Origin: Girardia tigrina
Taxonomy: Eukaryota
Direction of reading: 5' to 3'
DNA: 49,017 nucleotides
Assembly (NCBI GenBank): GCA_001938485.1
Contig: MQRK01219238.1
Location: 1 to 49,017 of the forward strand
The notes below the pieces were generated by a model. That model worked only from the letters and a program-made list of their open reading frames with translations, ran no database searches and had not been told where the DNA came from. Each line of letters opens with the position of its first letter. Position 1 is the stretch's first letter. Positions 1 to 49,017 of the stretch are shown piece by piece. Made by a program: the position numbers and the translations under genes.

Positions 1-600
1 CTACAAAGAATAAAGAATGTGTTTCAAAAAATCAAAGAATCAGGTTTGAGGATAAATCCAGAGAAATGTCAATTTCTAGTAGAAAAGACCAAGTTTTTTG
101 GCTACGTAATAAGTAAAGAGGATATATAAACTGATAAAACTAAGATTGATGCGATTGACAAGATTCAAAACCCATCATGTATTAAACATCTAAGGAGTTT
201 CTTGGGTTTGACAAATTATTACATGAAATTCATAAAATAATATGCAATGTATTCGAAAGTTTTAGAAGGCATTTGTGGTAAAAACAAGGATAAGATATGG
301 ACAAAAGAATGTAACGAAGCTTTTCAGAGATTAAAAGAAAGAATTGTTCAAACTCCAATCTTGGCGTATCCAGACTTCGACAATGAATTTATATTGGACA
401 CAGATGCAAGTTTCGATACGATTGGAGCAGTACTGTCACAAAAAGACTCGCGTGGAAGAGAAATAGTCATAGCATATGGTTCTCATAAGATGAATAAACA
501 TGAACTTTGTTATTGCATTACCAGAAAAGAATAACTTGCGATATATTATTTGACTCAGTATTTTAAGCATTTCCTATACGAAAAACCCTTTCTTCTTCCC
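1..600 (+). mobile_element. Ty3/Gypsy LTR-retrotransposon pol fragment (RT thumb/connection and RNase H), degenerate
   Basis: Frame 1 reads GLRINPEKCQF...LRSFLGLTNYY...FQRLKERIVQTPILAYPDFDNEFILDTDASFDTIGAVLSQ...YCITRKE*LAIYY...FKHFLY. In-frame stops at 127, 238 and 532. Confidence 0.92.
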
Positions 601-1281
601 GAACCAATTTTACTAAAAACGTTCAAGTTCTCATTGAAGTTTTTAATAACGTTAGAAACTGTTTTCTGAGTATTAAGAACATTTAAACAAGTCCCGTTTG
701 AATTTTTATTACAATCACATTTGAAGTCATTATGACTCTCAGAAAGTCTTTCATCGTTTGTCATCCTTCTAATTGGTTTTCTTATTTCTGTTTTTAATCA
801 TGATTATTTGAACAATTTTTCTAAATGATATTTTAAAATATTTAACCTCTAAAAAATATTAATCAAAAATAATAATTTTTACAATTTCTCAATAAATCCC
901 AAAATAATAAAAATGTCATCAAATTATTAAAAATGCATTTAATTTAAATTTTACTAAAAATTATTAAACTTAATTTTAATTTATGAAATTAAAAATATGA
1001 ACTTTTCAAATGATTATTTTAATTATGTTCGAATAATCAATGACTTTAAATTTAAATAAAAAATACCAATTTCCATCTGGGTGGGAGAATCACCATTCTA
1101 AGTTCAACATACTTAAATCAACATACAGCATCCATACATTTACACATTCAAACAATTTAAAATATTCCTCACACTGAGAAACCTTTACCTTTCTGGCAAT
1201 CGTTTACTGACTTGATTGTGAATTTTCTTGAAATAAACGAATAATTAATTCGCGACTTACTGTTTCTGACAACATATTCAT
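598..1281 (-). pseudogene. Intron-containing 5' fragment of a probable protein kinase gene, truncated at the Gly-rich loop (CDC7-like is tentative)
   Basis: Exons 1281-1261, 1226-1173, 1097-1067 and 787-~598 join in frame through canonical GT-AG introns of 34, 75 and 279 nt. There is one premature TAA in exon 2. The product ends ...NFNENLNVFSKIGSG, resembling kinase subdomain I. Confidence 0.55.
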
Positions 1282-3423
1282 GACAAATGAAATTTAAAAA
1301 TGAGTACTAAAATGAATTTTATTTTGATTTATTCAAACAACAGCCTACTTGATTAGTTTTTTTGTAATTTATGAATTTATGTTGGAGTTATAAAGATTTA
1401 AAGTTAGTAATATTTTTCGCAATCAGTCCTTAATTCGTTTTTTATATAACAAATAATTTTTTCTTTTAAAAAATTTTATTTTAAATGAAATGAGATAAAA
1501 ATGAATTGTTTGTGTGAGATATTATAAAATTAAATTTAAATTAATTAAATAAAATATTATATAATCAACAAATTTAGAATATTTATAAATTAGTATTATA
1601 TAAATATTACAGGATCGAGAACAAAGTTAACCTTTGACTCTCCTTTTATTTGGTATATAAATGATGTATGTGTGTTTGTAGTTTAGTTTTATTAAATATA
1701 TTTTAGTGCAGATCTTTTGTCTTCTAACAGTTTGATCAATAAAACTTTTTCGACTATTTTACTTGATGAGATGTTCGAGAATTCGTTTCGATGAAATGTT
1801 TTCTCTTTTATAAAATTATCAAATTTAAATTTTCCTATTAAAATTCGATATTTGATTTATACAAAGATTCGATTAATTGATTTGAAATGTCATCCGATTT
1901 TGATTGATCAAATAATTCTTGATCATATAACTCTTGAATCATGTTTGAGCCACCATGGGAGGTGATCTTTTGTCGGTCTGCCGGGCCTTGGAAATATAGA
2001 CAGTCACACAGTTGATAAAGAAAAGTTTAATCTTTGCCAACGTCCGAGAAACAACAAATGATCGGAGATTGCTAGATAGTATGTGTCTGTAATTTGAATC
2101 ATTTTTAGTTTGAAACTATTGGATTTTTATGAGATTTTTTCGCACTGATTAAAAATATTAAATATTTTTCAAAAATTAAGAGTTTAAATAAGTAAATTAA
2201 GAATTAAAATAAATAAAGCTATTATAGATATATATATAAAATGAGATTTCAAAAATATTTATGATTAAAAAAATCAAAAAAATAGATTTTAGCACACTAA
2301 AAAATGTTTTAAAAATGAAATATTTTTAATTTATGTCCCTCAATGTTTCGTTATAAAATACTATATGGACTAAGAAAATTAATTATTTTATTAAATAAAA
2401 TGGAACCGATTCAATCAAAGTTGTATGGGCTTCTATCAAAATGATCAAAGGCTTGAGGGCCAAATTTTTCTGGAATGTATCTTGGTCGAAGAGCGAGGAA
2501 ATAGTGTAATGTAAAACAAAGGCACTTATTAAAATAGTTGTGTAATAATATTATATTAATTTGCAAAATTGTTGTAAAAAATCAAAGATAATACAATTGT
2601 TACGATTTAATTAAAATAAATTTATATTAATTAATCACATAAGGACTCGACATGTGTTGGTATCAGAACCGGACGATATGAAACTGTGTACATAATTTTT
2701 GATTCAACATTACAAAAATGTTTGATGGAAAGCATATGGTAGATAAATAAATCCCAAATTTATCATTCACAGAGGAAATTTAATTGATTTTAGTCAAATA
2801 CTGAACAAATGTTACTGTTCCTGGAAAAATTGGTTAATCATCAGGTTTCTCACCGATTTTCTTCATATTGGGTTGGATATATAATAATTATCAATGTAAT
2901 TAATATATTGTAGTAACTTACCTTGCTGTATGATCCATTACATTATAGTTATATTTATTGTTCGGAATACAAGAATGTTATAAAAATTTTATAAGAATTT
3001 AAAATGAAATATACCAATTAAGATGTAGAAAATTTATTTAATATATAATTATTTGAAGATTGTAAAAAAAATTTTAAATTAATAAAATTTAACGAAACTA
3101 TTAAATAATTTTTGAAATTAATAAAATTTTTCGTGAGATTTAAAATTATAAAATTTGATAAAATTTAATTATTTGAGAATGCTAGTAGAGATTTTAAAAT
3201 TAATAAAATTTAGCCAAATTATTCAGTGTTTGATAGTTAGTGTACTTTAAAATTGGCAAATTTTATTGAAGGTAAAATTTTAATGATGTAACTGTGATAT
3301 TCTTCGTGTACTCGAGTGTGTGTGTGACAGTCTGTCGAATTGATCGGAGATTGGTTTTGTAAATTTTTTTTTGAAAATTACTTTTCATTATTCAATTGTT
3401 TAAATCGAGTATTTATTATAAAA

Positions 3424-3434
3424 TTGGCGCGAAA
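3424..3434 (-). promoter_or_regulatory. E2F-type motif (TTTCGCGCCAA) upstream of the chimeric ORF
   Basis: Exact match to the E2F consensus in otherwise very AT-rich DNA, about 160 bp before the ATG at 3595. Function untested. Confidence 0.35.
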
Positions 3435-3705
3435 TTTTTGTAATTAATTCGAAAGAAAGTCGCTATTGATTGTTTTTTTTGTTGAAACTAATAAAATTTT
3501 GTCCATTTCGGATCTTTCTTTTAATTCAAATGAAAGTGTTTTTCGAATTGCGAAAATTTTGAAGAAACGCAGTTTGGATGGTTATGTGTTTGAGATGGGA
3601 ATCGAAGATATCGGTTGCAAGTCGCCATCGTCCGGAAAACTGAAACATGTGTTCAAAAGACTCGGTGATTCGTTCGACTTAGATACGGAAGATCTTGAAC
3701 AAATA

Positions 3706-3843
3706 TTGAAATGCGGAATCGTGAATTCCAAAGATTCATGGCACAGTGGATCTAATCAGAGTTGTTGGGTCTATGTTAGCGGATTGGGATATGAATATTC
3801 CGAGGGCGATGTCACTTGTGTTTTTTCTCAATATGGAGAGATC
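3706..3843 (+). pseudogene. RBMX2: RBMX2/Snu17(Ist3) N-terminal RRM fragment embedded in a chimeric ORF (3466-4092)
   Basis: [46 protein letters not shown] matches the RBMX2 pattern [36 protein letters not shown]. Similarity stops before RNP1. Confidence 0.8.
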
Positions 3844-3981
3844 GACATTGACGGAATTTTGACGAGTTGCTTTAAGATTATGGAGAATGAGTGTTTGTCG
3901 CAGTTGTTTGAAACGGAGGACGGAGCTGGAACGGCGAGTCGCAGAGATCTGGCAATCGAGATTTATGAGTCAGGTAGCGAG

Positions 3982-4392
3982 GGTGATGGTAGTGAGTTTC
4001 GATCCTTTTCCCCCTGCGTCCGCAGTTCACCCCCAAGCGCCGATGCGCCGCAGCCACAAGTCCGCTGCGCCCGTTCTGTTTCCACCAGTTAAGGCTAGAG
4101 TTAGGTTAAGGTTAGGGTTAGGGTTTTCAAAGAAAAATAATAAAAATTAATTGCAGTGGAAATTTCAGAATGTTGTTTAAATAATCAGAATTCTGTAAGC
4201 GGTTCGAAACTCTTGTGATATAAATTAATTGTTATTTTAGATATTCTCATTGGTGCGAGCGCGAACGCAGCGATATTGGGGCTGCGGCACTCTGGTTGGC
4301 GATGCGAGAGCGAGCGCAGCATTGTGGCCGCGGCGGGTTGGCGCTGGGGGGTGGACTGCGGGACGCGGGGGGCTAAAATTCACTATCTCACC
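3982..4392. mobile_element. GC-rich foldback/MITE-like element with ~100-bp imperfect inverted arms and internal TTAGG(G) repeats
   Basis: The left arm ggtgatggtagtgagttt...cccctgcgtccgcagttcacccccaagcgcc mirrors the reverse complement of the right arm ggtgagatagtgaatttt...ccccgcgtcccgcagtccaccccccagcgcc. A gttaggttaaggttagggttagggtt run lies at about 4099-4125. No TSD found. Confidence 0.65.
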
Positions 4393-6160
4393 GGCGTCTG
4401 GTGAGCCCCAACGTCTCTTGTCCAATATTCTCATCATTATCGTTAGCCGATCATTTTTCAAGGCAATTTCGTTCATATTTTTGTTATAAATGTTCCATTT
4501 GAATTGATTGAGACAGATAATAGAGTATTCGTTATCATTATCGACATTATTTTGCTATAATTCGCATACTTTCTTGATCAGAATTTTAATGATGAAAATT
4601 GTCAATTCCAAAATGATTAGAAAAATTTGAATAAGCGACTTCGGATTGGGAAATAAATACAAATCATATTTTGAATTGACTGGTTCTAATAACAGTGAGA
4701 AATCGGTCCTCGAATTTTGAATTTCTTTGGAAAGCAATTCCCGTGAATTATCGACGACCAAATTTGTTGGTTGTTTTTGTAAAAAAGATGATCCATTCGA
4801 TTCAATCCCACAAAACGAAATAACTTCTTCGATGGTTGAGAAACTTTTCCGTATAATTTATTTGAAAATTTTAAATAACAAGACAAACATAAAACCTCGC
4901 GCCAAAATTTTATTTATATATTAATCGATTTAAACAAATCGATTTTTACAATTTTATTATTAAATTTTTTAACAAACAAGATCGATTTTTGTTCGACATA
5001 ATAATAAAAAATACAGTTTTTTTTTAATTTCAATATTTTACCCGTTTAAACTTAGAATTAGAATTAATTTCTTTTTTAAAGATAAAGCAAGAATAAAGCT
5101 TTGAAAACAGTTAAAATAAATATGGAATTAATCTCAAAAAGACCACATTAATTTAACTCCAGATTCGATTTTTTGATAGTTTGGGATAAATTGTAGACTT
5201 CTGTTCGAATATTCAAATAAAAATTATGAGATTGTTCATTATTTCGATTGCGGTTGGATTTCTTTTGTTCTGTAGCGGCGTTCGATTTCTCCATTTTCAA
5301 TTGATCAGAAATTTTGATTATCGAAAGGTTTGTTATTGGTGGAAATTCAATTTGTTTTCGTATATCGTTGGATTGGCTTTGTTTGTTCTTTTTTTTAAAT
5401 AGTTAACGTTCGATATTAGATATTTTCTTTTTCAATTTCTCATTTTTCAGGAATTTTTGAAATATAATTTTTGGGGTTAACTTCCATATGGGCCCCCCAA
5501 ATGTGAATCGAACATTCTCCCCCCTTCTGATCACTTGTGGTCAAATTCATACTTAATCATTCACAACAGTCCATTTCAATTTTTTGCTATTAGCAAAGTC
5601 ATACCAGGAACTCAAACATTTAAAAAACTAATTAAATTAAAATAAAAAAACATTTTTATGATACCCTTTAAAGAGAATACCATTAAATATTTCTTTAAAG
5701 TTGTCTTAAATACAGGAATAGTTTCCCTGCATAATGTATTCGATCAGCATTTAAATGTCAGAATGCCTGGGGCTATTAAACTAAAATACGTCATTCAGGT
5801 ACTGTAATACTAAATAATCGTCAAGTTGAAATAAAAAAATAAGAAACTTTCGGTGATATGCAATCGAATTTGGGTTTTCTTTCTTTTGAAAGAAATTATG
5901 GGAAATATCAGTGATGACCACCAACTAGCTGTTCCCACTCCTGTCAGAGATTTGAAACAAAAATATAACTATTAACTGTATTAATAACGGATCGATTATA
6001 ATCCGAGTGTACTCTGTAAGTACAGTTTTGAGAATCAATATTGTCAAGTCACTGTCACACATTAATTAAAAAAAGGTCAAAGAAAAGCCACCTAAACACT
6101 AAAATCATTAATTAAATAAAAATTACCCAAAATTAACCAAGATAATTTAAATTTCTTATA

Positions 6161-7789
6161 CTACCCAAATTCATATGTATTCGGACACGTAAAATAATTC
6201 TTATTAAAAATTTTAAATTATAAATAATATATACTTATTTGTATTATAGATGAATTAATTTGATATTTTACGATAATATAAATACAATTCTAAAATAATT
6301 TGAAGAAATCAAATAAAAAGGTTAACTAATAAAAATTTTATTCGCATTTAAAAATGTGTTCTCAAATTCAAAAGAATTCTGGCACTTAATAAAAATTATA
6401 ATATAAATGTAGGCAATGAATTATTTTAAATTCAATATGGATTATTAGTAAAAACACATGTAGTTATTATTGTTTAAATATTTCAGTCGATTAAATTTTC
6501 GTTATTTTTAAAATATGGTTCGTGGATAAAAGATGCATACGGAAATGTGTGAGAAAATATTTGCCATGTATGTTAAAGGAAAATCAGTAAAGGAAATTTC
6601 AAAAATTTTAGAGATAAGTAAATCGACGGTGTTCGATAACATTAAAAAAGCTAAATACCGTCAGAATAACTCATCGCCAAACAAATCTGGACGACCAAAG
6701 TTGACTTCCGCTACTGATAACCAGTGTTTGAAGAGGTTAATTCCTCAATATCGTCGTGCTACTGTTCAAGAAATCAACAAAAAATGGAGTATGCAAACAG
6801 GCATTTCTTCTTCTCCGTCTACTTGTCTACGTCGAATACATGAATTAAATTATTCATTCTACAAGGTAAGATTTTCTTAATGAAATATAAGCATTGTGTC
6901 TTTAAGGTTAAAACCAAACCGTTTCTGTGACCTTTTCAAAAGAAAAAGAGACTTGAATGGGTTCTTATCATAGTAAATGGAGCAAAAATGATTGGAATAA
7001 AGTTATTTTTCAGAGGAATCTCGTTTTGAATGTCTATGGGCGAAAATGGAAAATCGGTTTTAAGACTTAGTACCGAGTCATTATTATCGGACTGTTTAAA
7101 CCCAACTCTGAAATTTCCAGAAAGTGTAATGATTTTGGATTGTATGACAAGTAAAGGACTTGGCAGTCTTCACTTTATAGAGGGCACAATGAACTCTACA
7201 AAGGATACCGAGATATTAAGGGAAAGTCTCATCCCATCTATTACACAATATTTTGACAATGGAGATTTCATTTTTCAACAAGATGGAGCATCTTATCATA
7301 CTTCTAAATTTACAAAAACTTGGATGATGAAAAATAATATGTCCTTCTGGATATTGCCTTCAGGAAGCCCAGATTTAAGTCCAATAGAGAATGTTTGGGC
7401 AATTATGAAAAAGGAATTACGAAAAAACGTCCTAAAAAAATAAAATTGATTTGAAGAATAAAATTTTAGAGATATGGAATAGTTTTCCAATTGATAAATG
7501 TCAGGATTTATACAATTCAATGAATAGAAGAATGGAAGATGGTTACAAGATTTTTAATAGTAGGTGTCCGAATTATTTTGAATTTGAGAACAAATTTTTA
7601 AATGCGAATAAAATTTTTATTAGTTAATTTTTTTATTTGATTTCTTCAAATTATTTTAGAATTTAAATTTAGATTATCATAAAATATCAAATTAATTCAT
7701 CTATAATACAAATAAGTATATATTATTTATAATTTAAAAATTTTAATAAGAATTATTTTACGTGTCCGAATACACATGAATTTGGGTAG
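6161..7789 (+). mobile_element. Tc1-family (DD34E) DNA transposon, full length, IR/DR-type ~230-bp TIRs, inactivated transposase with an intron
   Basis: TA TSD at 6159-6160 and 7790-7791. TIRs start CTACCCAAATTCAT and carry an inner repeat of the terminal motif. The HTH exon starts at ATG 6515, followed by a 41-nt GT-AG intron at 6866-6906. Catalytic motifs read FSEESRF (first D mutated), QQDGA, then 34 aa to SPIE. Contains stops and frameshifts. Confidence 0.93.
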
Positions 7790-8093
7790 TATTTCATTGT
7801 TATTACTCTGAGGAGTTAGTTAATTTTCTTTTCATTAACAAATTGTAATTATTTAAAAATAATTAAAAATTTTAACATAATTTTAACTTTTTTTAATTAA
7901 ATTTTGATTTCAAGATTAATATAACTGAAATAGATTATATTTTAAAGTAAATAATTTCTCGAAATAATAAATTTCATCTATAATAAATATTTAATATGGT
8001 AAAAAAAATTTTTTCCTAAATTTTAAAATTAATATTATTTTAAAATAAATTGAATCAATTTTAAATAAGAAAATATTTTAAATATTTTGAAAA

Positions 8094-8590
8094 GTGTGAG
8101 GAATATTTTAAACTGTTTGAATGTGTAAATGTATTGATGATGTATGTTGATTTAACTATGTTGAACTTGGAATGGTGATTCTCCCATCCAGATGGAAATT
8201 AGTAATTTTTTTTAAATTTAAAGTGATTGACTATTCGAACAAAATTAAAATAATAATTTGATATGTTTAAATGTTTTAAATTAATAATTAAAATTAAGTT
8301 TAAAATGTTTTCATAAAATTTAAATTAAATTCATTTTCAAGAATTTAATAACATTTTAATATTTTGGGTTTTTATTGAGAAATAGTTTAAATTGTTATTT
8401 TTAATTAATATTTTTAAAAATTAAATATTTTAAAAAGATTTTGAAAATTTGTTCGAATAATCATGATTAAAAATAGAAATAATAAAACCAATTAGAACGA
8501 TGCCAAAAGATAAAAGGTCTTCTGAGAGTTGTAATGATTCTAAATGTGATAGTAATAAAAATTCAAATGAGACTTGTCTCAATGTTTTTA
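8094..8590 (+). repeat. Diverged inverted copy of 670-1175 (intron 2, exon 3, intron 3 and part of exon 4 of the kinase-like fragment)
   Basis: gtgtgaggaatattttaaactgtttgaatgtgtaaatg...aatggtgattctcccatccagatggaaatt...ccaattagaacgatgccaaaagataaaaggtcttctgagag aligns by eye with the reverse complement of 670-1175. Confidence 0.85.
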
Positions 8591-8649
8591 ATAAAAAGAA
8601 TTGTTTATTTTTAAAATGTGTATTATTTTAGAATAAATTTTAATTGATT

Positions 8650-10120
8650 TAGACATTATTTTTGAGATGCGAAATTAATTTCGCTTTATAATTAAATTTG
8701 CTAATATTTAATAATTTATGAATTACTGAATTATTTTTTTTAGTTTCTTCTTTAATGAATAAAAAATTACTATATATTATTAATAACTTTTAAAAATTAA
8801 TTTGCAATAGAATTAATTGCATTTAATTTTAATTTAAGAAAATCTGCCAAATATATATTTTTACTAGATTCAATAAATATTTTTTATTTAGTAAAAATGA
8901 ACCAAAAACCTTAAGATATACTATAAAATATATTAAAGTCAAAATATACTAAGAATATACTAATCAGAATATACGTCAGAATAAACGTATTCGTATTGCT
9001 ATATTGATAGGTCGAAGGCAGTTATATTGAGCTGATTGCATAAAAACTGCAAAAACTCTCCGTTTATTAATGCAATTTTCAACTCTTGATAGAAGTTTGA
9101 GAGAAGATTTAGATCACTTTGTCTTGTGGTTTGTAAGTTATTAAGTTATCATTTTAGTTGAAAAAAGTGCTGCGATAGTTTTTTCATTGATGATTCGAGC
9201 TTTGAAATGAGTTTTCAGTAACTCATTTGCCTCGATGGCTTCAACATACATAGATACAGTTTCAGAAATATTTTGGTAGCAGTGATTCTTTTTCAACAGC
9301 ATGCCGCTGGCCTCCATTGGATAAGAGATTCTTGACGAAACTTCATTTGGATGATTATTTGAAATATTATCGAAAATATCCCTTGAGCTACACGAAGAAG
9401 TCTCTGAATCGTTTTTAAGTAGGATTTTGAACTTCCTCGTTTGTTCATTGTGAGCTTCAGTGGAGTGTATTTCTTCAGCATTATTTTTCATGTATAGATG
9501 CAGTAGATTTTCACGATATGTGTGGATACATTTGGCACCTTAGAGCAATTTTTGAGAGGTAGGCCTTATTCTTGTAGTACAAGTGCCCCCAACTTTATAT
9601 AGATTTGATCCTTTTCGCAGGGCCTCGACAATTTCATACACTACAAAAATATAGTAACTTTTTTATTCACCAAAGAATAAAGTTAGTTTTATATTTTCTT
9701 GTAATAAAATGTTTCTTTAATGTTTAAATAAAGTTAAAACAAAGTTAAATTACATACTAAATTAAAAAAAAAGATTTAAAATAATTTAATAATTCATATA
9801 TAATCAATCATTTGCAAAATAAGTCCAAATACAAAATTGAAAATTATAAGACAAATTAATTCTCACACGAAATTAATTATAATAATTTAAAATTATTAAA
9901 ATATTGTATGTTTTCATTAAAGAAGAAACTTAATTTAATATTTTCTTATAATAAAATGTTTTTCTCAATGTTTTAAATAAAACAAAGTTAAATTGCATGC
10001 TAAATTTAAAAAAAATATTAGAAATAGTTCAATAATTCATAAATAACTAATTATTAGAGAAATTAGTCAAAAAACAAAATTGAAAATTATTAGAGAAATT
10101 AATTCCAACGCGAAATCAAT
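8650..10120 (-). mobile_element. Degenerate Mutator (MULE)-like element: transposase linker fragment 9141-9491 between related AT-rich inverted/tandem repeats
   Basis: HSTEAHNEQTRKFKILLKNDSETSSCSSRDIFDNIS...IAALFST resembles the region between FLYWCH and DDE in animal MULEs. agtttcttctttaatgaa (~8742) recurs inverted at ~9913. A ~245-bp diverged tandem duplication spans 9690-10120. Confidence 0.45.
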
Positions 10121-10306
10121 TCTGCTATCTTATTTTTAAGTTTCAGTTTTGAGAAATTTAATCATAATTTGAATGTTTAGATAAATGTTAGCGAATTGAA
10201 TATAAAAAAATTTGAAATTTAGTTCGAATTGGTTTGAAATAAAAATTTTGTGCTAATATAAACGAATTTGATTTTGAATATCGAAAACGATATTAACGCT
10301 ACTAAC

Positions 10307-10650
10307 ATGGCGACTCACACTACAATTGATATTTTCACGAATCAACTTTTACCTAAAAATTCAGGAGACGTTTATTTAAGAATGCGAGACATTCTTTAAT
10401 TTTACGAGAATTGCAAAATCCAAACAGGAGATCATTATCTCTGGTGTTGGATATAGATTGGAAAGATAAGTTTAAAGCGGTCTATAAGACAATAGACGGT
10501 TACCAAGATCGATTACGAAAAGCGATTGTTTGGTCATCATACTTATTTAAATACCTGACTGAGTCGTGTCGGTACAGAATAAAGGACGGCATACAGAAAA
10601 TCTTCGTTAAAAAAATAGAAAATTTTGCAGAGGACTTTAAAATGGATAGA
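10307..10650 (+). mobile_element. Probable degenerate Gypsy gag N-terminal fragment
   Basis: Begins CA|TGGCGAC (LTR-end/PBS-like). A frameshifted reading gives GDVYLR/ECETFFNF...DKFKAVYKTIDGYQDRLRKA...FVKKIENF. Recognised by resemblance only. Confidence 0.35.
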
Positions 10651-12429
10651 GGAGAAAAAAGAGAAAATAAAAGGAGTCCACGAAGTAAAAAATGTGACAG
10701 AAGACGTGAATGTGGTAAGAGACAATGGGATGCTAAACAGATACCGGAACTATTGAGACGCAATGATAAAAAACAAATAATATTTTTGATTTAAGTTTCA
10801 TAAATTTAAAATTGCTAAATGTCAAAGTTGCATCAATATTGCATCTATTATTTATATCTACCGATCTTGCTTAATTATTAAAGTTTATTTTCGAATATTT
10901 ATTTAAGACATCTATGGTGTTAAATCTATATGAAAAAGAAATAGCAAGTATTCACAAATATGTATTTTAAATAAACTATGTTGATAAGAGAGCCTGTGCA
11001 GCGTGGCTGTGGCACCCTGTAGTCAATGGGTGGTGGTGGGGTCAAGGGGGGAATTTATTAATCCAACCTCTTCCGGTAGAATTTCCACTCGTATGTCGTC
11101 GTATAGTATTTTATTGTCCATGAAGGTGATAGATGAAGACAATATATGATCCATGAAGACTTACGGACAACGACTGACTTTCGGAAACGAATCATCACCC
11201 GCGAACATCAGAGAAGCCTCAGACTGCGTCTCGAAATCAGCGCACAAAACCCCCAGCGTACCGAGCCGTCTTTCTCCGACCACAGAGCGACCGTGCATCT
11301 CAACAGCGACTCGAGAATGTCGCATCTCGCCACTGAGATGGTGGTCAAGTGATTGAGCGCCCGCACGTTCCTCCACGGTCTCGACATATTATTGGCCTTA
11401 ACGCAATCTCATGCTCCGATTTGACCTTGATAAACGCATAGAAACGCATGAAGTTGTTAATAAGATGAAGGAAGGTGAAGTGTGCTGAATTCAATCAAGC
11501 ATAGAATTGCATTCTAATGTTCTTTATGAAGAGAAGGTTGACCTCTTCCAGTTTGCTTTTGTCATATCTCTTCCTGAATTGTATTCCAATCAGATCAGTT
11601 ATCTGGAATAAATTCGAAAATTTCTAAAGAAATCCTTCAGAGTCAATGCGAATCTTGTATGCTGAGATTGTTGAGGTTCGATTTTGAACGTGAGCAAAGA
11701 TCATCGGAATCTGAAACGTAGTTCCACAGCAGAGATCGATATGAGTCGGTTATTTCGAGAAAATCATAGAATTCCAACGGGAAAATAATCATTCCAATAA
11801 AAAACCTATTTATTTCAACAACGCATCCACAGAACACAGTGGAAATCGTTCACATATCAATTGTTCTTTATTAACTTTGCGGAAATTGTTTTCTCTATCA
11901 ATCTCGAGTGGACCTTGTTTGTTTCTAGTGTATGTTTTTTACTTTTTTTGATAGTTGCGAAGAGAAGTTTGAATTGATTTGTTAATTTTTTCATTCAAAA
12001 GAACAGTTGTAATATTTATTAAGTAGTGAAAATAATTTTTACTTAAAAAATAATAATTAAATAAAAAAAATAATTAATAAAATAAAAAATATAATTTCTA
12101 AATGGAATTTACAAAAATTATAAATGAAATATCACAGCAGAGTGGTTCTGAATAGTAAAAAAATGTAAGACCGACTGCTTCTGATTGACCGAATTTTTTT
12201 ATAAAATCGACTGAATCGATTCAAACTTTTTTCATTTGTTTCGTTTTGTTTAGTCGAACTAATTTGGATTGTATTGGCGCCAACCTTATTTTGAATTGAT
12301 ATCGAAAGTCGCCATTAAAAATTGTTTGCGAGAAAAATTAATTGTTTTGTATGCAAGTTCGAATTTTTATTTGTTCTGTCGTGAAGAATCGCCATTTTTT
12401 TGAATATTGAATTGTTTTTGAATCGAATA

Positions 12430-12540
12430 ATGGCAGATTCAGATAAATTAAATTTAGACAGCATTATTGGCCATCTCTTGGAAGTTCGTGGATCACGACC
12501 AAAAAAGTGTTCAATTGACCGAAAAGGAATCGCAGGATTT
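12430..12540 (+). pseudogene. PPP1C: Protein phosphatase 1 catalytic subunit N-terminal fragment (~36 codons, frameshifted), with upstream promoter-like motifs
   Basis: [24 protein letters not shown]/(fs)KSVQLTEKE compared with PP1alpha [34 protein letters not shown]. Upstream are TTGGCGCCAA (12274, E2F-like) and CGCCATTTT (12391, YY1-like). No catalytic domain follows. Confidence 0.88.
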
Positions 12541-12839
12541 AAAAATAAAAAACGCAGCTGGATTGTCTATAGAAGAGCTATTGAAGATGAAATTGATATG
12601 CATCGATTATAAATCAAAAGGAATGGAGTGGTTTACATTGATTTTTAATATGTTTTTTAATTTAAAGTGTTTTAAATCTTAAATTTTTAAATTTTAAAAA
12701 CTTTGTTGGCAAAGTAGAGTTTCGTCTGCAAAAAGAATGGATATAAAATTTTTATATTTAACGAATACGAAATGGAATGCGGAAGGTTAAAGAATTACAA
12801 CCTGCAATTCAGAGTAACTGCGTCCCAATATTATTGGAG

Positions 12840-13010
12840 AGAAAACTGATTGAGACTGGTATTTTCCCTGTAGTCTATTATTGTAGTGAGTGCTGGACAA
12901 CGCCTGAGAAGGATGTTGCACGGCTACAAGCCTTCCATAATTGCTGCACGAGGACAGCTCTCAAGAAGACAAAACTCGACAGGATCCCGAATAAGGACAT
13001 GATGATTGAA
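12840..13010 (+). mobile_element. RTE-clade LINE C-terminal fragment
   Basis: LIETGIFPVVYYCSECWTTPEKDVARLQAFHNCCTRTALKKTKLDRIPNKDM matches the RTE pattern YGxExW...RLxxFxxxCxRxIL...DRIxN. Confidence 0.7.
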
Positions 13011-13139
13011 CTTGACTTTTTGATTCTAGTCAAAACACGTATAGTATTCTATGACTACAATTCACGGAAGGGTGTAACTGAGGTTCAAAGAGTTCTAAAC
13101 TCTGAGATCGCCACAGAGAATAATGAATACAAACCGAGA

Positions 13140-13210
13140 AATAACTATTCAAAAGTTGTAAAATGCTGGGCATGCCACGAAGAAGGACACATCAGAAGAA
13201 TACAGGAAAA
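13140..13210 (+). mobile_element. Gag zinc-knuckle remnant (CX2CX4H)
   Basis: VKCWACHEEGHIRR. Confidence 0.5.
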
Positions 13211-13242
13211 GTCTAAACGAAAGAGGGTTTCTCGACAACGAT

Positions 13243-14200
13243 GTGGAATTTAAACACCTGATCAAAGGAACCATATCGGAGCGACTAAAAGAGGCAATCG
13301 AGCACGAGAAAGAATATTCGAAAATGCTTCAGCCGCGCATCAAAATATTGGCTTTCACATTCCCTTCTTGCTTTAAAGAATTTGCTGAGCAGAAGGAACT
13401 CAAAAGACACACTAAGAACGTACATCTGCCCACGGCCCCGACGGCACAGAGAGGTGGATTCATTCATATGTCCCATAGAGAACGGCCACAAAACTTATTA
13501 AACTAATGGATGGCTACAACGAAATTTATTAATTGATCATCGAATCCAAGGTAATGGTACTACGAACATCCAAGTAGTACAAAGAGAAGAAACACAAAGA
13601 TGTACTGGATCTTTGAACTTGAACGCGGAACATGATATACCAGTGTTAGTCAGTGTAACTGATGAGTACTGCCCAAAAATAATCCCTAGTGTGGTGCTGC
13701 CGTTTCCGCTGGATAATATAACGGATAAGGGAATGTTTCACTGTCCATATCCACATTGCACTAAGTGCGTTTATACAGCTAAAAGTCTCCAGAATCACGG
13801 AACGAAGGAACATGACTGGTCATTTCTTAGAGGGAAGCCGAAGCGTGCTCCTGTATTGAAATCTCGCACTCTCGCATCTGAAGCCATGTGAGAGGATCAG
13901 AAAACTTTGTATTTGTAACTGATGAGTACTGCCCAAAAATAATCCCTAGTGTGGTGCTGCCGTTTCCGCTGGATAATATAACGGATAAGGGAATGTTTCA
14001 CTGTCCATATCCACATTGCACTAAATGCGTTTATACAGCTAAAAGTCTCCAGAATCACGGAACGAAGGAACATGACTGGTCATTTCTTAGAGGGAAGCCG
14101 AAGCGTGCTCCTGTATTGAAATCTCGCACTCTCGCATCTGAAGCCATGTGAGAGGATCAGAAAACTTTGTATTTGTCAAATGGTTTGTACCCGATACAGA
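13243..14200 (+). mobile_element. C2H2 zinc-finger N-terminal remnant of a probable R2/NeSL-like non-LTR element
   Basis: FPSCFKEFAEQKELKRHTKNVH and FHCPYPHCTKCVYTAKSLQNHGTKEH are C2H2-like fingers in a broken ORF. The family assignment is inference. Confidence 0.45.
13654..14176 (+). repeat. Near-perfect 260-bp tandem duplication
   Basis: 13654-13913 is repeated at 13914-14173. One substitution seen (ctaagtgcg vs ctaaatgcg). TGT microhomology at the junctions. Confidence 0.95.
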
Positions 14201-14580
14201 GTCTATGATGCACTACCCTATGCGCCAATGCTGAGTATTATTTGTAATACACAGTTATCCGTAACAGTCGGGGGAGCCTTATAATTTTTTGATTTACTAG
14301 TTATTTAATACAATTAACAACATCAATATGAGGTTTACAACATTTATTAATATTACAAGCACATTCACTATTTGACATCTCTCTTGATCAATATTTTTTC
14401 TGAGTTCAAACTAATTATATTCAATAAATGAAAATCTGTTAATAAAATTATTAATTATAAAAAATCTAATTGGTTGAAATTAAATCTAAGCATTTTTTAA
14501 AAAAAAGAACATATTAAATTAATATATTAAAATTTTAAATTACATTAAAAAATAAATAATACATTCGAAAATTATTTTAA

Positions 14581-14662
14581 CACGTTGACGGACAGTAGAA
14601 ACATATTTATATTAATTTATATATGAACTTGACGGCTATAGACGCAACTGTCCGTCAACGTG
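14581..14662. mobile_element. 82-bp piggyBac-type MITE
   Basis: Perfect 16-bp TIR CACGTTGACGGACAGT, flanked by TTAA on both sides (14577-14580 and 14663-14666). Confidence 0.85.
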
Positions 14663-16550
14663 TTAAATCTTTTTACTTTACAATTAAATTATTTTTAATT
14701 AGTAAGAATCAAAGAAAATATCATTCATCCATCCGTGCAGGAGAGGCACAATCCGAATCAACATTCTACATGCACAATATCAACACACAATTCAAAACAT
14801 TCCTTACAAATACAAAATATTTTAGATTTTCAATAGCAAAGAGTTTTCTATAGCAAATTATGTTTTCCGAATTTTGTACGAATATTAATTTTTAGAATTT
14901 ATAATGAAATCTAAGACGTTTGTATTTCTGAAATAAAAATGAACCAGTAACTTTTAGATTTGGTTATCATGATAAAAACTCGAATGGAAAAGTCAAGCAT
15001 AATTTTGCTATATAAACGAAAAATAATAATTTTTTTACTGATTAAAAAAATACTTTTAGATTGTAAATTGCAACGAGTTTTCTTCATAAAACTATGTTTC
15101 GAATGTTTCATATTACGCAACATCATTATGTAACTGTCTACGTTTAATTAGATACTTTTATTTTTGAATAAATAAACAAATTTGCACAAATATCAATTTT
15201 TTTATGAATTGCTAATAAAACCCAAAAAAAATACGTTTGCACTTGTAAAATCGAAATAAACGAGTAATTTGATGTTGGTTACTTAAATGGTGTTAAACTA
15301 CTAATCCATTTCAGTTACTCTTTTGTTTTATTAAATATATTTTCAGGTGCATTGGAGCCGCGTTTCTCGTCTAATAAAAATTTGTAGCCCTTACGATGAC
15401 CGTTACTCGTGGTTTTTCATTTTTATCTCGAGATAGATTTTCACTCTGCATATTGAAATATATACATCAAATGGCAGTTTCTTTTTCCTTGTAATAGCTT
15501 GAGTTTATCATCGATTCGAATCGAAGATTGTTGATGCAAATGATATATTTGGGTTGTTGCACTTTTATAAAGCTTTCAAGAGTCATTAATTTTATTTAAA
15601 AATTTGTGCGATGATTCAGCGTTAGAAATTTTACTTAAATAACAATATGATAGAAAAAAAACTACCGCAGAGTAGGTTGGTAACAAATTAACTATTTTAA
15701 AATTATTTTATTTTAACTTTAGTGCCTCAAGTTCGGTGAACCATTAAAAATTTCAATGCCTTCTAAATTATTATTTTTTTACACTAAAAATGTTTTACAT
15801 GCAAAACATATTTTTTGTATCTTCATCATAATTCATCTCAACTTAAATCTCAGCTCAGATTTGAATAAACCAAAATTGATTTTATATTACAAAATTTCTT
15901 AAAAAAATATTTGAAATTTATTCAGACCGAAAAAATTTGAATTTTAAATTTAAAATTCAAATTTTCCCGCTCTTAATTTTTTTCAAATATTAAAACAAAA
16001 TAAATTAATTATATAACTTTTTTTTAATTAAATTGATTACATAAAATCATAATTTTTGAATTTAATTATTCATTTTACAATGAAAAATTATTTTTTGGTA
16101 ATTGTTTTATTGATAATCCAGAATCATAAATTTATATATATATCTATATTTAGATGTATATATATATATATTAACTAGACATTTTTAAAGTTGTTAAAAG
16201 TAAAACTGAACGAAATATTATTTCCCACACGTTTTTTCTTCACTTTCTAACAACAAAAAATTCTCAATTTACATAAGACAAGCAAATAAAATATCAAAAA
16301 ACCAACCATTAAATTTGTTTATATAACATCTAAATCAAATTCACGCCAACATTGCCACGTAGTAACGCAATCGACGTAAATTTTAATTATCGATTTTTTC
16401 CGAAATATTTTGTTTTAATATACCAAATCAATCAATATTAATATGGCTACGGCAGTTTTTTTGAATTTCTTTTTTTTTCACTACTGATGATTGAGATTTT
16501 CTTTTTTTTTCGATTTTTTAGACCGAAATATTTAGTTCGAACACGAAAAA

Positions 16551-16583
16551 ATGACCATAGAAGATGTCAAGAGTACAATTAAA
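16551..16583 (+). CDS. PIAS: PIAS exon 1 (MTIEDVKSTIK)
   Basis: ATG in an AAAA context after an in-frame stop, GTAATT donor, and an in-frame splice to the TGTAG acceptor at 16664. Confidence 0.75.
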
Positions 16584-19500
16584 GTAATTACATTAATATT
16601 ATAATGACAATAGAAAATTCGATAATTATTGATTTATTAATTAATATATTGTTAATGATTGTAGAATCATATTTTGAATAGTATTTCTCAACCGGCTTTT
16701 GTTAATCTTTGTCAACTATTCGGAATTCCACCAATCGGACGAAAATTACAAATTCAAAAACGTCTAATTGACTCGATTCTCATGACGACCAATGTCGAAT
16801 TGTTGCATCAGATTCTTTTCATGATCAATCGACCGTCAAATAACAATAACAATTCCAATAATAACAATAATTTCGGACAAAATTACCACCAAAATCCGCC
16901 AAATCAATCGGAAAATCAGTCTCAACTCGGAATAAATTCGTCTCGAAAATTGTATTCGATCACCGAGGAAATGATGAATCAATCGCCAATCGATCTTCGT
17001 GCGGAATTACTCTCGGTCAATGTCGACCGGAATTCGTTATTCCATCCCAATCACACGAAATACCCGACGGGTTTCTTCACAGCGCCCAGTTCCGGACCGA
17101 GTTTGATTGCCGGCCGAGTGACGGTGCCGAGCGTCCAGCTGCCGTATCTCGCGCGCCACTCGATCATCCGCTCGTCCGAGTTCTACTGCTGCCAGGTCGT
17201 GCTCCATCCGCTCGCTCTGCTCATCCCCAAGCCCACACCCAACATCAATCAAGCGACTCGCGTCATGAGCAAGCAATCGCTCCAATTCACCGTCTCGTCT
17301 CACGCCCGGCATCTGATCACCGCACATCGCTCGCAAATCCAAAACAAACGCTACTACAAATGGCAAATTCTCGTCAGATTCGGCGTTTACGATCCATCGA
17401 AACCGTTCCCGAATTCCGATGACAATGTCGCGTGTCTGACGGAATTTATCCCGCCTTACCTCACGATTTTCGTCAACAACGTCCCGGTGCCGCTGTGGGA
17501 TATTCTGCCCAGTAATTCCACCGCCAAAGAAGGCAAACGACATCCGCGGCCGATCAATATCTCCGATTATCTCAAGTTCACGTCGACCAATACGGTGGGG
17601 AATGACTTGTCGCTCGACGGAACGGACAATAGCACAGGATTCCGGCAATCGATCACCGTCAATTGGTGGCAAACGCCGTCCGTGTACCAATACTACTATT
17701 TCTCGGTGTTCCTCGAGCGGAAATTATCGGTGGACGAGTTGCTCGATCGGTTCGTCAAGCGCACTCATCACGTGCAAATGCCGATCGATTTCACGATGGA
17801 TTTGATTCGCGAGAAGTTCTCGTCCAATAACAACAGCAACAACAACAATCGATATTCCAATAGCAACACGAACGAGGACGAGGACGACTTGGTGATGTCG
17901 TCGGTGCTGCCCGTGAGTCTGCTGTGCCCGGTGGGCAAGACGAGGATCGAGTGCCCGATCAGGGGCGTGTCGTGCCAGCACCTGCAGTGTTTCGACGCCC
18001 GGCTCTACCTGATGATGAACGAGCGCCGGTCCGTGTGGAAGTGTCCCGTGTGCGATGCGAGCGCCGCGATCGGCGAGCTGTTCGTCGACGAGTTCTTCCG
18101 GCGGCTTCTCGACGGCTGCCGGGACAAGGCGGGCGTCAGTGAGGTCAACGTCAATCCGGACGGGTCGTGGACCGAGGTCGTGGAGAAAGAGAAGGAGAAG
18201 AAGTCGAGGGACCGGGAGAGAGCGAGGGAAAAAGAACAGGAGAAAGAACTGGACGAATCGGGACAGCCGGTGATTCTGATTGGAGAGAGCGACGACGAGG
18301 ACGAGTCGAGCGAGGACAGCGATGATGCCGGCGACAGCAGGCGAGTGTCTCCGAGGAAATCCGAGCCGGTCGATGTCGTTTCACCGAAGTAAATAATCAC
18401 CGCGTTTATTTGTCTTATACATTTTATTATATTTGTCACTCATTGGAACACACCGCTCTCTTGTTACACCTGTTAACAAATAATAAGTGATAATTTAAAT
18501 TGAATAAGTGTATATATATATAAATAAATAAACAACTAAAGCATGCAAAAAAATGAAAAACAACCAATAAAAATTAACCTGTTTTTCATTTGAAAAAGGC
18601 ATTAAAATTTGATTAGGACACAAATATATAGAAAGGTCAGAAAAAATAAAAACATACACACATACATACACACATACAGACAGACACGCTAACACAATGA
18701 AAAACACTCATCATACATACAATTTTTTTTACAATGGTTAAGGGCATTTAACGTTTTATAAGGGTTTTTGGAATATTGAATTCTTTAATACAAGTTGTTT
18801 GATAAATCTTTATTTAAAAAAATTGATTTTTTTGATTAATCTTTGACTCCACAACTGAACACAAATTGTTTCACCATTTATCATTTATTATTCACAAATT
18901 TATGTTAGTTATTTGTGATAAAAATCACAATAAACATGTTAAAACTAATTAAAATATATTTAAATAATTTATTATTGTCATTTTTTTAAATTCTTTAAAA
19001 TTGATTAATTCTCGTCTGGAAATGTACCCATAAAAATCTGGAATACCAAGATAAACCTTCACAATTGTGATTATTGTAAAATATTATTAAAAACTGATTA
19101 TTAAAAGTTGTATATAAAATTTAAATCAATAAATAAATTTATTTAAAAAATCCTACTTATTATTGACTTTTTATTGTCAATTCAAAATATATACAAAATA
19201 TCACAAAATATTATAGAATCTATAAATAGATTCATCCATTGCCTTTATTTAATGTAAAAGGGCCCTTATAAATTGTAAACGGGTGTAACAGCGCATGGCG
19301 CCACAACCCAACAGGATAAATGCCATCTGACCAATGAAAATCAACCACTCCTTCATTTTGATATAACACGCTCATTTTAAAAGGGCATTAATACTGCTGT
19401 TGTCAATTAAGTATATCAAATCGATCAATTAAATCTATAATTTAATACACCTGTTCCCGATTAGATATGCCATGTGGGCATTTTATTAGATTCCTGGATG

Positions 19501-22500
19501 AAATATATGTAAATTAATCGGAAAAAAGTAATCAACCAATGGAAATAGATCTGATCGTCATTCTAATGGATTTTAAGTTATGAGAAATGTGTAGGTTATA
19601 TAGAAGAGTTAAAAAAAATCGAACAAACCTCATCCCATATTCACAAGACACACAACTTCAATACATACATACACTGTTAAATCCATTTAATAATATGAGA
19701 TGTCCACTTAATAATAATTTATATAATCTAAAAATAAAAAATACAAGGATTAGCCAATGAAATGACAGAAAATAAAGACAAGATGTCCATTTAATAATAA
19801 AAACATCCAGTTAATACAATGAGGTCCATTTAATTATATAAGAAGTCCATTTGATAGTAAATCCATATGTAAAATTGATAGAAATATACAATTTAACCCA
19901 GTGGTTCTCAACTAATTTAAAAACGCGGAACACAATTCACATGAATTTTTTTACGCGGAACACTGACAAAAAATTCATTGAAAAATTCTCTATCGAACGT
20001 ATTATTTCGTTNNNNNNNNNNNNNNNNNNNNNNNNNNNNNNNNNNNNNNNNNNNNNNNNNNNNNNNNNNNNNNNNNNNNNNNNNNNNNNNNNNNNNNNNN
20101 NNNNNNNNNNNNNNNNNNNNNNNNNNNNNNNNNNNNNNNNNNNNNNNNNNNNNNNNNNNNNNNNNNNNNNNNNNNNNNNNNNNNNNNNNNNNNNNNNNNN
20201 NNNNNNNNTGATTTGTATCTTAAATGCAAATTTAAAGATAAAATGTAGATATTTTCGCGGAACACTGAAAGCGGATTCGCGGAACACTGATGTGCCGCGG
20301 AACACGGGTTGAGAACCACTGATTTAACCAATCAAAATGTTAATTTAACAAACATACTCACTCAAATGTCCATTTGATAATAAAATGTCCACTTGAGAAT
20401 AGAAAATATATGAAAAAATATTTTCTACCCCTTAACACACATACATACCTATACACACGTTATATTAGGACCATTTGATAATATAATATCTATTTAACAA
20501 TATAAAATTTTTAATTAAATTTAATGTATTTTTTTACTAAAAATTTTATTAAAAACTTAATTGAAAAAACATACAAATTTCATAAATTTTTCAATTAAGT
20601 TTTTAATAAAATTTTTAATCAAAATATTTTAATAAATTTATTTTAAATTACAAAAATCAATCATATTTTTCAAAAATTTCTATTAACAATTACCAAAGTA
20701 AAAAATACATTAAATTTAATTAAAAAATCAATAAATATTTTTAGAAATTGAATTTTTGTTTTGAAAAAATATTTCATAAATCTTATAATTTTAAATATAA
20801 AGCATAATTTAGATAATTTAATGGAAAATGCAAATGAATAAAAAAATATACAAAAAATATATTTAAATTACATTTAAATTAACAAATGTCTAAAAAATTA
20901 TAATTTATTATATAAATTATTATTATATTAATTAACAGATATAAAAAAATATTTACCTTCCATTAGTTATAAATGTAGATCCAAAAAATTCACGATATAA
21001 AAAGTTTCGCTATTAACAAATGGATACTTGTTATTAACGAATGGACCCCACTGTATGTAAATTAATTGGAAAAAGTAATCAACCAATGGAAATAGATCTG
21101 ATCGTCATTCTAATGGATCTTAAGTTATGAGAAATGTGTAGGTTATATAGAAGAGGTAGAAAAAAATCATTAAAAATGAATTAATAATCATAAATTAATA
21201 AGTAATAATAAATTAATTAATCAATATTCATATTAACGCAAATTAATTAATAAATAATCACAAATTAATTCATAAATAATCACCAATTAATTAATTAATA
21301 ATCACAAATTAATTAATAAATAATCACAAATTAATTCATAAATAATCACCAATTAATTAATTAATAATCACAAATTAATTAATAAATAATCGCAAATTAT
21401 CTAATAAATATTCATAAATTAATTAACAAAAAATTACTTTACTAAGCGTAAAACGACATGAAAGTCATTAATTCATATGAATGATGCCATTTGTAAATGC
21501 ATACGAAAATGCATTTCTAATCGGGAATAGGTGTAGTTATTTATTTTCATCGAGAATCAACCAACCAAGTCACACATACCACATGTTTATTTCGCCAAAT
21601 TCGGACAATTAAGCGTACGATCTGACGGAATCACGACTGTTTGGCGCTGGACTTGCCGAATACACGAACATTTTTCATTCAATTATTAAATCGATATAAA
21701 CATATTCAATATGAAACTAGTAAATCAAAAAACTAATTTTTTATATCCATTCTTTGTGCACACAGATTTAATTAAAAAAAAGATCAAAAATTAATATAAA
21801 CTACTTATAATTAATAAGTAGATCTTTTTCAATTAATATTGTTCGAAAACTCCGAATTTTCCGTTTTTTCCCATTTTGGTACCTTAAAAAGTTTTTTTCG
21901 ATTAAATTTTTACATAATCATTTATTGTAATCGAGGAATGAGGTATGCAAAATTTGAAGAAAATTGATTGAGTAAAAACCTTCAAAAACAGGATTCTAAA
22001 TTCCATGGATATATATATATATATATATATACAATGAGGTTCATTTAATTATATCATGGATCCATTTGATAATAAATCCATATCTAAAATTTAAAGAAAA
22101 ATAAAATTTAACCAATAAAAATGTTAATTTAAAAAACATAATCAAATGTCCACTTGAGAATAAAAAATATATGAAAAAATATTTTCTACTCCTTAACACA
22201 CAATATACACACATAATATTAGGACCATTTGTTAATACAGTGAGGTCCATTTATTATTTGTTTCTAAAAATCAATAAAAAACGACATAACATTTGGGTAC
22301 CCCTAATAATATCAAAAATCCATTCGATAATAGAACACCTGGATTTTTATGTTGATTTTTTTGATTTTTGGAATTTAATTGAAGGTAAATATATTTTTTT
22401 TGATATCTATTAATTTAAATACATTAAACAATTATTTTTTTCAACATTTGTTAATTTAAATATAATAAATTTTAAAGAAAAATTGAAAGATATAATTTAA

Positions 22501-25500
22501 TTTTCCATTCATTAATATTATGTATTCATTTGTTCATAAAAATCGATATTGAAATTTTGGAAATAAACAATTTTAATACATTTTTTATTAATTTACTTGT
22601 TATCATTAAATTATTCAAATTATGATTCAGATTTATAATTATAAGATTAATGAAATTTTTGAAATATTTTTTCACCGTCGAACTTTTTTTAATTTAATTC
22701 GAAAATTCAATTTTTAAAAATATTTATTTATTTTTATTAATTTTTTAATAAAATTAATTTTATTTTTTACTTATGCAATTATTTAAAGAAATTTTTTTGA
22801 AAAAAATGATTGATTTTTGTATTTTAAATTTGATTAATTAAAATATTATTATTAAAAATTTGATTAATTGAAAAATTTATGAAAAAACATACAGAATTTT
22901 ATATTGTTAAATGGACATTATATTAACAAATGGTCCTAATATTATGTGTGTATGTTGTGTTTGCAGGTATGTATGTATGTGTGCTAAGGGGTAGAAAATA
23001 TTTTTTCATATATTTTGTATTTTCAAGTGGACATTTGAGTAAGTATGTTTTTTAAATTAACATTTTGATTGGCTAAATTTTATTTTTCTTTCAATTTTAG
23101 ACATGGATTTATTATCAAATGGATACATTATATAATTTAAAAAACATACCTACTCAAATGTCCATTTGATAATAAAATGTCCACTTGAGAATAGAAAATA
23201 TATGAAAACATATTTTTTACATGTTAACACACATACATACATACCTGCACACACAACATACACACAATATTAGGACCATTTGTTAATATAATGTCCATTT
23301 AACAATATAACATTTTGTATGTTTTTTCTTAAATTTTTCAATTAATCGAATTTTTAATAAAAATATTTTAATTAATTAAATTTAAAATATAAAAATCAAT
23401 CATTTTTTTTCAAAAAAATTTCTTTAAATAATTGCATAAGTAAAAAAATAAAATTAATTTTATTAAAAAAATAATAAAAATAAATAAATATTTTTAAAAA
23501 TTGAATTTTCGAATTAAATTAAAAAAGTTCGACGATGAAAAATTTTTTCAAAAATTTCATTAATATTATAATTAAAAATCTGAATCATAATTTGAATAAT
23601 TTAATGGAAACAAGTAAATTAATAAAAAAATGTATTAAAATTGTTTATTTCCATAATTTCAATATCGATTTTTATTAACAAATGAAACATAATATTAATG
23701 AATGGAAAATTAAATTATATCTTTCAATTTTTCTTTAAAATTTATTATATTTAAATTAACAAATGTTGAAAAAAATTATTATTTATTGTATTTAAATTAA
23801 TCGATATCAAAATAATATTTACCTTCAATTAATTTCCAAAAATCAAAAAATCAACATAAGACCACCCCTCCACGCCCCTGTTAGAGTCTAAATGGCGCCC
23901 CCAAGATGACTTTTATAAATGTGTAGTTTCGTGTACAAGAATTAGCTGCATTATGATTAAGTTTCATCCTTAACACTGTCACAAGGTCTGTGATGCAGAA
24001 GAACTAAATGGATTGGTTTGGTATGTATTATTAACGTGTACACTGCAACATATTGCTGCTAATGCTATTTGTAATATTACCATGTCGTGTTGTTAGACAT
24101 AGATGATGCAGTAGGCTAACAGGCATAATATTTTTGGGCTGTGGAGAATGCTACTGAGACTTAAGATTTCACTTTCTACTTACTGCTTGTACAAGTTTTG
24201 TCTGTCTTTAAAGTCCAATGGGGTTTAATACACTCCAGTTACCACCCTATATTACAGTCATTTATTAATATTAAATATATCCGGCCGGAGTAAACCCAAA
24301 TATTATTTAACGTCGGTAATAATGACGGGTCAATAAAACTTCATTATTTTTAATGGCTATTTATTTTTTGGTGCTGCTTACCGCTGGAACAAGATAGCGG
24401 GGAGCGTAAAATTAGTAGGGCTAGTACTACCTTTATCCTTTTTTTGCGTCCCCTGAAAGTTTTCTTGCCCCCCCCACGCACCAAAATCCTAATCCGCCAC
24501 TGTATATACTACCCAAATTCATATGTATTCGGACACGTAAAATAATTCTAATTAAAAATTTTAAATTATAAATAATATGTGCTTATTTGTATTATAGAGG
24601 AATTAATTTGATATTTTACGATAATGTAAATATTCCATATTGCTAAAATTTTATTCTTCAAATCAATTTTATTTTTTTAGGACGTTTTTTTTCGTAATTC
24701 CTTTTTCATAATTACCTAAACATTCTCTATGGGACTTAAATCTGGGCTTTCTGAAGGCAATGTCCAGAAGGACATTATTTTTCATCCAAGTTTTTGTAAA
24801 TTTAGAAGTATGATAAGATGCTCCATCTTGTTGAAAAATGAAATCTCCATTGTCAAAATATTGCATAATAGATGGATGAGACTTTCCCTTAATATCTCGG
24901 TATACTTTGTAGAGTTTATTGTGCCCTCTATAAAGTGAAGACTGACAAGTCCTTTGCTTGTCATACAACCCCAAATCATTACACTTTCTGGAAATTTCAG
25001 AGTTCGGTTTAAACAGTCCGATAATAATGACTTAAGACCGATTTTCCATTTTCGCCGATAGACATTCAAAACGAGATTCGTCTGAAAAATAACTTTATTC
25101 CAATCATTTTTGCTCCATTTACTATGATTAAGAACCCATTCAAGTCTCTTTTTCTTTTGAAAAGGCCACAGAAACGGTTTGTTTTTAACCTTAAAGAAGT
25201 GTTACGCAATGCTTATATTTCATTAAGAAAATCTCACCTTGTAGAATGAATAATTTAATTCATGTATTCGACGTTGACAAGTAGACAGAGAAGAAGAAAT
25301 ACCTGTTTGCATACTCCATTTCTTGTTGATTTCTTGAACAGTAGCACGACGATATTGAGGAATTAACCTCTTCAAACACCGGTTATCAGTAGCGGAAGTC
25401 AACTTTGGTCTTCCAGATTTGTTTGGCGATGAGTTATTCTGACGGTATTTAACTTTTTAATGTTATCGAACACCGTCGATTTACTTATCTCTAAAATTTT

Positions 25501-28500
25501 TGAAATTTCCTTTACTGATTTTCCTTTAACATGCATTGCACATATTTTCTCACACATTTCCATATGCATCTTTTTTCCACGAAACATATTTTAAAAATAA
25601 CGAAAATTTAATCGACTGAAATATTTAAACAATAATAACTACATGTGTTTTTACTAATAATCCATATTGAATTTAAAATAATTCATTGCCTACATTTATA
25701 TTATAATTTTCTATTAAGTGTCCGAATTCTTTTGAATTGAAAAGCAGATGTCCGCATTCTTTTGAATTTGAGAACAAATTTTTAAATGCGAATAAACTTT
25801 TTATTAGTTAACTTTTTTATTTGATTTCTTCAAACTATTTTAGAATTGTATTTAGATTATCGTAAAATATCCAATTAATTCATCTATAATACAAAAAAGT
25901 ACATATTATTTATAATTATCAAATTAATATGAAAAAATATCGTTTTGATATGAATAATATCTATTTAATATGAAAAAATCTTTTTTTTAAAAATACACTT
26001 CCAATTTAACTTACCACCAAGGAATAAGTTTTAATAACTATGAATAAAAATTTTACATTTGGAGTCTATTTTGCATAAGAAATTACGATTTTTTTCTGGT
26101 TAAATTTATATTTTTTTCATATGAAGTTAATCCGAATTTTAATACTGAAATTTCGTCAGTATTTTCTCACACACTAAATAGAGAGGATCGATCGGCAATT
26201 TTGATGAAGCGACAAATAAGCGGCTTCAGTCGCCATTCGCAATCGATCATCCATCAATTTGGATATTTATCTCTGTATTGAAAAATTTTCAAAAAACAAA
26301 CGATCAGCTTCACTTGGAGTTTGTTCGTGGTGATGGCCCGACGGAAAGACGAACTAAATATAAGACTTTAGACAATATAATTCATACTATTGTGTCAAGG
26401 TATCGAAACAGAGACAGAATGGAATATCTGGGAGCGATTGCGTCGAATTTATCGTTAAATTAAGTAATGATTAATAAACACTTGTCTTAATTTAAAAATT
26501 TTTATTTATAGTAATTTTAAATTATTAAATTTAAAATTAAATAATAAAAAAATTGAAGAAATTTAAATAAAAAAACTAAATAAAAATAGAAACTTGATTG
26601 ATCAAAAATACCGGCACCAAAAAGTCGCGCACGCCTTTCTGACAATTAAGATGTATAATTTACTATAGAAGTTGTACCCAACAACATTTTTTAACCCCTA
26701 ACATACATAAATACACACAAAAATACATGAAAACAAGACCCAAAAAACAAAATATTTTGAGATATCAATTCGTGAAACCGCAAAATATTTTTAATATTGT
26801 ATATATATATATATTATATTTATTATTATTTATATTATTTATATTATATTTATTATTGAAAAATGTTGTATTGAAATGATAATTGTAAAGAATATATATT
26901 CTATGGAGTTTTAATAAAATAACTTTTAACAATTTGATTTTATATATATATATATATATGAAAATCATTGTTTTGCGTTCTAAGAATCCTACGGGCTACG
27001 ATGACTAGCATATTCCATTTGCTACCCAGTTACATTGTATTTGTCTCTCAGAGGATACACTTCGTGTTCGTAGTGCGTGCTATCAAGCTAATTGAACAAA
27101 TAAATATTACAAATCTATTACTTACCGTAGAAAATTAAGGTAAGTAATTTATCTATATATTTCATAAATACATAAATTTTCTTAAACTTAACTTAAAATA
27201 CTCGTAGTCTTCATATTATATATTAATGACAAAAAGTATATCACCGACCTTAACCTTATACCTTCACCATACTTCATAGTTTTCCCTCTTTGCCCATCTA
27301 AAAATCTGGTCAGCTTAGTTATGATTGTAATATCTAATAGGGTATTATTGATTTTAAGAAAAAGACCTATCTTTGAGATATTTTCTGTATTTTTTCACTC
27401 AAACGTTTTAATTGATTTATATAGAGATCAGAGTGAACAGTAGGTAGATAATTGAGTTCTAAACAAAAAAGCTTTTTTTGAAATGAGTAATTTACCGTGA
27501 ATCGTTGGAACCCAACAGAAAAATAAAGTCGATGGAGCTAGATTTTTTAAGTAACTGCTGAAGTTTTTTATTTTACATCTCTTGGTCTTCGATAACGAAA
27601 ATCTGAATTTGTCAATTAAATGATTTTTTCGTGCTTCAAATGACATCCATAAATGTAAGATTTTAGCGAATTTCACCGTGGAACTAAGTTAGGCCTTGTC
27701 AACAATTTGTTTCATAAAAGTGTTTAGTTGACATGGGTAATTCTTTATAGATTATTTTGAATCAATAAAAATTGTATGAAATATAAAGCAATAATTTGCT
27801 GATATTATTCTTGCATTTATATAATTGAAAATATTCATTTGAATGCTGTAAATTAACTTGGACACAAATTAGGAACTCAGAAACAATATCATCGAATTCA
27901 ATCCAAGTAGCTCAATCTCAATCAACTAATCCTAAAACGACAATTGATCTCACATCAGACAGCGATGAAGAAGATAAAAGAGCAATTAAACCACCGCTAC
28001 CATCGTTGTTACCATCCAACCAAACCTCACATCCATCAATCAATTTCAATAATAATCACTCTAATTATTCATCTTCCTCTTCGTATATTCCTTCATTTCC
28101 ACATGTCAATTCTAACAATAACAATCAAAACCATTCAATTCATCGTACATTTGTATCGCATCATCAATACATCGCTCCAAAGATGCCTATCTCAAATAAC
28201 GCTTTCTTGAAGATTCCAGGGGTTCACAGTGTTAATAGGAATATCAATTATTTCCAATCAACCTCTTCATCATCAGCAGTGGTAGCGGTACCGCCAGTAG
28301 AACCACTTATATCAGTATCGGCAACAGTACCAGGATCAACATCAACTGTTTCAGTAGTTTCCAACACCAGTGTCTCTCATTCAAATCCCTTCCAATCATC
28401 TGCGGGTATCAATAACCCAGGTACATCGTCACAACCACCTCAGAATAAGATGCTACCCCCATACCTCTGGATGCATCAGCCCAATCACCGCCAACCATAT

Positions 28501-29175
28501 CCCGGCAGTCGTCTGGCAGCCGCGCACCCGCAACAGCATCCACACAGACTTAGTGGAGATATTCTCAACTGCTACATGCCTCCACTAAAGTCTTGTTTCA
28601 CTCCAAACCAATCCTACTCCAACATGATTCCAGCAGCTTCTACCGCCGCCAGCAGCTGTCACCAAAACAACAATCCTTTCACTGCTGCATCTAATTTACT
28701 GCCGAAGCCGATCAAGATCGATCCTCATCTTAATATTCGTCACCGATTCGATAACGATTTAGCAAAATTTTTAGCCGCAACCGCTAGTAATAGCGGAAAC
28801 AGTGGTGCTGGTCACAGCTGCAAATCCGCTATCAATTCGAAATACTACATAGCGACTAAAGGAAACAAAAGGCACAAATCGAAGGCGGAATCCAAAAAGA
28901 AACAGCATACTCTCTCACAAAATAAAATTTCTCGCAGAAGTACGCGGATTCTCAATCAACATCGAAAAGTCTACAGAGAAAAAAGTCTTTCAGAAGAAGA
29001 AGAAGATGATGATGAGGATGAGGATGAGTTTGATAGCCAATCGTCGATGGAAAGTAATGATTCGGATGTAGTTCGTGTCGGGCGAAATTCTCAGAAACGT
29101 CGAAATAATTTCGATGACAGCAGTTCATCGAGCTCGTTTGGTGTTAATCGGAAACGAAAAAGTAATTTAAATTGA
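16551..29175 (+). CDS. PIAS: PIAS-family SUMO E3 ligase (Su(var)2-10/Siz-like), spliced gene join(16551..16583,16665..18388,27873..29175), 1019 aa
   Basis: SAP-like N-terminus, PINIS (PINIT) motif, and SP-RING VSLLCPVGKTRIECPIRGVSCQHLQCFDA...WKCPVC. The phase-0 intron 16584-16664 and phase-2 intron 18389-27872 are both GT-AG and frame-compatible (3060 nt total). Exon 3 has the PIAS-type SIM TIDLTSDSDEED. Confidence 0.8.
16665..18388 (+). CDS. PIAS: PIAS exon 2: SAP, PINIT, SP-RING/MIZ zinc finger and acidic SIM-like VILIGESDDEDE
   Basis: 572-aa ORF with a clear SP-RING motif and RHPRPINIS. Confidence 0.95.
19899..20321. mobile_element. hAT (Charlie-like) MITE spanning an assembly gap
   Basis: TIR CAGTGGTTCTCAAC / GTTGAGAACCACTG, perfect 8-bp TSD ATTTAACC (19891-19898, 20322-20329), and subterminal CGCGGAACAC repeats. 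Confidence 0.92.
21175..21425. repeat. AT-rich minisatellite (~22-bp unit aattaattaataaataatcaca)
   Basis: Visible tandem units with a ~66-bp higher-order pattern. Confidence 0.85.
22347..23859. repeat. ~1.5-kb palindrome (foldback element; ~700-bp arms, ~70-bp loop) in PIAS intron 2
   Basis: ttatgttgattttttgatttttgga (22347) pairs with tccaaaaatcaaaaaatcaacataa (23859). The inner ends 23029-23059 pair with 23133-23163. The same family recurs at ~19760-21050 and 22040-22240. Confidence 0.9.
24440..24502 (-). mobile_element. hAT-type terminus remnant (CAGTGGCGGATTAGG...)
   Basis: ...gcccccccacgcaccaaaatcctaatccgccactg resembles a hAT end. The partner end was not identified. Confidence 0.4.
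24509..25917 (-). mobile_element. Second, partly deleted copy of the Tc1 element at 6161-7789, antisense in the PIAS intron
   Basis: Same TIR start CTACCCAAATTCAT after TA. Transposase motifs MFRGKKMHMEMCEK, FSDESRF, SVMIWGCM and QQDGA. Has a 48-nt intron at the same position. Deletion at ~24630, and the outer part of the other TIR is missing. Confidence 0.92.
26197..26636 (+). mobile_element. MULE transposase C-terminal remnant plus probable terminus
   Basis: HPSIWIFISVLKNFQ...GDGPTERRTKYKTLDNIIHTIVSRY...MEYLGAIASNL* is a typical animal MULE C-terminus. A GC-rich terminus-like aaaaagtcgcgcacgcc ends at ~26636. Confidence 0.75.
27873..29175 (+). CDS. PIAS: PIAS terminal exon: SIM, Ser/Asn/Pro-rich low-complexity tail, acidic patch and basic NLS-like segments
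   Basis: The open frame extends 5' of the listed ORF to an AATTAG acceptor. Encodes KTTIDLTSDSDEED. Phase matches the exon-2 donor. Confidence 0.78.
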
Positions 29176-30934
29176 AATAGTTTTTCTTTCAAAAATTTTT
29201 TTTATATTAAAAAAATGTTATAAAAAATTTTGTAAATATATTTAACGTATTTATATATTGTTTCTGTAATTTAAAAATATTAAATCTATTTTTTATTATA
29301 ATCTTTTATACATATTATTAAATATTATCTGATCTTTTCAAAATTTGAGAAATACTGTCTACACTTGAAACAAATGTAACGAAACTATACGTCATTTACG
29401 TATTTTCATACGAAATTTATTGAAGGAGCACTTGAAATGTAATGGTTACTTTAAATAAATGACGCTACAAAAATATTCTGAAGGTGGAAAACCCTAATTT
29501 TGAATAAGCTTAAGTTCCAACAAATAATATTCGTTATGCTCTTCTCCTTAAGAATTACATATTTACACTAATAAATCATTGGATTAAAATGAATCTTTCA
29601 TTTTTCTTAAAAATTAAGTTAACATACATTCAACGAAATCAATACAATTCTTGCAAATCAACAATTGGCACCCATTAATTCCCGTTTAGAAAACAATGTG
29701 TTTACTCTATCATTCCGTACTTTACCAGGTAATGGAGATATATGATAAAGATAACAATTGACAGTCAAACAAAAGCTAATCTTTGAGATGAACCTTCTCA
29801 CACTCAATGCGATCCACTTAATTTTAGACTTAACATGAAACTTAAAACAATCCAAAATCTCATATGTAATTGAACTGAAGTGTCTGGCTTAGATTTATTG
29901 CGAGAAAACAGCGGGTTCTCAACTGTACCAGGTTTGAGACTGGTGGCAATCAGTATAATAACACATTCAGTGCAAGAAAACATATACAGAGGTAAAATAA
30001 ATTTTGCTTTGAATTTCTTCTTTTTTCCAAATTGTTAACAATACTTGACTTTTTTCTGATGTATCTGCTTACGGTACTTGGTCTTAAGTAGTTTTTCTAA
30101 TATTGACTGTACCATTCTTGTGAAAAGATTTTCAAATGTAAGTAGTATGGATAAAAGATTCATTTAAAGGAAACTTACTATTATCGAAATGTCGTTTCCA
30201 TTCCCTAATTCTACTCACAAAAACCTTCAGTGGCCTCCAGCTCGCCTATTCCCGATATAACTAGCTAATTTCACAATCTTTTATCTTGGACTCGATTAAA
30301 TGCGCCTTTTCATCACGGGGTTTTTACAATTTAATAGAATAAGTACTTAATATTGAAATATTTTATTTTTATAATAAATATTTTCAAATTGACGATTTTG
30401 AAAAGTAAAAAATCTCAATTTATAATGTAATGTTAAAATGCAAATAATACTAAAAGTTTTTTATGATTTACACATTAACTTGATTTATATAAACACTGCC
30501 TGTAATAATCTAAAATTTTAATAAACGGTGCGTCGTTTATTAGAGGAAATAAAGTAAATGTTATAAATCTAAAAAAATACATACTAAATTTTTTAAATTT
30601 ATAAAAATAAATAATCTTTAAATACTAAGAAAATTTTGGTTATTAATCATTTAATGGACCAGGCTTGATTAACACATGCAATTAAATTAGTAAAAGTGGC
30701 TATTAACATTGTTCATCAATAATAAAATAATATTTAAAGAATTAGAAGAATGTATCTAAGCATTCTCAACTCGATTTTGAAGTAAGAAAGAATAGTCAGA
30801 TTTTTTTGTAACAAGCTCAACACACAAACGGATCAAAACGATATTCATTTAATCAAGTAATAACTACTTTTTGAAAATTCGTTATAAGAATATCATTTTC
30901 TGTCATCGAAAATTCTTTTTCCTTTTTACAAGCT

Positions 30935-31260
30935 TTTATTACGTTTCATTTGTTTGTCTGTCTGGATGCATCAAATCTAGCAAAAATTTACCCACTTCCC
31001 GTTCACCTAGCGACATGAAACTTTCAGGACTGATGTATTCCAGGTGACAATACACTTTTTCACTGTCACTGCTCATCTAACGCCTTTAGTTTTGCCGCAA
31101 AAAGTAATTAAAGTGTCGTTCTCATGTTTTCCTCTGTAGTAGGCTTTGAAATTTGCTACATCTAAATGCAAATAGAAAGCGGGTTTTCGCCTAGTAGGCT
31201 TTGATAATTCAGTCTAAAAAATGTGGGAAGTGGGTGAAATAGATACAGAACCGCAAACAT
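30935..31260. mobile_element. Possible Helitron/Helentron-associated (DINE-1-like) non-autonomous fragment
   Basis: tgtttgtctgtc microsatellite followed by an atgaaactttcagga-like core. Resemblance only. Confidence 0.3.
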
Positions 31261-32244
31261 ATGACAAATTATAAAAGCTTGTACACCAAAAATTTTTTTG
31301 GTATGATATTAAATTTTTATTCTCTTTGGGTTGTTTATTCACTTCTGCAATTTAGTATTTTTAGCTATGTCGATTGTTTAGTTTATTCCAGAAAAACTCA
31401 CTTTGGCGTTATTAATCTTTTATTCAACCAATTCTGGCAAGTCATGTAGCTGGGGCACCTTTTACTTTGACATTTTTGACTTGTTGAAAACTTTCATAGA
31501 TTTTTTTTGACAATTTTTGTTTTTTAATTTACCGGAAAAAATACAGTTTAATTGGAGAATGCCTTAAGAAAATTCTTTAATAATAATTATAATAATAATT
31601 CTTTTGAAAAAGTAATTAATTAATAAATAAATGAAACTAAGTACATGGAAATCAATTTTCTATGAAGTATAAATTTTGCTTGGTTTATTTTGGCCATCTT
31701 TTTTTATGAGTAATAAAAGAGATTATTAAATTAATATTATAATCCACAAGGAAATAATAAATCTTGTGATGATTTATATACGAGAAAAAAAGAATGGATT
31801 TATATTTCTTGTGTATTAATCTTACAATTGCTGGCAATCTTTCGCTATTTTCTTTTTTTCAAAATAATTTGGTCTCATGAAGGAAAAATATTTGTTGATC
31901 CTTTAAGGATTAATTTAAAATATATTGGGTTGGCAGCTAATGAATTGCCGATTTCACTTATGCCATTTTTTGATATCCGTAAATGTTATGAATTTCTTCA
32001 TATGTTAGCTGTCATCCTAACCTTGCTTTACAAATTCATTGCGTAGATATTTTCTTAAAGTTTTTTTAAAAGATTTTTAAAGGAAGCAAGTCAATGTCGA
32101 AAATTGTTTTAAAAATTCCGTTGTGGAGATTTTTCTCTTAAAAATGACCAAAGTTCAGGTTGACCAGTTAAGCTTAATTTGAAAACTAATTTTTCTACAA
32201 TCTCTGCACTTTTGACTATTCACTTTCTTTGGAAGGGTGACTGC

Positions 32245-32660
32245 AGATAAGTTGAATGTTTCACACACAGTCACTGACAATCATTTAAAACGTATTAGTC
32301 TCGTTATGAAGCTGGATATTTGAATTTAGTATAATTTGAAAGAATGACAAATCGCATCAACAGTTGCGATTCATTGGTTGAACGCAATGAATTTGATCCT
32401 TTTTTAAAATGAATAATTACTGGATACGAAAAGTGGATTGTGTACAACAATGTCAATTGAAAACGATAATGGTGTCCGCCTAGTGAGTCATCGCAAACCA
32501 TTTCAACGATAAGTATCCATCAAAAGAATATTTTGCTGTCTATTTGATGGGATTGGAAAGGTCTGGTGTATTTTAAGATGCTTCTCAGGAACACAACCAT
32601 TAATTCGTAGGCCTACTGTCGCCAACTGGACAGATTGAATGCAGTGGTCAAGGTAAAAGT
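32245..32660 (+). mobile_element. Mariner (DD34D-type, cecropia-like) transposase remnant
   Basis: RINSCDSLVERNEFDPFLK*IITGYEKWIVYNN...HQKNILLSI*WDWKGLVYF...TINS*AYCRQLDRL, with many stops. Confidence 0.85.
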
Positions 32661-32849
32661 GACCAGATTTTAATTTTTTTAATATGTTGGAATCAATTTG
32701 CTATTTTTATAGCAGTCAAAGTGGTAAATTAATTGCAAAGAAATTTGGTATGAACACAGAAGTAAATAATTTTATACCAAATCTTGATAATTTAAACCAA
32801 TCGAAAAACTGCTGACTTTTCAACAATTTCGTCTTTGGGTCTCGATGAA

Positions 32850-33110
32850 TGCTCTATAATTCTTGTAATGTTTTCCAATGCTTCGTGCTACACTCTGCTA
32901 AAAGAGTTTGATGAAGCTTGTATGCACTCTCGCTGATAACTTGCTCCCATTTCTCTATGATTTTTCTTTGTATTACTTTCGACATAACCTTTGATGTGTA
33001 GCTTATCAAACTAATTGTTCTACATTCTCCGCACTTTTGACTATTCACTTTCTTTGGAATATGAATGAAGATCCACTGTTTAATTTTTTTAATAGTTCAT
33101 GGAAATCGTC
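32850..33110 (-). mobile_element. RTE-clade LINE reverse transcriptase fragment
   Basis: FIHIPKKVNSQKCGECRTISLISYTSKVMSKVIQRKI matches the IPKK...CxNYRTISLISHxSK motif. Confidence 0.75.
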
Positions 33111-34038
33111 TCTGTATTTTCACATCCATGCTTGATTAGTTTCGCATTTCAAACCTTTTTTGATAGACTTTACATCTTATAATTTCGCATTCCAGCTCAT
33201 CATTTCCAGTTTTAAAATTAATACATGTATTTCTGTTAGATATAATGAAAATCTTATTACAAAAGCAAACGTTGAAGTCATTATAGCATCATTAATGGTT
33301 TGATTTGTAAATCAATTTTATTACTCCAGCAATTCAGTATTTTACGTTCCGGAAGCATTTTAACGCGTAATAAGAAATTTAAATAATGATATTAGTTGTA
33401 ATATATTATAAATCTTCAACACATTAAGAAGATATTGAACGTCATTGAAACTGTGGAAGACTGGTATAAGAATCTCAAAACAAAAAATTTCGAAATAAAG
33501 AACAATCTGATTTTCATTCCTACAATACGAAATTTCAAATGTGACATTTCTTCATTAATACTTAGTTTCAGATAAAGTTTTACGTACAATTATATATAGA
33601 CATAGATATAGTAGATTTACTACTATTTTTTGTTTAAACTGAGTGTCATAAATTATTTACTATATTTGTTTTAAGATCTACACAAAGTGACTATTCTTAT
33701 TGTATTCTGCATTAATAAGCAGAAATTAGTATTAAAAAATCATACCAAATGATGATAATTTGATATGTACTAATCACCTCAGACAATTCGATAATAAATG
33801 AAAAGAGATATTTTCTTTGTAACTAGACATGTTTTGAAACTCAATATTTTTATAACTAGAATTTTATTTTAAATATGAATATTGGATTTTTGTTTTTTTT
33901 TTCATTTTAAAATGGGGTTTTTATTTTGACTTTAGATTTTAATTAATACGAAATTATCTTATTTCAAAATGAAAAAATATACATATTTCAAAATCAAATA
34001 TTTGTTTAAATATTTATGACATTGTTAATAAAGATATA

Positions 34039-34619
34039 CGGTAAAACCTCCAAAGTTGAAAACTCTATAATTTAAAAAACTCAGGAAGTTGAAATGTCAT
34101 CATCTTCACAAGCCAAAAATAATATATTTTTTCTTTAAGTTGTAAATCTCTGCAATGTCTATACAATAGAACTTCTAAAGTTAAAAACTATAAGTTAAAA
34201 ACCAACTAAATTGAAATTTTTTGTAACTCTTTATGAAAATATAAGTTTTATTTGTAATTAAATCTGTTTTTATAATTTTATATAAACTAAAAGAAAAAAA
34301 GGAAAAAAACATAATGTAACAAAAGGCATCTTTATTGTGTGCAAAAATTAAGAAATTTCATATTACTAACGTTATCTGAAGATGTATTGGCCTCGGGATA
34401 AAATTTTGAAAAGGCTCAGCTACAGTGTATGAAAAATCTTAGACAAACATCTCTTGATTCATGGATCATTAGAACATAAATAAATTTATTAAGATACTTC
34501 TTATTCTTCTTGTCATATTCAATAGGTGTGACATGAGTGTATTTTCTGCAACTTGAAACCCTCCATAAGTTAAAATAAAATTGTTGCACCGCGACTTTCA
34601 TCTTATAGAGGTTTTACTG
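34039..34619. mobile_element. pogo/Tigger-like MITE
   Basis: TA|CGGTAAAACCTCCAAAGTTGAAA ... TTTCATCTTATAGAGGTTTTACTG|TA, with subterminal AAGTTGAAA repeats. Confidence 0.8.
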
Positions 34620-35435
34620 TATCTGTTGACGATGGAATTCACTACTACTAAGAGAAGTAATTTAGGCCTATCATATACAATATCATATACAATATATAGT
34701 CTATATATATATCATATTCAAAAGAAAATATGTCCAATTTAAAATGAAAAATGTCCAGTTTGAAAAATATGTCGAATTATCCGGTCACCAATTTTGACAG
34801 CGATTCTTTATGTATAGATAAATTTTGTCCCCTTTAAATTTATGTCTGATTCCCAACACGAAATAATAATTTTCTAATTACAATAACTATTTTTAATGTT
34901 AATAACATTTCAAATCTTACACTTCTACAAAATAATTATAGTCCTAGATCCGTTCTAGTTGTATTGAAGTATAATAACGTTTTTATTTAACCCAATGTCC
35001 AATATTTGTATAACAAAAAGTTTTCTAGATTTTCATTTTCATCAATCTTTTCTTGTAGCCCTGTTGAAGAATCGTATTGATTTAGCAATCGTGTGAATGT
35101 ATTCTGAAAAAAATATTATGATGATGATGATCTATAAAATGTGTAGCAGTTATATAATAATAATAAAAGAATGGCAGTAATAGAGACACAGTAATTCTTG
35201 TGCAGTGGAATCGGGAAACACACTTTTGTTTCAAAAAATAATATCCATTTTTTTCACAAAATGAGTGTTTTTTTCCAATGCATGCTTGATTTTTACGTAT
35301 CATGGCTTCTGTTCTGAGAACAAATATCGATTTGTTTCTTCTTTTTCTTTATATAATACAGGATTTTGATTTTTTAAAAAAGAAAAACCAATAATTGTGT
35401 TTCACAGTCTAATCGTGTAATCTCACCTCTTCTAG

Positions 35436-35827
35436 GATTGTTGTGCGAGGCGTCATCGTCTGATGAAGAAAATAATAAACACAGGAAACTATTTCACCAC
35501 CAACTTCAGTCATCATCATCATCAGATAAATTGACAAATTTTGACAAATATCCTCTTGTTTTGTTGAATAAGCTTGATCCCGTACTTTTAAAGGTTTATT
35601 TACAACAGAATGAAGTTTCCTCTCTCAATAATAATGATGACAACTCCAGCATCAGACATTCGAGAGATTCGTCTGCGGTGATTCCTCATTCATCGCAACA
35701 GTCTGCATCTGTTCCATCATCTGTTGGTGGGGTTTTCCGACTAAACAACGATTCAGTAGTCGTTAATGAAGGGGGGCAGTCCAGCTTAATAAGTAGCGAT
35801 GCTAATCCCGGTGGTTTTGATATATGA
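35436..35827 (+). CDS. Orphan terminal coding exon (acidic SSSDEE, PLVLL/PxVxL, Ser-rich), possibly an alternative last exon of PIAS
   Basis: Pyrimidine tract and TTCTAG acceptor at 35435, about 130 open codons with composition like PIAS exon 3, double TGA, then AT-rich sequence with AATAAA. No in-frame ATG of its own. Confidence 0.55.
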
Positions 35828-37819
35828 TGATGTGGAAACTTTTGATAAATTCTTTTTGTGATATTTACTTATATAAATTATATTATTATCATCAATTTTG
35901 TATAATAATATAATTCTTTCGAATGAAACATGTTGCCATGAATTATGGTATTCAGATGCGCTTGTATATATTTACGTTTATATATAATGTATAAATACCA
36001 ATATACATATATTGTTTGGAGATTTTCAATTTGTGAAGAAAAATAAAGATTGTTTATAAATAAAGTGGTTTTCTCTTTTAATTGTTTTTCATTTGAGTGT
36101 GATGAATATTTTCGAGTGAATTTTGTTTTGTACAAATTGAATCCGCTTAATGGAGAGCTAGTCACCAAATAGGTCCAAATTCAGTAGGGCTGAATCATTT
36201 CCTATGTAAATAATGAGAAATTAGTCATTTTAAAGTACCGAAAAAGCTGGTTAATAGGACTTCTCAGGACATCCACAAACAACTAAATTGTTCTTCAATT
36301 AATAATTTTTAATTAAAAATAAAGTTTGTTTAACTTCACAAAATACTTCGTGCATTCTTTAAAATTTAGATGCACATCACAAACTTTTATCATTTGCCAT
36401 AAAAATCGTTATCATTAGTGTCCTTTGTTGCTACTGTACTTGTACATAATGTATTTTTAATTTAAATGATTCTCAGCAAGTTAAACTATCACTAATGGGA
36501 GAGTTCATAATTAGCCAACGTCAATTAGAATTTGGATTTTATGTATAAAAAAACCTAACCTTACAACCAGCAAAATGTTAGAAAGAACAATTCCAAATAT
36601 CATTTCTAATAACTGTTCAAGTTCCTTGGATATTGGGTCTTCGGAAAAGTTATATCGCAACTCTTCAAAATGTAACAATTCAATCTTTATCCTTTAATAT
36701 ACAAATAAACGTATCTTTCATTCTACAGTATTCTAACCCATTTAAATTTGGAAAAAAGGAAAAGCATTAAACAAATTTTCACAAAACGAAACTGATGAGG
36801 CTGTTTTCGAAATCGATTTATACGTCTTCACATACAAATACACAGTTCTATACTTTATAAAAAGTGAGTCGACTGTTTAGATCTAGGTATAAAAAATTAA
36901 TTCTTATCGAGTTTCAGAACTAATGATATGGTACAGATAATAAGCGACCATCCTATTCCAACATACTTTGGCTTCACAATATGGATACAAATTTTCAATC
37001 AGCAGAAAACATCTTAAGAGATCTCGGCATCCCATTAGACTATGTTTAGAATATATCTTTGTAACTTTCTCAGTTTCAATGAATCTCTCAAACCAAGAAT
37101 TAATCTCGACAATCCTTTAGACTTCATAACCAAGGTCATACTTTAGAATAATACTTTAGTCACCCCTTAGAATAACTTTAACAATGAAATCATGAATGGA
37201 TACATCCCCTTCGATATATTTCATTATTCCAAACAGACAATTAGACAATAATTTCTTTAACTATTCTTTTTCGGGCTGATAGAATGAAACTTATCCTGAA
37301 AATTTCATTGATTTCTGGAAACAATTATAAACATCAGCAACAGCTTAGAAACCATAAAATATCATCGCAAACATCTCTAATTTTCTTATAAAATGGTTCG
37401 GAAATTCGGTAGTTATGTCACCCAAAAAAACTACCTATATTGCTCTGATCAGATTGCATGTATCACCATAGAAAGCGGAAACTTCACATGGTTTATTGAA
37501 ATAAAATGATTACTTTAATATACAAGTAGACCTTCAAAGATTAAATGTATTGCAGGGAATTACGTGTCTGTTCACAGTGTTTTGTTGAATCATACTTTCA
37601 GGAAAATCAAAAGTTTCTTTTACTAATCTTAATTACACTTGATTCTTTATCATAAAAATACGAAATTATTATAATCTAAAAATTTAGTCTAATTAACATT
37701 TCACCCGTTGAAATTTTTTATCATCGACAATTAAATCCTTTGATTTTTTGAGAAAAATATTGTGAAGTACAATATATTCCGTTTTTATGCGATTTTGAAA
37801 AAATATTATGTAATAAAAA

Positions 37820-38479
37820 GCTTCCAGTTCATTGAATTGCCAACAAGAAAGCTTTGGAGCAACAGCATTTTTCCCAGAATTGTTTAATCGATATTTTACT
37901 CCAGAAGTTATGAAATATTTACTAGTGATTTAATGAAATGGAAAATCCTACCAGAAGAAATATAATCTGTAGAAATTATATCTTAGGTCATGAAATCGGT
38001 GGAGTGGGATTTTAAACATCATGCAATGAAGATATTGATGAGCTACTTTTGGACCAGCACTAAATGATGAAGACTTAATGGAAATTTTATTAAACATTTC
38101 CACTGAAATTGGAAATGAAATCGAATAGGAAGATGAAAACCTTAGATGTAAATCGAAAAGGTATTCAGATGTGTAGTGAATTAGAAAATTATTATCTGAC
38201 CAATGATCGAAATGCAGAGCGGGCTTTGAAATTCCAACGTGAACTTAATTTCTGAATGTCAAGCTATCGGGAATTGTATAAACAAGAGTCTAAACCGGCT
38301 AAGCTAAAACTCTTTGGAATTAGTACCCTTTTTATGTGATTTTATTGCATTATATCATATTTATGTGGTTATTAGAAATTTTGGAACGTATATATGGTTT
38401 TACTATAGAATTAGTATCCTTTTTATGTGGTTTTTATGCTGTTCTTGCGGAATGTATCTTTCGCATAAAAAAACTTCTG
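37820..38479 (+). mobile_element. pogo/Tigger transposase C-terminal remnant and 3' end
   Basis: Broken reading GHEIGG(V)GF...EDIDELL...LNDEDLME...NDRNAERALKFQRELNF*MSSYRELYK. Ends ...cgcataaaaaaacttctg|TA. Confidence 0.65.
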
Positions 38480-38814
38480 TACTATAAGTTTTGGGGGTTC
38501 GGTTAACACTTAAGATTTAAAAATGTATGTTTTATTTTATTTTGAAAGTGTATTTCTGTAACATAGAAGAAATAAAGTTTAATAAAGGAGGTTGGTCAAC
38601 GTATTAGAAAACGTTAAGGTACAAGACATCTATTTCTAATAAAAATTTTGAATAGAAATCCTATTATAAAAATCCTACTACACAAAATACTCTTAAATCA
38701 TTAGTGAACAAAACTGTCTAAAAAATTGTCTTAAAAACTTCAATCAGCATGACCGTTTAGTACAAATCCAGAGTGTCCACATGAAACAAAGAACATCTAA
38801 CTACTTCCCTTTAA

Positions 38815-39032
38815 CCCTTAATAACCTAGAGTTTCAATTTTGATACCAATCTTTTAAACCGAATGTTCACATTACTATTAGTTTTTTTTATAGATTGGCT
38901 GTACGTATTTTACTGTTGTATAATATTCTTTCCAACGAAATTAAAAAAAGCTATTTTTCCCTTCATCTAGACCCTCAAGAAAACACAGTAATATTAAAAA
39001 TAAATCACTTTCGTAAATCAGGCTACTAAGGG
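38815..39032. mobile_element. piggyBac-type MITE (218 bp)
   Basis: TTAA|CCCTTAATAACCT ... AGGCTACTAAGGG|TTAA. Confidence 0.7.
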
Positions 39033-39709
39033 TTAAGAAATAACGACTTCTTTTCTTTAAATTTATAAATTGTTTTGCAGATTAAACAGAGCTGCTTAAA
39101 CTCTTAGATTTGATCACTTCCTTTTCTAAAAATTGGGTCGTATAGATAAATAACTTATATAAATATAGAATTTTCGTGCGTGCTGAGTATGTGGAAGCAT
39201 AGTTATTTATTTATGATTAATATTTCTTAAAACTTATTGTATTTAAATTTTTTTAATCAATATAATTGATTTATAGAATTTCAAATAAAAAATTTAAATA
39301 AAGAAATAATACAATAAATTGTTAATTAATTAATTGATTAAAGAATTAACAATTTCTTCATACAAAAAATTCCTTCAAACCAAACGATGATGCTTTTTAT
39401 ATTTTCTAGTTTCCTTTTATATATTCCGGTTAAGTTAATCACAAATTTTAAACTGATATACTGTTCGAGTAAATGTAAAGTGAGGAATATTTTGAATGTT
39501 TGATATTTTGTGTTTGAATGTTGTATGTTTATTTGGAATTGTATTTCTCCTACCAAAATGGATGATTAATATTTTAATTCATATTATCTGAAAATATGGT
39601 ATGTTTAAAATTATTTCTAATTTAAAATAATTGAAAAATTTTAAATAAATTTATTGATTTTATTTACAATTTTTAAATAAATTAAATTAATATTTAATTA
39701 ATATATACA

Positions 39710-40260
39710 CTGTGCTAACGACTCGGAACTTGAAAACTATGGAAGACTACAACTAAAGATTAAGATTGAAAGAATACAGAAAACAGTGGACTTTTGTGGT
39801 TAAAGATTTGGAACCCGAAATGATTGCAGGAATGGATTTTCTAAATAAATTCAGCATAAAACTAAAGAAAGAAACAAGATACAACGAAGGAGTGCTGGTA
39901 ATACGCGATACTTTAACTGATGGAGACAGACTTAAAAGAATAAGATAAATATACGCAGATAAGATAGATGAACTATTAATGGAATTACTAATAGAACATA
40001 AAACGATATATATGGCGGACAAATGAGATATCGAGAAGACCACACTAACTAAACATAAAATTGAGACGCTAGGAGAACCAATACTGGTAAAACCGTACCG
40101 ACAGCCAAAATACTTCGATGAAAAACTGGATGATATTATCATGAATTATTAGGAAAGTGATATAATTGAAAATTGAAGTTTTCCGTGAAATTTTCTGCTA
40201 GTATGCGTTTGGAAAAAAGACAAACAGGCTATTCGAGTATGTGTTGATTTCCGAAAGACT
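39710..40260 (+). mobile_element. Ty3/Gypsy protease-RT junction remnant
   Basis: EMIAGMDFLNKF...HKIETLGEPILVKPYRQP...LVCVWKKDKQAIRVCVDFRK, with stops. Confidence 0.88.
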
Positions 40261-40400
40261 GAAAGATAGGCTGAGAGACGTGAAATCTGTTGCTGTTGTT
40301 TGTGACCAGACGGCGGATACTGAAGATCGTTACGTATTTAACGTGCTTGCTATCATTTGTCTAAAAGAAAATGACCATGCCATACATGAACGAGAAGTAC
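40260..40400 (+). mobile_element. hAT-like transposase fragment (first catalytic D region)
   Basis: VAVVCDQTADTEDRYVFNVL resembles the hAT DE(T/S)TD...R...N motif. Confidence 0.45.
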
Positions 40401-41592
40401 AAACTGTGCGCCTTTTTTCTCGATTGGATCATTCTGACATCAAAAAACTTTTAGACGGTCAGGGAAGCTGCATTTAATTGATAACTTCATATTTTTTGTT
40501 AATCTTTGTCGCTGTCCTGTTTTCTTGAGACATTTTTTCTCATTATATCGACAAAGATTGATTGACGAATTTCTTTAAATCGATTTTCTGAATAACTCAG
40601 CCCTTCCTTTTTCCACTTCCTTGCCAAATGTCCTTCAAAATACTTCTCACTTCTGTCTAGAATTTAAGAACATATCTGTGTTTTTATGAATAAGGACAAT
40701 TAAACTGGGCAAGTCGTTTAATAATATAAAAAAATTTTACTGTTTAAAAAATGTAAAATGCGTCCTTAAAGTAGTTGAGAAGTTGATCGATGTCTGGACA
40801 TGAATCGAGATCTATCAGCTCTTCGTAGACGCGAACTTTGTCTTCCTTGGGAACATAGGCCTAAGTGACTAGCATTCGGATGTGAATCGCATAGTCTAGT
40901 TCGTTGTTGTACCTTTCAGCATAACCATACTCTTGAACTTTACACCAGATGAATTGTCCGAAATGAAAGTGGCAGCCATGAATTCAGTGCATTCATTGCA
41001 GCCTGTTCAAAATCTGTGATGACAGTTTGGAGTTTCAATCTTTGTTCGATCTCTCTTAACATTAAGTCCATCACGAGTTCCATGAATGGTGTACAATTGA
41101 GTATATCCAGCTATACTGACCTTGCAAGTTCCGACGGCGAATCATACTATGCATCCGCTAAGGAATTGGAGATCTTCATCGGCTGCAAAGAGTAGAAAGT
41201 TGATGTCATGTCGTAGGAAAGGAAGATCGTTCAACATAATTTGAAGCTCAGTAGAAAGATTATCGTCGACTTGAGGTGGAAGCTGACGATATCACCTGAT
41301 GTTGCGTTTTGTACTTTCCATTTTCGGTACCGATGCTTGACCAGCTAGATTCGAATTTCCCAACGCTGACTGGATAATCACTCTTACTGGTTCTTCAGTT
41401 TCGTTTGAACGTCGTCTGATGGTTGATTGCACTTGAGTCTTTTCAAGTTGACCAGTAGATGCTTCGTGAGAATGTTGAGATGGTAGTTTTAACATCTCTC
41501 CATTGGCAGTATGGCGTCCGCCGTTGCAGGATCGATCACAGCATCTCCATATCTCCTTCGGTTTAGTTTTCCTCTTCATATGATAAAGATAA

Positions 41593-43234
41593 CACTGTGT
41601 AACAAAATTTTTATTTTGTCTGCCCGGCTTAAGTTTTCAATGTTTATAGGGTCACTTTTATGCGCTGATCACGATTTTGATCTCCGTTTTTCACCTGTGT
41701 CCCGGCATTTTTCAGAAAATCAAAAATGATAAACTNNNNNNNNNNNNNNNNNNNNNNNNNNNNNNNNNNNNNNNNNNNNNNNNNNNNNNNNNNNNNNNNN
41801 NNNNNNNNNNNNNNNNNNNNNNNNNNNNNNNNNNNNNNNNNNNNNNNNNNNNNNNNNNNNNNNNNNNNNNNNNNNNNNNNNNNNNNNNNNNNNNNNNNNN
41901 NNNNNNNNNNNNNNNNNNNNNNNNNNNNNNNNNNNNNNNNNNNNNNNNNNNNNNNNNNNNNNNNNNNNNNNNNNNNNNNNNNNNNNNNNNNNNNNNNNNN
42001 NNNNNNNNNNNNNNNNNNNNNNNNNNNNNNNNNNNNNNNNNNNNAAAGTGAATGATACAAAGTGAATGATACAAAGTGAATGATACAAAGTGAATGATAC
42101 AAAGTGAATGATACAAAAGTGAATGATACAAAATTTAATGATACAATGCGAATGATACAAAGTGAATGATACAAAGTATTGAATTATTATTCAGTCCTAC
42201 ACAATGAGACAATCTCGAAAGAACAACAATGAAGTCAATCAAAAGTGCACATTTGATCGAAACTGTCTGTTGTAAAGAGATTCACCACTTCTCATCAAAT
42301 TCCAGACATAATCGCCCATCATTGAAGCATTCCAGCGTCCTTGATATCGCTCTTCCATGACTTTTATGTCTTGGTGAAAGNNNNNNNNNNNNNNNNNNNC
42401 TGATATCACCCATATTGTCACTGAAGAAATCCAAATGTGAGTGAAGGAAATGTAGTTTGAGTGACATTCTGCATCCCAGCTGCTTGTACCGCAGCAGTAA
42501 GTCATTGACCAGCTGTTTGTAATTATCACTTTTAGAGTGTCCCAAAAATCCATTGACAACATTTCTCAAGGAACACCAAGCTCTCTTCTCCACTGGCTTA
42601 ATTTTGCTCTGGAGCTCTTGAGATGCAAGCATTTTCCTCACTTGAGAGCCAATAAAGACCCCCTCATTAATTTTCGCGTCTGTAACTTTGGGAAACATAC
42701 CTCGAATGAACGTAAGAGTAGGGCCATCTCTGTCCAGCGCTTTGATAAATTGCTTTATCAAACCCAAAGTGATGTGAAGCGGTGGCAATAGCACCTTTTC
42801 CCTTTGGACTTAAGGGTGTATGTGCAACATTGTGAGTCCCAGCAACCATTTGCTGTCTTAGAGGCCATTTCTTTGCCACGTAGTGTTTAGACGTAGCTCT
42901 ACTATCCCACAAGCATAAAAAGCAACAATACTTTGTATATCCTCCTTGTAAGCCAGTCAAAAATCCCAACATTTTGAAATCTCCACATATACATATACAA
43001 GAGGGTATATACATCTGCTAATGAAAAATAGAAGCCCGGCAGAAAAAGAATTTAGACAAAAACTTTGAAATATGGCTGTAATAAAAATGAAATATCAAAA
43101 AATGTTTATTTTTTCAAATTTTTGCCAAACCAAGGACGGAGGAAAAAAATGATTATCGGATTCGTTTTCAGCGTGTCAAAATGGTATAGGACACGAATAA
43201 ATTAACAGCCGGGCAAAAAATGTGTTACACTGTG
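41593..43234 (-). mobile_element. Chapaev3 (CMC; RAG1/Transib-related) DNA transposon, internally deleted, transposase remnant 42239-43000
   Basis: Ends CACTGTGTAACA...GCCCGGCT and AGCCGGGC...TGTTACACTGTG, with a 3-bp TAA TSD (41590-41592, 43235-43237). Protein motifs GDFKM..GLQGGYTKYCCFLCLWDSR, LPPLHITLG, MSLKLHFLHSHLDFF and FHQDIKVMEERYQG. Confidence 0.9.
42045..42176. repeat. 14-bp minisatellite (AAAGTGAATGATAC)n inside Chapaev3, running into an N gap
   Basis: Directly visible tandem units. Confidence 0.95.
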
Positions 43235-44658
43235 TAATCTTCGTACACCAACATTCTTTTATTTTTTTCTGATGCAAAATATTCTAAAGCCATATCTCTA
43301 AGCTCCAAAATTTTTTAAGTATTTTAAATAAGAAATTAAACTTGTTTATATACACATCCAATCATATATTATGAACCACATTGTAAACTTTTAAAAATAC
43401 ATTAAATTTTAATTTTTAACAATTATTTTAAACATATTATCTTATAATAAATATTAAAAATTCGATTTGAATTAGTATTACATATTACTTATAAACATGA
43501 ATTAAAAGGATAATATTAATAACACTAAATTTGTTGCGGTCGGAAACTCGTTTAAACACCGTCACACATTAGCATATATATATGATATAAAATATAATTT
43601 ATAAAGAAGAAAGGCAAAGGTATATAATACATATATTTGAAACTTGAAAAAGAGTAGAGAAATAGACAAATTAGATGATCAGCGAGAGTTGTGAGGATAG
43701 TCCAACGAGTAGGGTCTGTCGGTGTCGTCTCCGGTACGTCTGATTTCTTTGCATTCTCCACATAACATTGTCGATACATCGTAGAGAGTGAAATATTACA
43801 TAAATGAATAAAAATACGCCATGTCATATTAAAACTCACCCGATGGTTAGAATCGAGCAGCTGGACATCTCCGGTAAGCTCCTGTCGTCAGTTTTTCATA
43901 ATCGATTCCCGATTCGGAGTCAGATCATCTGGGCAAAAGATATGACCCCGAAATACAATGAAAAGTTAATTAAAATAGAAGAAATTAATTAAGAATTACT
44001 GTGAGTCAACCATAAGTCCAAAAATAATAATACGCGATTAATCAGCATGATTAACCGGTGATTAATTTAGACCATGTGTAGTGTTCACTAAATCATTCTG
44101 CAAGTTAAAACCGTGCATCCATATTGGTGACGACAACTGCGACATTCCTGTCAATCATATAGCGAAACGCAATGTCACATTCGCACCTTGGGTCCAAATA
44201 TCTGATGCCTCTTCTGCCATTCCTATTAAGCCTGCATCTGTATAACCATGATGTCTCCGCATCTCAAAAAGGGGGCTGATGTAATGTTCACTAAATCGTA
44301 TCAGCAGCAGCAACCAATTAAGAGTTTTTTTCCAAGTGATATATAATCTAATTTTTTGATTTTTAATTTTGAAAAAATTTCTTAATTGGATTTGTGACCC
44401 CTGAAATTTTTGGCTGAGAAAAATTCAGACGTACATTAGAAAATTTTTAATTCAATTAATTTCAATTTTTAATTAATTTAATTCAATTAATTTCAATTTT
44501 TAATTCAATTAAAAATTTAAAAAATGATCAAAAAAATTATTATCGAAAATTTTGAATGAATTAATTTTTGTATTGTTTAAATATATTCCAATTATTATCG
44601 CGTTCTTTAAATTTGTTTTCTTTGTAATTAAATATTTGAAACCATTCTATTAACAAGA

Positions 44659-45186
44659 ATGTTTCTGTTTCAAAAAGCGATAAACAATGATTTTTCTAAC
44701 ATCTCATATGAAGAAATTTTTGGAAAGAATAAATTCAAGAAAAAACAAGATCATCGATCTTGGTTTTATCGATTTTTTATCGGTCGTTTGCCGATGGAAT
44801 TCGAACGGGAATCCGTCGATCCCGATTATCGAAAATATCTGATCGCGAATCGCCGCCACAACAGGCGACTATTCGTACTTGGCAACGGTGCAATACGATC
44901 CACGATGTCTCAATGTCGGCCAGTCCAGAGAACGATCCCTGTCGATTTATTCGGAATTTCTCGATCCGAAATGCGGTCGGAGTCTGTGGACGACACGTTT
45001 GACCGGGACGGACTCGATAATTTTACTACCATGTTTTCTAAGAATGACAGAACACTGTCAAAAATCGGCATGCGTTGTAGATTCCGGCAAATGAAAATCG
45101 AGAATGACCAATTTGAGCCAATAGAATACTTTCGCGATGAAAATAACACGACGGTACACATAACAAGCAGAACAGCACCGTTATAA
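44659..45186 (+). other. 175-aa ORF of uncertain status; N-terminus weakly TBC-domain-like, probably another chimeric gene fragment
   Basis: Good ATG context and coding-like composition. HRSWFYRFFIGRLP recalls the TBC R..xW..LLG.LP start, but no downstream TBC motif is present. Confidence 0.3.
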
Positions 45187-46544
45187 ATACTAAATTCATT
45201 CGCAGCACAAAAACAACTAAAAACAAGAACTGAACAACAACTAAAAAACAGAACAAAAAAATTAACGCTGAAACATTAGCATTAAGTAGATAACAGTATC
45301 AGACGAGTATCAGACAGAAAACGACCATCTAGAACCTACGAACGAGTAGACGAATCACGAGAATAATTCCGCAGAATAATTAGCGAAACAGACGCATTTT
45401 CCTTCGAACCGAGAATACTAAATATAAGGTAAATTTCGTACTGTTTATTAGGTTTAATTTTTTCCTATTGAATATACGTATTTTACGATATTGTATCTTA
45501 CATATTTTATTAGTATATTTACCTAAATAGTTCCGAATTTAGATTTGCTCGATTCCGCACTTGGTGGACTAGTACAGAGCCCTTAAGTTAATCGTCATTG
45601 TTTCCCGTCCTCGTGGTGAAGCTTCCCAGAATATGGTGTCTAAATCGGACGCTCACGACCCGGTATATCTGCAAAACAATTGGATTAAAAATACAGGCAT
45701 TGATTCGTTGATTGTTGAAGGAATTCTTGTCACCCAAACGGCGTTAACCAGAAAATTTATTAACAGTTCCAAAAATATGATAGATATCCAGATCGATTAG
45801 GAGACGAATTAATGGCTAATAGGACAAATCATTTTTATGAGGACCCATTGTCATTGAGAATCAAATCATTAGTAATATGTGAGACAAGTGGTAACCAGTT
45901 GAGAAATGACTGGGTGAATAATGTGACTCAATGAGCGGAGTGAGAGAGAACAGCTGTGTATTACACGTTGATTAATAGAAATTGTAGTGCCCTACTTATG
46001 TCCTGGATATTTTTTTTATGTATGCATGTTTTTTTTATTTGCCTTTGTGCCTTGTGATTTATTTATTTTTTTTATGTATGTGGAGAATTGTAAGATCAAA
46101 TTTGAAAACTTTTAACGAATGTAAAAGAGAGAGAGTCAAAAATCAAAGTCATCAACAAAATTTTAATAAAAACTGCTTGTTATCTTTTCAATTTTTGGGT
46201 CAGTGAACTTTTATGAAACTGTTTTTTTTATTTTTATTTTATTATAATAATTTTGGCAAATTTGGCACTGCTTGTCAGGTGTTAGGCTTTGGAGAGGCGT
46301 CCGATCCTTACACAGACAAATATATCAGAGGAGACAAATAAATACATAAAATCATTCTGGGTTGTGGTTGACCCTTAATAACCACTGGGGGCTCAAGAGT
46401 CTACAGAATTGTTTAAACTCAGGATGGTCGCGACAAATTTTTTATTTTACTGTTTTTATATGCGACGCATTTTCCTTTTACAAATTGTGCTACGACGAAT
46501 TTTCCGGCAACGAATTGTCCTAGAACTGGTTGAGGATAACATAC

Positions 46545-46920
46545 AGACAAAGACTGAACTGCGTATCTACCTGTCAAGTGTTGGGTACTTGAGGGCAACT
46601 CCACATCTGGTTGACTTCTGGATTGATGCAGGTCTGAAGTCTCCGAAACTGTCAGAAATCGCACTGAGCTGTTTTAGGGCACCGTGATACAGTGTTGCTA
46701 GTGAACGATCTTTCAGTCTATACTCGGATGTGTTGAGAGACAACAGGTGTAGCATTAAGGGCTATAACTTGGCTATATAAAGAACACGTTGTCACAGAAC
46801 TCTAAGTAAGTAGTATTTGGAAAACAAGTTACGTTGTGAATTTGTCGCGAATTTAACACTTTTTATCGCAACTGACCCAGGAATTTTAAACTGTTTTGCC
46901 ACGAAAATTTTACAGCCTTA
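46545..46920 (+). mobile_element. hAT dimerisation-domain (hATC) remnant with probable 3' end
   Basis: ELRIYL...VDFWIDAGLKSPKLSEIALSCFRAP*YSVASERSFSLYSDVLRDNRCSI. Confidence 0.8.
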
Positions 46921-48154
46921 ACATAAACACTTTTGTAAGATGCTACAAAAATCAACTTAATATGTCCTGGAGGAAAGACACTACAACAAAATCTACTTTT
47001 TATCTGAAAAAATAAATTCAATGATATAAAATATAATTATATAATTCAAAGAACTAGAAATTAATTTAAATAGCACCTGTTGGGAGCGTTCATAAAATAT
47101 AAAATTTTTGAAGCTTATCAAATTATTAAATAAACAATTACATTACGTAAAATATTGTTATAAATATGTTAAAATAAGATTTTCAGAAATTTAATGTAAA
47201 AAATTAATTTAAGTAAGAAATAGAATAAATTTTACGGTAGGGTTATTAAAAGCTTTATGTAAAGATTTATTATAAAGTAAAAAAAGTTAATTTCAAATTT
47301 GATGAAAATATTTATTTGAAATAAAATAAAAAGTAATTTAAGTTTGACATTTTATTTGCGAAATAAAAGTAAGCTAAACCCTTTTGGTAAATTTTAAATC
47401 AAAGTAAATTAAAAATGTGGTTATAATTTTTTTTGGAAAATGTAATTATAATTTTTCGGAAATTAAAATTGGAATTAAAAAATAATTATAAAACCATTAA
47501 ATTGACTTAAATAAAAATGCGATTTTAATTTTTTGGAAAATGTAATTGAGAAATAGGAAAATTTAAATGTACCATGAAATTGAAAAATTAATAAAAGACG
47601 TAACAAAATTTTAATTCACTATAATTTTTATTAAAGAAAAATAGAATTTTAATTTGTAAAAAAATATATATTAACCATATTTTATTTATATCTATTTTTA
47701 TTTATATTGGTTGTGTAAAAAAGAAAGTACAAAAGTTCCTCAAAATTATTTGTTTAAAAAATTCAAATTGTTATAGAAATAAATTTTTGTGTTCATGATA
47801 ATGTCTTTTGAACAAGAACTCAATGGCACCAAACTTACAAAAAAATATTATAAACGTAATTCAATCATCATCCTTTTTGTAAGGATACCAATTAATCCAA
47901 GTACTTGAAAAATTCAAAGAGGAACTATTGTATGAGAATTGTTAGATGAATATATTAAAGCATGAAGAAGAGATTTGTTAGGTTTGAATATTTTTTGTTA
48001 ATGTAAAAGAACGAAAATGACTTGAGCATTTTATACATATTTCTTTCAGTGAGCTTACTTTACCAATTTTATACCAACATTCATCCGTCATCAGTAACAC
48101 TGATTCCTCAACTTTGGACCATGGTTTTCGCCATATTTACCGCGGTATCATATT

Positions 48155-48182
48155 TCACCTAACCTAAACCCTAACCCTAGCC
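48155..48182. repeat. Short interstitial telomere-like run (cctaacctaaaccctaaccctag)
   Basis: CCCTAA-type units, similar to those inside the element at 3982-4392. Confidence 0.5.
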
Positions 48183-49017
48183 TACATACATGGAGCCTAG
48201 TTAGCAAGGGTGACTGTTAAATCCAATATGCGTGCTTCTACCACCAGTACAACACAAACCTACAAGACACATTCGATGTTATTCATAATCTTTTAATTTT
48301 TAGAAATTTATTTAGGACCTAAAGGGTTTAAAACGAACTCAGAGAAACAGAAATCAGTTTCAGAAAATAATAATAAGGACCTACAATTCCCAGATAAAAG
48401 AAGAAACATAAATTCAAATTCAGATAATAAAGCAAAAGAAATTAGTTCGTATTCCATGTTGGTTTGGAAAATAAATAAAAAATATTAAAAAATAATTAAA
48501 AAATAAAATAAAGAAAATTTTTTTGTTACTAATCCTTGAAACTACGATGGTTTTCTTCAAATTACTAATTGCTCTTTTTTGGGGTCCATATTGATAAAAT
48601 GTCTGAAATTCGAGTAGGAATAATACGTATTAATTTATTTTATCATTTTATAAATAATTTGGATTATTGTTTGCAGTCTATTCTCGATTTTAATCCACAT
48701 TTATCAAGATTGATTTGGATTGAGAATGATCAGTTCAAATAGATACATTGCAGAAAGGGATCAAATTTCAATTTAATTATCGTTGTTGATGGTACTTTTT
48801 TGCAGCATGTGAATGTTGTTAACATTTTAAGAAGATCAACTTTTCAAATTAAATAATAACATCTTTACCACCACAATCGTATAGATGCGATATATAAACA
48901 TATCACTTTCGATTACAAAATTTCTGCCATACTTGAATATTAAAACATAAGCATCCAAGAGAATTTAGTATAAGAATATTTGGAATCCGTTATATACTAT
49001 ATATATATATATATATA

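What the first reader, a model, noticed from the sequence alone, without database searches (positions are those of the whole stretch)
598..12620. Mosaic of promoter-bearing 5' fragments from unrelated housekeeping genes: candidate animal 'Pack-TE' gene-capture system
Seen: within 12 kb lie truncated N-terminal pieces of PP1 (12430), RBMX2 (3706) and a four-exon kinase-like gene (1281-598, duplicated at 8094). There are also unidentified coding-like pieces at 1860-2080, 4394-4890 and 11146-11850. The PP1, RBMX2-containing and 4890 pieces are preceded by E2F-like motifs (12274, 3424, 4897). Each piece breaks off abruptly into other gene pieces or TE sequence, and the kinase piece keeps its introns. 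Established: plant Pack-MULEs and Helitrons capture intron-containing gene fragments. Inference: a DNA-level mechanism is collecting promoter-proximal ends of broadly expressed genes into arrays, which could yield chimeric transcripts or small RNAs against the parent genes.
Basis: partly seen in the sequence, partly recalled or inferred. Interest (0 to 1): 0.8.

Follow-up and report, generated by a model that had tools for sequence, protein, structure and literature searches.

The report
Retrotransposon LTRs stuffed with host mRNAs
In this flatworm genome, the terminal repeats (LTRs) of a retrotransposon family have copied spliced pieces of many housekeeping-gene messages into themselves and scattered them in hundreds of copies; this is RNA-based gene shuffling on an unusual scale, not the DNA-level 'Pack' capture first proposed.

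Summary
The gene pieces are real, but this is not one Pack-type DNA element. The 12 kb is a nest of separate insertions. Four of them (3278-4086, 4297-5514, 10982-11443, 11447-12628) belong to one dispersed family of about 0.5-2.2 kb: TG...CA ends, 5-bp target duplications, a shared GC-rich end, and variable cargo (PP1, PAICS, RBMX2, HPS5, cullin, homeobox, LRR, PPP phosphatase).

Capture was from spliced RNA. The parent PAICS gene has a 46-nt intron that cargo copies lack exactly. Its N-half gives 152 matches, its C-half one. The elements are LTRs, mostly solo: 17 loci, including this window, share the same polypurine tract directly before the left end (about 0.2 expected). Cargo is mostly sense and often in frame with the LTR end.

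The 'four-exon kinase' is a Tc1-like transposase start split by another repeat, so the intron argument fails. The origin of the E2F-like motifs is unresolved. No PBS or autonomous partner was found, and no reads were laid.

Other first-stage notes saw such elements elsewhere in this genome (unchecked). LTR-mediated mRNA capture is known; cargo inside the LTR at this scale appears to be a new variant.

The parts
575..670 (-).
   Evidence: 1149 candidates at 87-97% aa identity, contiguous with 1174-1432 in other contigs
671..1173 (-). 503-bp high-copy repeat, TG...TA ends, 5-bp TSD CTGAG, probably a solo LTR of another family; splits the Tc1-like frame
1174..1432 (-). Terminus and ATG (1281) of the Tc1-like element
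   Evidence: (4423 candidates, fixed end near 1432)
3278..4086 (+). W1: right part of a cargo LTR (left part displaced by a repeat at about 2945-3280). Holds E2F-like site 3424, unidentified 'gene Y' 5' piece to about 3697, RBMX2 aa 19-62, and the GC-rich right end ending CA
3424..3434 (+). E2F-like site; the commonest state among copies
3995..4086 (+). Conserved GC-rich right end (inferred U5), with a small hairpin about 15 nt before the terminal CA
4297..5514 (-). W2: complete cargo LTR, a 3' LTR. Left end TGTTCGATT at 5514, E2F-like site at 4898, 86-codon open frame running into the GC-rich end at 4297
5515..5526 (-). Polypurine tract (AAGGGGGGAGAA) directly before the W2 left end
   Evidence: same junction at 17 loci across 4 left-end subtypes
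5527..6156 (-). Probable remnant of the internal region upstream of the PPT; no identifiable protein
   Evidence: one other contig (C218248) matches to 5579; inference
6157..7792 (+). Tc1 transposon with long TIRs and TA flanks; independent insertion
   Evidence: HTH_Tnp_Tc3_2, DDE_3
8095..8597 (+).
10982..11443 (-). W3: about 460-bp member of the family with the GC-rich end at 10982; cargo unidentified
11447..12628 (+). W4: truncated copy of the 1.9-kb PP1::PAICS::LRR element; lacks the first 13 bp and is cut at PAICS codon 2
12274..12283 (+). E2F-like site, downstream of a CCAAT-type box near 12183 that is intact in other copies
12430..12535 (+). PP1 catalytic subunit N-terminal piece, from the ATG
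12623..12628 (+). First two codons of the PAICS (SAICAR synthetase) piece, which runs about 190 codons in full copies

Best explanation
The elements are LTRs, mostly solo, of an LTR retrotransposon lineage that captures host mRNA pieces into the LTR itself.

Shown: TG...CA ends, 5-bp TSD, conserved left and right ends, a PPT before the left end in a minority of copies, spliced cargo, and modules swapped between subfamilies.

Inferred: left end = U3 with a promoter, GC-rich end = U5. Reverse transcriptase switches template from the element RNA onto co-packaged mRNAs, probably during minus-strand strong-stop synthesis. It then runs towards the mRNA 5' end and must jump again, which would give sense, intronless, 5'-enriched pieces stacked in series. 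Cargo inside the LTR is duplicated at every replication and survives LTR-LTR recombination, so it builds up as hundreds of solo copies that then decay neutrally.

More weakly inferred: the cargo lies in a translated leader that reads out of the 5' LTR into ORF1/Gag, which would select for in-frame fusions.
For: TSD exact in 8 of 11 complete copies and 1 mismatch in one more. PPT junction at 17 loci against about 0.2 expected, across 4 left-end subtypes. Parent PAICS has a 46-nt GT-AG intron at C239305:6098-6164, the only such site in the genome; every held cargo copy that matched the junction pattern is spliced. The same contig holds the only AIRC half, against 152 SAICAR matches. RBMX2 and HPS5 patterns fit intron loss. 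8 of 9 recognisable cargos point towards the GC-rich end; HPS5 is opposite. No poly(A) tracts and no long TIRs. The frame in register with the terminal CA has 98 stops against 142 and 173 in the other two frames, and is the host frame in several lineages. PP1::PAICS is open in L010. Listed end variants differ by 3 nt. Copies are 85-96% identical with equal change at all codon positions.
Against: No tRNA-type PBS after right ends: 16 of 433 rows have TGG, chance 4.1%; that pattern does not cover the W2 subtype, where most PPTs were seen. No two-LTR copy and no gag or pol linked to these ends was seen. Intron loss is proven for one gene only. CCAAT- and E2F-like motifs look like promoter DNA, and homology between the upstream modules is weak (z 3.4 for one pair, not significant for the rest). 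The terminal frame shows no third-position bias, and frame 0 was longest in only 14 of 36 ends. Some PPT loci may be haplotype duplicates.
Confidence: 0.78

Rival explanations
1. Mixed origin: the units are LTRs, but the promoter-like 5' modules (CCAAT, E2F) were taken from host promoters at DNA level, by repair or conversion, or from upstream read-through transcripts; only downstream pieces came from mRNA. This is compatible with the best explanation.
For: Upstream modules of PP1, gene Y and W2 are only weakly alike. Motif content resembles cell-cycle promoters (own knowledge). HPS5 cargo is antisense in L022.
Against: The intact PP1 gene C219852 matched only the coding part, and no E2F core was found 135-165 nt before its ATG. 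This is a weak negative, because that gene may be a paralogue or diverged.
Confidence: 0.3
2. Non-autonomous cut-and-paste elements of an integrase-type DNA transposon (Ginger2/TDD-like Pack-TIR) that picked up cDNA during gap repair.
For: TG...CA ends with 5-bp TSD occur in TDD-4/5 (PMC2836005). Most copies are flanked by a TSD with no internal region, and no PBS was seen.
Against: Ginger elements have 40-270 bp TIRs; here only about 4-10 bp match. A recurring PPT is not expected. Serial, sense, 5'-rich spliced cargo is hard to get from gap repair.
Confidence: 0.1
3. One reading: DNA-level Pack-MULE or Helitron-like capture of promoter-proximal gene ends into one array.
For: Multi-gene mosaics, 5' enrichment, and a hairpin near one end.
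Against: Intron precisely missing. The 'intron-keeping kinase' is a split transposase. The TSD is 5 bp, where MULEs make about 9 bp and Helitrons none (own knowledge). PPT present. The window is a nest of separate insertions.
Confidence: 0.05
4. Assembly chimera.
For: Fragmented assembly (255,254 contigs); no reads were laid.
Against: The same junctions recur in dozens of contigs at 85-96% identity with different TSDs. Two DNA runs from different samples hold 60-65% of the sampled words of 1440-5600.
Confidence: 0.02

Closest known systems
LTR-mediated retroposition by template switching (Tan et al. 2016, PMC5131818; maize Bs1, human FAM8A1 retrocopy, Plutella Pxyfem PMC9674220)
   Same: Partial spliced mRNAs, multi-gene chimeras, further amplification as non-autonomous elements, integrase-type ends.
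   Different: There the cargo replaces part of the internal region between two LTRs, and the described cases are few-copy. Here it lies inside the LTR, persists as solo LTRs, and reaches over 100 copies per gene piece with many genes involved.
Foreign sequence inside LTRs: Cassandra, Helenus and Ajax TRIMs (PMC10886601); barley BARE-2 (PMC13317346)
   Same: The LTR itself holds captured sequence; 5-bp TSD in several of them.
   Different: Those carry one small-RNA gene piece or another element's sequence, not serial protein-coding mRNA pieces. No short two-LTR TRIM structure was seen here.
Pack-MULE, Pack-CACTA and animal Pack-TIRs (Tan et al. 2021, PMC8277862)
   Same: 1-2 kb non-autonomous units with multi-gene, GC-richer cargo.
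   Different: Those are DNA-level and TIR-bounded; 370 cases in 100 animal genomes, almost all single-copy. Here capture is RNA-level, with no long TIRs and with a PPT.
Burro giant Gypsy elements of planarians (PMC6431247)
   Same: Planarian LTR elements with host-derived domains and, from the stated sizes (25 kb internal, over 30 kb total), kilobase-long LTRs; too long to assemble in these contigs.
   Different: The described Burro cargo is in the polyprotein or accessory ORFs. No link between these LTRs and Burro was tested.
Ginger2/TDD DNA transposons (PMC2836005)
   Same: TG...CA termini; 5-bp TSD in TDD-4/5.
   Different: TIRs of about 50-180 bp and 4-bp TSD in animals; no PPT.

Membership tests
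LTR retrotransposon (solo / 3' LTR) | TG...CA termini | tested here: met
   10 of 11 complete copies TG...CA, one TG...TA
LTR retrotransposon (solo / 3' LTR) | 4-6 bp TSD of fixed length | tested here: met
   5 bp; exact in 8 of 11, one mismatch in 1
LTR retrotransposon (solo / 3' LTR) | Polypurine tract before the 3' LTR | tested here: met
   17 loci share the junction, about 0.2 expected; window 5515-5526
LTR retrotransposon (solo / 3' LTR) | Primer-binding site after the 5' LTR | tested here: inconclusive
   TGG after right ends at chance level; W2 subtype and non-tRNA priming not covered
LTR retrotransposon (solo / 3' LTR) | Two-LTR copy with gag-pol between the LTRs | not testable with these tools
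LTR-mediated retrocopy | Parent intron precisely lost | tested here: met
   PAICS 46-nt intron; RBMX2 and HPS5 consistent but parents not verified
LTR-mediated retrocopy | No poly(A) tail or LINE hallmarks | tested here: met
   No run of 10 or more A in six complete elements
LTR-mediated retrocopy | Microsimilarity at switch points | not testable with these tools
   Parent sequences could not be fetched
LTR-mediated retrocopy | Cargo between two LTRs, replacing internal ORFs | tested here: not met
   Cargo lies within one TG...CA unit with no terminal direct repeat
Pack-MULE / Pack-TIR | Long TIRs | tested here: not met
   Only about 4-10 bp terminal similarity
Pack-MULE / Pack-TIR | Genomic (intron-keeping) cargo | tested here: not met
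Helitron | 5'-TC...CTRR-3' ends and no TSD | tested here: not met
   TG...CA ends with 5-bp TSD
Ginger2/TDD | 50-180 bp TIRs | tested here: not met
Burro giant Gypsy | These LTRs flank a Burro-type polyprotein | not tested
   No Burro LTR sequence on hand; Grohme 2018 not held

The most novel reading that the evidence does not exclude
An LTR lineage that routinely swaps host mRNA 5' ends into its U5/leader and translates them in frame as variable N-terminal extensions of its polyprotein. It would sample housekeeping-gene start regions as interchangeable modules and leave a genome-wide library of promoter-linked chimeric gene starts as solo LTRs, possibly a source of piRNAs or new genes.
Probability: 0.35. 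Interest if true: 0.85.

Novelty: new variant of a known kind. Interest (0 to 1): 0.66.

Why it matters
Known animal gene-capture cases are few and mostly low-copy. Here single housekeeping genes have over 100 broken 5' copies, and at least eight genes appear in just 70 sampled loci. Because the cargo sits in the LTR, it stays beside a promoter-like region and outlives the element. That offers a large natural record of reverse-transcriptase template switching, a possible route to chimeric genes and to small RNAs against parent genes in a stem-cell-rich animal, and a practical hazard: these copies will confuse gene counts, RNAi design and read mapping in this genome. Expression and function were not shown, and the sampled copies decay neutrally.

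Tried and rejected
Readings dropped:
- A 3-bp TSD with CTG...CAG ends; TG...CA with 5 bp fits better.
- A CDC7-like identity for the 'kinase', once the empty site showed a continuous transposase-like frame.
- TTCTC as a TSD of W2; it is the PPT.

Tests that found nothing:
- Rfam, RNAalifold and covariation on the right end: no family, no consensus fold; the 6-bp hairpin is 86% paired but not above shuffles.
- RNA-editing bias: not seen.
- Amino-acid-level selection on cargo or on the terminal frame: not seen.
- Gene Y: unidentified.
- A direct DNA or protein hit of cargo to the parent PAICS contig was not listed among the capped candidates; the intron pattern found it instead.

Limits:
After that I used coordinate and pattern searches only and fetched no loci by other tools.
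- The two halves of the split transposase were searched separately, not joined.
- N stretches were left alone, and no full-element consensus was built.
- The costly representative-protein search was not needed.
Full report
Setting. The window is contig C219238 of a 1.43-Gb, 255,254-contig, AT-rich genome. The best protein hit for a window gene is from a tapeworm, so the host is most likely a flatworm; the species was not determined.

Observation. PP1 aa 1-26 begins at 12430. RBMX2 aa 19-62 lies at about 3709-3845, so it is an internal piece fused behind the 5' end of an unidentified 'gene Y'. E2F-like motifs are at 3424, 4898 and 12274. All these pieces are multi-copy.

The 'four-exon kinase' is not real. 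671-1173 is a 503-bp repeat with 7658 candidates and a 5-bp TSD, and only this repeat recurs at 8095-8597. Without it, 1281 to 579 is one frame, present in over 1000 candidate copies and contiguous in other contigs. It reads as a Tc1-type helix-turn-helix start, by motif only, since Pfam was silent on the halves. A second Tc1 fills 6157-7792, and other repeats lie at about 1563-1730 and 2945-3280. The region is a nest of insertions.

The real unit. Copies elsewhere define elements of 1.6-2.2 kb. Eleven complete ones start TG and end CA (one TA). The 5-bp TSD is exact in 8, has one mismatch in 1, and 2-3 mismatches in 2. All share a homologous GC-rich right end of about 90 bp. Many share a left end TGTTYGATT...GGGGG (889 rows genome-wide, control 37). 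A strict right-end pattern gives 433 rows. Rows overcount loci, but exact patterns also miss decayed copies, so hundreds to a few thousand copies is a fair range.

Four members lie in the window: W1 3278-4086 (+, left part lost), W2 4297-5514 (-, complete), W3 10982-11443 (-), and W4 11447-12628 (+, a cut copy of a PP1::PAICS::LRR element). Cargo differs between subfamilies and is swapped as modules. Pfam names SAICAR synthetase, PP1, RRM, homeodomain, metallophosphatase, LRR, cullin C-terminus and HPS5. There are no long TIRs, terminal direct repeats or poly(A) tracts.

Capture is from spliced RNA. The SAICAR half of PAICS gives 152 matches, nearly all broken and ending at or before model position about 190. 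The AIRC half gives one, on C239305. That contig has two stop-free SAICAR exons 46 bp apart. A pattern for an intron at that codon found exactly one site in the genome, a GT...AG of 46 nt at C239305:6098-6164. All held cargo copies matching the junction pattern lack it precisely. RBMX2 (114 matches, most ending at one residue; candidate parent with only a 109-aa open frame) and HPS5 (stop-free matches break at model 195/196 while cargo runs through) fit the same reading, but their parents were not verified. PAICS also gives a direct measure of 5' bias for one gene. The bias is not absolute, given the cullin, homeobox and phosphatase pieces.

The units are LTRs. A search for a purine run before the left end returned 25 contigs. 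Seventeen share the same junction, GGGGGAGAA-like directly before TG, across four left-end subtypes; about 0.2 are expected. The window is one of them (5515-5526), so W2 is a 3' LTR. Only a few per cent of left ends have the tract, and most complete copies have TSDs, so most are solo LTRs.

The matching test at the right end was negative: TGG follows 16 of 433 rows, against 4.1% by chance. That pattern misses the W2 subtype and non-tRNA priming, so the PBS remains open. No two-LTR copy or pol gene was linked to these ends. Giant Gypsy elements of the Burro type (PMC6431247) are a candidate partner, untested.

How it probably works. Shown: ends, TSD, PPT, splicing, and sense orientation in 8 of 9 recognisable cargos. 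Inferred: reverse transcriptase leaves the element RNA for co-packaged mRNAs, as in the known template-switch route (PMC5131818), but does so within the LTR. If this happens while copying U5 towards the RNA 5' end, each switch ends at an mRNA 5' end and forces another jump, which would stack 5' pieces in series. Cargo in the LTR is doubled each cycle and kept in solo LTRs.

PP1::PAICS is open in L010. This suggests a translated leader into Gag. It is not proven: lineages are few, frame 0 is longest in only 14 of 36 ends, and there is no third-position bias. After insertion, copies decay neutrally.

Promoters. The E2F-like site is the commonest state in copies. Whether it is the element's own promoter or host-derived is unresolved. 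Upstream modules are weakly alike (z 3.4 for one pair only). The best intact PP1 gene matched cargo only over coding sequence and lacked the motif at the same spacing, but it may be a paralogue.

Comparison. It works like LTR-mediated retroposition but fails the 'between two LTRs' feature. Small-RNA pieces and another element's sequence inside LTRs are known. Animal Pack-TIRs are DNA-level and rarely multi-copy. Ten paper searches found no report of serial protein-coding mRNA cargo in LTRs or of this family; the library is incomplete and Repbase was not on hand. Silencing RNAs from LTR-made retrocopies have a precedent in a moth but were not tested here.

Several first-stage notes describe similar TG...CA elements elsewhere in this genome, mostly as 'LTR-less'. 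They are unchecked and not counted as support.

Limits. Two DNA runs from different samples hold 60-65% of the words of 1440-5600. The split transposase was searched in halves, not joined.

Verdict. A real, abundant, RNA-level capture system in LTRs; new variant of a known kind; interest 0.66.

Noticed in passing
window:16665-18389 (+): Intronless 575-codon frame with a zf-MIZ domain (PIAS-like), 52% GC in a roughly 28% GC background; a second long frame lies at 27829-29172.
   Followed up: partly
window:671-1173 and 8095-8597: 503-bp repeat with TG...TA ends and 5-bp TSDs, over 7000 candidates; probably a solo LTR of another family.
   Followed up: partly
window:2658-2670 (+): TGGTATCAGAACC, close to an initiator-Met tRNA primer-binding site, a few bases after a CA; perhaps a remnant of an unrelated LTR element.
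   Followed up: no
window:4088-4296: TTAGGG-like repeats, followed by a 46-bp second GC-rich end-like segment between W1 and W2, which lie tail to tail.
   Followed up: no
window:13654-14176: 260-bp tandem duplication at over 99% identity; recent or an assembly artefact.
   Followed up: no
window:6157-7792 and about 24505-25925: Two copies of one Tc1 family in opposite orientation, about 92% identical.
   Followed up: partly
G000:C177659:10991-11119: RBMX2-like piece inside a reported 1204-aa open frame; may be an N gap or a polyprotein carrying the cargo. Could not be read.
   Followed up: no
table: Many RBMX2-cargo copies sit in stop-free frames of 200-250 aa despite only 50-70% aa identity to the query.
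   Followed up: no
G000:C219266, C248852, C220382: Tandem arrangements with two right ends or two cargo copies 1-2 kb apart in the same orientation.
   Followed up: no
window:19500-23800: Cluster of AT-rich inverted repeats (MITE-like) around an assembly gap.
   Followed up: no
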